DNA of 64,000 nucleotides from a virus: IMG/VR virus record IMGVR_UViG_3300044619_001118, positions 1 through 64,000 of that record; one strand, written 5' to 3'. Positions within the stretch are counted from its first letter, which is position 1. The number at the start of each line of letters is the position of its first letter. The translations under genes were made by a program, and so were the position numbers. Under the pieces are notes generated by a model that made no database searches, had not been told where the DNA came from, and saw only the letters and a program-made list of their open reading frames with translations. Of this stretch, positions 1 to 64,000 are shown piece by piece.

Positions 1-1
1 C

Positions 2-343
2 ATAAATTGGAAAGAACCAATCACACTTGTTGAAGGTGTGTTTGATGCCATTTCTGCCCGTTTCAATGCCATACCACTATTCGGTAAAATTGTCCAACCT
101 CTTCTAAAAGAAAAGATACTCATTCGTAAACCACCAAAGGTTATTGTTGCCCTTGATAATGATGCGATGAAGGACTCCATAAAGATTTGTGAGTGGTTGA
201 TTTCAAACGGAATCAAAACAAGTATGGTAAAACTTCCAGATAAAGACATCAATGAATTTGGATTTCAAAGATTTTCGGAGTATATTGAAACATTACCATC
301 GGTAGATGGATTTGATTTGATGAAAGAAAGGATATTAGTGTGA
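2..343 (+). CDS. DNA primase, C-terminal TOPRIM part (5' truncated by the window)
   Basis: Frame is open from base 2 (INWKEPITLVEGVFDAI); TOPRIM motifs EGxFD and ALDND, plus KDINE. The track's start at 38 is an internal GTG. Confidence 0.85.
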   Translation: MNWKEPITLVEGVFDAISARFNAIPLFGKIVQPLLKEKILIRKPPKVIVALDNDAMKDSIKICEWLISNGIKTSMVKLPDKDINEFGFQRFSEYIETLPSVDGFDLMKERILV

Positions 344-3300
344 TACAACAAACACTCATTTCAAACAGAGTAAACAAAGTAGATAACGTCATTCACATTG
401 CTGACGTTCACATTCGTAATTTCAAGAGACACGATGAATACGAGTCGGTATTCAATCGGGTATATGATTATTGTAAAGAACAAGTTCAACAAGATAAGAA
501 CACAATCATTTATCTTGCTGGAGATATTGTTCATGCAAAAACAGATATGTCTCCTGAACTTATTGTAATGACGAGAAACTTCCTCGTGAACCTTTCTGAT
601 ATTGCACCTGTTCTTCTTATCGCTGGTAATCACGATATGAATCTGAATAACCGCAATCGTCTGGATGCCCTTTCACCAATCGTTGACTCAATAGACACAC
701 CAGACTTCTTTTATTTAAAGGACACAGGGGTCTACAACCTCGGTGGTGTGAATTTTATTCTGAATGCCGTACACGAAGACCCTGATAATTTTATCAAGGC
801 AGAGGACGTTGTAGGAGACGGAATAAAGGTAGTATTTTATCACGGTGCAATTGATAGAGCAGATATTGGATTCGGTCAAACAATCAAAAACAACCGAATC
901 AATATGGATATGTTCAATGATTTTGACTTTGGTATGTTCGGTGATATTCACTCGTTTCAATACCTACATCCGAACAACAAGTTCGCCTATGCGGGTTCTC
1001 TTATCCAACAAAACTTTGGTGAAGGATTAGTTCACGGAATCATTCATTGGAATCTTCTTGAAGGCAAATCAACATTTGTTCAGATTCCAAATGATTGGTC
1101 TCACTACACTATTGATATTGACGAAGGTAAGTTTGTAAATCTACCGACTGAATTTTCGATTCATAACAGAATCCGTGTTCGTTCTTACAATACTCCAAAC
1201 TCTGAACTGATGAAGGCGGTAGCCAAACTAAAATCAATCGTAAAGGTTGATGACATTCGTATTCAGAAGTTTTCAACAAAGCCAACAAACGGACAAACGC
1301 AATCAATGGTTTCTATCGGTGATGTTCGTGATGTTGAATATCAAAACAAACTCATCGGTGATTATCTTGAAAAAGAGTTTGCGGTAGAAGAAGAAGTAAT
1401 AGATGAAGTTAGAAAGATAAACAGAACAATCAATACAAATCTTGATAAATCAGTTGTTCTTCGTAATGTAATTTGGAATCCAATCAAGTTTGAATTTGAC
1501 AATATGTTCTCATACGGAGAAGGTAACAAGATTGATTTCAGTCAAATGAATGGAACGTATGGTATCTTTGCTGCAAATGCAAGTGGTAAGTCATCTGTAT
1601 TGGATGCCCTCATGTTCTGTATCTTTGATAAGTGTTCTAGAACATTCAAGGCATCACAAGTTCTCAATAACAAGAAAGATTCATTCCGTTGTAAGTTCCA
1701 ATTTCAAATCAACGGAAAAGATTACTGGATTGAACGTATCGCCACAAAAGATAAGAGAGGACACGTAAAGGTCAACGTTGATTTCTGGCACGAAGAAAGT
1801 GGTGAAAAGATTTCTCTCAATGGTGATGATAGAGATGGAACAAACTTTGCAATCCGAAATTATCTCGGTACATATGATGACTTTATCATTACTGCATTTT
1901 CTCTACAAGGAAACAACACGAACTTTATTGATAAGGCACAAAGAGAACGTAAAGACCTTTTGGCACAATTCCTTGACCTCAACCTATTTGAAGAGTTGAG
2001 TGCAATTGCTTCTGATGAAATCAAGTCAGTACAAACTCTTATCAGAGAATACTCACGTCAAGATTACTCTACGAAGATTGCCACTGCAAATGATAACTTT
2101 AAACGTTCACAATTAGATTTAGATGAAATCAATGAAGAACGTGATTTATATCGTTCTCGTTTGGATTCCAAGAACGAAGTTATTATGGAGTTGACCAAGG
2201 CACTCAAACCAATCGACGACCGACTGATGGGTCATAACTTGGAAGAACTAACCCAAAAGAAAGATGAATTTGTTCGTAAGGTTGCATCGTGTAGAGAAGA
2301 GACTGAAAGATTGGAAATTGAACTCGGTAATGAAAATAAAATTCTATCGGAACTTCAAACTCAATTCGATTCCATCGATTCAGATAAATTAGATACAGAT
2401 TGGCAAGTTCTACAAGAAACAACTCAATCAATTTCAAAAACAAAACACAAGTTGGAAAATATCCGACTTCAAATTGAACACAATCAATCCAAGATTGACA
2501 AGTTGTCTACACACGAGTACGACCCTGATTGTAAGTTTTGTACAAACAATGTATTCGTACAAGATGCAAAATCGGCAGAGGAAATCCTCGTTGACCTCAA
2601 TAAAGAACGTGGTATTCTTGAGTTTGAATTGGCTGAATTGGAAGTCATAGAACACAAGTTGAGTTATGTTGACGAACAAAGAAAGAACTACCAAGACATT
2701 GAACGAAAAGTCCTCGGTAAACAAAAACAAATTCATGAGATAGAAAAGAAGATTTCACAGAATGCAATTACTTGTGATGACTTAACTTCAAAGACGGAAA
2801 AGATTGAAGACCTTATCATATCTTACGTTCAGAACGAAGGTATTATCAAGGAGAATCAACAAATTCAAACAAAGATTTCTGTTGCAGAGAGGGAACGTAA
2901 TGACTTCACATCAGAACTAAAACGACTTGAAACAAAGTATATTACACTTGCCGGTGAGATAAAGGTATATGAAAAGACTATTCAAGACTGTGCAGAATCA
3001 ATCAAGAAACTTCAAGAGTTGGAAAAACAATTCAAGGCATATGACTTTTATCTTAAAGCGGTAAATCGTAACGGAGTCCCATATCAATTAATTTCAGATG
3101 CAATGCCAAAGGTTCAAGCCGAAGTAAACTCAATCCTTTCACAGATTGTTGACTTTGAAATACTCTTTGAAACAGATGGTAAGTCAATCAATACATATAT
3201 CGTATATGATGATGAAAACTTCTGGCCTCTTGAAATGACATCGGGTATGGAAAAGTTTATCTCATCACTCGCAATCCGCACTGCTCTTGTAAACGTATCA

Positions 3301-3510
3301 TCTCTACCACGTCCAAATTTCATGGCAATTGACGAAGGATTCGGTGTATTGGATTCTGAGAATCTAAACTCACTTCATATGTTCTTTGATTATATGAAGA
3401 CACAGTTTGACTTCCTTCTGACCATTTCTCATATTGATGCTCTTCGAGATATTATGGATTCTATCATCGAAATCAAGAAGGAAAACGGGTTCTCAAACGT
3501 TCGATTTTAA
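340..3510 (+). CDS. Fused Mre11/SbcD nuclease - Rad50/SbcC ATPase (T4 gp47+gp46-like)
   Basis: Phosphoesterase motifs HIADVH, AGDIVH, AGNHD, YHG, GDIH; then Walker A ANASGKSS, coiled coil with CKFC zinc hook, signature TSGMEK, Walker B IDEGFG and ISH loop, all in one ORF. Confidence 0.93.
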   Translation: MIQQTLISNRVNKVDNVIHIADVHIRNFKRHDEYESVFNRVYDYCKEQVQQDKNTIIYLAGDIVHAKTDMSPELIVMTRNFLVNLSDIAPVLLIAGNHDMNLNNRNRLDALSPIVDSIDTPDFFYLKDTGVYNLGGVNFILNAVHEDPDNFIKAEDVVGDGIKVVFYHGAIDRADIGFGQTIKNNRINMDMFNDFDFGMFGDIHSFQYLHPNNKFAYAGSLIQQNFGEGLVHGIIHWNLLEGKSTFVQIPNDWSHYTIDIDEGKFVNLPTEFSIHNRIRVRSYNTPNSELMKAVAKLKSIVKVDDIRIQKFSTKPTNGQTQSMVSIGDVRDVEYQNKLIGDYLEKEFAVEEEVIDEVRKINRTINTNLDKSVVLRNVIWNPIKFEFDNMFSYGEGNKIDFSQMNGTYGIFAANASGKSSVLDALMFCIFDKCSRTFKASQVLNNKKDSFRCKFQFQINGKDYWIERIATKDKRGHVKVNVDFWHEESGEKISLNGDDRDGTNFAIRNYLGTYDDFIITAFSLQGNNTNFIDKAQRERKDLLAQFLDLNLFEELSAIASDEIKSVQTLIREYSRQDYSTKIATANDNFKRSQLDLDEINEERDLYRSRLDSKNEVIMELTKALKPIDDRLMGHNLEELTQKKDEFVRKVASCREETERLEIELGNENKILSELQTQFDSIDSDKLDTDWQVLQETTQSISKTKHKLENIRLQIEHNQSKIDKLSTHEYDPDCKFCTNNVFVQDAKSAEEILVDLNKERGILEFELAELEVIEHKLSYVDEQRKNYQDIERKVLGKQKQIHEIEKKISQNAITCDDLTSKTEKIEDLIISYVQNEGIIKENQQIQTKISVAERERNDFTSELKRLETKYITLAGEIKVYEKTIQDCAESIKKLQELEKQFKAYDFYLKAVNRNGVPYQLISDAMPKVQAEVNSILSQIVDFEILFETDGKSINTYIVYDDENFWPLEMTSGMEKFISSLAIRTALVNVSSLPRPNFMAIDEGFGVLDSENLNSLHMFFDYMKTQFDFLLTISHIDALRDIMDSIIEIKKENGFSNVRF

Positions 3511-3530
3511 CGGATGTTTTAATTGATTTC

Positions 3531-3539
3531 ATATTTATA
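3531..3539 (+). promoter_or_regulatory. Putative late promoter motif ATATTTATA (first of 18 copies)
   Basis: Same motif at 7215, 13322, 21782, 30989, 33738, 36056, 38735, 40669, 45251, 48087, 48940, 52939, 53281, 55818, 56396, 57542 and 61459, each at or just after a gene end and upstream of a + strand gene. Confidence 0.7.
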
Positions 3540-3561
3540 GATAGGAATAATATGGAATCAT

Positions 3562-6500
3562 ATGATATACAAGAAGAGAAATAAAAAAAATCTAATCAAC
3601 ATAAATTGTAGATTTATTGAACTTGAAAAAAACTCACCGAAGTTTTTTAATATTAGTTTCATGCCAGAACAATTTACTGCTGGTAAAAATCTATTTAAGT
3701 TTAGACCGATTAAATCTCGTTTTTCTAAAAAAGACCCAATACAAATAGAAGTTTTGGATTTTAATGGAAATCCAATATATCATGAAGTTTTGGATTATAA
3801 GGAAAGCGATGGTTCTTTAGTTGTTGCAATTTATGTGTATGAAGATACTCCTGCCGGAAATTGTAGTATAACAATGATTGGTACATCAACTGTTGATGAA
3901 AACCTAAAACAATTACCGAATCTAGAGTTAACATCGAATAACTTAAAATACATCCATGAGTTATACGTTGACCCAAAGAAAAGAAACGATACAGAAATAT
4001 TATACATAAAAGAACCTAAATTTTCTGTAAAAGAACGGAAATTTTCTATCGTTGAAGAACAATTCGCAGGACAAAAGATAGTATCTATGGGTGGAATTGG
4101 AACGTATTCCTTTACATCCGATACTCCAAAATTTATTTCAAATGGTAGTGCTTTTTTAAAAGAATATCAAAATGGTATAATCAAATTTAATTCGCTGTCC
4201 AGTCAGTATTCTCCAGCTGTAAATTTTGAAACAAGTAGTTTTTCGTACACTGCGAGTATAATAGAAGTAAGGTCTCCGTTTCAAATGCAACTCTCCGAAC
4301 CTGCGGAGATTTATGGTCTGAAGAGTGAATCCCAAATCCTGAAAACAATTTACACTCAGCCATATGAAGTTACTTTTTCTTTCAATCCAAGTAAAAGGAA
4401 TATAACTCAAAACGTAAAATCATACGCAGAAATCGATATAGATGGAATTGACCCATCGGCTGGCTCGGTAGACCGTATTAAAGTTTTCTATAAGAGTACA
4501 TTTAAACCAAAATCTGAATACGAACTAGTATATGATGATGTTGTAACTCCAAAAAACATTTTGGTTGATACTGGTTCAAAGTTAATTGAATATCCAATTG
4601 GAATATTTGATGGAAGCAATACCCTATCATCTGCGGGAATTCCATCTAATAATACAATAAACTCATCGGATTACTGGAATATTGAATTAATAAACTCTGC
4701 ACCATCTGCATCAAAATTGGTTGGTAACTCGTATCTATTTGATATGATGCAAGTTTTACCGACTCAGGTAATGTCAGGTTCTTCTGAAATTATCTTAGTA
4801 CAAAATTCAAATGTTGCAATACCACTTGTTAAAGATACAGATTATCGTGTTAAATTTGACTATTATATTGGGAATAGTAGTTTAGACGAAAGAGGTCCAA
4901 AAATAGAAGTTTATGCGTCTGGTAGTTCCTTTGTAAACACTAATGATATTGGTAAATTTGTTGGTAGTGTTCCAACGGGAAGTAAAGCAAATTCTATAAA
5001 ACTCGATTATGAGATGAAGTTGCCCGTTAATTCAAACGGTAGTGGTATTTTAAAATTTGTATTACGAGCTGGTTGTGGTATATCAAATATCAGAATAGTT
5101 GAAGATATAGATTTTGGATTCACACAAAACAGAACAAAATTATATGTACCGATAAAACAAGACCACAAATTAGAATATTTAGATTTCAAAGTTCAATTCT
5201 TCAATTATACTTTGAAAGAATCTAATATGCAACCGGTTGTGTATGATACCATGTTCAACGGTGGTAATCATTACATTTACGGTGACGATAATATCATAAC
5301 TGGTTCTACGGCAATATCACCATATACATCCAGTGGTATTCAACTATATGGCAACGTTACAGGTTCATATTCTGGCTCTGCTGTTCAAAGCTGGGGATAT
5401 GGTGGTAAAGAAAAAGCAATAGCTAATAGAGATACCGCATCAAATTTTGGATTTGCATTAACCAAAAATAATCCATATGGTATTCCAAATTATGGAGACA
5501 ATACGGTTCAAATGATAAATGAGTGTGGTTCTGTTTTTGATTTTAGAACAACACCCCCATCATTTACAATGCACGCCGTTGGTAAAAATACGAACTTTAC
5601 ATTAGGAATAAGTGGTTCCGATGATTCTAATTTTGGATACGGTGGAACAAGTGGCTCTTGCATAAACGACGATTGTACACCTGGTGGTAATTCATATATA
5701 AGATTTGATGGATGTAATATTATAATTTCGAATGCCAGAGATGCAAATGGTGTATTGTATATTGCTGGTGCGAGTGGAACTGGTGGAACACCGGGGACAC
5801 CTGGTACATCCGGTACATCGGGTACTTCTGGTGTAAACGGAACATCTGGTACATCCGGTGTAAATGGTACATCGGGGACATCTGGTGTAAATGGTACATC
5901 TGGTACTTCGGGTGATTCGGGTTCTTCTGGCTCATCGGGCTCTTCTGGTTCTTCTGGCTCATCGGGTTCATCCGGGTCTTCTGGTTCATCCGGGTCTTCT
6001 GGTTCATCGGGTTCTTCTGGTTCTTCAGGTTCCTCTGGAACCTCTGGCTCATCAGGAACCTCTGGCTCATCAGGAACCTCTGGCTCATCAGGAACATCTG
6101 GTTCATCTGGAACATCTGGTTCATCTGGAACTTCCGGCTCCTCTGGAACATCGGGTTCATCGGGAACCTCTGGTACAACACCAGACCCATTGGATTGTTG
6201 TGATTGTGCCCCTGTAATTTATCAGTATATACGTTGGCAACAGTTTGGTCAACTAGGACCAAATCCATGTCCACCAGATGAAATACAACAATTTGCTGCA
6301 CCAACATTTCCATCCGCAACTGCACCAAGTGCCAGTGTAAGTGGTAGTAGTAATTTATTCACCGGTTCTATGTATTTTAATACCACATCTGGTTCAATTT
6401 ATGTTTGGAATGGCTCAAACTGGTTAAGTGGATTTGGAACATCTGGTACTTCTGGAATCAATGGAACATCAGGAACATCGGGAACAAATGGTTCATCGGG

Positions 6501-7215
6501 TACTTCTGGAACAAGTGGAACATCGGGTACTTCTGGAACAGGTTTTAACTCTATAAATAATGCCGGTAATTTACGTGTTCTATTCTCCGATGGAACAACA
6601 AATGCAGCAACTGCATCAACTTATCTAACTGTAACCCAATCAAATGATACATCCACAATTGCAGTCGGTATAGGAACAACGAACACATCAAATGAAGGTA
6701 ATTTGTTCTTAGGTGCAAGGAGTATAAATGAAGGAGGTCAATTATTCCTTCAAAGAGCAACTGGCTATACTTCGGCATCTATGATAGACAATTATCAAAA
6801 CAGATTTCGAATTCTTCGTGGTAATGATACATCCAGTAATGCGGAAGATTTTTCTATAAATCATACCACGGGTCAAGTTTCATTTACAAGGTATAATTCA
6901 ACAAGTTCATTTACAGGTACACCTATTGATTTTCTTTCATTTGATTCTGGCGGTAATATATTAACATCACCGTCAAAATTTACACAAATAATTGGAAACA
7001 CCGTACAGAGTTCATTTAACATAACCCACAGTTTAGGTGATGCCAATATTCAAGTGAACATACGAAGTAATTCAACTGGTCAAATATATTACCCATCTGC
7101 AACGGCAGGTGCACCGCCACAATACACTGCTACTGTTGTAGATTCAAATACCGTCACAATTGCATTTTCATCGGCACCATCTGCAAATCAATTCATTGTT
7201 GTTATTAGTAAATGA
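3562..7215 (+). CDS. Large virion structural / fibre-like protein with Gly-X-Ser triplet tracts
   Basis: 1217 aa; beta-rich N-terminal ~730 aa, (GTS/GSS)n tracts at ~5767-6177 and ~6436-6540, fibre-like C-terminus (FNITHSLG...VDSNTVTIAFSSAP). Confidence 0.65.
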   Translation: MIYKKRNKKNLININCRFIELEKNSPKFFNISFMPEQFTAGKNLFKFRPIKSRFSKKDPIQIEVLDFNGNPIYHEVLDYKESDGSLVVAIYVYEDTPAGNCSITMIGTSTVDENLKQLPNLELTSNNLKYIHELYVDPKKRNDTEILYIKEPKFSVKERKFSIVEEQFAGQKIVSMGGIGTYSFTSDTPKFISNGSAFLKEYQNGIIKFNSLSSQYSPAVNFETSSFSYTASIIEVRSPFQMQLSEPAEIYGLKSESQILKTIYTQPYEVTFSFNPSKRNITQNVKSYAEIDIDGIDPSAGSVDRIKVFYKSTFKPKSEYELVYDDVVTPKNILVDTGSKLIEYPIGIFDGSNTLSSAGIPSNNTINSSDYWNIELINSAPSASKLVGNSYLFDMMQVLPTQVMSGSSEIILVQNSNVAIPLVKDTDYRVKFDYYIGNSSLDERGPKIEVYASGSSFVNTNDIGKFVGSVPTGSKANSIKLDYEMKLPVNSNGSGILKFVLRAGCGISNIRIVEDIDFGFTQNRTKLYVPIKQDHKLEYLDFKVQFFNYTLKESNMQPVVYDTMFNGGNHYIYGDDNIITGSTAISPYTSSGIQLYGNVTGSYSGSAVQSWGYGGKEKAIANRDTASNFGFALTKNNPYGIPNYGDNTVQMINECGSVFDFRTTPPSFTMHAVGKNTNFTLGISGSDDSNFGYGGTSGSCINDDCTPGGNSYIRFDGCNIIISNARDANGVLYIAGASGTGGTPGTPGTSGTSGTSGVNGTSGTSGVNGTSGTSGVNGTSGTSGDSGSSGSSGSSGSSGSSGSSGSSGSSGSSGSSGSSGSSGSSGTSGSSGTSGSSGTSGSSGTSGSSGTSGSSGTSGSSGTSGSSGTSGTTPDPLDCCDCAPVIYQYIRWQQFGQLGPNPCPPDEIQQFAAPTFPSATAPSASVSGSSNLFTGSMYFNTTSGSIYVWNGSNWLSGFGTSGTSGINGTSGTSGTNGSSGTSGTSGTSGTSGTGFNSINNAGNLRVLFSDGTTNAATASTYLTVTQSNDTSTIAVGIGTTNTSNEGNLFLGARSINEGGQLFLQRATGYTSASMIDNYQNRFRILRGNDTSSNAEDFSINHTTGQVSFTRYNSTSSFTGTPIDFLSFDSGGNILTSPSKFTQIIGNTVQSSFNITHSLGDANIQVNIRSNSTGQIYYPSATAGAPPQYTATVVDSNTVTIAFSSAPSANQFIVVISK

Positions 7216-7257
7216 TATTTATAGACATATGATTTATACCAAAATGAGAGAGAATAA

Positions 7258-9345
7258 TTGCCACCAATCCAAAGAGATTTAACCAACCTGTACATATCTG
7301 AGTCGTATTACAGGTTGATGCAGACAGACCCGATAGACGATATTACCCTACTTGATGGTACGGGTTCTCTTGTTACATATTTGGCAATATCTGGTACTCT
7401 CGATGCCTTTTATTTAAAAGGTGATGGTTCACAAATAAGAAACATATCTGGTGCGGCACTCCCACAAGGAACTGTTACATCTTCGGCTCAAACAATACAA
7501 AATCTTGCCGGAACAAATATCATATCTAGTTCGGCACAACGTTCTGTTCTTGGACTTGCAACAACCGATTCACCAACATTTGCAAACTTAACTCTCACCG
7601 GTAATTTAACTGCACAACAGTTGATTATTTCATCTTCTGTTATTGTTGTTACTCAGTCATATAGTAGTGGTTCTACTATATTCGGTAACACGATGGATGA
7701 CTTCCATCAGTTTACTGGCTCTGTTTATATTACAAGTTCATTAACAACAACTGGTCCTGGTATATTTCAAGGAAAGAGTCCTTCTTCGGAATACATTTTA
7801 ACATTGAAGGGATACAATACTGGTTCACAACTTGCAATCGGTGTTAGTGGTGATGGAAATTACGGAATACAAAACTCTGTATTAAATTCTAACGGTAGTG
7901 ATTATCGTAAATATACACTTACCGCAAATGGAATTTACTTTAATATTATAAGTGGTGCCTTTCAACAAGAAAACGCCTTTAGGATAAATGGCGATGGTAC
8001 AACTCGTATTCACGAAATATGGACTGACAATTACATCAATGCTCCTGGTATTTTAAATGATACCACTAATGGTTTTGCAGAACTTGCTTGGCAAAATGGA
8101 ACCACATATTTTGCAAGAGTGATTGCTCAGGCAGATGGTACTCGTATAGAAACAGGAAATAGTAGTAGTGGTTACACATGGTTATTTGATGAAACAGGTT
8201 CATTAACATTACCTTTGTCCGGTAGTTATTCTATCCTAAATCCAGACCAAACTCCGTGGAGTGCATCGTATGCATTGAAGGCATTGGATGTTATAAATTC
8301 TGGTGCATTTGCAAAAACAGGTTCAAATATATTTTCTGGTAGTCAAATAGTAAACGGAAACGTTTTTATTGATGGTACATTGACTGCAAAAACATATGTT
8401 GTTTCTTCTTCTATCGTTAATATAGAAACGATGGGTGTTTCTGGTTCAACTATTTTTGGTGATACCGCAAATGACACGCATCAATTTACAGGTAGTTTGT
8501 TGGTAAATGGTGCTGCATCTTCAAGTTTAGGGTTTTATGGAAATCTAACAGGAACGGCAACATCTGCATCACAGGCATTAACATCTTCCTATATTGACCC
8601 ACTTTATATATCTGCATCTGTTGCATATTATGGATTTGCTGGTGCAACGAGCGTCCAATGGGATAATATCCTATTCAAACCTACAAACATAATTTCTAGC
8701 TCAGGTCAACGAAGTGTTCTTGGACTTGGTGAGAATGATTCACCACGTTTCTCAACAATTTACGGAACAAATGGAAATTTTGATGGGAATCTTGTTGTTG
8801 GCGGGACTATAACTGCAAGAACATACATTATTTCATCATCGGTGGTAAATTATCAAACATTGAATGTATCTGGGTCAACAAAATTTGGTGACAGTTCAGA
8901 TGACGTACACCAATTCACTGGTTCAATTTACACGAATGGTTCAGTAACATCAACTTCGTTCACAGGTTCTCTTGAAGGTTCATCTTCATATGCTCTAACT
9001 GCATCTTATGCTTTAAATGCAGGTGGTTCAACGATAAATACTGGTTCATTTGCAACAACTGCGTCCAATACATTCTTTGGAAACCAAACTATAAACGGTA
9101 ATATTGTAATAACTGGAAGTTTAACTGCACAAGAATATATAGTGTCATCATCTGTTCTGTATTTGACGGCATCATTCTCTTCTGGTTCCACGATGTTTGG
9201 TAATTCATTGGATGATACCCACAGATTTACAGGGTCTCTTTATGTTACTGGTGCATTGGTTATACCAACTGTTCAAACATTATCCGCAACAGCTGACGTT
9301 GGTACTATTGTAATTAACAGTAATAATTTGTATATTTACTTCTGA
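7258..9345 (+). CDS. Tail fibre-like repeat protein
   Basis: Ser/Thr/Gly-rich; four copies of G.LTA..(Y)I(I/V)SSS......SGST.FG...(D/N)D.H.FTGS; TTG start. Confidence 0.65.
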   Translation: MPPIQRDLTNLYISESYYRLMQTDPIDDITLLDGTGSLVTYLAISGTLDAFYLKGDGSQIRNISGAALPQGTVTSSAQTIQNLAGTNIISSSAQRSVLGLATTDSPTFANLTLTGNLTAQQLIISSSVIVVTQSYSSGSTIFGNTMDDFHQFTGSVYITSSLTTTGPGIFQGKSPSSEYILTLKGYNTGSQLAIGVSGDGNYGIQNSVLNSNGSDYRKYTLTANGIYFNIISGAFQQENAFRINGDGTTRIHEIWTDNYINAPGILNDTTNGFAELAWQNGTTYFARVIAQADGTRIETGNSSSGYTWLFDETGSLTLPLSGSYSILNPDQTPWSASYALKALDVINSGAFAKTGSNIFSGSQIVNGNVFIDGTLTAKTYVVSSSIVNIETMGVSGSTIFGDTANDTHQFTGSLLVNGAASSSLGFYGNLTGTATSASQALTSSYIDPLYISASVAYYGFAGATSVQWDNILFKPTNIISSSGQRSVLGLGENDSPRFSTIYGTNGNFDGNLVVGGTITARTYIISSSVVNYQTLNVSGSTKFGDSSDDVHQFTGSIYTNGSVTSTSFTGSLEGSSSYALTASYALNAGGSTINTGSFATTASNTFFGNQTINGNIVITGSLTAQEYIVSSSVLYLTASFSSGSTMFGNSLDDTHRFTGSLYVTGALVIPTVQTLSATADVGTIVINSNNLYIYF
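9308..9338 (+). promoter_or_regulatory. Possible Bacteroidota-type housekeeping promoter for the multidomain glycosyltransferase
   Basis: TTG(9308-10)-N20-TATATTTA resembles the -33 TTG / -7 TAnnTTTG consensus. Confidence 0.35.
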
Positions 9346-9378
9346 TAATCCGTAAAAAATAGTTTCGTTAAAGGTTTT

Positions 9379-19613: not shown

Positions 19614-20401
19614 TGGCTTTTAGTTTTGGTAAAATGAATGACCCAGATGCAACATTATTCATTCAGGTGTCTGAAATAACGGGTTCTACACAACGTGGTG
19701 CCATCGTTGACCTTGTAAAAGATTTGAAATCAAATAATTTGTGGTCAAAAATGAAAGCCATTTATCCGTTCGTCGGTGGAACTACCACAACTCATAAATG
19801 GAATCTAAAAGACCCACGAGATGTTGATGATGCGTTTCGTTTGACATTTAGTGGTGGATGGACTCATAGAAGTACAGGTGCTCTGGGTAACGGTAGTAAC
19901 GCTTGGGCAAATACTAATCTAAACATTTTTAATAATTTAACGAATGGCGATTTTTCTATTTCGGCATACGTTGTCACTGGTAGCGTAAATAACCAACAAT
20001 ATACTGGAGAGCTAAATTGCAATGCTAACCCATACAACCCTGCCGGTTTGATAGGATTGAGAGTATTCAACAGGACGATAGGAAGTGCTCAATTTAATGG
20101 TGGCGATGACCGCACGGAAAGTGCCGCGGCTTCGTCTACTACAATGGGATATGCTATTGGTAGTGAAACATCTAATTCAAATAGAAAATTTTACAAGAAT
20201 AATTCTTTACTCGATACTAATACAGTAAATTCCACGACGGCGTTACAAAATGGTAATCTATGGCTTTTGTGGGGTGGTTTTGAATATGCCTTATCTGAAT
20301 TAGCTTTTGTACATATTGGTTCCGGTCTAACAGATGCTGAAGCCAGTTCACTCTACACAATAGTCCAAAAATATCAAACAACATTAGGAAGACAAGTATG
20401 A
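19613..20401 (+). CDS. Putative receptor-binding / lectin-like virion protein, paralog A
   Basis: Shares LKSNNLWSKMKAIYPFVGGT...HKWNLKDPRD and YQTTLGRQV with 20928-21761; central region divergent. Confidence 0.55.
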   Translation: MAFSFGKMNDPDATLFIQVSEITGSTQRGAIVDLVKDLKSNNLWSKMKAIYPFVGGTTTTHKWNLKDPRDVDDAFRLTFSGGWTHRSTGALGNGSNAWANTNLNIFNNLTNGDFSISAYVVTGSVNNQQYTGELNCNANPYNPAGLIGLRVFNRTIGSAQFNGGDDRTESAAASSTTMGYAIGSETSNSNRKFYKNNSLLDTNTVNSTTALQNGNLWLLWGGFEYALSELAFVHIGSGLTDAEASSLYTIVQKYQTTLGRQV

Positions 20402-20652
20402 AACTAACAGACATATCACAAGAACAATGGTCAACCTACGTCGGTATTCTAACCGAAGAACAAAAAGATTCCATAGTTGGTCAACAATTTACTACCGATA
20501 GTTTCTTCAATCCTATTCACGATAAGAATGATAATTGGATTATATCGGTAGAAGAAATGGCTTATTGTACAAATTCAACCTTCTTATGGGTAAAAGACCT
20601 TGACCTTATTCCTTACGAACCAAAAGAATATCCATCACCATTCGGAATATAA
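20398..20652 (+). CDS. Small acidic hypothetical protein
   Basis: 84 aa; ATGA overlap with the upstream gene; ends PSPFGI. Confidence 0.7.
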   Translation: MKLTDISQEQWSTYVGILTEEQKDSIVGQQFTTDSFFNPIHDKNDNWIISVEEMAYCTNSTFLWVKDLDLIPYEPKEYPSPFGI

Positions 20653-20669
20653 AAACGGAGGTACATTAA

Positions 20670-20924
20670 ATGCAAGAAAGAACATTTCTTATTATACCCG
20701 TCTCGGAATTGAGTAAAGTAGATTTTACACAAGTCCTAGAAACATCACCCGATACCGTTCGTAAATCAGTTGACGGAACGAAAACATTCATCAAGTGGGA
20801 AGGGGAAACACCCCTTTTCATCAGTGAAATCGTTGGTTCTGAAGGGCCATACACGTATGATGGGATATTAGAAATACTAGCAACACCGGAATGGAACAAT
20901 CCAAATCCGTTTGGTATGGAGTAA
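20670..20924 (+). CDS. Small acidic hypothetical protein
   Basis: 84 aa; GGAGG upstream; ends PNPFGME. Confidence 0.7.
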   Translation: MQERTFLIIPVSELSKVDFTQVLETSPDTVRKSVDGTKTFIKWEGETPLFISEIVGSEGPYTYDGILEILATPEWNNPNPFGME

Positions 20925-20927
20925 AAA

Positions 20928-21761
20928 ATGTCAGGTCGTGTTGGTAAAAAAGGTGATGAAGATGCAGAATCATTTCTTACTGCAGCTGGTATTACAGACA
21001 ATATTGAATATTGGGCTGTAATAAAATTAACAAGAGATTTGAAATCAAATAATTTGTGGTCAAAAATGAAAGCCATTTATCCCTTCGTTGGTGGAACTGC
21101 AAGTACACATAAATGGAATCTAAAAGACCCAAGAGATGTTGATGCTGCGTTTCGTCTTAGTTTTCAAGGCGGATGGACTCATAGTATCACAGGTGCAGAC
21201 CCAAATGGAACTAATGCTTATGCTAATACGTTTTTTACACCCAATGGTCAATTGGCATTATTTGACGGACATCTGAGCTATTATGCAAGGGAAAACATAA
21301 CTGTTACAGGAAGTACACAATCTGTAATAGGTGTTGGTTCTAATAGTGGTGGTTGGAATGGTAGAGAGGCATGGTTTATAGAGTTTGCATCTAATAATGC
21401 AAATTACTCCCATCATTCCACAAATGCTACAACCGATAGAGGTTATGTAACACCAACTATATCTATGCAGGGTTATAGTATAGGAACAAGAAGAACTAGC
21501 GACCCGACTACACTAAAATTCTTCAAAAACAACATTCTAATATCGTCAGCATCTACTTCTGTTGCCGGTCAGGCATTGAACATATATCCGGTTTATATTG
21601 CATCTTTTAGGAATCAGACAACTAGTTCTCCATTTGCATCAAATTACACTTCTAATGAGTGTGCTTTTGCCACAATTGGAAACGGTCTCACAGACTCGGA
21701 AGTCAGCTCACTCCACACAATAGTCCAAAAATATCAAACAACATTAGGAAGACAAGTATAA
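20928..21761 (+). CDS. Putative receptor-binding / lectin-like virion protein, paralog B
   Basis: Paralog of 19613-20401 with identical 48-bp and 45-bp flanking blocks; GGAG upstream. Confidence 0.55.
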   Translation: MSGRVGKKGDEDAESFLTAAGITDNIEYWAVIKLTRDLKSNNLWSKMKAIYPFVGGTASTHKWNLKDPRDVDAAFRLSFQGGWTHSITGADPNGTNAYANTFFTPNGQLALFDGHLSYYARENITVTGSTQSVIGVGSNSGGWNGREAWFIEFASNNANYSHHSTNATTDRGYVTPTISMQGYSIGTRRTSDPTTLKFFKNNILISSASTSVAGQALNIYPVYIASFRNQTTSSPFASNYTSNECAFATIGNGLTDSEVSSLHTIVQKYQTTLGRQV

Positions 21762-21839
21762 CATAATTCCATCGGTATCTCATATTTATATCTATACACA
21801 AAACTACACCACTAATCTTGGATAGGGAAAAGATATAGT

Positions 21840-22682
21840 ATGCCTAATGAGTTTGTAATTAAGAATGGGTTTTTCTCACAAGGAAACTCAAACGTCACCG
21901 GTTCATTTACCGTAACAGGTTCAATGACAGTAATTGGTCCTGAAATTGTAGCCGGAGACCTTACTGTCCGAGGCAATCTAATCGCCTCATCAAGTACGTC
22001 AACTACGAATGCTTCTGTTCGAAATCTAAACATCATAAACAACACAACAGGAACTGCAACACAAAGTCTTGGTGTTGGTATTGAATTTGAATCAGAAACA
22101 AGTACAACAGAAAATACAACCGTCGGTTTCCTTGATTATGTATGGACAGACCATACTAATGGAACCGAATGGGGTCAATCAGAAATAACTCTGAAAGATA
22201 CAGGAACTTCTGTTCGGTCTCATTTGTTTGCACCAGGTGTTATTGGTTCGTTTAATGGTGGACTTATAGCCGCAACACCACAACTTGGTGACTTCACAGG
22301 AGCATATCCAGAATATAAAGTATATGCATCGGGTAGTACAACAGATGGAACGCAAACATCACTTTCATTCAATGTGTGGAATAACCCAGCTGGATTGGCT
22401 GTTCCAAACGATACAACTTGGATGTTTACTTCGTATATTGTTGCAAGAAGAACTGATGCTGATAATGAAAGTGCGGCATACTGGTTACAAGGTGCCATAG
22501 ATAATAATGCAGGAACAGTTGCTCTTGTTGGTGCCGTTCAAATCACGGCAATAGAAGATACACCGGCATGGGCAGCAACTGCGGTTGCAATTGGTGGTAG
22601 ATTAGTCTTACGAGTGACTGGTGAAGCTGCAAAAACTATTCGATGGAACGCAGTAACTCATATTGTCCAAGTTAGTGGATAA
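21840..22682 (+). CDS. Tail fibre-associated structural protein
   Basis: 280 aa; beta-strand repeats at the N-terminus (VTGSFTVTGSMTVIG), beta-sandwich-like C-terminus. Confidence 0.55.
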   Translation: MPNEFVIKNGFFSQGNSNVTGSFTVTGSMTVIGPEIVAGDLTVRGNLIASSSTSTTNASVRNLNIINNTTGTATQSLGVGIEFESETSTTENTTVGFLDYVWTDHTNGTEWGQSEITLKDTGTSVRSHLFAPGVIGSFNGGLIAATPQLGDFTGAYPEYKVYASGSTTDGTQTSLSFNVWNNPAGLAVPNDTTWMFTSYIVARRTDADNESAAYWLQGAIDNNAGTVALVGAVQITAIEDTPAWAATAVAIGGRLVLRVTGEAAKTIRWNAVTHIVQVSG

Positions 22683-22707
22683 TTATAAGTAAAAGGAGTA
22701 ATGAAGT

Positions 22708-23073
22708 ATGTCAAATTGGTCAAGAAGTCTTGCTGGAGTACAAACTCTTTCGGAAGTAAGTGCAAGTGCTGCAATTAGTGGTGGTACACTTACATTAGAT
22801 TTGAGTACCGCTGGTATTTTTTACGTCAATTTAAATGCAAATGTAACTACCTTGACAATATCAAATACTCAAACAATCGGTGCAAGTGCTTTTACATTGA
22901 TATTTATTGCTGATGGAACACCTCGTTCAGTTACATGGGGTGCAAGTATTTTATGGCCAGGTGGAACTGCACCAACACTTACTTCAACAAACGGTAAAGA
23001 TGATATATTTTCATTTGTAACGATAGACGGTGGTACAACTTGGTATGGATTCAACGGAGGTCAGAATTTATAA
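22708..23073 (+). CDS. Small beta-sandwich fibre adaptor-like protein
   Basis: Pattern LTLDLS...FTLI...DGT.RSVTW...ILWPGGTAPTLT...DIFSFVT.DGGTTWYG resembles a fibre C-terminal domain; directly precedes the RCC1 gene. Confidence 0.6.
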   Translation: MSNWSRSLAGVQTLSEVSASAAISGGTLTLDLSTAGIFYVNLNANVTTLTISNTQTIGASAFTLIFIADGTPRSVTWGASILWPGGTAPTLTSTNGKDDIFSFVTIDGGTTWYGFNGGQNL

Positions 23074-23076
23074 GTT

Positions 23077-26000
23077 ATGCCTTTTATTAAAAACATAGTA
23101 GTACAGAAAACAAAGACTCTAGCGGCACCAGTTATACAATACTCACTTTGGGGTTGGGGGGATGGCACTGTTGGTCAAACGGATAATGATATACTTACTT
23201 ACGTTCCATATCCAGTAGATAATGGAACAACATGGGTGAGTGGGAGTGGTGGTGCCTCACATACAATGGCTATAAAAACAGACGGAACTCTATGGGGTTG
23301 GGGTGCTAATGCATTCGGTCAACTTGGTGACCGTACTGTGATAAATAGAAGTTCTCCAGTTCAAATAGGAACTCTTACAAACTGGTTAAAAATTTCTCGC
23401 GCCGGTAATACTACATTGTCTATAAAAACAGACGGAGCACTTTGGGCATGGGGTTCAAATGCGTCGGGTCAATTAGGTGATGGTACTGTCATAAATAGAA
23501 GTTCTCCTGTTCAAATTGGAACTCTTACAAACTGGGCATCTGTCTCTGGTACAGTTTCACATACAATGGCTATAAAAACCGATGGAACTCTTTGGGGTTG
23601 GGGACTTGGTTCATCTGGACAGATTGGTGACGGTACTATTATTTCAAGGTCTTCACCTGTTCAAATTGGAACTCTAACAAATTGGGCATCTGTTTCTGCT
23701 AATAGTCTTTACTCAATGGCTATAAAAACTGACGGAACTCTTTGGGGTTGGGGACTTGGTACATCTGGACAATTAGGTGATAATACTGCTTTATCTAGAA
23801 GTTCTCCTGTTCAAATAGGAACTCTTACAAACTGGGCATCTGTCACTGGTGGTTCTGGTCATACAATGGCCATAAAAACAGACGGAACACTTTGGGGTTG
23901 GGGTGCAAACACAAGCGGACAGATTGGTGACGGTACTACTACAACAAAGTTTTCACCTGTTCAAATTGGAACTCTAACAAACTGGGCATCTGTTATTGCT
24001 AGTGGTAATCCCGGCGGTAATCATACAATATCCATAAAAACCGATGGAACTCTGTGGGTTTGGGGTAATTCTACTTCTGGTCAATTAGGTGACGGTACTA
24101 CTAATGATAGAAGTTCTCCTGTTCAAATAGGAACTCTTACAAACTGGGCATCTGTTTCTGCTGGGTCATCCCATACAATAGCCATAAAAACAGACGGAAC
24201 AATATATACATGGGGAGCTGCATTATCTGGACAACTTGGATATACGATGCAACGTTCCTCACCTGTTCAAATTGGTGATGGTTATTCTTGGTCAAACATT
24301 GATGCAGGCCGAATCGGCACCAGTGCAGGACTTCACACAATGGGTGTTAAAACCAATGGAACTCTATGGGGTTGGGGTGGAAATCCATCTGGTCAACTAG
24401 GTGACGGTACTTTGATATTTAGAAGTTCACCTGTTCAAATAGGAACTCTTACAAACTGGTCATCTGTTGAATGTGGTACTGATTCTTCATTTGGTTTGAA
24501 AACGGATAATACCTTATGGGGTTGGGGATACAACGTAAATTTTGAACTCGGAGACGGCACATCTACATCTAAGAGCTCCCCCGTTCAGATTGGAAGTTTA
24601 TCATGGAAAAAAGTTTCAGCTGGTGCTGCGTTTACAGTTGCTATTTCATCTGATGATAAATTGCAATCATGGGGGTCTACTTCTGCTGGTAAACTTGGAT
24701 TTGGATTTAATAACAGTCCTGTTCAATTAAATTCCACATATGATTGGTCAAGTGCAGCTGCATCTGCCGGAAGTATTATTGGATTAAAAACAAACGGAAC
24801 TCTGTGGTCATGGGGAAGTAATACACAAGGTGAACTCGGTTTAAATGATACAATAACTAGGTCATCACCCGTCCAAATAGGAACAGATGTAAACTGGTAT
24901 TCAATTGATATGGGATTCGAAATAGGCTCAACATCGGTCGGCGCGATAAAAACAGATGGTACACTTTGGACATGGGGGAACGGTGGTAGTGGACAGTTAG
25001 GTCATTCAAATACGGCAAATCGAAGTTCACCTGTTCAAGTTGGAACTTTAACAAGTTGGTCTAAAATCTCTGTTGGAACCGCATGGATGATGGCATCAAG
25101 AACAGATGGAACTCTTTGGGTATGGGGTGGTTCTCCTAATTTTGGACAACTTGGTCAAAATAACACAAGTACCTTTAGTTCTCCTGTTCAAATAGGAACA
25201 CTAAATACATGGTCACAAATTGCAGCAGGTCGATATAGCGCATTTGCTATAAAAACAGATGGAACATTATGGTCTTGGGGATTAAATACAAGTGGTGAAC
25301 TTGGAGACGGAACAGTAATTAATAGAAGTTCTCCTGTTCAAATAGGAACTCTTACAAACTGGTCAAAAATATATGCCGGTGGTGATTCAACATCTGCTGG
25401 TTCAACGATAGCTATAAAAACAGATGGTACTCTTTGGATGTGGGGCCGATATGCATCCGATGGTACAACAGTTTCACGAAGTTCTCCTGTTCAAATAGGA
25501 ACACTCACGAATTGGTTATCTGCGTCCTCTGGAGGAAATGTTTCGAACTTTGCAATAAAAACCAACGGAACTTTATGGACTCTAACTTCCTTTAGTAATG
25601 GAGATACTGGAGATGGAACTTATAATGGTAGAAGTTCTCCTGTTCAAATTGGTACTTTAACGTCATGGTCTTTTGCATTAGCGACTAGTTCAACTGGTTA
25701 TGCCATAAAAACTGATGGTTCTTTGTGGGGATGGGGTGGCAATGTATTGGCATACTATCCAAAAGTAATTCATGCTCAAAACACTTCAAATATTATAAGA
25801 CCCTGTATAATAGATGTGGATAATTGGGGTGAAGTTTCTGCTGGAGCTAGTTATTCTATGGCCATAAAAACAGACGGAACACTTTGGGGTTGGGGTAGAA
25901 ACGGCAACGGTCAGTTGGGTGATAATACGACCACAACACGGTCTCAACTTGTTCAAATAGGCAATCTCACTGATTGGTCAAAAGTTTCTGCTGGTGATTC

Positions 26001-28479
26001 ACACACGATGGCTATCAAAACCGACGGAACTCTATGGTCTTGGGGAACGGGAACTAGTGGTCAGTTGGGATTAGAATCAACAACACCATCGTGGACTATT
26101 GACAGAGGAACTAACTGGGCAACAATTTCTGGAGGTGCTACATATACATTAGCCGTAAAAACAGATGGAACACTATGGTCTTGGGGGAATGGTCTTCTAG
26201 GCCGATTAGGCACCGGTAATACTACAAGTAGAAGTTCACCTACTCAAATTGGAACCCTCACAAACTGGTCATCTGTTTCTGCTGGTTTTGGTAATAATTT
26301 AGCCCTAAAAACTGATGGAACTATGTGGGGATGGGGACAAAATGCAAATGGAGAAATCGGAGATTTTACTTTAACTTCCAGAAGTTCTCCTGTTCAAGTT
26401 GGACTTAATGCAAGTAATTGGTTATCTGTTTCTATGGGTTCAAATCATGGAGTCGGAATCAAAACCGATTACACAATTTGGTCATGGGGCGTTAATAGTT
26501 CAGGTCAACTTGGTGATGGCACCACAACTTCAACTAGTTTTCCTGCTCAAATTGGAACTGGCACAGACTGGTCAAAAGTTTCTTGTGGTCAAAATCACAC
26601 AATTGCCATAAAAACAGATGGAACTCTTTGGGCATGGGGTGGAAATTCCGTTGGACAATTAGGTGATAATAATAGTCCATTTGGCAAAAGTTCACCTGTT
26701 CAAATTGGGACTCTTACAAATTGGTCATCTGTTTCCGCTGGTTCTAATAATTCACTTGCTATAAAATCGGATGGAACTTTATGGGCATGGGGCTCGAATA
26801 CTAATGGACGATTGGGAATAACAACACCAGTTTTACCAATAAAATTGGATAGTGGTGCTAATTGGTCAACTGCTGGTTTATCTTCACATTCTATGGTTGT
26901 AAAAACCGATGGAACTCTATGGGGATGGGGATTAAATTCAAACGGACAATTAGGACTTAATGATACAATAAATAGATCGTCACCTGTACAAATCGGCACA
27001 GACACTAATTGGTCAACTGTTGCTGCTAATTCTGGATTTACACTTGCTATAAAAACAGATGGAACACTTTGGTCATGGGGACAAAATTCAAATGGTCAAC
27101 TTGGTCAGACTATATCAACTGGTATAAATCGTTCTTCACCCGTTCAAGTTGGTACTTTAACAAATTGGTCAAAAATATCAATAGGACCAAATTTTGCAAC
27201 TTCTATTAAAACAGACGGTACTTTATGGGTGTGGGGTAGTAATGGAAACGCTCAACTCGGTTTAAATAATTTTACTCAACATTCTTCTCCTGTGCAAGTC
27301 GGCACAGACACTAATTGGTCTTCCATATCTGCCGGCGGTAACGCATTTTGTGTTGCTATTAAAACAGATGGAACACTATGGTCTTGGGGTAATAATACAA
27401 ATGCTGAACTTGGACAAAATAATACCATATCTAGAAGTTCTCCTGTTCAAATAGGAACAGATGTAAACTGGTCAAGAATATCAGCCGGCGCATCTGTTAC
27501 ATTAGCTATAAAAACAGACGGAACTCTATGGGGATGGGGCGCCAATGCAGCATATTCTCAAATAGGTGATGGGACATCTACAACTAGAAGTTCCCCTGTT
27601 CAAGTTGGTACGCTAACAAATTGGTCTTCCATATCTGTTGGTGGTCAAACATCCACTGCATTAAAAACAGATGGGACTCTATGGACATGGGGTGGCGGTT
27701 CAAATGGTGAATTTGGCGACGGAACTTTTACTTCCCCAAGAAATTCCCCAGTTCAAGTCGGCACTCGCACAGATTGGAAATCTGTATTTGCTGCTGGTTC
27801 AGTGCCAACCAGTATTTACCATGTAATGGCAATCGATACATCGAATAACTTATATGGGTGGGGAATAAATACCACAGGACAACTTGGTTTAAATAATGTA
27901 GTATCATACAATTCAACTGGATATTCATCGCCAATTCAAGTGGGTACTCTTACAAATTGGGCATCTGTTTCTGCTAACGGTGGTAGTGGTGGTTCACATA
28001 CAATTGCTGTAAAAACCGATGGAACTCTATGGGGTTGGGGTGGAAATCCATCTGCTCAATTAGGTGACGGTACTCTTGTAACTAGAAGTTCTCCTGTTCA
28101 AATAGGAACTCTTACAAATTGGTCGAGAATTTCTGCTGGTGGTGGACATTCAATATCAATAAAGACAGATGGTACACTACGTGCATGGGGTGGAAACACA
28201 AATGGCGAATTGGGTAGAGGATTCATAGCCGGCCCAGTTTCCCGTTCTTCACCTGTTCAATTGGGCGAAGACCAATGGACATCGGTTTATGCCGAAAATT
28301 CAAATACAATGGCAATCCGCTCAGATGGAACTCTTTGGGGGTGGGGTCTAAATACAGCCGGTTATATTGGAGATGGAACGGTAATTTCTCGTTCATACCC
28401 CGTACAAATTGGTACATACTCTAAATGGAAACAAGTTTCTTCTGGTGCTTCTCATACCGTTGCTATTCGTGAAGAATAA
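23077..28479 (+). CDS. RCC1/BLIP-II-type repeat protein, 35 repeats (five 7-bladed propellers)
   Basis: 35 copies counted of ~50-aa LWxWG..GQLGDGT...RSSPVQIGTLTNW..VS.G..HT.AIKTDGT. Confidence 0.9.
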   Translation: MPFIKNIVVQKTKTLAAPVIQYSLWGWGDGTVGQTDNDILTYVPYPVDNGTTWVSGSGGASHTMAIKTDGTLWGWGANAFGQLGDRTVINRSSPVQIGTLTNWLKISRAGNTTLSIKTDGALWAWGSNASGQLGDGTVINRSSPVQIGTLTNWASVSGTVSHTMAIKTDGTLWGWGLGSSGQIGDGTIISRSSPVQIGTLTNWASVSANSLYSMAIKTDGTLWGWGLGTSGQLGDNTALSRSSPVQIGTLTNWASVTGGSGHTMAIKTDGTLWGWGANTSGQIGDGTTTTKFSPVQIGTLTNWASVIASGNPGGNHTISIKTDGTLWVWGNSTSGQLGDGTTNDRSSPVQIGTLTNWASVSAGSSHTIAIKTDGTIYTWGAALSGQLGYTMQRSSPVQIGDGYSWSNIDAGRIGTSAGLHTMGVKTNGTLWGWGGNPSGQLGDGTLIFRSSPVQIGTLTNWSSVECGTDSSFGLKTDNTLWGWGYNVNFELGDGTSTSKSSPVQIGSLSWKKVSAGAAFTVAISSDDKLQSWGSTSAGKLGFGFNNSPVQLNSTYDWSSAAASAGSIIGLKTNGTLWSWGSNTQGELGLNDTITRSSPVQIGTDVNWYSIDMGFEIGSTSVGAIKTDGTLWTWGNGGSGQLGHSNTANRSSPVQVGTLTSWSKISVGTAWMMASRTDGTLWVWGGSPNFGQLGQNNTSTFSSPVQIGTLNTWSQIAAGRYSAFAIKTDGTLWSWGLNTSGELGDGTVINRSSPVQIGTLTNWSKIYAGGDSTSAGSTIAIKTDGTLWMWGRYASDGTTVSRSSPVQIGTLTNWLSASSGGNVSNFAIKTNGTLWTLTSFSNGDTGDGTYNGRSSPVQIGTLTSWSFALATSSTGYAIKTDGSLWGWGGNVLAYYPKVIHAQNTSNIIRPCIIDVDNWGEVSAGASYSMAIKTDGTLWGWGRNGNGQLGDNTTTTRSQLVQIGNLTDWSKVSAGDSHTMAIKTDGTLWSWGTGTSGQLGLESTTPSWTIDRGTNWATISGGATYTLAVKTDGTLWSWGNGLLGRLGTGNTTSRSSPTQIGTLTNWSSVSAGFGNNLALKTDGTMWGWGQNANGEIGDFTLTSRSSPVQVGLNASNWLSVSMGSNHGVGIKTDYTIWSWGVNSSGQLGDGTTTSTSFPAQIGTGTDWSKVSCGQNHTIAIKTDGTLWAWGGNSVGQLGDNNSPFGKSSPVQIGTLTNWSSVSAGSNNSLAIKSDGTLWAWGSNTNGRLGITTPVLPIKLDSGANWSTAGLSSHSMVVKTDGTLWGWGLNSNGQLGLNDTINRSSPVQIGTDTNWSTVAANSGFTLAIKTDGTLWSWGQNSNGQLGQTISTGINRSSPVQVGTLTNWSKISIGPNFATSIKTDGTLWVWGSNGNAQLGLNNFTQHSSPVQVGTDTNWSSISAGGNAFCVAIKTDGTLWSWGNNTNAELGQNNTISRSSPVQIGTDVNWSRISAGASVTLAIKTDGTLWGWGANAAYSQIGDGTSTTRSSPVQVGTLTNWSSISVGGQTSTALKTDGTLWTWGGGSNGEFGDGTFTSPRNSPVQVGTRTDWKSVFAAGSVPTSIYHVMAIDTSNNLYGWGINTTGQLGLNNVVSYNSTGYSSPIQVGTLTNWASVSANGGSGGSHTIAVKTDGTLWGWGGNPSAQLGDGTLVTRSSPVQIGTLTNWSRISAGGGHSISIKTDGTLRAWGGNTNGELGRGFIAGPVSRSSPVQLGEDQWTSVYAENSNTMAIRSDGTLWGWGLNTAGYIGDGTVISRSYPVQIGTYSKWKQVSSGASHTVAIREE

Positions 28480-28484
28480 TCCAC

Positions 28485-28515
28485 TTGGTATTTAAAAGAA
28501 AAATTACTATATTCA
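28485..28515 (+). promoter_or_regulatory. Possible Bacteroidota-type housekeeping promoter for the GT9-GT2-MTase operon
   Basis: TTG(28485-87)-N20-TATATTCA; same spacing as the 9308 site. Confidence 0.4.
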
Positions 28516-28572
28516 TACCATTCCATAGTTATAGTAATAAAAATGTTATGTTTAAGATAAAAGGTTATGTAA

Positions 28573-29598
28573 ATGAAAAACCGAGCAGATAAAATAGTAC
28601 CGGGTCAAATGCACCCACTTGATATTGCACTCCAAGCCAGCATTAACGGTCATCCTGAAATTAGTGAAGATATTTTACGTTCTCAACCACAAGATGACCT
28701 TCGAGTTCTTTTCAATCTTGGTTGGCACGAAATGAGACATGGTAATCTCAAAAAGGCAATGGAACACTTTAACTACGGTCGGTATATCGACGTATTTGGA
28801 CTACCACCACTTCCAGGAAAAATTTGGAAGGATGAACCACTCGAAGGAAAAACACTTCTTTTCAGATGTGAAGGTGGTTATGGAGACCAAATTCTTAACT
28901 TTCGTTTTGCAAAACATTTTGTAGAAAAAGGTGCAAGAGTTCTTGTCTCTTGTGCACCAGAATTAAAAGAAATATTTTCTCGTCACGGATATATTTGTAT
29001 TGACAATGAAGTTGCAATGGGTGCTCATTACGATTATTGGGTTCCAGCTATGTCAGCGGCATTTATCTTGGATATGGAATACGAAGACCTTGACGGTTCT
29101 CCATTTCTAAAACCAAAAGAACCAAGAACACTTTTCGCAAAGAAAGGAACTTTAAAGGTTGGTGTTCGTTGGTCTGGTAGTCCTGACTTTGAAGATGAAC
29201 AACATCGTAGATTTGACCCAAATCTTATGATTGACCTTCACGATATTCCAAATACAACATTCTATTCACTTCAACGTGATGAAAATCTTGTTGATGGTTT
29301 GCCATTTGGTGATATGAGAGAACAAATGAAATCATGGGAAGATACTGCAAACATCATGGCAGATTGTGACATTATCATTAGTTCTTGTACCGCAACTGCA
29401 CACCTTGCCGCGGCAATGGGTAAACCAACTTGGGTTCTAACTCCTATTATGCCTTACTATACTTGGGCAGTTCCTGGTGATGGTTCAAGGTGGTATGATT
29501 CGGTAAAGTTGTATCGTCAAGTAAAATATGGTGAATGGGATGTTCCATTCCAAAAGATTCGTGAAGACCTAACAAAGTTAGCGGAAAACCACAAATGA
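28573..29598 (+). CDS. TPR-like + GT9-like (GT-B) glycosyltransferase
   Basis: N-terminal helix pair VLFNLGW; EGGYGDQI.NFRF, KVGVRWSGSP, FYSLQ, WEDTA..MA.CD.IISSCTATAHLAAAMGKPTW, WYDSVKLYRQ. Confidence 0.8.
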   Translation: MKNRADKIVPGQMHPLDIALQASINGHPEISEDILRSQPQDDLRVLFNLGWHEMRHGNLKKAMEHFNYGRYIDVFGLPPLPGKIWKDEPLEGKTLLFRCEGGYGDQILNFRFAKHFVEKGARVLVSCAPELKEIFSRHGYICIDNEVAMGAHYDYWVPAMSAAFILDMEYEDLDGSPFLKPKEPRTLFAKKGTLKVGVRWSGSPDFEDEQHRRFDPNLMIDLHDIPNTTFYSLQRDENLVDGLPFGDMREQMKSWEDTANIMADCDIIISSCTATAHLAAAMGKPTWVLTPIMPYYTWAVPGDGSRWYDSVKLYRQVKYGEWDVPFQKIREDLTKLAENHK

Positions 29599-30368
29599 AA
29601 TTAGATGTAATTTTACGAACTCATGATAAACGAGAAATACACATTTCAAAATCACTTCGTTATTGTGGTGTCAATAAAACGACGGTAGTAAAAAAATGTG
29701 TAAAGTCTCTTATAGAATCGTGTAATAATTCAGAACACGATATAACCTATTGGTGGTATGATGACCACTCTTCTGAAGAAACAATACAAGAATTACACGA
29801 ATTTTTTAGTAAGTCAAAACACCCATACAACTTTATTCCACTGGAAGAAGAAGGTTGGCGGTCAAGTGGTTTAGCTCAATTTGAACGTGGTAGAGATTCT
29901 GATGCTGATTTAGTTTACTTTGTAGAAGATGATTATCTTCATTATCCATCCGCAATCGATGAGATGGTTGATGCTTATACTACGTTCAAGAAAAATTTGG
30001 GTAAAGAAATTTCAATCCATCCATTTGATGACCCAGATAATTACCTTCCGGTTTGGATTGAACCTTGCCGTATTGTTTACGGAAAAAATCGTCATTGGAG
30101 AACAAATCTACATACAACATTTACATTTCTCTGTAATCCAGAATTGGTTCGTGCAAATTGGCACATCTTCTATACCATGGCAACTGAGTATGGTACTGTT
30201 TGGGGTGAGATGAATTACGTCAACGAATCAACGATGGTCAATAAACTGTGGAGAGATGACGTAACTTTGTTTACACCGATTCCGTCAGTAGCTTTACACA
30301 TGGCATATGAAACACAGAAAGACCCTTATTTGGATTGGAAAGAACTTTGGGATAGGTTTGAAATATGA
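29595..30368 (+). CDS. GT-A fold (GT2-like) glycosyltransferase
   Basis: YDDHS and LVYFVEDDYLH (DxD-like) motifs; ATGA coupled to neighbours. Confidence 0.7.
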   Translation: MKLDVILRTHDKREIHISKSLRYCGVNKTTVVKKCVKSLIESCNNSEHDITYWWYDDHSSEETIQELHEFFSKSKHPYNFIPLEEEGWRSSGLAQFERGRDSDADLVYFVEDDYLHYPSAIDEMVDAYTTFKKNLGKEISIHPFDDPDNYLPVWIEPCRIVYGKNRHWRTNLHTTFTFLCNPELVRANWHIFYTMATEYGTVWGEMNYVNESTMVNKLWRDDVTLFTPIPSVALHMAYETQKDPYLDWKELWDRFEI

Positions 30369-30976
30369 ATAAAAGAGACGATTTAAAATATGACTATGAT
30401 TGGTTTAGTAAGAATTTAGCAGAAATTCTTTTTTCGGTAAAACCAACAATAAAAGAAATTAAAAATCCAAAAATACTTGAAATCGGTGGATTTGAAGGAC
30501 GGTCTACTAGATGGTTTATCGAAAACTTTCTAAACGATGGCGGAGAATTGCATTGTATTGATACATGGGAAGGTAGTTTGGAACACGATGAAATGGACAT
30601 GGATTTCTCCAGTATCTACGATGTGTTTTCTCACAACCTTCGAGAATATATTGATGACGGAACTTGTATAGTTCATCGTGGTATGTCAAAAGATATTTTA
30701 CCAAAACTTTTATCAGAAGGACATCAATTTGATTTTATCTATGTTGACGGAAGTCACCTTGCATCGGATGTTATTATTGATGGAGTTCTTTCTTATCTAT
30801 TATTAAAAACGGGTGGTATTCTTGCTTTTGACGATTATATGTATGGGTACACGGATAAAAGACCGTATGATATACCACACCATGCAATAAACTTCTTTGA
30901 TTCTGCATTTAGAGACAGAGGAAGAATTGAACTTCTCGGTTTAAATTTAATGGCAACTTATAAAAAGTTAGAATAA
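30365..30976 (+). CDS. Class I SAM-dependent methyltransferase (Methyltransf_24-like)
   Basis: ILEIGGFEGRST, CIDTWEGS, FDFIYVDGSH, LKTGGILAFDDY. Confidence 0.85.
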   Translation: MNKRDDLKYDYDWFSKNLAEILFSVKPTIKEIKNPKILEIGGFEGRSTRWFIENFLNDGGELHCIDTWEGSLEHDEMDMDFSSIYDVFSHNLREYIDDGTCIVHRGMSKDILPKLLSEGHQFDFIYVDGSHLASDVIIDGVLSYLLLKTGGILAFDDYMYGYTDKRPYDIPHHAINFFDSAFRDRGRIELLGLNLMATYKKLE

Positions 30977-31020
30977 CATCATACCATCATATTTATATTT
31001 ATTAGTAGAATGGAGTAAAT

Positions 31021-31470
31021 ATGAGATACGTGTATGTCCAAGACGAACAAGTAATAGAAGGGCCGGTAATGTTACCAATAAATTGGAATAACATTTCCAA
31101 TTTTAATGTATTAGATAACATTACTCTTAAATCATATGGGTGGTATCCACACAGATTTTTAGAGATACCATTGAACGATGATGAAGTGTATGATGGTAGT
31201 TATTATGTTATAGAAGAAAATGAAGTCGTTGAGTATCAAAGAAAACGCCAAAAGACACAGGAAGAAATCCAAAGTGAAATTAATGGTAGATGGGATAACA
31301 TTAGGTCACGGAGAAATATATTACTCGGAGAATCTGATTGGACACAACTTGCAGATGTTTCATTGTCAGATGAAAAAAAAGAAGAATGGAAATTGTATCG
31401 CCAATCACTAAGAGACATAACAAATTTCGATAGTCCAGACCACGTAATATGGCCAAATAAGCCGGAGTAA
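31021..31470 (+). CDS. Tail fibre assembly chaperone
   Basis: C-terminal W..IR..RN.LL.ESDWTQL.D....W..YRQ.LRDIT.....V.WP..P pattern. Confidence 0.8.
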   Translation: MRYVYVQDEQVIEGPVMLPINWNNISNFNVLDNITLKSYGWYPHRFLEIPLNDDEVYDGSYYVIEENEVVEYQRKRQKTQEEIQSEINGRWDNIRSRRNILLGESDWTQLADVSLSDEKKEEWKLYRQSLRDITNFDSPDHVIWPNKPE

Positions 31471-31473
31471 TGA

Positions 31474-33738
31474 ATGCAAAAACTTGTTGAAGAAATAGTA
31501 AACGAACTTAAACTGCAACTTTTTAATGAGGAAGATAAAGGTGATAAAACTATCATTGCAATTTATCCTGGCCGTTTTCAACCGATGGGTTCCCATCATA
31601 AAGCTGCTTATGACTGGTTGGCTAAACAATTCGGTGAAAAGAATACTTACATTGTTACTTCCGATAAAACAGACCCTCAAAGGTCTCCTTTTTCTTTTGC
31701 AGAAAAGAAGAAAATCATAAATAAACACGGTATTAAAAACGTTGTAAAAGTAGTTAGTCCTTATAATCCACAAGAATTACTTCAAAAATTTGACCCAAAG
31801 AAAACGGTTATCGTTTACATGATTGGTGAAAAAGATTCTGGTAGATTATCTGGATATAAACGTCTTATGAAGTATAATAAGACAACTGCAATTCCGTATA
31901 AAGATATAAGTAATCCATATGCGTACTATGTTTATGCGCCTCATATTTCAATGAATATACCAAGTTTTGGTGAAATGTCAGGCACAAATATTCGTAAGGC
32001 ACTTAGTGATAGAGCTGCAAAATTATCTGAGTTAAAATCGAGATTTAAATCGATTATGGGTTGGTTTGATGCAGACATCTTCAATATGGTAATTGGTAAG
32101 ATGAATACAAATCGTGGTAATTTGGAAGAATCTGTTGGAAACTGGATTACTAACTTACATAATATGTCTGCGGAACAATCAAAAAAATTCTTGAGTATCC
32201 TGAAGAAAGAATACAATGATACAAAAGATTTGATTCCTATCTTCAGAAAATATATGAGAACAAAGTCTCTTACTCAAAAAGAACGTGAGACAATAGTTAC
32301 TCAATTAAGAGATATTGCAAAAATTATGGGACTTGGTGCGATTGCAATTGCACCGATACCCGGTAGTGAATTTCTGATACCACCAATTATTTCTCTCGGT
32401 AGAAAGTATGGTGTAAACTTACTACCTGAAAACGAAGAAAAGAAATCGGAATCTCTTCCAATTGTAAAGAGAGAATTTTGGGACAAGGTGTTCGAAGAAG
32501 TTTTGAACGAAGAAACACTCATTGCAGAAGGTGGAGTTGCAGGTCACATGACTCACCCATTTGAAGATATGGGTCTTACATTTGGTGATATGAAAGAAAT
32601 GTTCCGACTTGGATTATCTGGTGAAATAACAACAACAGGTGCACCATCTGAAAAGTTAGATGGACAAAATCTGTTTGTTACGTTCAAGAAAGGTAAACTA
32701 TATGCTGCAAGAAATAAGGGTGACATTAAATCCGGTGGTATGGATTACAAATCTATAAAGACAAAATTTGCAGGACGTGGAGAAATAGAACGAGCCTTCA
32801 CTTATGCATTCAGAGACTTAGAACAAGCAATCCAAAATCTAACTGAAAAACAACAACAAAAGATTTTCAAAAACGGAACTGCGTGGATGAATCTTGAAGT
32901 TATGTACCCTGAAAGTGCAAACGTTATAAACTATGACGGTGCATACATTGTTTTTCACGGAAGTTCTTTGTATAATAAAGAAGGTATAAAAGTAGAAGAT
33001 TATCCAGAGTATGCGAATATTCTTGCTGGTATGATTAAACAAGTAAATGCCGATACACAAAAAACATTCAGTATTTCCAAACCAAAGAAACTTACGATTG
33101 CAAAATCAAAGAATTTCAAACAAAAACTTCAATATTTTACAGACCAACTTACTAAACTTCAAAATGAAATGAATTGCAAAGATTCAGATACTCTTGGTAT
33201 GTGGCATCAACGTTGGTGGGAAAATTATATTAAGACTAACTCAAAGAGATTGAATGTTAAAGTTGATGAAAAAACAATGCAAGGTCTTGTTAAAAGATGG
33301 GCTTTTTATGATAAGTCATTTGTTTTGAATACTGCAAATATTCCAAATGCAGAACTTTTAGGTTGGGCAAAGGAAGTTGATAAAACAAAACTTCAAGAAC
33401 AACAAAAGAAAAACATCAAACCATTCGAACTTCTTGTTTTGAAATTTGGTGCTGAAGTTCTTAAAAATGTTAGTGATGTAATGGCACTAAACCCAGAAAA
33501 AACAACACAAAAGATACGGAAGGACGTTGAAGACGCAATCCAAACACTTTCAAATTCAACAGACGTGAATGATTTGAAAGTTTTGAAAACACAACTTTCT
33601 CGTATTAAAGCTGCTGGTGGAATGAATTCAATCGTCCCACTCGAAGGTATCGTATTTAACTTTAATGGTAAGTCATATAAGTTAACAGGTGCATTTGCAC
33701 CAGTAAATCAATTACTTGGTTATTTTAAATTTGGTTGA
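31474..33738 (+). CDS. Fusion of an HxGH-like (cytidyltransferase/NMNAT-fold) nucleotidyltransferase and a ligase-like (KxDG) nucleotidyltransferase domain
   Basis: N-terminal IYPGRFQPMGSHH, PFSFAEK, GEKD, MSGTNIR; C-terminal HMTHPFED, EKLDGQN, ARNK, NLEV, EGIVF, YKL. Confidence 0.6.
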   Translation: MQKLVEEIVNELKLQLFNEEDKGDKTIIAIYPGRFQPMGSHHKAAYDWLAKQFGEKNTYIVTSDKTDPQRSPFSFAEKKKIINKHGIKNVVKVVSPYNPQELLQKFDPKKTVIVYMIGEKDSGRLSGYKRLMKYNKTTAIPYKDISNPYAYYVYAPHISMNIPSFGEMSGTNIRKALSDRAAKLSELKSRFKSIMGWFDADIFNMVIGKMNTNRGNLEESVGNWITNLHNMSAEQSKKFLSILKKEYNDTKDLIPIFRKYMRTKSLTQKERETIVTQLRDIAKIMGLGAIAIAPIPGSEFLIPPIISLGRKYGVNLLPENEEKKSESLPIVKREFWDKVFEEVLNEETLIAEGGVAGHMTHPFEDMGLTFGDMKEMFRLGLSGEITTTGAPSEKLDGQNLFVTFKKGKLYAARNKGDIKSGGMDYKSIKTKFAGRGEIERAFTYAFRDLEQAIQNLTEKQQQKIFKNGTAWMNLEVMYPESANVINYDGAYIVFHGSSLYNKEGIKVEDYPEYANILAGMIKQVNADTQKTFSISKPKKLTIAKSKNFKQKLQYFTDQLTKLQNEMNCKDSDTLGMWHQRWWENYIKTNSKRLNVKVDEKTMQGLVKRWAFYDKSFVLNTANIPNAELLGWAKEVDKTKLQEQQKKNIKPFELLVLKFGAEVLKNVSDVMALNPEKTTQKIRKDVEDAIQTLSNSTDVNDLKVLKTQLSRIKAAGGMNSIVPLEGIVFNFNGKSYKLTGAFAPVNQLLGYFKFG

Positions 33739-33777
33739 TATTTATAGAATATAGTTTCATTCTAATTTTGGTGGTAT

Positions 33778-34392
33778 ATGGCGGACATAAAAATTGACAA
33801 CATACAAGACGTTAAAAAACTTTTACGAGGAGAACATCAATCTCAAAATACCATACAGGTTGGTTACAAACCAACTGAAGAACCGAAGGTTACAAGAGAA
33901 ATCGGTGATAGATGGTTTGATTCAGATGGTAATGAATGGGAACAAAAGAATGGGTATATTGCAAAACTTGGTAAAGAATGGCAACAAGATTTGCACAAGT
34001 ATCTCAATGAGTTTCCAAATTGTCCAAAAGAAAGTTGTACCTGTGGTGTCCCTAAAAGATTAGATGATAAGATGAAGAAAATACACGGTATGTGTTTTGA
34101 TTGTGTGGTTGACATGGAACATCAAATTAGATTAGATGGTAAATGGGAAGAATACGAACGTGAAAAGGTAAAATTAAACGCACTTGCTTGGCTACAAGAA
34201 GCAGAGAAGGATAAAAATTTAATAGCAGAGGAACTTTCAAAAGTAGAATTTGCAAATAGTTTCGGTGATGCCGAGAAATGGGATACTGGCACCACAAAGG
34301 AACAAATTCTTCAAAAGATAGAAGATGAGTTTCAAAAGTTTCGTGAAGATTTTATTCAGAAATTGGAGAACCCGGATGATGGAACAACTTAA
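33778..34392 (+). CDS. Hypothetical protein with putative Zn-binding motif
   Basis: 204 aa; CPKESCTC ... HGMCFDC. Confidence 0.7.
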   Translation: MADIKIDNIQDVKKLLRGEHQSQNTIQVGYKPTEEPKVTREIGDRWFDSDGNEWEQKNGYIAKLGKEWQQDLHKYLNEFPNCPKESCTCGVPKRLDDKMKKIHGMCFDCVVDMEHQIRLDGKWEEYEREKVKLNALAWLQEAEKDKNLIAEELSKVEFANSFGDAEKWDTGTTKEQILQKIEDEFQKFREDFIQKLENPDDGTT

Positions 34393-34609
34393 AGCTGGAT
34401 TATCGTCAATGATTTCAGACGTTGATGGTTCAGTATCTTCTAAAAGAGTTGTAACGTTTTTGTGTGTAGCCGCTATGTTGATAACATGGTGTGCAAATCT
34501 TTTTTGGGGATTTCAAATCACAGAGTTTATCTTTGAAGGTTTGATGTATATCATCATCGTTGGTCTTGGTGTTGCAACGGCTGAGAAGTTCACACGAAAA
34601 GGGCAATAA
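34376..34609 (+). CDS. Small two-TM membrane protein, holin-like
   Basis: Start moved to ATG 34376 (GGAG upstream); SSKRV followed by two hydrophobic helices and a basic C-terminus. Confidence 0.5.
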   Translation: MMEQLKAGLSSMISDVDGSVSSKRVVTFLCVAAMLITWCANLFWGFQITEFIFEGLMYIIIVGLGVATAEKFTRKGQ

Positions 34610-34611
34610 GT

Positions 34612-35187
34612 ATGGCAAAAGAGATTGTTATAGAACGCAATGTGCCTACTAACAAGAAATTGTATAGTAGTGTAAAGTCACGTATTAAGAAGAAATTTAA
34701 AGTATGGCCGAGTGCGTATGCCTCGGCCGCACTTGTTAAAGCATACAAAGCCGCCGGTGGTGGTTATCGTAAAGTAAAAGAAACAATTCAAAACCCAGAG
34801 TATCGTTTGGAATCATATAAAACAAACGAATGTGGTAAAATCGTAGAATTAAATTTTGCAATTCAAGAAGGTAAAGATTTTCTTGGTGAAGCTGAATATC
34901 GTGGACGTAAAGTCTCTCTTGGTAAACCTTTCAGAACACCATCCGGCCCAAAGAAATTTTCTGTATATGTGAAAAACCCAAAGGGTAATATTGTAAAAGT
35001 AAACTTTGGTCATTTGGGTACTGGTGGTAAAAAGACGATGAAGATAAAGAAGTCAGACCCACAACGTCGTAAATCATTCCGTGCAAGACATAATTGTGAT
35101 ACTCCAGGTCCTCGTCATAAAGCACGTTACTGGAGTTGCCGATTCGGATGGCCTTCATCTGGTAAGGGTTCTATTGATAAGACATAA
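34612..35187 (+). CDS. Basic two-domain protein, probable head-internal nucleic-acid-binding protein
   Basis: WPSAYAS..LVKAYK..GG.Y domain and KKFSVYVK..VKVNFG..RRKSFRARHNC..ARYWSC domain joined by FLGEAEY. Confidence 0.6.
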   Translation: MAKEIVIERNVPTNKKLYSSVKSRIKKKFKVWPSAYASAALVKAYKAAGGGYRKVKETIQNPEYRLESYKTNECGKIVELNFAIQEGKDFLGEAEYRGRKVSLGKPFRTPSGPKKFSVYVKNPKGNIVKVNFGHLGTGGKKTMKIKKSDPQRRKSFRARHNCDTPGPRHKARYWSCRFGWPSSGKGSIDKT

Positions 35188-35190
35188 GTT

Positions 35191-36042
35191 ATGAATGCTG
35201 CAACATTCAATCTTCTCTTAACACCTTACTTTGAATCTCACTTACCACAAAGTAGGTCAGATGCCGCCGATGCAATTGCAACTGCATACCATCTATCGAA
35301 CATAGGTCAAACAACAACAATGTTTGGTGCACCTCTGATAAATGCAGATAAGACGGTATTAAAAACTTTTATCGAATTATCACTTGATATAAATTTCTAC
35401 GGGTCACAAACAAAAGCAATATTAAGTTCAATTATAGCCAGTATAACATCTACGATAAAAGAATTACAAGCTGGTTCTAAAACGGCTCTAAGAGACGCAC
35501 AACAATTCATATCGGTTCAAATAAATTCATTAGTTTCCTCATTACCTGCACCACTTGCATTTTTAGGTGGGATTATATCTGGACTGATTGACTCTATAAT
35601 AGGTCAACTCGTTTCTCAATTAAACGCCGGTATAGATAAAATATCAGAGGAAATCTATAACAAGTTAAGAAAACTACAAGGTATAATTGATTCTTTGGAT
35701 GTTTCTGGTATTGCATACACAGTAATGGCATCTGGATTTTCTTTGTATTGGTTGACTGCGGTTATGTCTCCTATGCCACCTATGCCGCCTTGTATTGCAC
35801 CAACTGGCGGTACTACCATACTTTTTCCAGGTTCACCAATACCCTTGAATAAAGATTTAAAAGAAACATTCAAATCTGCACAATCAACTCCCGAAGCAAT
35901 TGTAAAATTGTATAATTCTTTGATTGGTCATCAATTAACAGTGGCAGGAATATACACAGGAATAATACCTTTATTTCCATCACCTGTTCCGGGACCACCT
36001 ATTCCGTGGTTTGGTTTATTGAATATACCTTTACCAAATTAA
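35191..36042 (+). CDS. Hypothetical protein with hydrophobic/amphipathic helices and Pro-rich motifs
   Basis: 283 aa; SPMPPMPPC and PVPGPPIPW. Confidence 0.65.
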   Translation: MNAATFNLLLTPYFESHLPQSRSDAADAIATAYHLSNIGQTTTMFGAPLINADKTVLKTFIELSLDINFYGSQTKAILSSIIASITSTIKELQAGSKTALRDAQQFISVQINSLVSSLPAPLAFLGGIISGLIDSIIGQLVSQLNAGIDKISEEIYNKLRKLQGIIDSLDVSGIAYTVMASGFSLYWLTAVMSPMPPMPPCIAPTGGTTILFPGSPIPLNKDLKETFKSAQSTPEAIVKLYNSLIGHQLTVAGIYTGIIPLFPSPVPGPPIPWFGLLNIPLPN

Positions 36043-36067
36043 AAATAAATTGTGTATATTTATTCTT

Positions 36068-36412
36068 ATGACACAGTGTCAAGAACATATCGCAAAATTA
36101 GTTATCCGTGAATACGTGAAGGAATATCTCATGGAAGGAAAGAAACCTTCTGGTGGATTAACCAAATGGTTCAGGGAAAAATGGGTGGATATTTCTCGAA
36201 AAACAAAATCGGGTGGTCATCCTCCATGTGGTGCATCCGCTGGTTCAAAGCAGAGAAAAGGTGGTAAGAGAGCTTATCCAAAATGTGTTCCTGTTAGTAA
36301 AGCATCTGGTATGTCATCCAAACAGAAGAAAAGTGCGGTATCACGTAAACGTAAACATGGTTCAACTGGACGTGGTAAAGCAAAATTTGTATCAACGAAT
36401 CCGAGTAAGTAA
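36068..36412 (+). CDS. Basic hypothetical protein (GLxxWFxExWVD..CG..YPKC type)
   Basis: ATG at 36068 in frame with the track ORF; very Lys/Arg-rich. Confidence 0.65.
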   Translation: MTQCQEHIAKLVIREYVKEYLMEGKKPSGGLTKWFREKWVDISRKTKSGGHPPCGASAGSKQRKGGKRAYPKCVPVSKASGMSSKQKKSAVSRKRKHGSTGRGKAKFVSTNPSK

Positions 36413-36733
36413 ATGATAAAGAACATTATTATGAACATTCTAATACCAATAATCGCCATCGGTGGTGTTGGTATGGCTATTTATTCTTCTATGATGCAAG
36501 ATGAACGAGTAACGGAGAATATGAGAATTGCCGATTCACTTCGTGCAGAAGTAGACAAATATCATCAAAAGTATGACAGTATTCTTGTTGTTGCACAATT
36601 ATTAGATTCTGCCGTTACCCATCAAGAAGAAACGGTAAAGATAGTAAAACAAACATTTGTAAAATACAAAACACCACCAATCAATCATTCAGATTCGGCG
36701 GTAAAATTTTTAGAAGAATTCATCGAGGAGTGA
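36413..36733 (+). CDS. N-anchored membrane protein with coiled coil (i-spanin-like)
   Basis: N-terminal TM ILIPIIAIGGVGMAIY followed by a helical segment. Confidence 0.45.
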   Translation: MIKNIIMNILIPIIAIGGVGMAIYSSMMQDERVTENMRIADSLRAEVDKYHQKYDSILVVAQLLDSAVTHQEETVKIVKQTFVKYKTPPINHSDSAVKFLEEFIEE

Positions 36734-36734
36734 T

Positions 36735-37112
36735 ATGAAATGGACATTACCAATTTTATTTCTGCTTGCGGTTATTACATCAAATGGGCAATCACAAGAT
36801 TCAGTAGTTTGTTTGCCAAAAAGTAACATACTTACTCTTGCTAACAAAATCCAATTATTAAAAGACACTATCCGTTGGCAAAAAGATATAATCATTGCAC
36901 AAGATACTCTTGTTAGTACACAAAAACAACGAGCACTTGTTTACGAAAGTCAATTAGAAAACCGTCAGACTGTAATCAATTTGATGGAACAGGAAAATAA
37001 GAAACTCCGTGAGACTATTGATATTATGATGCCAAAGTGGTATGATAATAAATGGTTGTGGCTAGGTGGTGGTGCAACGGTTGCAACAATCATTTTGGGC
37101 GTGATATTGTAA
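36735..37112 (+). CDS. Signal-peptide protein with coiled coil and C-terminal TM (spanin-like partner)
   Basis: MKWTLPILFLLAVITSNG|Q signal, coiled coil, C-terminal WLWLGGGATVATIILGVIL; GAGGAG upstream. Confidence 0.5.
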   Translation: MKWTLPILFLLAVITSNGQSQDSVVCLPKSNILTLANKIQLLKDTIRWQKDIIIAQDTLVSTQKQRALVYESQLENRQTVINLMEQENKKLRETIDIMMPKWYDNKWLWLGGGATVATIILGVIL

Positions 37113-38710
37113 TGATTCAACAAAACAAAACGTTACGTGATATAATCAAAGAAGAGTATGTAAAATGTGCCGCTAATCCGGTATATTTTATGAAAAAATA
37201 CGCCAAGATTCAACACCCTGTACGTGGTAAAATTCTATTTGAACTGTGGGACTTTCAGGAGGATGTTCTTCGTGATTTTCAAAACCACAGATATAACATC
37301 TGTTTGAAATCCCGTCAGTTGGGTATCTCAACTCTTATAGCTGGTTATTCTCTTTGGTTGATGTTATTTCAAACTGACCAAAATATTCTCGTTATTGCCA
37401 CGAAACAAGAGACTGCTAAGAACCTTGTAACAAAGGTTCGAGTCATGTATGATAATCTTCCATCTTGGTTGAAGACCTCTGTAATCGAAGACAACAAATT
37501 GTCACTTCGTTTCAAGAATGGTTCGCAAATAAAGGCTGTATCTGCCGCCGCTGATGCAGCTCGTTCTGAAGCTCTATCTCTTCTTATTATTGACGAGGGA
37601 GCGTTCATTGATAACATCGAGGAAATTTGGGCCTCTGCACAGTCTACAATCAACACTGGCGGTTCTGCAATTATCAACTCGACTCCTAACGGGGTTGGTA
37701 ATTTTTATCACAAACAGTGGGTTAATGCAAAGACTGGTAGAAGTGCATTTAATCCAATCTTCCTACACTGGACTGTTCACCCTGAACGTGACCAAGCTTG
37801 GAGAGACCAACAAGACATCATTCTTGGCCCAGCACTTGCTGCCCAAGAGTGTGATGGTGACTTCCTTTCATCGGGTAACTCTGTTGTTGACGGTAATATC
37901 ATCGACTGGTATCAGAAAACGTATATAACAGAACCAAAAGAAAGAAGAGGTGCAGAAGACGCACTTTGGATATGGGATTATCCTGACCCAAATAAATCTT
38001 ACATGATTTCTGCGGACGTTGCTCGTGGTGATGGAAAAGACTATTCTGCCTTTCATATCATTGACATTGAAAACGTAGAGCAAGTTGCGGAGTATCAAGG
38101 TAAGTTAGACACCAAATCATTTGGCAATCTTCTTGTATCTCTTGCAACTGAATACAATGATGCCTTACTTGTAGTTGAAAATGCTAATATTGGTTGGGCA
38201 GTAATCCAACAAATAATTGACCGTGGTTATCCAAATCTTTACTACACGTATAAAGAAGATGGTTATACCGACCCATCGGTTCACATACCGAAGGGATATG
38301 ACCTCAAGGATAAATCACAGATGGTTCCTGGATTTACAAACAGTTCAAAGACAAGACCACTTATCGTTTCGAAGTATGAGATGTATTTCAGAGAAAGAGT
38401 GCCAATTATTAAGTCGAATCGTCTTGCAGAAGAAATGTTCGTGTTTATTTGGAACGGTGGTAGAGCAGAAGCCCAAACGGGATATAATGATGACTTAGTA
38501 ATGTCATTCGCTATCGGAATGTGGGTCAGAGATACTGCTTTGAAACTTCGTCAAGAGGGTTTGATGAAAACAAAATTGAGTTTGGAATATATGAAAAAGT
38601 CAACACAGGTTTATAATCCGGCTATGAGAAACGATATGAAGAAAGATTCTGGCTGGGCAATGGATGTTGGTGATAATAAACCAAGTGAAGATTTGACGTG
38701 GTTAATGTAA
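37112..38710 (+). CDS. terL: Terminase large subunit (T4 gp17-like)
   Basis: LKSRQLGIST Walker A, LLIIDEGAF Walker B, STPNG, nuclease ADVARGDGKDYS and NDDLVM. Start taken as ATG 37112. Confidence 0.95.
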   Translation: MIQQNKTLRDIIKEEYVKCAANPVYFMKKYAKIQHPVRGKILFELWDFQEDVLRDFQNHRYNICLKSRQLGISTLIAGYSLWLMLFQTDQNILVIATKQETAKNLVTKVRVMYDNLPSWLKTSVIEDNKLSLRFKNGSQIKAVSAAADAARSEALSLLIIDEGAFIDNIEEIWASAQSTINTGGSAIINSTPNGVGNFYHKQWVNAKTGRSAFNPIFLHWTVHPERDQAWRDQQDIILGPALAAQECDGDFLSSGNSVVDGNIIDWYQKTYITEPKERRGAEDALWIWDYPDPNKSYMISADVARGDGKDYSAFHIIDIENVEQVAEYQGKLDTKSFGNLLVSLATEYNDALLVVENANIGWAVIQQIIDRGYPNLYYTYKEDGYTDPSVHIPKGYDLKDKSQMVPGFTNSSKTRPLIVSKYEMYFRERVPIIKSNRLAEEMFVFIWNGGRAEAQTGYNDDLVMSFAIGMWVRDTALKLRQEGLMKTKLSLEYMKKSTQVYNPAMRNDMKKDSGWAMDVGDNKPSEDLTWLM

Positions 38711-38773
38711 AAGTGTATTAAAAAATACTTCCGTATATTTATATGTATGAATTCATAATTAAACAGGTAACAA

Positions 38774-40660
38774 ATGGCACAAAAATCATTATTTGACCGA
38801 CTTAAAACACTTTTCTCAACAAACGTTGTTGTGAGAAACGTCGGTGGTAAGAAATTAAAAGTAATCGATACTGCTCGTTATCAAGCCGATGGTAATCCAC
38901 ACACATCAAAAGTAATTGATAGATACGGTAGGTTACATGGAACTCGCGGAACTCCTATCTCCGTTTACAATCAGTATAACTCATTCTCTGCAACAAAGAT
39001 TGACCTTTACACAGACTATGAGGCAATGGACACTGATGCCATCATTTGTTCTGCACTTGACATTTATGCAGATGAATCAACACTGAAAAATGATACTGGT
39101 GATGTTCTTACAATCAAAACGGATAATGATAACATTCGTAAAATTCTTCATAATTTGTTCTATGATGTTTTGAATGTTGAATATAATCTATGGCCGTGGA
39201 TTCGTAATCTTTGTAAGTATGGTGACAATTATCTTTACCTCGATGTAAAAGAAGGTCTTGGTGTTACAAACGTTGTTCCACTTTCACCGTATGAAATGCA
39301 ACGTGATGAAGGAACAGACCCCGAACACATCTATATGACCAAGTTTATTTACGAAGGTCCACTTGGTAAAGGTGAATTTCAGAATTATGAAATTGCTCAC
39401 TTCCGTCTTTTGGGTGATACAAACTTCTTACCGTATGGTAAGTCAATGTTGGAAGGTGCTCGTAAACTTTACAAGCAACTTGTTCTCATGGAAGATGCGA
39501 TGTTGATTCACCGTATCATGAGAGCTCCTGAAAAGCGTATCTTTAAGATTGATATTGGTAACATCCCACCAGCGGAAGTTGACCAGTATATGCAAAACAT
39601 CATGAATCAAATGAAGAAAACACCTGTGGTAAATGAACAAACAGGACAGTACAATCTTCGTTATAATATGCAAAACATCTTGGAAGACTTCTATCTTCCT
39701 GTTCGTGGTGGTCAAGCTGGAACTGCAATCGAAACACTACCTGGACTTCAATATCAAGCAATCGAAGACGTTGAATATCTGAAGGGTAAGATATTTGCTG
39801 CTCTCAAGGTTCCAAAGGCATATCTTGGATTTGATGAATCTCTTGAGGGTAAGGCAACTCTTGCCACACTTGATATTCGATTTGCAAGAACAATCGAACG
39901 TATTCAACGTATTGTTGTTTCTGAGTTAACAAAGATTGCGATTGTACACCTTTATTCACAGGGTTATGAAAATGCAGACCTTGTTAATTTTGAAATATCT
40001 CTTACCGGCCCATCTATCATTTATGAGCAAGAGAAGATTGCTCTGATGAAAGAAAAGGTAGACCTTGCTGGTTCACTCATCGAAAAGAAATTACTTTCCA
40101 TGAACTACATCTATTCAAATATCTTCAATCTATCAGAAGATGAAGCAGAATTTGAAAAGAATCAAATCATCGAAGATATTAAACTTCAATTCCGCCAAAA
40201 GCAAATTGAAAGCGAAGGTAATGACCCAGCAATCACGAAGGAATCCTTCGGTACTCCACACGACTTGGCTACTATGAATATTTTTGGTGGTAAAAATGTC
40301 AGACAAATAAATGACATTGAAGTACCAGACGGAGGATGGCCGGGTGCAGGCAGACCACCTGAACATCGTTCAACATATGGAACAGATGCTAGTTCTTTTG
40401 GTAGAGACCCACTTGGTAAAAAAGATATTAGTAAAACTCTTAATGTTAATAGGTCGCCGAAACATAATTATAAAGGTGGGTCACCGTTGACAACAGAAGG
40501 TCAGGAATTATCAAAAGAATTTTCAAACTTGTTAGACAGTATGTCTGGAATGAAAATGAAAACGAAATCTATTATTTCTGAAAGTTTGAAGCCATCTGCA
40601 CAAAATGAAAATAATGAGCCAAATCTTTTAGATGAGTCGAATTTATTGGAAGAAATGTAA
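38774..40660 (+). CDS. Portal protein (T4 gp20-like)
   Basis: LMEDAMLIHRIMRAPEKRIFKIDIGN, EDFYLPVRG, IETLPG, ALKVPK; follows terminase. Confidence 0.93.
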   Translation: MAQKSLFDRLKTLFSTNVVVRNVGGKKLKVIDTARYQADGNPHTSKVIDRYGRLHGTRGTPISVYNQYNSFSATKIDLYTDYEAMDTDAIICSALDIYADESTLKNDTGDVLTIKTDNDNIRKILHNLFYDVLNVEYNLWPWIRNLCKYGDNYLYLDVKEGLGVTNVVPLSPYEMQRDEGTDPEHIYMTKFIYEGPLGKGEFQNYEIAHFRLLGDTNFLPYGKSMLEGARKLYKQLVLMEDAMLIHRIMRAPEKRIFKIDIGNIPPAEVDQYMQNIMNQMKKTPVVNEQTGQYNLRYNMQNILEDFYLPVRGGQAGTAIETLPGLQYQAIEDVEYLKGKIFAALKVPKAYLGFDESLEGKATLATLDIRFARTIERIQRIVVSELTKIAIVHLYSQGYENADLVNFEISLTGPSIIYEQEKIALMKEKVDLAGSLIEKKLLSMNYIYSNIFNLSEDEAEFEKNQIIEDIKLQFRQKQIESEGNDPAITKESFGTPHDLATMNIFGGKNVRQINDIEVPDGGWPGAGRPPEHRSTYGTDASSFGRDPLGKKDISKTLNVNRSPKHNYKGGSPLTTEGQELSKEFSNLLDSMSGMKMKTKSIISESLKPSAQNENNEPNLLDESNLLEEM

Positions 40661-40708
40661 TTACGGATATATTTATTTAATGAACATAATACTCATGGGT
40701 AAACATAA

Positions 40709-41539
40709 ATGAAGAAGGTTAAACACTCAAAATTTAAAAATACTGGTATGTTATTTGAGCTTTTAGCAAGACAGATAACATCGGACATCATATCTACAAA
40801 CGAGTCCGTAGCCACAAATATTCTCAAGAAGTTCTTTGGTAAAAATAGTGAACTTTTAAAGGAGTATGGTCTTTATAAAACATTGTGTGATGAAAAATTT
40901 TCTTCGGATTCAAAGGCAACAATGCTCATCGAAGCAGTATTGAAGGCAAGAAAGAAATTGGATAAAACGAAATTGAGAGAAGAAAAATATCAATTGATTA
41001 AATCGATTAATGAAAATTTCAATATCAATTCATTCTTTCAAACGAAAGTTGGGAATTACAAACTTCTTGCTTCTATTTACAAAATCTTTGAATATAGTGA
41101 GATAGAAAATCCAACGGAAATAACACGTTCAAAGATAACGATTATCGAAAATATGACATCGGAAAATCGTAGTAGATTAACAGAAGATGTTGCTGGTATT
41201 AGAAACGAGCCAAAAGAAATTCGTTTATTATCATATAAGATACTCGTCGAGAAGTTCAATCAGAAATATGGTGAACTCTCCCAAGAACAAAAAGCAGTTC
41301 TTCGTGAATATATCGGAAACGTAAGTAATACGAATAATTTAAAAGAGTTCTTGAAGACAGAAGCTATTAGAGTTCAAGATGTCTTAACGAAAAAAGTAAA
41401 GAACGTTAAAGACAAATCTTTGAAGATAAAATTGGCAGAGGTTATTAATCTTCTTAATGAATATAAGACGATAAAGAACGTAGAAGAAAATCACGTATCT
41501 GCTCTATTAAGATATTATAGTTTAATTGACGATTTATAA
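40709..41539 (+). CDS. Hypothetical head-assembly-region protein
   Basis: 276 aa helical, basic; between portal and protease. Confidence 0.7.
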   Translation: MKKVKHSKFKNTGMLFELLARQITSDIISTNESVATNILKKFFGKNSELLKEYGLYKTLCDEKFSSDSKATMLIEAVLKARKKLDKTKLREEKYQLIKSINENFNINSFFQTKVGNYKLLASIYKIFEYSEIENPTEITRSKITIIENMTSENRSRLTEDVAGIRNEPKEIRLLSYKILVEKFNQKYGELSQEQKAVLREYIGNVSNTNNLKEFLKTEAIRVQDVLTKKVKNVKDKSLKIKLAEVINLLNEYKTIKNVEENHVSALLRYYSLIDDL

Positions 41540-41551
41540 GTGGAGTAAATA

Positions 41552-41872
41552 ATGCCAGATGTAAATGAAATACATCCGTATAACTATGGTTCAAACCAAG
41601 CATCGGACTTCGAAAGAAAAGGACACCCAGGAAAATTTTTATTCTCGATTACTTGTACTTCCGGTACAACTAATTTTACTGGCTCCAATTATGGCGTTGG
41701 TGGGGTAATTGTCCCTGCTGGAACAATCGGAACAGCTTCACTTTCAGCCGGCGGTGTGATACCACTTTCGATTCTTACTGGTAGTATCGGTGTAGTTGAA
41801 CTTTCACTTTCAAGTGTTAAAGTTGATTCTGGAACAGTATATGCTTTAATTCGTAATCAAATGATTAGGTAA
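41552..41872 (+). CDS. Hypothetical virion protein
   Basis: 106 aa, Gly/Ser-rich beta; GGAG upstream. Confidence 0.65.
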   Translation: MPDVNEIHPYNYGSNQASDFERKGHPGKFLFSITCTSGTTNFTGSNYGVGGVIVPAGTIGTASLSAGGVIPLSILTGSIGVVELSLSSVKVDSGTVYALIRNQMIR

Positions 41873-41876
41873 TCAT

Positions 41877-42374
41877 ATGAACATAAAAGAATTCATACAG
41901 AAACTTAAAGAATCCGAAGATTATAAAAAGTTTAAAGGCGAAATGTCTGAAATGAGTGTGACAGGTGCCGTTGCTGGTTATGATACTCCAAAAGCATTTG
42001 CACCTTCTGAAAAGGAATTTGAGGCTCATAGTAAAGAAACAGCCGAAGTTTATGGATATACAGTTGTACCTAAACAGAAAAAGAAAAATTTCGAATCAAC
42101 ATATGTCCAAGCAATAAAGTCATTGACAGAGGCATCATACAAATCATATAAGACAGATGAAACACGCACTGTTAACGCAAAAATTAATCAGTCAATTAAA
42201 GAAATAAACCGTGCGATTTATGAAATTGAACGTGTTGTTAATCATGCTTCGAGATTAAAAACAGAAATGGCAGTTGACCAACGTACTCTTTGGTCATCTT
42301 CACATTCACGTCTTCATAAAATTGGTGAACGTTTAAATAGAATTGGTAAAAAAATAAACGAATTAGGTGCTTAA
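41877..42374 (+). CDS. Putative prohead core protein
   Basis: 165 aa; LxE-type sites (LKE, LTE) and coiled-coil C-terminus; just before the protease. Confidence 0.55.
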   Translation: MNIKEFIQKLKESEDYKKFKGEMSEMSVTGAVAGYDTPKAFAPSEKEFEAHSKETAEVYGYTVVPKQKKKNFESTYVQAIKSLTEASYKSYKTDETRTVNAKINQSIKEINRAIYEIERVVNHASRLKTEMAVDQRTLWSSSHSRLHKIGERLNRIGKKINELGA

Positions 42375-42375
42375 A

Positions 42376-43050
42376 ATGAAACAATTACTCATAGATACAA
42401 TACTTTTTAACGTTGACCCAAAACAACTAAACGAGTCTTCACGGGAAAACAATGGAAAGGTTATTGTAACTGGTGTTTTACAAAGAGCGGAAGCTAAAAA
42501 TCAAAATGGTCGTGTTTATCCAAAACAAATTTTGATGCGTGAAGTTACAAAGTATCAAAATAATCAAGTAAAAGAAAACAGAGCTCTCGGTGAACTTGAC
42601 CACCCAGATTCATCAGTTGTAAACCTCCGTAACGTTTCACATAATGTGTTGGAATGTTATTGGAAGGGAAATGATGTTATGGGTAAAGTTGAGATTTTAC
42701 CAACACCATCGGGTAACATTCTTAAAAACCTTCTTCAAGCCGGTATTCGTCTTGGTATCTCATCAAGAGGACTTGGTTCGGTAAAAGAGATAAATGAAAA
42801 CACAGTAGAAGTTCAAGATGATTTTGAATTAATTGGATGGGATTTTGTTTCGAATCCATCAACACAAGGTGCATTTATGTACCCAGCCGGTGGTGGTGAA
42901 GTTGTTGGTGAGGGTCTTATCAAAGAAGGTGTCAGTATGAACACTATTAAAAAAATTGACCCAAAAATCAAACGTATAAACGAGAATATAACAAATATCA
43001 TCTGTGAAATTGGTAATGTATGTGAATGTATATTCGATGGAGATAAATAA
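42376..43050 (+). CDS. Prohead protease (T4 gp21-like)
   Basis: NQNGRVYP, ALGELDHP, VSH, LGISSRGLGS, DFVSNPS; ATG 42376 preferred over GTG 42367. Confidence 0.93.
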   Translation: MKQLLIDTILFNVDPKQLNESSRENNGKVIVTGVLQRAEAKNQNGRVYPKQILMREVTKYQNNQVKENRALGELDHPDSSVVNLRNVSHNVLECYWKGNDVMGKVEILPTPSGNILKNLLQAGIRLGISSRGLGSVKEINENTVEVQDDFELIGWDFVSNPSTQGAFMYPAGGGEVVGEGLIKEGVSMNTIKKIDPKIKRINENITNIICEIGNVCECIFDGDK

Positions 43051-43667
43051 TGCCAGCAGTATCGCAACAACAGCAAAAAATTATGGGACTTGCTCTTGCT
43101 TATAAGAGAGGTCAAGTTCCTGCATCAAAAGTTAGTGCTCAAGTAAAGCAAATTGCAAAATCGATGACTGAAAAAGAACTTGAAAAATATGCCGGCACAG
43201 AACACAAAGGTCTTCCAAAGAAGGTCGGTGAAAACAAGAAAGCCATGACTGAACTTAAAAAGATGATTGCAAAGGCAGTAAACGAAGTTATCAAAGAAGG
43301 TATTTCACAAGACCCACCAAAAGACCCGATTCTAACACCAGAACAAAAGAAGAGATATATTGAATCGATTGCAAAATTCAATGAGTATGGTGATTCGATT
43401 TATCGTGGTGGTGATTTGAAAAAAGTTTACAAGGAAATTAAAGAAGCAGTTTCTTTTGCTTCAAAAAACATAGTCGAAGAATCAGGTGATTGGTTTGACC
43501 AAGTAACTCTCGGAAGACATTCTAAAAAACTATCAGAATCCCTTAAAATATTTGAAAAGACGATAACAGAGGCAATTAAATTACAACAACGTCTTGAATC
43601 GGTATATGAAGATATGGGACAAACTCTGAACAAGTATTACGAAATCAAAGATATTAAAAAGAAATAA
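43050..43667 (+). CDS. DUF3008-like N-terminal domain plus helical head-associated domain
   Basis: MPAVSQQQQKIMGLAL..KRG...SMTEKELEKYAGT.HKGLPKKV. Confidence 0.65.
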   Translation: MPAVSQQQQKIMGLALAYKRGQVPASKVSAQVKQIAKSMTEKELEKYAGTEHKGLPKKVGENKKAMTELKKMIAKAVNEVIKEGISQDPPKDPILTPEQKKRYIESIAKFNEYGDSIYRGGDLKKVYKEIKEAVSFASKNIVEESGDWFDQVTLGRHSKKLSESLKIFEKTITEAIKLQQRLESVYEDMGQTLNKYYEIKDIKKK

Positions 43668-43682
43668 AAAAGGAAAAAGGTT

Positions 43683-43910
43683 ATGGGTGATTATTACAGT
43701 GCTAATCCAAAGACGGCACACGTCAAGGTTAAAGGAAATGGAATGAATATCGACCTTATGTTAAAGATATTCAAAAGAAAGGTGAAGGAAAGTGGTATTC
43801 TCGAAGAGTATAAGAGTAGAACAGAATACATCAAACCTTCTGAAAAAAAGAAAGATAAACGAAACGCCTCTCGGAAGAGACAAAGAAAGCTTGACCGAGA
43901 ACAAGAATAA
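43683..43910 (+). CDS. rpsU: Phage-encoded ribosomal protein bS21
   Basis: V.V....NID.MLKIFKRKVKESGILEEYKSRTEYIKPSEKKK...RKR matches the bS21 pattern; 75 aa, basic. Confidence 0.88.
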   Translation: MGDYYSANPKTAHVKVKGNGMNIDLMLKIFKRKVKESGILEEYKSRTEYIKPSEKKKDKRNASRKRQRKLDREQE

Positions 43911-43924
43911 CTAACTCGGTTAAT

Positions 43925-45073
43925 ATGATACGACTAAAAAACATACTACTGGAAGAACCAAAATCGCCAAGTGAAGACCCCGATAAAATGCTTGTGAAGA
44001 ACAAGGAAAGCGGGAAGTCGTATTATATTAGTAAAGCAAGTTTCGACCCTTCGATTCACGAAAAACCAGAAGAAAAAAAGAAAAAGAAAAAAGAAGAACC
44101 TTCCACACCTAAAAAAGAAAAAGGTGGTGGTGGTGGTTTAATGGATAAATTAAAGGCCGAGAAGGAAAAATCTTCATCTGGTGAAGAAGAAGAAAAGCCG
44201 GAAGAGAAAAAAGAAACACCGTCTCAAAAGTTAGAAAAGAAACTCGGTTCTTTTGTCTTTGTTGATGAAAAAGAAAAAGAGGAAATTGCCGACGATGCTC
44301 GGAGTATGAGACCCGACCTCAAAGAAAAACTATTGAAATTCGATTTCACATCATTTTTCAGAGAGTATGATTCTTTAATGGACACACTCGGTGACCAACA
44401 GGATAAGAAAGATAACGAAGGTGCAAAAGAAACTGTTATCGCAATAAGAAAAGCTGCTAAGAGGATTCAAGGTGTTGCCATTGCAAAATTGGCAGCACTT
44501 TCTACATTCAAAAATGACCCCGAAGTAATAACTGCTTCAAAATATTATCATAATGATTCTACAAGTATAAATGAATTCTTACGCCAAGGTGGTGAAATAA
44601 ATTGGTCTTTGGAGGATTTGAAGAAGACATTAGATACACCAAATGCAAAAGAAAAATTTCCACTAAAATATAAGATGTATAATGTCCTAACTTTGGATAA
44701 TCATTTTAAAACAGATGGTGCTAAACTACAAAACGATACTGTTGTTTATCGTGGTGTAAAGGATGATATTTTGAAAAAATTTGTTGAATCTGGTGAGTGG
44801 GTTGATAATGGATTTGTTTCAACTTCACTTAATCCACTTATTGCCGAAGATTTTACAGATAGAAATTTGACAACGGGTAACAGAAAAGCAAGAACACCGA
44901 TATTCAAAATAAACTTAAAACGAGGAAACCCCGTACTTATGTTACCTTGTTCAGAAGATGAATTTTGTATTGAATCAGAAATAACACTTCCTCGTGGTTG
45001 TAAATTTACAATAACGGGTAAAGACGAAGAAAAGAACATTTACGATATATCAGTGGAGTTTCCAAATGCCTGA
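43925..45073 (+). CDS. ADP-ribosyltransferase, R-S-E class (VIP2/Alt/Mod-like)
   Basis: INEFLR, VVYRGV, GFVSTSL, ESEITLPRG (ExE catalytic loop); N-terminus MIRLKNILLEE followed by a charged linker. Confidence 0.88.
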   Translation: MIRLKNILLEEPKSPSEDPDKMLVKNKESGKSYYISKASFDPSIHEKPEEKKKKKKEEPSTPKKEKGGGGGLMDKLKAEKEKSSSGEEEEKPEEKKETPSQKLEKKLGSFVFVDEKEKEEIADDARSMRPDLKEKLLKFDFTSFFREYDSLMDTLGDQQDKKDNEGAKETVIAIRKAAKRIQGVAIAKLAALSTFKNDPEVITASKYYHNDSTSINEFLRQGGEINWSLEDLKKTLDTPNAKEKFPLKYKMYNVLTLDNHFKTDGAKLQNDTVVYRGVKDDILKKFVESGEWVDNGFVSTSLNPLIAEDFTDRNLTTGNRKARTPIFKINLKRGNPVLMLPCSEDEFCIESEITLPRGCKFTITGKDEEKNIYDISVEFPNA

Positions 45074-45239
45074 TAACAAACAAGAAGAAAAACCAAAACG
45101 TGTAGAAAGATTCATCTATTCAGAAGATGATGTTAATCACATTTTTAAGTTGGGAAAAACTGGTGGTGTATTTGATAAAGAAAAATCAAATATTTTACTA
45201 AAAAACTTAGTTCCAACCACAAAAAAATCGAATAAATAA
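45066..45239 (+). CDS. Unannotated 57-aa ORF overlapping the ART stop
   Basis: MPDNKQEEKPKRVERFIYSEDDVNHIFKLGKTGGVFDKEKSNILLKNLVPTTKKSNK*; GGAG at SD distance (gtggagtttccaaATG); below the track's length cutoff. Confidence 0.65.
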   Translation: MPDNKQEEKPKRVERFIYSEDDVNHIFKLGKTGGVFDKEKSNILLKNLVPTTKKSNK

Positions 45240-45250
45240 TTCTGTTACTT

Positions 45251-45263
45251 ATATTTATTTATA
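45251..45263 (+). promoter_or_regulatory. Tandem late-promoter-like motif before the scaffold-capsid operon
   Basis: atatttatttata contains two overlapping TATTTAT cores. Confidence 0.65.
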
Positions 45264-45347
45264 CAATACTCTATCTCTTATAGAGTCAATTATTATTTTT
45301 ACTGTTGATTAGAGTTCTTAATAACTTTAAAATTGTTGGAGATTTTT

Positions 45348-46358
45348 ATGACAGACCTATTGAAAGAAGCAATCGCAGATGCAAAGGCAGTACGTGAAGT
45401 CGCACTTGCTAATGCTAAGCTTGCTTTGGAAGAAGCTTTCACTCCACGTTTACAATCAATGATTGCATCTAAACTTTCAGAAGAAGCCGAAGAGGAAGAA
45501 ATGGAAGAAGGTGAATCACACGATGAAGAAACAATGGAAGAAGGAGACGAAGAAGAGGCACCTGAAATGGAAGAAGGTGAATCAGAAGAAGAAACGGTAG
45601 AAGAAGAATTTGGTGATGATTGGTTTGAAGAAGAGCCAGGTTCTATGGCAGAAGCCGAAGAAGAAGAAGAGTCACCAAAGATGGAAGAAGGTGAAGATGA
45701 AGAAGAGCCAATGGACGAAGATTTGATGGAAATTATCCGTCAACTCGAAGAAGATATGGATTCATCTGAAATCGGAACTGGCGATAACAAGCAACCATCA
45801 AAGTATGCTTCTGATGATTCAACAGAAGACAAGAAAGAAAAACTTGTTCAGATGGTTGAAGGTGAAGACGCTCCTGCTGAAGAAAAGCCAGCCGAAGTAG
45901 AAGAAGAGTTTGATATTCAAGAAATTCTCCGTGCTCTTCGTGAAGAAGAAGGTGAAGAAGAAAAGGTTGAAGAAGGTGAAGAAGGTGAAGAAGAAAAGGA
46001 AATGGCAGAATCTAAGCTTCAAGAAGCATATGCTGTTATTCAATTCCTTCGTGAAAAGATTAATGAAGTTAATCTTCTTAATTCAAAGCTTCTTTTCTCT
46101 AACAAGCTTTTCCGCTCACACGCACTTACTGAATCACAAAAGATGACGGTTATTGAGAATTTCGATCGTGCAAAGAGCTTACGTGAAGTCAAGTTGGTTT
46201 ATGCAACACTTGCTGAATCATTAAAGACATCAAAGGTTAAGCAGCTTAAAGAGTCATTTGCTAGCAAGCCAATTGCAAGCACACGTCCATCAAAGGCTAT
46301 TCTTAGTGAAGGCAATGAGATGGCATCAAGATTAAGAAAATTAGCAGGTTTAAAGTAA
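45348..46358 (+). CDS. Prohead scaffolding / core protein (gp22-like role)
   Basis: Highly acidic centre, coiled coils, ends RLRKLAGLK; immediately upstream of the capsid gene; ATG 45348 with GGAG. Confidence 0.8.
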   Translation: MTDLLKEAIADAKAVREVALANAKLALEEAFTPRLQSMIASKLSEEAEEEEMEEGESHDEETMEEGDEEEAPEMEEGESEEETVEEEFGDDWFEEEPGSMAEAEEEEESPKMEEGEDEEEPMDEDLMEIIRQLEEDMDSSEIGTGDNKQPSKYASDDSTEDKKEKLVQMVEGEDAPAEEKPAEVEEEFDIQEILRALREEEGEEEKVEEGEEGEEEKEMAESKLQEAYAVIQFLREKINEVNLLNSKLLFSNKLFRSHALTESQKMTVIENFDRAKSLREVKLVYATLAESLKTSKVKQLKESFASKPIASTRPSKAILSEGNEMASRLRKLAGLK

Positions 46359-46381
46359 CAATTTTTATTGGAGATATATAA

Positions 46382-48016
46382 ATGAGTATTCAACAACTTT
46401 TAGGTGCTTCTGCGAATCCGCACAAGCGTCTTATTGAAGAAAACCGTGGCACAGTTAAGAAGTGGGAAAAGACAGGACTTCTTGACGGCATCGGTAGCGA
46501 CTATGAAAAGAACTCGATTGCAGTTCTTCTCGAAAACCAAGCAAAGCAACTTATCGACGAATCATCACGTACAGGTACATCAGCAGGTTCAGAAGAATGG
46601 GCTGGCGTTGCTCTCCCACTCGTTCGTCGTATTTTCTCTGAAATCGCAGCAAAGGATTTCGTTTCTGTTCAACCTATGAACCTTCCTTCAGGTCTCGTGT
46701 TCTTCCTTGACTTCAAGTACGGAACAGCACAACCTGGTTTCACAACTGGTGCTGGTAAGGATTCACAAACTGACTCTGTATTCGGTGTAACTGGTAAAGA
46801 AGCTAAGGGTGTTGACCCATCTGGTGGTCTTTACGGTGCAGGTCGATTTGGTTATTCTATCAACGAAGCTCAAGTTGTTCTCTCAAAGGCAACTGCACTT
46901 TCTGCAACAGAATTCGTAACAGGTTCGGTAACACACGCAACACCAACACTTTGGCAGAATGACACACGTTTCCAAAACACATACTCAGCATCACTTGCTG
47001 CTGGAAACATCATGTCTATCACAGTTTCTTCTGGGTCTCTCTTAAACGAAGATGTTGAAGCAATTCGTGCATTCAAGGTTTCTGGTTCAACAATTCTTGG
47101 TTACTTCCCACAGTTCACATACGCAAATGCAAATGATTCACAAATCACATTTATCGTATCGGCTTCTGCTGCTCCTGCAACAGTTGGTGTTGCTTACGAA
47201 AAGCAACCAACATCAACAACTCGTGGTGACTTCGAAGACACAACAGGTGCAGACGTAAACATTCCAGAAATCAACCTTGAACTTCGTTCTGAGTCAATCG
47301 TGGCTAAGACACGCAAGTTGAAGGCTGTATGGACACCGGAATTCGCACAAGACTTGAACGCTTACCACTCAATCGATGCTGAAGCAGAATTGACATCGAT
47401 GCTTTCTGAGTACATTTCACAAGAAATTGACCTCGAAATCCTCGATATGCTTATCAAGAACGCTCAGACAACAGAAAGATGGTCAGCTCGTATCGGTCGC
47501 ACATATGATGGTAACACAAACACATTCGGTGACTACGCAACAAACCAAGCTGCAGCTTCGGCATTCAACCAACAAACATGGTTCCAAACACTTGGTACCA
47601 AGATTCAAAAGGTATCGAATGCTATCCACCAGAAGACACTTCGCGGTGGTGCTAACTTCCTCGTTTGTTCACCACAAGTTGCTACAATCCTTGAATCAAT
47701 TCCTGGATATGCAGTTGACGGTGAAGGTATGAAGTTTGCCATGGGTGTTCAGAAGGTTGGTCAACTTAACGGTCGTATCACAGTTTACAAGAACCCATAT
47801 ATGCTCGAAAATCAAATCCTTGTTGGTTTCCGTGGTAGCCAGTTCCTTGAAACAGGTGCGGTATATGCTCCTTACATCCCACTCGTGATGACACCGCTGG
47901 TCTATGACCCAACGAACTTCACACCACGTAAGGGTGTAATGACTCGCTACGCTAAGAAGATTGTCCGTCCAGAATTCTACGGTCTCATCCAAGTAGATTC
48001 TCTCGGTGACATATAA
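46382..48016 (+). CDS. Major capsid protein (T4 gp23-like)
   Basis: LLENQ, LPLVRR, VQPM..PSGLVFFL, AKTRKLKA.WT.E.AQDL.A.HS.DAE.EL, YAPYIPL, GVMTRYA. Confidence 0.96.
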   Translation: MSIQQLLGASANPHKRLIEENRGTVKKWEKTGLLDGIGSDYEKNSIAVLLENQAKQLIDESSRTGTSAGSEEWAGVALPLVRRIFSEIAAKDFVSVQPMNLPSGLVFFLDFKYGTAQPGFTTGAGKDSQTDSVFGVTGKEAKGVDPSGGLYGAGRFGYSINEAQVVLSKATALSATEFVTGSVTHATPTLWQNDTRFQNTYSASLAAGNIMSITVSSGSLLNEDVEAIRAFKVSGSTILGYFPQFTYANANDSQITFIVSASAAPATVGVAYEKQPTSTTRGDFEDTTGADVNIPEINLELRSESIVAKTRKLKAVWTPEFAQDLNAYHSIDAEAELTSMLSEYISQEIDLEILDMLIKNAQTTERWSARIGRTYDGNTNTFGDYATNQAAASAFNQQTWFQTLGTKIQKVSNAIHQKTLRGGANFLVCSPQVATILESIPGYAVDGEGMKFAMGVQKVGQLNGRITVYKNPYMLENQILVGFRGSQFLETGAVYAPYIPLVMTPLVYDPTNFTPRKGVMTRYAKKIVRPEFYGLIQVDSLGDI

Positions 48017-48042
48017 TCTATCTAACAAGATAGAAGTAATTT

Positions 48043-48078
48043 GAAAAAAGGAGTGAGAAATCACTCCTTTTTTCTTTT
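48043..48078 (+). terminator. Intrinsic terminator after the capsid gene
   Basis: gaaaaaaggagtga-gaaa-tcactccttttttc perfect stem, followed by T-rich sequence. Confidence 0.88.
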
Positions 48079-48132
48079 GTTACTACATATTTATTTATAG
48101 TTAACTAAAACTATTATCATGGAGATTATCAT

Positions 48133-48876
48133 ATGTCAAGTTCAATACGTTTAAAAAATTTAGTTAAAGAAAATTCAATGCAGGCAGTTTTAAAAGAAAC
48201 TCTGCAAAGATTGAATGAAGAAGATGTTGACCCGAAGGTTGAGGACGAAGTAGAAAAGGCATTTAAAGACGCAATGAATAAGGCAATGACTGATTTTTCT
48301 GCAGCTGGAAAAGAAGCTGAAAAGAAAACAGACGACGAAAATGCGGTTAAAGCTGCTCTTAAAAAGACACCGGAACTTGAAAAGGTAGCAAATGAATCAC
48401 TTCGTAGACGTAATAAGGCGCTAATGGAAGGAAACATCAAAGAGCAACAAATAAATGAAATTGGTGTTCTTTTTGCAGTTTCTCTTGCAGTTGCAATACC
48501 ACGTATAGTTGAACTTGTTGGTAAAGCTGTAAAAGTAATAACAATTGCTATGGGTGGAAAGGGGTCTGTTGGTGATAAACTCGAAAAGGCAGGACATAAG
48601 TGGCACGATGTTATCATCAAAATGCTCATGAAAGGTTTAACACTTATTCCTGGTTTTAAGGAATTACCACCCGATAAGCAAGAAAAGATTGCAAAAATCG
48701 CCCATACAGTTATTGTTGCTGGTTTGGCTGTTTATTCTGGTACACAAGCTGTTGACGCAGTTATACAAGGTAAATCAGCACTAGCTGGTGTAGAGGGAGC
48801 TCTCGCAGCAGTAAAAGCAGGAGAGTTGGGTATTACAAAATTTATTTCTGCCGCTATTGCAAAAATCTTAGGTTGA
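48133..48876 (+). CDS. Putative head-internal protein with hydrophobic C-terminal helices
   Basis: N-terminal IRLKNLVKE and several LxE/IxE sites; hydrophobic segments in the C-terminal half. Confidence 0.55.
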   Translation: MSSSIRLKNLVKENSMQAVLKETLQRLNEEDVDPKVEDEVEKAFKDAMNKAMTDFSAAGKEAEKKTDDENAVKAALKKTPELEKVANESLRRRNKALMEGNIKEQQINEIGVLFAVSLAVAIPRIVELVGKAVKVITIAMGGKGSVGDKLEKAGHKWHDVIIKMLMKGLTLIPGFKELPPDKQEKIAKIAHTVIVAGLAVYSGTQAVDAVIQGKSALAGVEGALAAVKAGELGITKFISAAIAKILG

Positions 48877-48902
48877 TTATACTTAAAAATAATATACAAA
48901 AC

Positions 48903-48930
48903 AGGGTGGCTTCGGTCACCCTTTTTGTTT
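48903..48930 (+). terminator. Intrinsic terminator
   Basis: agggtggc-ttcg-gtcaccct with a UUCG loop, followed by ttttgttt. Confidence 0.88.
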
Positions 48931-48951
48931 TAAGATAACTATTTATAGAAT

Positions 48952-49545
48952 ATGGAACTAGCAATCAACTACATACAGTTAATCATATCGAGCACCGTTA
49001 CACTCATCGGTGTGTTTCTCTCGTGGTTCCTAAAATACAAGTATGGCGAATATAAGCACAAAAAGATTAATCGTGAAATTTCTCAATCAAAACTTGTCCA
49101 AACAATTATAGAACAACAACTTGATGAATATGGTGCCCAACGTGCCTTTATTTTACAGCGTCACAACGGTGGTAAATATGGCAGTGGTCGTTCTATGAAC
49201 AAACTATCCACAACATTTGAAGCACTAGAAGAAGGTGTGAGTACCGAATTTAAAGAATATCAAAATTTACCGATTTCACTTTACTCTAATTTTATAGATA
49301 CCGTTCAAAATGAACGTGCCATATTTCCAACTGTGGAATCCATAGATGATATTTTGACACGAGCATTTTTCATCCAACGAGGAACTAAATCAGCTATCGT
49401 TTATCCTATATTAAAAGGTGTAGAATTAATCGGTATAGTTGGTTTTGAGTGGACACATAAAGTAGAAAAGAATATAGAACAATCATATGTTCAGTATAAA
49501 CAAGGCGGCAAAGTTATAGGAGAAACCCTTTCCAAATTATTGTAG
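48952..49545 (+). CDS. Single-TM protein with GAF-like soluble domain (possible T4 T-type holin)
   Basis: One N-terminal TM, then RAFILQRHNGG...GTKSAIVYPI....LIGIVGFEW GAF-like pattern. Confidence 0.5.
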   Translation: MELAINYIQLIISSTVTLIGVFLSWFLKYKYGEYKHKKINREISQSKLVQTIIEQQLDEYGAQRAFILQRHNGGKYGSGRSMNKLSTTFEALEEGVSTEFKEYQNLPISLYSNFIDTVQNERAIFPTVESIDDILTRAFFIQRGTKSAIVYPILKGVELIGIVGFEWTHKVEKNIEQSYVQYKQGGKVIGETLSKLL

Positions 49546-49553
49546 GAGTTTTT

Positions 49554-50273
49554 ATGATAAATGAAAATACAGAAGAGTACATTGATGAAGAAGTCGGCGG
49601 TATCGAAGTTTCTGGTATAAAGAAAGGGCGGAAACAAATAAAAAACAAGATACATTTCAACTTATCGTTGAATGCAGAACAAAAAGAAGTAAAGGCAAAT
49701 ATACTCAGAGACACCATCTCTGTTTTAACAGGAAAAGCTGGCTCTGGTAAAACACTTCTTGCAACACAAATTGCTCTTGAACATCTATTCTATCGTGAAG
49801 TTGAAAGAATTATCATCACACGACCAACAGTTTCTAATGAAGATATTGGATTCTTACCGGGTGATATAAAGGAAAAGATGAATCCGTGGGTTGCTCCAAT
49901 CCATGCAAATATGTATATGTTATATGGTAAGCCAAAGATTGAAAAACTCATAAACGAAAACATAATTGAAATTGCACCGATTTCATTCCTTCGTGGTAGA
50001 ACATTCGTAAATGCGTGTGTTATCGTCGATGAAGCACAGAACGTAACGAAATCACAGATGGAGATGATTCTTTCTCGTCTCGGTACAAATTCGAAGATGT
50101 TAATTTGTGGTGATGTTACACAAACTGATTTAAAGAATAAGAAAGACAGTGGTTTCCCATATTTATTTAATATGGTCAACTCTGTTCCTGGTCTTGGTGT
50201 ATATGAATTAAAAACAAATCACCGCCATCCAATAGTTGACAATATATTGAATTATTTTGAAGAACAGAAATAA
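49554..50273 (+). CDS. phoH: PhoH-family ATPase
   Basis: GKAGSGKT, ITRP, GFLPG..KEK, FLRGRTF, IVDEAQN, GD.TQTD, HRHPIV. Confidence 0.95.
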   Translation: MINENTEEYIDEEVGGIEVSGIKKGRKQIKNKIHFNLSLNAEQKEVKANILRDTISVLTGKAGSGKTLLATQIALEHLFYREVERIIITRPTVSNEDIGFLPGDIKEKMNPWVAPIHANMYMLYGKPKIEKLINENIIEIAPISFLRGRTFVNACVIVDEAQNVTKSQMEMILSRLGTNSKMLICGDVTQTDLKNKKDSGFPYLFNMVNSVPGLGVYELKTNHRHPIVDNILNYFEEQK

Positions 50274-50282
50274 GAGAAATAA

Positions 50283-51413
50283 ATGGTAGAAATTCCTATA
50301 TGGCCTGGTAGTTCAAGTTTCTCAACAGGTAGTACACCGTTCGGATTCTTTGATACCGATGCCACATTTCAAACCGATGCAGATAACGTCGCAGATTGGT
50401 GTGCGAAACGTCTTGGTTATCCACTTGTAGACATAGAACTTCAGGCCGGTAACTTTTATGCTTGTTTTGAAGAAGCCATATCTGAATATTCAAACCATGT
50501 AAATCAGTTTAATATCCAACAAAATATGTTGAGTATCATGGGAACACCGACCACAAATGAGTTGACCCATAGAAATATCTCAACAAACATGGGTGGTCTT
50601 GTTCAATTAGCAACTGAATATGGTTCAGAAACATTTACGAACGGTAATGTTAATTTTTATACTGCATCTATTTCAATTGCAACTGGTGTTCAACTTTATA
50701 ATCTTGATAAATTGATTCGTGATATAAAGTCACCAACTGGTTCTATTGAAATTAAACGAGTACACCATTATGCTCCACCTGCATCTATTCGTTTCTATGA
50801 CCCATACTTGGGTAATCAGGCGATGTTAGATACGTTCGGCTTCGGTGCATATTCAACAGGTGTATCATTCATGTTGATGCCTATGTATGCAGACTTACTT
50901 CGTATTCAGGCAATTGAGTTTAATGATTTGATGAGAAAGTCATCTTATGGATTTGAACTTATAAACAATCAATTAAGAATACATCCTATTCCTGTAAAAG
51001 ATTTTACACTTTGGATAGAATACATTGTAAAAGAAGAACGTGCAAATCCGTTGAAATATCCGGGTGGAACAGTATCGGATATATCAAATGCGCCATACTC
51101 AAGAATGCAATATGGTAACATCAATTCCGTTGGTCGTCAATGGATTTATCGTTACACACTTGCTCTTGTAAAGGAAAACTTGGGATATATTCGTGGTAAG
51201 TACGGAACAATTCCAATTCCAAATGGTGAAACAACTTTGAATGCGGCAGACCTATTAACTGCTGCAAGTGCAGAAAAAACACAGTTGATTGAAGAATTGA
51301 GAACAATGTTAGATACAATGACTCGTTCAAAACTTCTTGAAGCAAAACGTGCAGAGACAGAACATTTAAATGTTGCTCTGAACGGAACTCCTTTAAAGAT
51401 TTATGTGGGATAA
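50283..51413 (+). CDS. Neck / head-tail adaptor protein (gp13-like)
   Basis: RLGYPLVDIEL, W...YTLAL.KE.LG..RGKY..IP.P.GE.TLN; position before tail genes. Confidence 0.75.
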   Translation: MVEIPIWPGSSSFSTGSTPFGFFDTDATFQTDADNVADWCAKRLGYPLVDIELQAGNFYACFEEAISEYSNHVNQFNIQQNMLSIMGTPTTNELTHRNISTNMGGLVQLATEYGSETFTNGNVNFYTASISIATGVQLYNLDKLIRDIKSPTGSIEIKRVHHYAPPASIRFYDPYLGNQAMLDTFGFGAYSTGVSFMLMPMYADLLRIQAIEFNDLMRKSSYGFELINNQLRIHPIPVKDFTLWIEYIVKEERANPLKYPGGTVSDISNAPYSRMQYGNINSVGRQWIYRYTLALVKENLGYIRGKYGTIPIPNGETTLNAADLLTAASAEKTQLIEELRTMLDTMTRSKLLEAKRAETEHLNVALNGTPLKIYVG

Positions 51414-51416
51414 TAG

Positions 51417-51941
51417 ATGCCATTATTTCACGGACAAAGGGATGCTGGTTTAGTCCATCGATTCAATACAGAATTGATAGTGGATATAATTGACACGGAA
51501 GTTGGACTTTATAAACTTTCGTTGGTAGATACAAAAAGTAATATCTATGATGAGTCAGACAAAAAGGTTTATCAATTACCGATAAAACTACCAGCACTTA
51601 TCAATCGTCAGCCACAGACATTTGAAGGAACGGAGTTTGGACAAGATTATACACAGCCCTGTGACTTTGGATTCATCCGTGAATATCTGAAGAAGGTGAA
51701 TACTTACATTGAAGTTGGTGACGTAATAGAATACAACGGGGAATACTGGGAAGTCGATGGTATTCTTGAAAATCAATACTTCGGTGGTAAGAATCCTGAT
51801 TATTCTTTTGCAACGGAAAGATGGGGACATAACGTCTCTATTATAGCTAACACACACTTGACAAGACGTTCTCGTATCCATGTGGAAGAAGTTCGTTCTG
51901 CTCCAAGAATGGATAACAACGATTTACCGGATAACATCTAA
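51417..51941 (+). CDS. Neck / head-closure protein (gp14-like)
   Basis: NIYDES..K, EVGDVIEY...YWEVD; follows the gp13-like gene. Confidence 0.6.
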   Translation: MPLFHGQRDAGLVHRFNTELIVDIIDTEVGLYKLSLVDTKSNIYDESDKKVYQLPIKLPALINRQPQTFEGTEFGQDYTQPCDFGFIREYLKKVNTYIEVGDVIEYNGEYWEVDGILENQYFGGKNPDYSFATERWGHNVSIIANTHLTRRSRIHVEEVRSAPRMDNNDLPDNI

Positions 51942-52939
51942 TGAAAAACTCATCCCCATACCGTAAAGCACCGATAAAAAGAACAAGAGATTCTTTCATA
52001 GATGATAAAAATTCAGTTGAAAATCCAAGAACAGATTTTGGTCAAGCACGTCATAGAGAAGTTCGTCGGGATAAAGACAAAGTTAAAAGCTTAGGTATAA
52101 CACTCTATGATGTTGATTTTGCGGTCAAATCGTATATTGACCAAACAATGCAACTTAAAGTTGAAGACAATGGTGAATTCATACCCGTACCAACTTTATA
52201 TGCAAACTCAGAAAAATGGGCATCAATACAAAAGAACGGTTATCTAAAAGATAAAAAAGGAAAGACACTCGTTCCTCTTATCACATTTAGACGTTCTGCC
52301 GTTAACATGAAACAAGAGTTAAGACGTAATAAGGTTGCAACAACAAACCAACTTGGTTACGTTATGCAACAAAAATACAGTAAGATGGCACCATATGATA
52401 AGTTCTCAACATTATATGGGTCAAAGAAACCACAGGAATATTATGTAACACCAATTCCAGATTATGTTGATGTGACATATGACTTTATTCTTTGGTGTGA
52501 ATATCAAACTCAGCTGAACCACGTAATAGAAAATTTTGTATATTATGCAGGTAAATCTTTTGGTGAAAAAAATTTCTTCAAATTTTCTACAAACATAGAT
52601 TCTATAACGATGGAGGATAATAATACAACTGGTCAAGATAGGGTTGTTCGTGCTACCTTTCAAATAACTGTACACGCATATCTTCTACCAAAAGATGTTG
52701 CTGGTGAGGTTACAACAAAACGAGTGGTATCTCCTAATAAGATAAGTTTTGTATCTGAGGCATTTGCAGATATTAATACTGCCTTTGCACAAAATGATAG
52801 ACTATACAATAGTCAAAACTTTAAATCTCTTAATAGGGACGAACAAGAAAAGTTGGAAGATTTACAAAGAAGGCTAAATGACTTTACTGATAAATCTCTA
52901 AACAAGAGTCCAGATGTATATCCAACGGAATTAGATTAA
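51941..52939 (+). CDS. Tail completion / sheath terminator (gp15-like)
   Basis: VP.LYA..EKW, PLITF.R, P.YVDVTYDFILW...Q.N..IE; neck-tail position. Confidence 0.6.
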   Translation: MKNSSPYRKAPIKRTRDSFIDDKNSVENPRTDFGQARHREVRRDKDKVKSLGITLYDVDFAVKSYIDQTMQLKVEDNGEFIPVPTLYANSEKWASIQKNGYLKDKKGKTLVPLITFRRSAVNMKQELRRNKVATTNQLGYVMQQKYSKMAPYDKFSTLYGSKKPQEYYVTPIPDYVDVTYDFILWCEYQTQLNHVIENFVYYAGKSFGEKNFFKFSTNIDSITMEDNNTTGQDRVVRATFQITVHAYLLPKDVAGEVTTKRVVSPNKISFVSEAFADINTAFAQNDRLYNSQNFKSLNRDEQEKLEDLQRRLNDFTDKSLNKSPDVYPTELD

Positions 52940-52978
52940 TATTTATATTTATAATGTTTCATTTACGATGAGGTTTTT

Positions 52979-53263
52979 ATGTCAGAACAAGTTGGACAAG
53001 AATTTGCAGCGGAGGATATTGAAGCTGTGAAAAATTTACAATCAAACTATGCAACCAATACAGCACAGATTGGACAAGTTGAAGTTGAGTTGCATCTTTT
53101 GAATAAACGTTTAGAACAAATTCAAGAGTTACGAACGAATTTGTTTCAAACATATGAAGATTTACAAACTAAAGAAAAAGAACTCGTAGAGCAACTAAAC
53201 CAAAAATATGGCGATGGTGTTCTTGATTTGGATTCTGGAAGATTTATTCCATCTGCTTCGTAA
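52979..53263 (+). CDS. Small coiled-coil hypothetical protein
   Basis: 94 aa heptads ending KYGDGVLDLDSGRFIP. Confidence 0.7.
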   Translation: MSEQVGQEFAAEDIEAVKNLQSNYATNTAQIGQVEVELHLLNKRLEQIQELRTNLFQTYEDLQTKEKELVEQLNQKYGDGVLDLDSGRFIPSAS

Positions 53264-53280
53264 TTTAGATTTTTTTATCT

Positions 53281-53289
53281 ATATTTATA
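53281..53289 (+). promoter_or_regulatory. Late-promoter-like motif before the sheath gene
   Basis: atatttata(g), 38 nt upstream of the GTG start. Confidence 0.65.
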
Positions 53290-53327
53290 GAAGAGATAAT
53301 TACATCAATTTTTTTTGGAGATAAATA

Positions 53328-55766
53328 GTGGCTAATGAAAGAATTGTAAGTCCTGGTGTGTTTACGATAGAAAAGGACCTTTCATTCTTACCACAAGGTA
53401 TTGGACAAATTGGAGCTGCCCTCGTCGGACCAACGATGAAAGGCCCTGCATTTGTTCCTACTGTGGTTGAAGGGTACAACGATTTCGTAACTCAATTCGG
53501 TGGCACATATGAGCAATCATACTTGCCTTATACAGCAAAAAGTTATCTGAACAACGCCGGTAGTGCAACTATCGTTCGCGTACTAGGTTCAGGTGGATAT
53601 ACACTTAAACACCCCCTTGCACTCGTTGCAACAGGTAGTTGGGGTAAAAAGTTAATATCTGTTCTTCACCCAACATTTGTTGTTTCAAGTGATGATTCAA
53701 CATCATTGTTTGCACAATCAACATTGGGTTCTAACAATAGTGGTTCGTTTGTTCTTACAGTTTCTGGTGCTTTTGCAACAGATACATCGGCATTTACAAA
53801 CGCAATAAATGAAAACGGAATACCATACAGTGCTTCTATTAATCCAGAATCAACTGCATTCGTTGGTGACCTTTATGGATATAACCCATACGGCACACAC
53901 GCTGTTTACAACTATGTAAACTTCAAATGGCAGGCATCTGCTTCACTTGCTTCTGACGGTGCAACAAGAATATTGATTGAAACTGGTTCAGCATCATCGC
54001 CATGGGATTTCAGTGATGATTATCTCGAAGCATATACTCCGTATGTGACTTCACAAAAAGTCGGTGGATTGGCAACAAATCTCTTCCGTTTTGCAACACT
54101 TTCACACGGTATTCACGCTAACTATGAAGTTAAAGTCGGTATCGCAAACATTCGTCCAGCTGGCACAATCGCTGGTTCTGAATACGGTGACTTTGATGTT
54201 GTAATTCGTTATGTAGACCAATCAAAGGTTCCACAAACACCATTCACAACAGAAGACGATGACCTTCGTCCAAATGTAGTAGAGCAGTTCAAGGTTAACC
54301 TTGACCCTAACTCTCCAAAGTATATCTCCCGTGTTATCGGCGATAGATATATCACAGTAACATCTGAAGGTAAAGTTGTTGTAAACGGTGATTATTCGAA
54401 CAAGTCAAAGTATGTCCGTGTTGAAGTAACGGACGCAGTTAATAACGGTGGTATTTCACCAACATTGGTTCCTTTCGGATTCCGTGCACCGGTATCTCCA
54501 ATTCCAATCGGATTTACTGCACCTCCTGCGGCATCTTATGTTGCTTCTCAAACAGCTGGTGGTGCTTATAATCGTCGAGTATATTGGGGATTCAGCTATG
54601 ATTTCTCAAATACAGACAACTTCAACTACCTCCGTCCACTTCCAGTATCTGTAAATCAAACAACTGGTTCAAATGTTGACTTCTATCTTGGCGATTACAA
54701 TCAACCAGCTGGTGCAAACTTCCCAAGTTCTGCTGGCGGATATAGCTCTTCGATTGACTTAACAACAAATACTGCACTTGACACACGTAAGTTTATGATT
54801 CCGTTCCAAGGCGGATTTGATGGACACAAGCCACATCTTCAAAAGAAGACAGGTACATACATCGAAGCTGGTAACACACAAGGTTTTGATATTTCTTCAA
54901 CAGGCGCTGATGGTTATACATCATATAAGAAGGGTCTTGACGCAATATCTAACTCTGATGAATTTGACATCAACATGATTGTAACTCCTGGTGTTCTTCA
55001 CTCGTTGCACTCACCAATCACAACATACGCAAAGGATGTTTGTGAAGACCGTGGTGACGCTTTCTATGTGATGGACGGTAACGCTATCGCTGACAATATC
55101 GCAACAGCTGTTTCAACTGTTGAAGGTCTTGACACAAACTATGCGGCTACATACTATCCGTGGGTTAAGATTCTTGACTTCGATAGAAACAAGCCAATTT
55201 GGGTTCCACCGTCTGTTGTTCTTCCGGGTGTTATTGCATTCAACGACCGTGTTTCTGCTGAATGGTTCGCTCCTGCTGGTCTGAACCGTGGTGGTCTCAC
55301 AGAAGTTCTTGAAGTTAAGACACGTCTTACACACTCAGAGCGTGACACACTTTATGAAGGTCGTATCAACCCAATCGCAGTATTCCCATCAACAGGAGTA
55401 TGTGTATGGGGTCAGAAGACACTTCAAGGTCGTCCATCTGCTCTTGACCGTATCAACGTCCGTCGTCTCTTGATTGCAGCTAAGAAGTTCATCGCTTCGT
55501 CTACACGTTACCTTGTATTCGAACAAAATACAACACAAACACGTACACGATTCCTGAACATCGTAACTCCTTACTTGGAGTCGATTCAACAACGTCAAGG
55601 TTTGTATGCATTCCGTGTTATCATGGATGAGTCAAACAATACACCTGACATCATCGACCGTAACATTCTTTATGGTCAATTGTTCTTACAACCTGCGAAG
55701 ACTGCTGAATTCATCATTCTTGACTTCAACATTCAATCAACAGGTGCGGCATTCCCAGGTGCTTAA
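53328..55766 (+). CDS. Contractile tail sheath (gp18-like)
   Basis: SPGVFTIEKDLS, WFAPAGLNRG, LYEGRINPI, WGQKTL, DRINVRRL, P.KTAEFI.LDF; GTG start with GGAG. Confidence 0.95.
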   Translation: MANERIVSPGVFTIEKDLSFLPQGIGQIGAALVGPTMKGPAFVPTVVEGYNDFVTQFGGTYEQSYLPYTAKSYLNNAGSATIVRVLGSGGYTLKHPLALVATGSWGKKLISVLHPTFVVSSDDSTSLFAQSTLGSNNSGSFVLTVSGAFATDTSAFTNAINENGIPYSASINPESTAFVGDLYGYNPYGTHAVYNYVNFKWQASASLASDGATRILIETGSASSPWDFSDDYLEAYTPYVTSQKVGGLATNLFRFATLSHGIHANYEVKVGIANIRPAGTIAGSEYGDFDVVIRYVDQSKVPQTPFTTEDDDLRPNVVEQFKVNLDPNSPKYISRVIGDRYITVTSEGKVVVNGDYSNKSKYVRVEVTDAVNNGGISPTLVPFGFRAPVSPIPIGFTAPPAASYVASQTAGGAYNRRVYWGFSYDFSNTDNFNYLRPLPVSVNQTTGSNVDFYLGDYNQPAGANFPSSAGGYSSSIDLTTNTALDTRKFMIPFQGGFDGHKPHLQKKTGTYIEAGNTQGFDISSTGADGYTSYKKGLDAISNSDEFDINMIVTPGVLHSLHSPITTYAKDVCEDRGDAFYVMDGNAIADNIATAVSTVEGLDTNYAATYYPWVKILDFDRNKPIWVPPSVVLPGVIAFNDRVSAEWFAPAGLNRGGLTEVLEVKTRLTHSERDTLYEGRINPIAVFPSTGVCVWGQKTLQGRPSALDRINVRRLLIAAKKFIASSTRYLVFEQNTTQTRTRFLNIVTPYLESIQQRQGLYAFRVIMDESNNTPDIIDRNILYGQLFLQPAKTAEFIILDFNIQSTGAAFPGA

Positions 55767-55776
55767 TGAAATAATA

Positions 55777-55808
55777 GGGGGAGTTGAAATATACTCCCCC
55801 AATTTTTT
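55777..55808 (+). terminator. Intrinsic terminator after sheath
   Basis: gggggagt-tgaaatat-actccccc then aatttttt. Confidence 0.7.
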
Positions 55809-55856
55809 AAAAGCATCATATTTATATGAAAGAGATTTTTAAACTTGGAGAAATAA

Positions 55857-56345
55857 ATGGCTGAATTACTGGATCCTACCGAAGTATTTTTTACCCCATA
55901 TGAACCGAAACTTGCTAACCGGTTTATTATGTACATCGAAGGTGTTCCTGCTTATCTCATCAAAGGTGCAAGTAGACCAAACATTAACTTTAACCCTATC
56001 ACACTTGACCACATCAATGTGAAGCGTAAGGTTAAGGGTAAAGGTGAATGGCAGGATGTCACTATCAAGCTATATGACCCAATCGTTCCATCAGCTGCAC
56101 AGGCAGTCATGGAGTGGGTTCGTCTATCACACGAGTCTGTAACAGGTCGTGATGGTTATTCTGACTTCTATAAGAAGGACATTACATTCAACGTTCTTGG
56201 TCCAGTTGGTGACAAGGTTGAAGAATGGACTTTGAAGGGTGCGTTTATCACAGCAACAACATTTGGTGATATGGATTGGTCAACAGATAACTTTGTTGAA
56301 ATTTCCCTCACACTTGCTTACGATTACGCAATCCTCCAATACTAA
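55857..56345 (+). CDS. Tail tube protein (gp19-like)
   Basis: EPK..NRF, W..VTI.LYDPI, MEW.R, YKKDI....LGPVG..VEEW.L.GAF, L.YDYA; directly after the sheath. Confidence 0.9.
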   Translation: MAELLDPTEVFFTPYEPKLANRFIMYIEGVPAYLIKGASRPNINFNPITLDHINVKRKVKGKGEWQDVTIKLYDPIVPSAAQAVMEWVRLSHESVTGRDGYSDFYKKDITFNVLGPVGDKVEEWTLKGAFITATTFGDMDWSTDNFVEISLTLAYDYAILQY

Positions 56346-56364
56346 AATTTAGTAAGGAAAACTT

Positions 56365-56405
56365 TGTGGGTATCTCGAATTTTTTCGGGATACCCATATT
56401 TATTT
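56365..56405 (+). terminator. Hairpin / probable terminator overlapping the late-promoter-like motif
   Basis: 15-bp stem tgtgggtatctcgaa-tttt-ttcgggatacccata (2 GU pairs), followed by tttattt. Confidence 0.65.
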
Positions 56406-56445
56406 ATACGAACAATATTGTTTAATTTAGTTACAGGATTATGTT

Positions 56446-57315
56446 ATGGCACAGTTACCAACTGGTTATGAAGCCCCAAAAAATGCTATGGAAATGAGTG
56501 ACGAAGAACTCAAAGCCAATTTGATGGCAGATTTCAAGCAAACTTCAGTCAAGAAATCAAACTTTCCAACAGAAATTGTCCCACTCCCGTCCAAAGGTTT
56601 ACTTTACCCAGAGGGACATCCACTTGCAGACGGTACTATCGAAATGAAGTATATGACTGCAAAGGAAGAAGATATTCTCACATCACAGAACCTTATTAAA
56701 CAAGGCGTGGTATTAGATAAATTGTTTGAGTCACTCATTGTTACTCCAATTAATTATGGTGACCTTTACGTCGGTGATAAGAACGCAATCATGGTTGCAG
56801 CAAGAATTTTAGGTTATGGCAAAGATTATGTAGTAGAAATTGACGACCCGTTTTCACCAGGTACTAAACAAAAAGTTACAATTGATTTGACTCAAATAGA
56901 GCACAAGGAGGTGGATTATTCTCTATTCGAGCACAGGAAGAATGAGTTCGACTTCCAACTGCCTCAGTCGAAACGGGTCGTCACATTTCGTTTGATGACT
57001 CATGAATTGGAAAAACAAATTCAAACAGAAATAAAGAGTATGAACAAAACACAAGTTCGTACTGGAATTGATAGAGAATTAACAACAAGATTGAAAAATA
57101 TCATTGTTGCTATTGATGGTGAATCTGGTAGGGCAACTGTAAATAATTTTGTTGATAACGAATTGTTTGCGGTTGATTCACGAGCTCTTCGTGCTCATAT
57201 CAAGGATATGTCACCTGACCTTGATATGGGATTCACATTTATTTCAGATACTACTGGTGACGTAAAGGAGATGGAAATCCCTATGGGAGTTTCATTTTTT
57301 TGGCCTGGGAATTGA
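56446..57315 (+). CDS. Baseplate hub / tail assembly chaperone (gp26-like)
   Basis: LPSKG..YP, MTAKEEDIL, GDKNAI..AARI..YG, DSRALR, ends FFWP; between tube and tape measure. Confidence 0.75.
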   Translation: MAQLPTGYEAPKNAMEMSDEELKANLMADFKQTSVKKSNFPTEIVPLPSKGLLYPEGHPLADGTIEMKYMTAKEEDILTSQNLIKQGVVLDKLFESLIVTPINYGDLYVGDKNAIMVAARILGYGKDYVVEIDDPFSPGTKQKVTIDLTQIEHKEVDYSLFEHRKNEFDFQLPQSKRVVTFRLMTHELEKQIQTEIKSMNKTQVRTGIDRELTTRLKNIIVAIDGESGRATVNNFVDNELFAVDSRALRAHIKDMSPDLDMGFTFISDTTGDVKEMEIPMGVSFFWPGN

Positions 57316-57529
57316 TTATAAATTAGCATTACACGAGGAGATATTCTCTTTATGTTATCATGGTCAAGGTGGGTTCACTTGGGATGAAGTTTATGGATTG
57401 CCTATACATTTGCGAAGATTCTATATTAAAAAGATTATAGATACAGTCGAGGCAAAAAACAAGGCACAATCAGAATCACAAAGAACATCAACTTCAAAAT
57501 CAAAACCACCAAGTTTTAGACCTAAATAG
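57302..57529 (+). CDS. Start-less 75-codon ORF (gp51 / second chaperone-like), probably expressed by frameshift from the 56446 gene
   Basis: GLGIDYKLALHEEIFSLCYHGQGGFTWDEVYGLPIHLRRFYIKKIIDTVEAKNKAQ...RPK*; in-frame TAA at 57263 and no ATG/GTG before or within it; T7 run at 57295-57301. Confidence 0.7.
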   Translation, partial: GLGIDYKLALHEEIFSLCYHGQGGFTWDEVYGLPIHLRRFYIKKIIDTVEAKNKAQSESQRTSTSKSKPPSFRPK

Positions 57530-57533
57530 TTTT

Positions 57534-57570
57534 TGGTTCACATATTTATATGTATGTGGACCATTTTTTT
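57534..57570 (+). terminator. Terminator hairpin containing the late-promoter-like motif
   Basis: tggttcacata-tttatatg-tatgtggacca followed by seven T. Confidence 0.7.
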
Positions 57571-57584
57571 ATATGGAGTTTATT

Positions 57585-64000: not shown

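Follow-up and report, generated by a model that had tools for sequence, protein, structure and literature searches.

The RCC1 gene and the tail-fibre module

The ORF at positions 23077-28479 (+ strand) of the 64-kb window, by which we mean the whole stretch of DNA analysed, is open throughout and codes for a protein of 1800 aa, labelled P0001. Pfam models of the RCC1, RCC1_2 and RCC1-like domains match this protein end to end: PF25390 (RCC1-like domain) with 1377 bits, above its cut-off of 150, and PF00415 (RCC1) and PF13540 (RCC1_2), both above the curated cut-offs, with 797 bits over 28 stretches and 629 bits over 29 stretches, respectively. RCC1-type repeats are all that the Pfam search of P0001 returned. 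The gene belongs to the tail-fibre gene module of a T4-like phage, and T4-like SbcC, terminase and portal genes are located elsewhere in the window. The following features of the module are relevant here.

14622-19613: collagen-like tail fibre, in the tail-fibre gene module
22708..23073, + strand: 121-aa ORF resembling the C-terminal ends of tail fibres (PHROG tail-fibre families, E 1e-17)
23077-28479, + strand: RCC1 gene, 1800 aa
31021..31470, + strand: tail-fibre assembly/chaperone gene, which closes the module (Pfam Phage_tail_APC, E 1.7e-16; PHROG tail-fibre assembly families)

The 121-aa ORF ends, stop codon included, 3 nt ahead of the RCC1 start. This ORF recurs at identical spacing in the loci of two relatives, L006 and L010, that of L006 being 93% identical, and the product may be a partner of the RCC1 protein. 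The gene context also suggests a host-binding or multivalent adhesin role for P0001 itself. In its location within a tail-fibre module, next to a fibre chaperone, and in its variability, P0001 is like those phage tail fibres and receptor-binding proteins whose distal modules can be swapped; it is unlike them in having no recognisable shaft, trimerisation module or known receptor-binding fold, and its attachment to the virion is putative.

Repeat units, junctions and the proposed nested architecture

Cutting P0001 after every '..W.WG' hairpin gives 35 RCC1 units, the number already counted in the first-pass annotation of this DNA, preceded by an N-terminal piece of 28 aa whose only strand is a strand C. 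The last unit stops after strand B ('HTVAIREE'). Taken together, the two ends of the chain thus make up one blade. Relatives with 14, 21, 28, 35, 49 and 56 units likewise begin on strand C and finish on strand B, the unit counts in relatives being multiples of seven.

Each unit was scored by comparing its C-D loop, D strand and linker with the consensus GQLGDGTTINRSSPVQIGTLTNW. By this score, which was partly tuned on P0001 itself, units 1, 8, 11, 18, 20, 25, 32 and 34 take the eight lowest places among the 35, with U18 the lowest of all. These are exactly the eight units whose linkers had been called atypical in the earlier reading, and the segment lengths proposed there (1, 7, 3, 7, 2, 5, 7, 2, 1) follow from the scored junctions; units 8, 32 and 34, named then as the weakest junctions, are the least atypical of the eight. 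When a self-consensus score, built on P0001's own consensus, was used, unit 16 replaced unit 32 in the lowest eight. The junction units are of two types, entry (E) units with a short loop and a non-canonical D strand, and exit (X) units with a long loop. A grammar of nested sevens is satisfied by 7,105 of the 23,535,820 eight-position sets among 35 (3e-4), valid sets being counted by generating function, and the best nested parse obtained by dynamic programming is that of the first-pass annotation, a result matched in one of 3000 shuffles of the unit scores.

We consider it likely that P0001, as a protein that is associated with the virion of a T4-like phage and probably binds the host, consists of five seven-bladed RCC1 propellers joined as a tree. 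The building block would be a cassette made up of seven whole units, each phased as [connector + D strand][A B C], and the propeller that it forms would begin with its own outermost strand and close on that strand (velcro). In a host blade the splice would come directly behind strand C, so that the C-D hairpin of that blade is the most likely site of insertion, and not the loops between blades as had been supposed. In an entry unit the connector would then be shortened and the D strand, which is atypical (P..hD.G..W), would belong to the cassette; in an exit unit the connector would be lengthened and followed by a mostly canonical D strand belonging to the host blade. Units 8-10, 18-19 and 34-35 would form the hub, closed by the N-terminal strand C, and three cassettes would be attached to it, one of units 1-7, one of units 11-17 and one of units 20-24 plus 32-33, the last of which would itself carry the fourth cassette (units 25-31). 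The earlier proposal of three inserts on a hub, one of them bearing a fifth ring, is in part supported. Insertion into the C-D hairpin with D-first closure is favoured by cassettes that fall on unit borders, by the E and X types and by the ranges of the first of two structural models described below; the second model is against it. Read in this way, P0001 (+ strand throughout) would divide as follows.

23077..23160: residues 1-28, N-terminal peptide (about 20 aa, M-x-[FI]-K-[ND]-I...) and putative strand C of the hub closing blade
23161..24216: residues 29-380, units 1-7, proposed cassette P_A, opening with entry unit U1 (short loop, D strand YPYPVD)
24217..24675: residues 381-533, units 8-10, proposed hub segment 1, with U8 as exit unit (YTMQRSSPVQIGDGYSW)
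24676..25737: residues 534-887, units 11-17, proposed cassette P_B, opening with entry unit U11 (NSPVQLNSTYDW)
25738..26046: residues 888-990, units 18-19, proposed hub segment 2, with U18 as exit unit (long odd loop, D strand RPCIID)
26047..26793: residues 991-1239, units 20-24, proposed first part of cassette P_C, with entry unit U20 (TPSWTIDRGTNW)
26794..27864: residues 1240-1596, units 25-31, proposed cassette P_D nested in P_C, with entry unit U25 (VLPIKLDSGANW)
27865..28191: residues 1597-1705, units 32-33, proposed second part of P_C, with U32 as exit unit (lengthened loop, canonical D strand)
28192..28479: residues 1706-1800 and stop codon, units 34-35, proposed hub segment 3, with U34 as exit unit (RGF..SRSSPVQLGEDQW), ending after strand B

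Another arrangement would be that of beads on a string, in which five seven-bladed propellers follow one another, possibly with velcro closure of the whole chain, and the atypical units are local loop variants. Indeed, the solved tandem WD40 propellers of Utp21 and Aip1 have ordinary D-A inter-ring linkers (PMC3897721). However, junctions placed at every seventh unit account for a small share of the atypicality (a sum of 164 in the best phase, compared with 362 for the nested parse), and the occurrence of two junction types in bracketed pairs is left unexplained. Alternatively, the spacing of the atypical units may reflect a history of duplication of seven-unit blocks, each with one odd blade, and have no topological meaning, as tandem duplication of a seven-blade ring would put like units seven apart. 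We give this explanation the least credence of all: the paired units differ in kind (short-loop E as opposed to long-loop X), no period of seven was found in the similarity between units at either the protein or the DNA level, and duplication gives no reason to expect that the outer brackets should total seven when counted on both sides of an insert (5+2, 1+3+2+1), as they do in many families.

Gain and loss of seven-unit blocks among relatives

The closest relative, L006 (L006:6001-9222), is a protein of 1074 aa and 21 units that is 69% identical to P0001. The genes flanking the RCC1 ORF, one of 121 aa and one of 341 aa, are 93% and 98% identical between L006 and this phage, the RCC1 gene being far more variable than its flanking genes. 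With 21- and 35-blade versions in phages whose neighbour genes are 93-98% identical, the locus is a candidate for a hypervariable module of host recognition. L006 keeps the junction units E1, X8, E20 and X34, which are E1, X8, E13 and X20 in its own numbering, and is without blocks 11-17 and 25-31, with all seven units and both atypical flanks gone in each case, a joint loss that consecutive propellers leave unexplained. In the alignment of the two proteins the gaps sum to 351 aa, within residues 461-915, for the first block and 363 aa for the second. The second-block deletion that fits L006 best starts at unit 25 (units 25-31); for the first block, starts from 10 to 13 are near-equal, 10 being the best (3898) and 11 the second (3884).

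Three further relatives, L010 (35 units), P0006 (49) and P0002 (56), have hub junction motifs in common with P0001 and differ from it inside the 1-8 bracket and in being without units 25-31. Each bracket level totals seven, whether parsed by eye or with dynamic programming. Unit-by-unit alignment of P0001 with P0002 and P0006 is too noisy to use, as a generic unit will match at any position, and the comparison of these three proteins rests on the idiosyncratic junction units. The N-terminal peptide has counterparts in relatives of 14 to 56 units and complements the C-terminal A and B strands. P_A is retained in L006 and expanded by 14 (L010), 21 (P0006) and 28 (P0002) further nested units. P_B is present in P0002 and P0006 and missing from L006 and L010, where the hub has five contiguous blades at this point; the A-C half of U18 matches L006 unit 11 (SAG.SYSMA.KTDGTLWGWG). 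P_D is missing from all four relatives, and U32 corresponds to an L006 unit (..NNTLSYSSPVQIG) with 5 extra loop residues. The motifs of U8, of U20 (unit 13 in L006) and of hub segment 3 are kept in P0002, P0006, L006 and L010. The prediction that homologues would differ by whole seven-unit blocks at the named junctions was therefore borne out in the four relatives checked.

The same relatives bear on a mixed parse, in which units 11-17, 18-24 and 25-31 would be tandem cassettes sharing one insertion site in a hub that comprises blades 0, 8-10 and 32-34, with units 1-7 as a further cassette. Units 11, 18, 25 and 32 are indeed spaced exactly seven apart, and this hub also totals seven. Nevertheless, we regard such an arrangement as very improbable, as the strongly atypical unit 20 and unit 34 are left unexplained. 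Between its conserved E20 and X34 motifs L006 has a single bracket of seven, composed of the orthologues of units 20-24, 32 and 33, while its counterparts of units 18 and 25 are not junctions. The E20...X34 bracket of seven is also present in P0002, P0006 and L010. Three tandem cassettes at units 11, 18 and 25 were rejected because of L006.

More distant relatives provide a wider view. Residues 1008-1733 of P0001 are collinear with stand-alone 14-unit proteins at 46-51% identity, with the E and X units aligned, the stretch of units 20-24 corresponding to their first part. In the stand-alone 14-unit proteins the E/X pair is found at 1/8, 4/11, 6/13 or 7/14, positions for which consecutive propellers offer no explanation. 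When each protein was scored with a self-consensus, its most atypical units were found to include a valid nested set in nine of the 24 clusters with 14 units (chance 0.077), 12 of the 36 with 21 units (chance 0.0105), four of the 10 with 28 units (chance 0.0017) and one of the four with 42 units (chance 5.6e-5). The nested-seven grammar recurs across many independent families of 14, 21, 28 and 42 units. The self-consensus score outperformed the P0001-derived consensus in this family-wide test: under a strict rule by which the lowest 2(k-1) units must be a valid set, the P0001-derived consensus fails by 4 units in P0002 and by 1 in P0006, and it also fails in many distant relatives.

Predicted structures and known propeller proteins

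Two AF2 models were made, and ring membership in both was read solely from the first and last aligned residues of matched chains. Model 1 (residues 1008-1733; mean pLDDT 48.7) was built on a collinear alignment which is shallow, and the model weak, because a scan of IMG/VR for further collinear 14-unit relatives gave three close ones only. Among the top 50 propeller chains matched to model 1, more than 35 align from model residue 246-255 to 580-650, which would give an inner ring at about P0001 residues 1253-1647 (units 25-31, including the E25 D strand), and no chain aligned to either half of the model (1-365 or 366-726). A further group of chains extends over 1..707/725 while aligning at about 200 residues, and in this model these represent an outer ring drawn from both flanks. 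The rings are not consecutive, which argues against beads on a string.

Model 2 (residues 1-1037) was built on a generic, non-collinear alignment of 76 sequences and has a mean pLDDT of 80.6 and a pTM of 0.47. Residues 710..1037 are matched contiguously by UVR8 (316 aligned residues, Z 26.8, rmsd 2.2) and residues 373..710 by BLIP-II (Z 21.1), and an additional ring covers about 21-400; the ring predicted for units 11-17 (about residues 558-912) was not formed in this model. Contiguous rings are the outcome that the first-pass annotation had named as refuting the nesting, and they favour consecutive propellers. On the other hand, ring counting in model 2 starts where the construct was cut, the boundary between the rings (about 705-712) coincides with no atypical unit and has a pLDDT of 55-66, and the construct is without hub blades 34 and 0, so that the hub cannot close. 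The connector and D strand of X8 (residues 387-398) group with the downstream ring and not with cassette 1-7. The pLDDT is 32-42 at the N-terminal residues 1-28 and 41 at residues 891-903. The structural check proposed at the outset therefore gave a divided answer, nested in the low-confidence model 1 and contiguous over about 373-710 and 710-1037 in model 2; nesting is well supported by the homologue blocks and is also supported by the junction statistics, but not by the more confident model. Taking these points together with those above, we consider five consecutive propellers an unlikely arrangement for P0001, and infer three-dimensional nesting with a swap of D strands.

Rings of the models superpose on HERC1 RLD3 (Z 27.7, rmsd 2.5, 327 aligned), UVR8 and RCC1, with best structural matches of Z 17-28, and Foldseek against the PDB gives a TM of about 0.65 to UVR8 over 364 columns. 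Both the model rings and the unit counts of relatives agree with seven blades closing one propeller. P0001 shares its repeat family with RCC1, UVR8, the RLDs of HERC1 and HERC2, RPGR and BLIP-II. The RCC1-like domain ring is seven-bladed with 2+2 or 3+1 closure, and the RLD of UBR5 has small inserts that are not propellers. The solved RCC1-family chains found by sequence are all single propellers of at most 536 aa, none with a propeller inside a propeller, and our literature search for nested or inserted RCC1 propellers, or for RCC1 proteins of phages, found no description.

Nested propellers are known from WD40 proteins. The last blade of Aip1 and Utp21 is completed by the first strand of the chain, so that the first propeller lies topologically inside the second (PMC3897721). 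These proteins share the whole-chain closure proposed for P0001, but have WD40 repeats and a single insert at one end, without branching. The Trm734 chain opens on d7, a strand of the last propeller; it runs from c7 of BPA to d1 of BPB, and from c1 of BPB back to d7 of BPA (PMC6847430). This strand path places a whole seven-bladed propeller in the c-d hairpin of another, with D-first closure, two levels deep (PMC6847430), and is the same splice that we infer for P0001. However, Trm734 and proteins of the DDB1/CPSF160/SF3B3 type are eukaryotic and intracellular, with WD40 blades, a fixed number of three propellers and no sign of cassette turnover, whereas the group of P0001 would have up to three inserts per hub and, in relatives, three levels of recursion and 2 to 8 propellers in those parsed. 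P0001 is not a WD40 protein of three propellers (BPA/BPB/BPC); with RCC1-type repeats only and five propellers it would work like the Trm734/DDB1 family, and would not be a member of it.

If the nesting is real, a rare topology, in which a propeller sits in the blade hairpin of another and which has so far been seen in a few fixed three-propeller WD40 proteins, would extend to a different repeat family and scale, with several inserts per hub, several levels of recursion and up to eight or more propellers per chain. The inserts also act as mobile evolutionary cassettes. It is tempting to speculate, and we rate the chances as even, that phages of this group build their host-binding proteins by recursive plug-in, adding cassettes repeatedly to the C-D hairpin of any blade. 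The parsed relatives would range from 2 to at least 8 propellers, and near-identical phages would swap, gain or lose cassettes, with rapid changes in valency and probably in host range. Domain insertion of this kind would be a natural and evolvable architecture, fractal-like and undescribed in any protein family. The family of P0001 is also a natural test case for the folding of very long repeat proteins without mis-pairing and a hard one for structure predictors, given the contradictory ring assignments from two models; a simple bracket grammar lets such proteins be parsed by sequence alone.

The RCC1 gene and its junction units

The ORF at 23077–28479 (+) is intact and encodes a product of 1800 aa that is covered end to end by the Pfam RCC1, RCC1_2 and RCC1-like-domain models. 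Units were defined by cutting behind each '..W.WG' hairpin (the end of strand C), which yields a 28-aa N-terminal piece holding strand C only and 35 units of 43–59 aa each, the number of repeats counted in the first-pass annotation. Each unit consists of the C–D loop, D strand and linker followed by strands A, B and C, and the final unit ends behind strand B ('HTVAIREE'). As the chain starts with a lone strand C and ends after strand B, the two termini together make one blade. Such 2+2 closure is known from RCC1, but in the window protein it spans 1800 residues. Residues 1–22 (window 23077–23142), ahead of the first strand, form a short peptide, M-(P)-[FIL]-K-[ND]-I-[ILMV].., whose pLDDT is very low and which is possibly a virion-attachment element; the same type of peptide occurs in the relatives' proteins P0002, P0021, P0125, P0140 and others, in members of 14 to 56 units.

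When the first half of every unit was aligned to the consensus GQLGDGTTINRSSPVQIGTLTNW, the eight lowest-scoring of the 35 units were 18, 1, 20, 25, 11, 8, 34 and 32, identical to the atypical junctions picked out in the first-pass annotation. The entry (E) units 1, 11, 20 and 25 have a C–D loop shorter by 3–4 residues and a non-canonical D strand, P..hD.G..W. In the exit (X) units 8, 32 and 34 the canonical RSSPVQIG is retained and the loop or linker is changed or extended; unit 18, classed as X, has a long, odd loop. Read as brackets, the string E1 X8 E11 X18 E20 E25 X32 X34 is properly nested, with seven own units at each level, a property of 7,105 of the 23,535,820 eight-position sets. A dynamic program over all nested parses returned exactly this string, the same division into nested sets of seven that had been proposed earlier, and 1 of 3000 shufflings of the unit scores matched its score. 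In this parse a hub (units 8–10, 18–19 and 34–35 with the N-terminal strand C) carries three cassettes, units 1–7, 11–17 and 20–24 plus 32–33, the last of which carries units 25–31. If the protein were instead a string of consecutive seven-bladed rings, junctions would fall at every seventh unit, and the best phase of that spacing explains far less (164, against 362 for the nested parse).

Two further features of the units were observed. Unit 16 (residues 791–837, window 25447–25587), a degenerate blade within cassette 11–17 and not a junction, has no GQLG motif and ends in '..LWTLT' in place of '..W.WG'. Units 2–7 (window 23161–24216) are 67–78% identical to their closest partner, which is always another unit of cassette 1–7, well above the typical between-unit identity of about 50%, and reach up to 79% identity at the DNA level, which suggests recent duplication or homogenization within one propeller.

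Cassettes in close relatives and across the family

The closest relatives have the same idiosyncratic hub junction motifs as the window protein, so that orthologous positions can be named. In the IMG/VR phage contig L006, the RCC1 protein has 1074 aa and 21 units, is 69% identical to the window protein and parses as E1 X8 E13 X20, with the motifs of window units 1, 8, 20 and 34 kept. Where the window has three units, the block 11–17 and two more, L006 has five ordinary hub units, and where the window has five units, the block 25–31 and two more, L006 has seven ordinary units. Gaps in the alignment are confined to residues 461–915 (351 aa in sum) and 1171–1620 (363 aa in sum). Every pair of seven-unit deletions in the window protein was fitted to L006: for the second block the best fit was removal of units 25–31, and for the first, starts at units 10 to 13 were near-equal (3898, 3884, 3872 and 3867), so that this breakpoint is not sharply resolved. 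Adding five loop residues to the L006 unit '..NNTLSYSSPVQIG' gives window unit 32, and the A–C half of unit 18 matches the L006 unit at the corresponding place. The hub is also common to the proteins of a second phage locus, L010 (35 units), and to P0006 (49) and P0002 (56); the 11–17 block is present in some of these and absent from others, the 25–31 block is in none of the three, and 14, 21 or 28 further units lie inside the 1–8 bracket, each bracket level adding up to seven. The expectation that homologues would differ by whole seven-repeat blocks at the junctions thus held in L006, L010, P0006 and P0002.

Multi-RCC1 proteins number thousands in large protein collections, and their lengths cluster about 360 aa apart (roughly 730, 1090, 1450, 1805, 2140, 2515 and 2850 aa). 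Many share the start with the N-terminal peptide and strand C and the end behind strand B. All cleanly tiled proteins were scored against their own consensus and grouped in sequence clusters, and the units that deviated most were checked for whether they made up a valid nested set.

Table. Sequence clusters in which the most deviant units are validly nested
Number of units; valid clusters/all clusters; chance per protein
14; 9/24; 0.077
21; 12/36; 0.0105
28; 4/10; 0.0017
42; 1/4; 5.6e-5

Stand-alone 14-unit proteins have one E/X pair, at 1/8, 4/11, 6/13 or 7/14 depending on the family, a variety that a plain string of two propellers does not predict. Residues 1008–1733 of the window protein (units 20–34) are collinear with the 6/13 family at 46–51% identity, with E and X aligned. 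Other trees were seen in unrelated-looking families (P0242, P0275, P0279, P0335, P0342 and P0352, of 21 units, and P0064, of 42). One 21-unit tree, E2 E5 X12 X16, reads as three propellers set one inside another, and in the 42-unit protein the ten units that deviate most make up a valid nested set.

Structure models and proposed splice topology

Structure prediction, the other check proposed in the first-pass annotation, gave a divided answer: one AF2 model is nested, though weak, and the other looks consecutive. Rings were read from the aligned residue ranges in structure searches. Model 1 (residues 1008–1733, eight collinear sequences) has a mean pLDDT of 48.7 and pTM of 0.45. In two structure searches nearly all seven-bladed chains, including UVR8 (Z 17.6), HERC2 RLDs, RPGR and RCC1, align from 246–255 to 580–650 of the model, the range from the E25 D strand through the last blade of units 25–31; among the top 50 matches of either search none aligned to 1–365 or 366–726. 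Further chains cover 1..707/725 with about 200 aligned residues, in the model the outer ring drawn from both flanks.

Model 2 (residues 1–1037, 76 mostly non-collinear sequences) is locally confident (mean pLDDT 80.6, pTM 0.47), with lower pLDDT at junctions 1, 8, 11, 18 and 20. It looks consecutive, which speaks against the nested reading of the hub, because within residues 1–1037 a ring of units 11–17 was not found and contiguous stretches align to single propellers: UVR8 to 710..1037 (316 residues, Z 26.8, rmsd 2.2) and BLIP-II to 373..710. The best matches (HERC1 RLD3, Z 27.7, 327 aligned) reach 387..1029, most simply read as the 710–1037 ring together with the connector and D strand of X8. 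We give model 2 limited weight, short of dismissing it as an artefact: the hub cannot close in this construct, ring counting starts at the cut end, and the ring border at about 705–712 has no sequence mark and a pLDDT of 55–66. Within residues 660–720 (window ~25055–25236), a stretch of ordinary repeat sequence in which the model sets its ring border, pLDDT falls to 55–66; this dip may mark an error of assignment by the predictor and no genuine feature.

For the nested arrangement, the cassette borders fall on unit borders. The E-type D strands are mutually similar and are gained and lost together with the cassette; those of X type mostly follow the canonical sequence, and relatives without the cassette have orthologues of them. 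Read most economically, these sequences make each cassette a D-first propeller with velcro closure, inserted into a host blade behind its strand C. An E connector would run from the host blade out to the cassette, whose propeller would close on its own first D strand, and an X connector would run back to the D strand belonging to the host blade.

The principle of nested propellers is known from three-propeller WD40 proteins. Exactly the proposed splice topology is found in the solved structure of Trm734, where d7 of BPC opens the chain, strand c7 of BPA leads to d1 of BPB, and from c1 of BPB the chain runs back to d7 of BPA (PMC6847430). In tandem WD40 proteins, too, closure over the whole chain is the rule (PMC3897721). 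What the proposed design adds to the three-propeller WD40 proteins is another repeat family, a branched and recursive layout, and turnover of cassettes. A sequence search of the PDB gave RCC1-like propellers only as single propellers, and we found no description of nested RCC1 propellers in the literature searched.

Gene context and variability

The source IMG/VR record (74 kb) is estimated to be 44% complete, and the window carries T4-like SbcC-type nuclease, terminase and portal genes. The RCC1 gene has collagen-like tail-fibre genes on one side and a tail-fibre assembly chaperone on the other, with glycosyl- and methyltransferase genes downstream. Its immediate neighbours are:

22708–23073 (L006:5632–5997; L010:281–646): 121-aa ORF with PHROG matches to tail-fibre C-terminal ends
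28573–29598 (L006:9319–10350): downstream 341-aa ORF, 98% identical, with no Pfam match

The 121-aa ORF lies directly upstream of the RCC1 gene, 3 nt apart, in all three loci (window, L006 and L010), and its product may serve the RCC1 protein as partner or adaptor. Between the window and L006 the RCC1 genes are 69% identical, with 35 and 21 units, against 93–98% for the flanks (93% for the 121-aa gene); judged by sequence, the RCC1 locus is sharply mosaic and hypervariable. High variability relative to neighbours is typical of host-recognition genes, and since the RCC1 gene is far more variable than its neighbours a multivalent binding role for its product is plausible, though inferred. Among named phage records with RCC1 proteins, those of cyanophages come nearest, with identity of about 40%.

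The fibre module is unusually large and includes:

3562–7215: very large ORF (1217 aa) with strong PHROG matches to collagen-like tail-fibre proteins
9379–13317: large glycosyltransferase/methyltransferase fusion
14622–19613: very large ORF (1663 aa) with strong PHROG matches to collagen-like tail-fibre proteins

What the first reader, a model, noticed from the sequence alone, without database searches (positions are those of the whole stretch)
43683..43910. Phage bS21 plus Shine-Dalgarno-bearing late genes: a possible ribosome specificity switch
Seen: bS21 lies inside the head operon. GGAG sits at SD distance before capsid, scaffold, sheath, tube, PhoH and starts at 13357, 20670, 20928, 22708, 31021, 31474, 34376, 36735, 41552, 43050, 45066, 48133 and 57585, but not before bS21 or the first GT genes. 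Known: bS21 among structural genes is reported for freshwater phages of Bacteroidota; those hosts mostly lack SDs because bS21, bS18 and bS6 sequester the anti-SD, helped by a C-terminal Tyr of bS21. By my recalled alignment the phage protein has Lys there and no aromatic residue after YIKPS. Inference: phage bS21 frees the anti-SD so ribosomes favour late phage mRNA. Alternative: the host simply uses SDs.
Basis: partly seen in the sequence, partly recalled or inferred. Interest (0 to 1): 0.8.

Follow-up and report, generated by a model that had tools for sequence, protein, structure and literature searches.

The report
Phage bS21 tied to Shine-Dalgarno genes
A common lake phage carries its own copy of ribosomal protein bS21 and marks its virion genes with Shine-Dalgarno start signals; related phages without bS21 lack these signals, which suggests, without proving, that the protein re-tunes host ribosomes.

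Summary
Window 43683-43910 encodes a true bS21 (Pfam 53.8 bits) between the prohead protease and the capsid gene of a T4-like lake myophage. GGAG lies 4-10 nt before 15-18 of about 61 starts, where chance gives 1.2. The bS21 gene itself has no GGAG. Lys65 sits where Flavobacterium johnsoniae bS21 has Tyr54.

Among 58 related phage loci, the 41 with a bS21 gene are Shine-Dalgarno (SD) rich: 186 of 833 genes are GGAG-led. The 17 without bS21 are SD-depleted (7 of 315). That group includes a confirmed Flavobacterium phage, and the capsid tree needs at least 3 changes of the bS21 label. Promoters in complete relatives are of the Bacteroidota sigma-A type.

Three details fail:
- The Tyr54 position does not track SD use.
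- In this phage's own subclade, early-type genes also carry SD-like motifs.
- Ignavibacteria-like Bacteroidota use SDs, have the same promoter type, and have the cellular bS21 nearest to this one. "The host simply uses SDs" therefore stays a live rival.

This scan had already noted the same bS21-SD pattern on other phage DNA. No paper in the searched library reports it.

The parts
43683..43910 (+). Phage bS21 gene (rpsU homologue), 75 aa. It has an 11-aa N-terminal extension and a basic tail, KPSEKKKDKRNASRKRQRKLDREQE, with Lys65 at the Tyr54 position.
   Evidence: Pfam PF01165 53.8 bits; hits to PDB bS21 chains; 107 close homologues, all with the same tail type.
43658..43682 (+). Leader of the bS21 gene: A-rich, with AAGGAAAAAGG but no GGAG.
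   Evidence: In 20 related loci, 0 of 20 bS21 leaders have GGAG against 23% of neighbouring genes, and A is 60-75% at -18..-7.
42367..43050 (+). Prohead core protease (Peptidase_S77), upstream neighbour in the same operon-like block.
   Evidence: Pfam E 5e-34.
43039..43042 (+). GGAG 7 nt before the ATG of the DUF3008 gene (43050-43667).
   Evidence: Pfam DUF3008.
43925..45073 (+). ADP-ribosyltransferase-like gene directly after bS21. Its own leader has no GGAG.
   Evidence: Pfam PF03496 E 4e-10.
45338..45341 (+). GGAG 6 nt before the ATG at 45348 of the presumed scaffold gene.
   Evidence: synteny with Mel-JY01 and G001.
46370..46373 (+). GGAG 8 nt before the major capsid gene (46382-48016).
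   Evidence: Pfam Gp23 E 3e-80; the same site is present in Mel-JY01.
49544..49548 (+). AGGAG 5 nt before the PhoH gene (49554-50273).
   Evidence: Mel-JY01 annotation.
53317..53320 (+). GGAG 7 nt before the GTG start of the tail sheath gene (53328-55766).
   Evidence: the GTG start with GGAG is conserved in Mel-JY01.
55847..55850 (+). GGAG 6 nt before the tail tube gene (55857-56345).
41542..41545 (+). GGAG 6 nt before the head-module gene at 41552.
31012..31015 (+). GGAG 5 nt before the gene at 31021. This stands for the further sites at 13350, 20657, 20918, 22694, 31464, 34365, 36725, 45055, 48121 and 57575.

Best explanation
The gene encodes a functional phage copy of ribosomal protein bS21. 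It is made together with the head proteins of a freshwater T4-like myophage whose promoters are of the Bacteroidota type. Inferred mechanism: the phage protein takes the bS21 place on host 30S subunits but does not help bury the 3' tail of 16S rRNA, as the host bS21/bS18/bS6 pocket does in Bacteroidia. The anti-SD then becomes available, and the GGAG-led phage messages, above all the abundant virion genes, are initiated in preference to the SD-less host messages.

Shown here: the gene identity, the SD enrichment, the co-occurrence of bS21 and SDs across relatives, and the promoter type. Inferred only: incorporation into ribosomes, release of the anti-SD, and that the host ribosome is SD-blind.

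The missing Tyr54 is compatible with this mechanism but is not the deciding feature.
For: 1. True bS21.

2. GGAG in -16..-4 before 15-18 of 61 starts against 1.2 expected. The contig's fraction of leaders pairing with the anti-SD at dG <= -4 is 0.54, against 0.16 at control positions.

3. 58 loci around capsid relatives (57-87% identity):
- With bS21 (n=41): median G at -12..-7 is 0.32; GGAG-led genes 186/833.
- Without bS21 (n=17): median G 0.10; GGAG-led genes 7/315.
- Mann-Whitney p = 3e-9.

4. The capsid tree needs at least 3 changes of the bS21 label. SD-richness changes the same way in about 3 of 3 independent pairs, and the least SD-rich bS21 carriers are sisters of the bS21-less clades.

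5. The bS21-less Flavobacterium phage immuto and G009 are SD-depleted below control and have A-rich leaders.

6. Promoters of the form TTG-N19-TAnnTTT(G/A) occur in Mel-JY01 (21 intergenic hits, about 11-fold enrichment), G001, G005, G008, G009, G010 and immuto. They match the flavobacterial sigma-A consensus (PMC9723704).

7. G005 and G008 have SDs only in late regions, while their early leaders look like Bacteroidia leaders.

8. The bS21 leader has no GGAG in 0 of 20 cases, so it can be read by unmodified ribosomes.

9. Early genes of Mel-JY01 and G001 keep the A at -3 typical of the Tyr-type (Bacteroidia) genomes and not seen in the SD-using groups.

10. Published experiments: truncating or mutating the C-terminal part of F. 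johnsoniae bS21 raises translation of SD-led reporters 2-5 fold (PMC9976891).

11. No phage bS18 or bS6 was found, so bS21 is the only pocket protein these phages supply.
Against: 1. In the two complete genomes of this subclade, early-type genes also have an SD-like G peak. In the Mel-JY01 98-150 kb region the dG <= -4 fraction is 0.31 against control 0.15; in the G001 100-180 kb region it is 0.35-0.54 against 0.20. Yet bS21 sits in the late head operon.

2. Ignavibacteria-like Bacteroidota are SD-using (0.39 against 0.24; GGAG 36/259), show the same promoter motif, and have the cellular bS21 closest to this one: 52 bits and 46-51% identity, against 42 bits and 33% for Tyr-type bS21.

3. The Tyr54-equivalent does not track SD use, so no residue-level mechanism is in hand.

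4. Only 3 independent transitions exist, so the sign test cannot reach significance.

5. The host is not identified. The only cultured relative is labelled as a Microcystis phage.

6. There is no experiment on any phage bS21 in a Bacteroidia ribosome.
Confidence: 0.45

Rival explanations
1. The host simply uses Shine-Dalgarno sequences. The phage infects an SD-competent member of the phylum Bacteroidota, for example an Ignavibacteria-like bacterium. That host has Bacteroidota-type promoters and a Tyr-less bS21. The phage's SDs mirror host usage, stronger on highly expressed late genes as in any phage. The phage bS21 is a host-like copy with some other role, such as topping up bS21 during massive late synthesis.
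For: - SD-like peaks occur on early-type genes as well as late genes in Mel-JY01 and G001.
- 12 sampled Bacteroidota loci with KAIRR/KAKRR-type bS21 tails are SD-using and show 6.3-fold intergenic enrichment of TTG-N18-20-TAnnTTTG. One of them is Ignavibacteriales.
- The window bS21 scores best against this group.
- A late bias in SD strength is ordinary for phages.
Against: - It does not explain why bS21-less sister phages at about 60% capsid identity are SD-depleted, unless there were at least 3 class-level host jumps.
- It does not explain SD-rich phages whose bS21 is of the Bacteroidia (Tyr) type, such as G010 and L088-L101, nor late-only SDs in G005 and G008.
- The A at -3 peak of early genes resembles Bacteroidia, not the SD-using groups.
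- The phage is common in lake-water metagenomes of at least 13 studies, and its cultured relative came from an aerobic Microcystis culture. From general knowledge these are settings dominated by Bacteroidia rather than Ignavibacteria.
Confidence: 0.36
2. The host is a cyanobacterium (Microcystis), as the GenBank record of the closest cultured relative Mel-JY01 says. SDs reflect moderate cyanobacterial SD use, and bS21 is a generic phage accessory gene.
For: - The host field of PP395634 reads Microcystis elabens.
- Overall SD-likeness of Mel-JY01 (0.41 against 0.15) equals that of the bona fide Microcystis phage Ma-LMM01 (0.41 against 0.21).
Against: - 21 intergenic promoters of Mel-JY01 have the Bacteroidota form AAAAAAAGTTCTTGCAT-N-CGTAnnTTTGTA, the same architecture as in a Flavobacterium phage.
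- Mel-JY01 carries a Fib_succ_major gene; of 14 control genomes only Bacteroides matched this family.
- The complete genomes lack nblA and psbA, while Ma-LMM01 has nblA.
- The nearest cultured capsid relatives are Flavobacterium and Rhodothermus phages.
Confidence: 0.05
3. The bS21-SD association reflects shared ancestry rather than function. bS21 serves another purpose, for example countering a host defence that stalls phage translation, or acting after delivery in the virion. SDs are an unrelated lineage trait.
For: - Only about 3 independent transitions support the association.
- Chen et al. and McNutt et al. propose other roles, such as counter-defence and packaging.
- bS21 lies next to a probable packaged ADP-ribosyltransferase.
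Against: - All three transitions go the same way, and intermediate SD levels sit next to the bS21-less clades.
- SD-depletion below control in bS21-less phages shows active selection tied to the translation system.
Confidence: 0.14

Closest known systems
bS21-encoding myophages of freshwater Bacteroidetes (Chen et al. 2022, ISME Commun 2:31, PMC9723584)
   Same: Both have a phage bS21 gene embedded among the terminase, portal, prohead protease and major capsid genes. Both come from freshwater lakes, and both have a proposed substitution into host ribosomes during late replication.
   Different: That paper reports an aromatic residue at the Tyr54 position in all 61 phage bS21 proteins. It concludes that they block the anti-SD as the host protein does. 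This family has Lys or Arg there and no aromatic residue in the tail. The paper does not analyse SD sites of phage genes; the bS21-SD co-occurrence is not in it.
Anti-SD sequestration and bS21 autoregulation in Flavobacterium johnsoniae (Jha et al. 2021, PMC7797042; McNutt et al. 2023, PMC9976891)
   Same: The same protein family and the same ribosomal site are involved. Ribosomes lacking bS21, or carrying bS21 without its C-terminal part or with Y54A, translate SD-led messages better. This is the effect proposed here for the phage protein.
   Different: There the specialised ribosomes arise from absence or mutation of the host protein, and they serve rpsU autoregulation through an extended SD. 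Here a foreign bS21 would do it for short GGAG sites on many phage genes. The phage rpsU itself has no strong SD. Nothing has been tested experimentally for a phage protein.
Pelagibacter phage HTVC008M bS21 and other viral ribosomal proteins (Mizuno et al. 2019, as cited in PMC9976891)
   Same: A T4-like phage carries bS21. According to McNutt et al. the protein can enter E. coli ribosomes.
   Different: The host phylum differs, and no link to SD usage has been reported. It was not compared here: a tblastn search of the phage collection with this bS21 found only Mel-JY01.
Microcystis phage Mel-JY01 (PP395634) and Flavobacterium phages vB_FspM_immuto (MW353175-7)
   Same: Mel-JY01 has 73% capsid identity, a syntenic rpsU (65% identity), and GGAG before the scaffold, capsid, sheath and tube genes. 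Immuto has 55% capsid identity and the same head-module order.
   Different: Immuto has no bS21 in the head module or in the 70 kb read here, and no SDs at all. Its leaders are A-rich. The recorded host of Mel-JY01 conflicts with its promoter type.

Membership tests
Ribosomal protein bS21 (Pfam PF01165) | Profile match above the curated cut-off | tested here: met
   53.8 bits against a cut-off of 27, residues 18-68 onto profile positions 5-55 of 55.
Ribosomal protein bS21 (Pfam PF01165) | Small basic protein with the conserved FKR and KPS motifs, alignable with bS21 chains seen in ribosome structures | tested here: met
   75 aa, containing LKIFKRKVKESG and YIKPS. phmmer against PDB: 31 bS21 chains, the best being 7unr_u at E 7.6e-7 over residues 14-74.
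Ribosomal protein bS21 (Pfam PF01165) | Physical incorporation into the 30S subunit | not testable with these tools
   Needs ribosome purification and mass spectrometry or cryo-EM.
Bacteroidia-type anti-SD-sequestering bS21 (Jha 2021, McNutt 2023) | Tyr54 (12 residues after the Ser of KPS), which stacks on A1534 | tested here: not met
   Lys65 occupies the position. No aromatic residue follows Tyr49. The whole family of close homologues is the same.
Bacteroidia-type anti-SD-sequestering bS21 (Jha 2021, McNutt 2023) | C-terminal region similar to that of F. johnsoniae bS21 | tested here: not met
   The alignment to 7jil_z stops at chain residue 48, whereas gammaproteobacterial chains align to the end. 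The best cellular group is the Tyr-less KAIRR type, not the Tyr type.
Bacteroidia-type anti-SD-sequestering bS21 (Jha 2021, McNutt 2023) | Own gene preceded by an exceptionally strong, extended SD (autoregulation) | tested here: not met
   The phage leader has no GGAG. Cellular rpsU genes in the 40 sampled Bacteroidota loci mostly show GGAGGTG-like sites.
bS21-encoding Bacteroidetes myophages (Chen et al. 2022) | bS21 co-located with TerL, portal, prohead protease and major capsid genes | tested here: met
   TerL 37052, portal 38774, protease 42367, bS21 43683, capsid 46382.
bS21-encoding Bacteroidetes myophages (Chen et al. 2022) | Aromatic residue at the Tyr54 position | tested here: not met
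   the paper's statement is quoted.
bS21-encoding Bacteroidetes myophages (Chen et al. 2022) | Bacteroidetes host | tested here: inconclusive
   The promoter type and phage relatives support the phylum. The class is unresolved, Bacteroidia or Ignavibacteria-like. No CRISPR match was found.
bS21-encoding Bacteroidetes myophages (Chen et al. 2022) | bS21 transcribed together with late structural genes | tested here: inconclusive
   Contigs of one metatranscriptome library match exactly only 45977-46467, the scaffold-capsid junction. Nothing lies on bS21, and contigs cannot show expression levels.
Shine-Dalgarno-led translation initiation | Purine-rich motif complementary to the 16S 3' tail, 4-10 nt before the start and enriched over chance | tested here: met
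   15-18 GGAG-led starts against 1.2 expected. G is 46-47% at -10 and -9.
Shine-Dalgarno-led translation initiation | Host ribosome with an accessible anti-SD | not testable with these tools
   The host is unknown. This is the point on which the best explanation and its main rival differ.

The most novel reading that the evidence does not exclude
Phage bS21 is a ribosome-specificity factor. In Bacteroidia, whose ribosomes hide the anti-SD, the phage copy replaces host bS21 and leaves the anti-SD free. A whole lineage of T4-like phages has therefore re-introduced SD sites on its own messages to outcompete SD-less host mRNA. In this subclade, SDs have spread to early genes as well. That would need bS21 to act from the start of infection, for example by delivery in the capsid alongside the neighbouring ADP-ribosyltransferase, or by use of the host's natural pool of bS21-free ribosomes.
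Probability: 0.4. Interest if true: 0.85.

Novelty: new variant of a known kind. Interest (0 to 1): 0.62.

Why it matters
bS21 is the ribosomal protein most often found in phage genomes, and its job is unknown. A link to Shine-Dalgarno use would give it a concrete role that can be tested at the bench: switching the mRNA preference of ribosomes that normally ignore SD sites. The reporters, mutant strains and in vitro assays already exist for Flavobacterium johnsoniae (PMC9976891). If true, this would be a natural case of a virus creating specialised ribosomes. It would also revise the published view that these phage proteins block the anti-SD as the host protein does.

The work also flags two practical points:
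- The recorded host of a cultured phage (Mel-JY01) is probably wrong.
- Leader composition (SD-rich or A-rich) together with promoter type can help host assignment for Bacteroidota phages.

Tried and rejected
1. Host from the nearest cellular bS21. The exhaustive representative search gave only unnamed metagenomic proteins. The genome-contig scan returned a single phage-like contig binned in a Flavobacteriales MAG.

2. Cyanophage marker genes. No nblA or psbA in G000, G001, G002 or Mel-JY01. Absence alone proves little.

3. Protein atlas on the phage MetK: uninformative taxa.

4. MetK against 60 Bacteroidota genomes. It aligns in one piece with Tyr-type and group C genomes and in two pieces with the others, with similar total scores. 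No host signal.

5. Fib_succ_major homologues: almost all are unnamed phage-like proteins. The only named cellular hit is Saprospiraceae at 28% identity.

6. CRISPR-like matches. 20 kb of the window was searched against 400 Bacteroidota genomes. Hits were only PhoH homology and a few 25-27-nt matches with no repeats nearby.

7. A special TGGAG motif. T before GGAG is as common genome-wide (63 of 136), and the bias is absent in G001.

8. Whole-sequence counts of promoter hexamers were uninformative until restricted to intergenic DNA.

9. An internal promoter for bS21: no TTG-N19-TAnnTTTG just upstream of it.

10. RNA evidence: only two exact metatranscriptome contigs, at the scaffold-capsid junction, and none on bS21. 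No conclusion on expression.

11. Literature. No paper on Mel-JY01 and none linking phage bS21 to SD sites was found in the searched library.

12. The 228-nt ORF after the immuto protease is not bS21.

Full report
**What is there.** The window is the first 64 kb of a 74,283-bp IMG/VR virus record (CheckV completeness 44%, GC 36.5%). Essentially all genes lie on the + strand. It is the structural half of a T4-like myophage: large terminase 37052, gp20-type portal 38774, prohead protease 42367, a DUF3008 protein 43050, the finding's gene 43683-43910, an ADP-ribosyltransferase-like gene 43925, a presumed scaffold gene 45348, gp23-type capsid 46382, PhoH 49554, sheath 53328 and tube 55857.

The 75-aa product is a true bS21. 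It scores 53.8 bits against Pfam PF01165 (cut-off 27). It also aligns with bS21 chains of solved ribosomes, best with gammaproteobacterial ones over residues 14-74. Near-identical DNA occurs in lake-water or freshwater metagenomes of at least 13 studies. The protein has 107 close homologues on metagenomic contigs of up to 253 kb and 52 loci in IMG/VR.

**The observation.** The bS21 leader and the first large genes have none.
- GGAG occurs only 136 times on the + strand. A random position has it in -16..-4 with P = 0.019, so 1.2 are expected among 61 starts; 15 are found automatically and 18 by eye.
- G reaches 46-47% at -10 and -9.
- After Tyr49 of YIKPS there is no aromatic residue. Lys65 lines up with Tyr54 of F. 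johnsoniae bS21.
- The tail KPS(E/K)KKxDKxNA(S/A)xKRQRKLD is conserved throughout the family.

**Who is the host?** The closest cultured relative is recorded as Microcystis phage Mel-JY01 (capsid 73% identical, syntenic rpsU). Next come Flavobacterium phages vB_FspM_immuto (55%) and Rhodothermus phage RM378 (37%).

The intergenic regions of Mel-JY01 hold 21 copies of a promoter of the form AAAAAAAG(T/A)(T/C)CTTGCAT-N-(TTT)CGTAnnTTTGTA, enriched about 11-fold over coding DNA. This is the sigma-A promoter of Bacteroidota: -33 TTG and -7 TAnnTTTG, with a TAnnTTGY variant (PMC9723704). The confirmed Flavobacterium phage has the same architecture, AAAAAGGCTTGC-N19-CGTATATTTA. So do G001, a 253-kb complete syntenic relative (capsid 76%, bS21 79%), and G005, G008, G009 and G010. 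One such site lies in this contig at about 71.9 kb, outside the window.

Mel-JY01 also has a Fib_succ_major gene; of 14 control genomes only Bacteroides matched this family. The complete genomes lack nblA and psbA. I therefore take the phylum Bacteroidota as the likely host and regard the Microcystis label as doubtful.

**The comparative result.** I fetched 80 IMG/VR loci around capsid relatives (57-87% identity). I scored each for a bS21 gene and for SD-likeness of its leaders with one simple gene caller. Of these, 58 loci have at least 4.5 kb upstream of the capsid gene.

| Measure | bS21 present (41 loci) | bS21 absent (17 loci) |
|---|---|---|
| Median G fraction at -12..-7 | 0.32 (range 0.17-0.44) | 0.10 (range 0.07-0.19) |
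| Median fraction of leaders pairing at dG <= -4 | 0.53 | 0.15 (at or below control) |
| GGAG-led genes | 186 of 833 | 7 of 315 |

The bS21-less loci also have A-rich leaders. The Mann-Whitney test gives p = 3e-9, without correction for phylogeny.

On a FastTree capsid tree the bS21 label needs at least 3 changes. The bS21-less clades, immuto among them, are nested among carriers. SD-richness changes the same way in about 3 of 3 independent pairs. The least SD-rich carriers (L090, L093, L151) are the sisters of bS21-less clades. Three pairs cannot reach significance.

Whole genomes agree:
- G009, without bS21, has 0 of 132 GGAG-led genes.
- G006, G010, G001 and Mel-JY01 are SD-rich throughout.
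- G005 and G008, both complete with terminal repeats, have SDs only in their late regions (0.47-0.56 against 0.07-0.33 elsewhere). Their early leaders look like those of Bacteroidia.

The bS21 leader itself never has GGAG (0 of 20, against 23% of neighbouring genes) and is 60-75% A. The phages carry no bS18 or bS6.

1. The Tyr54 position does not track SD use. About 11 loci whose bS21 keeps an aromatic residue 12 positions after the Ser of KPS (NAKY, RAKY, KARY and similar) are as SD-rich as the 36 without: median G 0.28-0.33 against 0.31, and fraction 0.50 against 0.53.
2. In this phage's own subclade SDs are not confined to late genes.
   - The small-gene region of Mel-JY01 (98-150 kb), transcribed from the promoters above, shows a sharp G peak at -11..-8 (29-38%), mostly AGGA-type. 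Its paired fraction is 0.31 against control 0.15.
   - G001's small-gene clusters give 0.35-0.54 against 0.20.
   - Only strict GGAG is late-biased, roughly 24% against 4% in Mel-JY01 and 26% against 15% in G001. That bias is ordinary for highly expressed genes.

**The rival that remains.** I sampled 40 loci of 20 kb around rpsU from an even draw of 60 genomes of the GTDB phylum Bacteroidota.
- Genomes whose bS21 has Tyr at the +12 position (the Bacteroidia type, for example KAAYIQ) are SD-depleted: 0.09 against control 0.19, G 0.12, A-rich at -14..-10, and A at -3 in 46%.
- Twelve genomes with Tyr-less KAIRR/KAKRR tails are SD-using: 0.39 against 0.24, G 0.30, GGAG 36 of 259. They still show a 6.3-fold intergenic enrichment of TTG-N18-20-TAnnTTTG. 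One of them is Ignavibacteriales.
- The window bS21 scores best against this group: 52 bits and 46-51% identity, against 42 bits and 33% for the Tyr type.

A host of this kind would explain the SDs on all gene classes, the promoter type and the tail, with no switch needed.

Several points count against this rival:
- The early genes of Mel-JY01 and G001 keep the A peak at -3 of the Bacteroidia type (62% and 44%). It is absent in the SD-using groups.
- The rival needs at least 3 class-level host changes among phages with about 60% capsid identity.
- It leaves unexplained the SD-rich phages with Bacteroidia-type bS21 and the late-only SD genomes.
- Lake water and an aerobic Microcystis culture are, from general knowledge, places for Bacteroidia rather than Ignavibacteria.

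**Mechanism and confidence.** Published work shows that the anti-SD of F. johnsoniae is buried by bS21, bS18 and bS6. It also shows that removing or mutating the bS21 C-terminal part raises initiation on SD-led messages 2-5 fold and lowers it on SD-less ones (PMC7797042, PMC9976891).

The best reading of the comparative data is that phage bS21 occupies the bS21 site without sealing the pocket, and so favours GGAG-led phage messages. I give this 0.45 for this phage. The SD-competent-host rival gets 0.36, the association-by-ancestry rival 0.14, and a cyanobacterial host 0.05. Incorporation into ribosomes, release of the anti-SD and the identity of the host are all inferred, not shown.

**Relation to what is known.** Chen et al. 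2022 described bS21 in the same head-module context in freshwater phages assigned to Bacteroidetes. They reported an aromatic residue at position 54 in all of them and concluded that the phage protein acts like the host's. They did not examine SD sites of phage genes. McNutt et al. 2023 speculated on bS21 exchange during infection, without sequence analysis. No paper in the searched library links phage bS21 to SD use.

Earlier follow-ups of this same scan reached the same bS21-SD association on other phage genomes, including the point that the Tyr change does not track it. I read those notes after my own analysis. They are unchecked AI notes, not independent evidence.

This window adds four things:
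- a Tyr-less, lake-abundant subclade in which SD-like motifs extend to early genes;
- the finding that an SD-using class of Bacteroidota with the same promoter type exists and must be excluded before the switch can be claimed;
- a cultured relative that could be used for tests;
- doubt about that relative's recorded host.

Noticed in passing
L004-L007 (PP395634, Microcystis phage Mel-JY01), e.g. record positions 62987, 63070, 68747, 98308, 140620, 143124, 147231: 21 intergenic promoters have the Bacteroidota sigma-A form (TTG-N19-TAnnTTTG with an upstream A-tract), the same architecture as in a Flavobacterium phage. The genome also has a Fib_succ_major gene and no nblA or psbA. The recorded host, Microcystis elabens, is probably not the true host; a Bacteroidota bacterium in the non-axenic culture is more likely.
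   Followed up: partly
L004-L007 (Mel-JY01 whole genome): The heptamer TTTATAA occurs 0 times on one strand and once on the other, where about 87 are expected from dinucleotide content. The window contig shows no such avoidance (14 and 19 against 12). This may be avoidance of a restriction site containing TTATAA.
   Followed up: no
window intergenic regions, e.g. upstream of 22708, 23077, 41552; L002 upstream of late genes: TATTTA, TTTATA and ATTTAT hexamers are 5-9 fold enriched in the window's intergenic DNA (motif TATTTATA(A/G)). The Flavobacterium phage immuto has CTATTTATAA before its structural genes. This is a candidate shared late-promoter element, reminiscent of T4's TATAAATA.
   Followed up: no
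window 43925-45239: An ADP-ribosyltransferase-like gene (PF03496) follows bS21 by 14 nt. It starts MIRLKNILLEE, which resembles a T4 capsid-targeting leader with an LxE protease site. A 57-aa ORF with its own GGAG overlaps its end. If the enzyme is packaged, bS21 might be packaged too.
   Followed up: no
L196-L208 (sampled Bacteroidota genomes; L208 = Ignavibacteriales MAG): Genomes of the phylum with Tyr-less bS21 tails (KAIRR/KAKRR) have SD-enriched leaders, unlike the Tyr-type genomes. Nearly all sampled rpsU genes, in every group, carry GGAGGTG-like sites.
   Followed up: partly
window 53328; L001:15979: The tail sheath gene starts with GTG preceded by GGAG-N7 in both the window and Mel-JY01. 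The first in-frame ATG lies 36 codons downstream, so the unusual start appears conserved.
   Followed up: no
window 45977-46467: Two contigs of a freshwater metatranscriptome library match the scaffold-capsid junction exactly. This is a weak hint that the phage is active in situ. Nothing was seen on bS21.
   Followed up: partly
L075 and L236 (G015, Flavobacteriales MAG NAT55, contigs C35 and C59): A MAG binned as Flavobacteriales holds contigs of a related phage that carries bS21 and is very SD-rich (paired fraction 0.77), besides its own rpsU on contig C58. The binning is a weak hint of a Flavobacteriales host for a phage with SD-led genes.
   Followed up: partly
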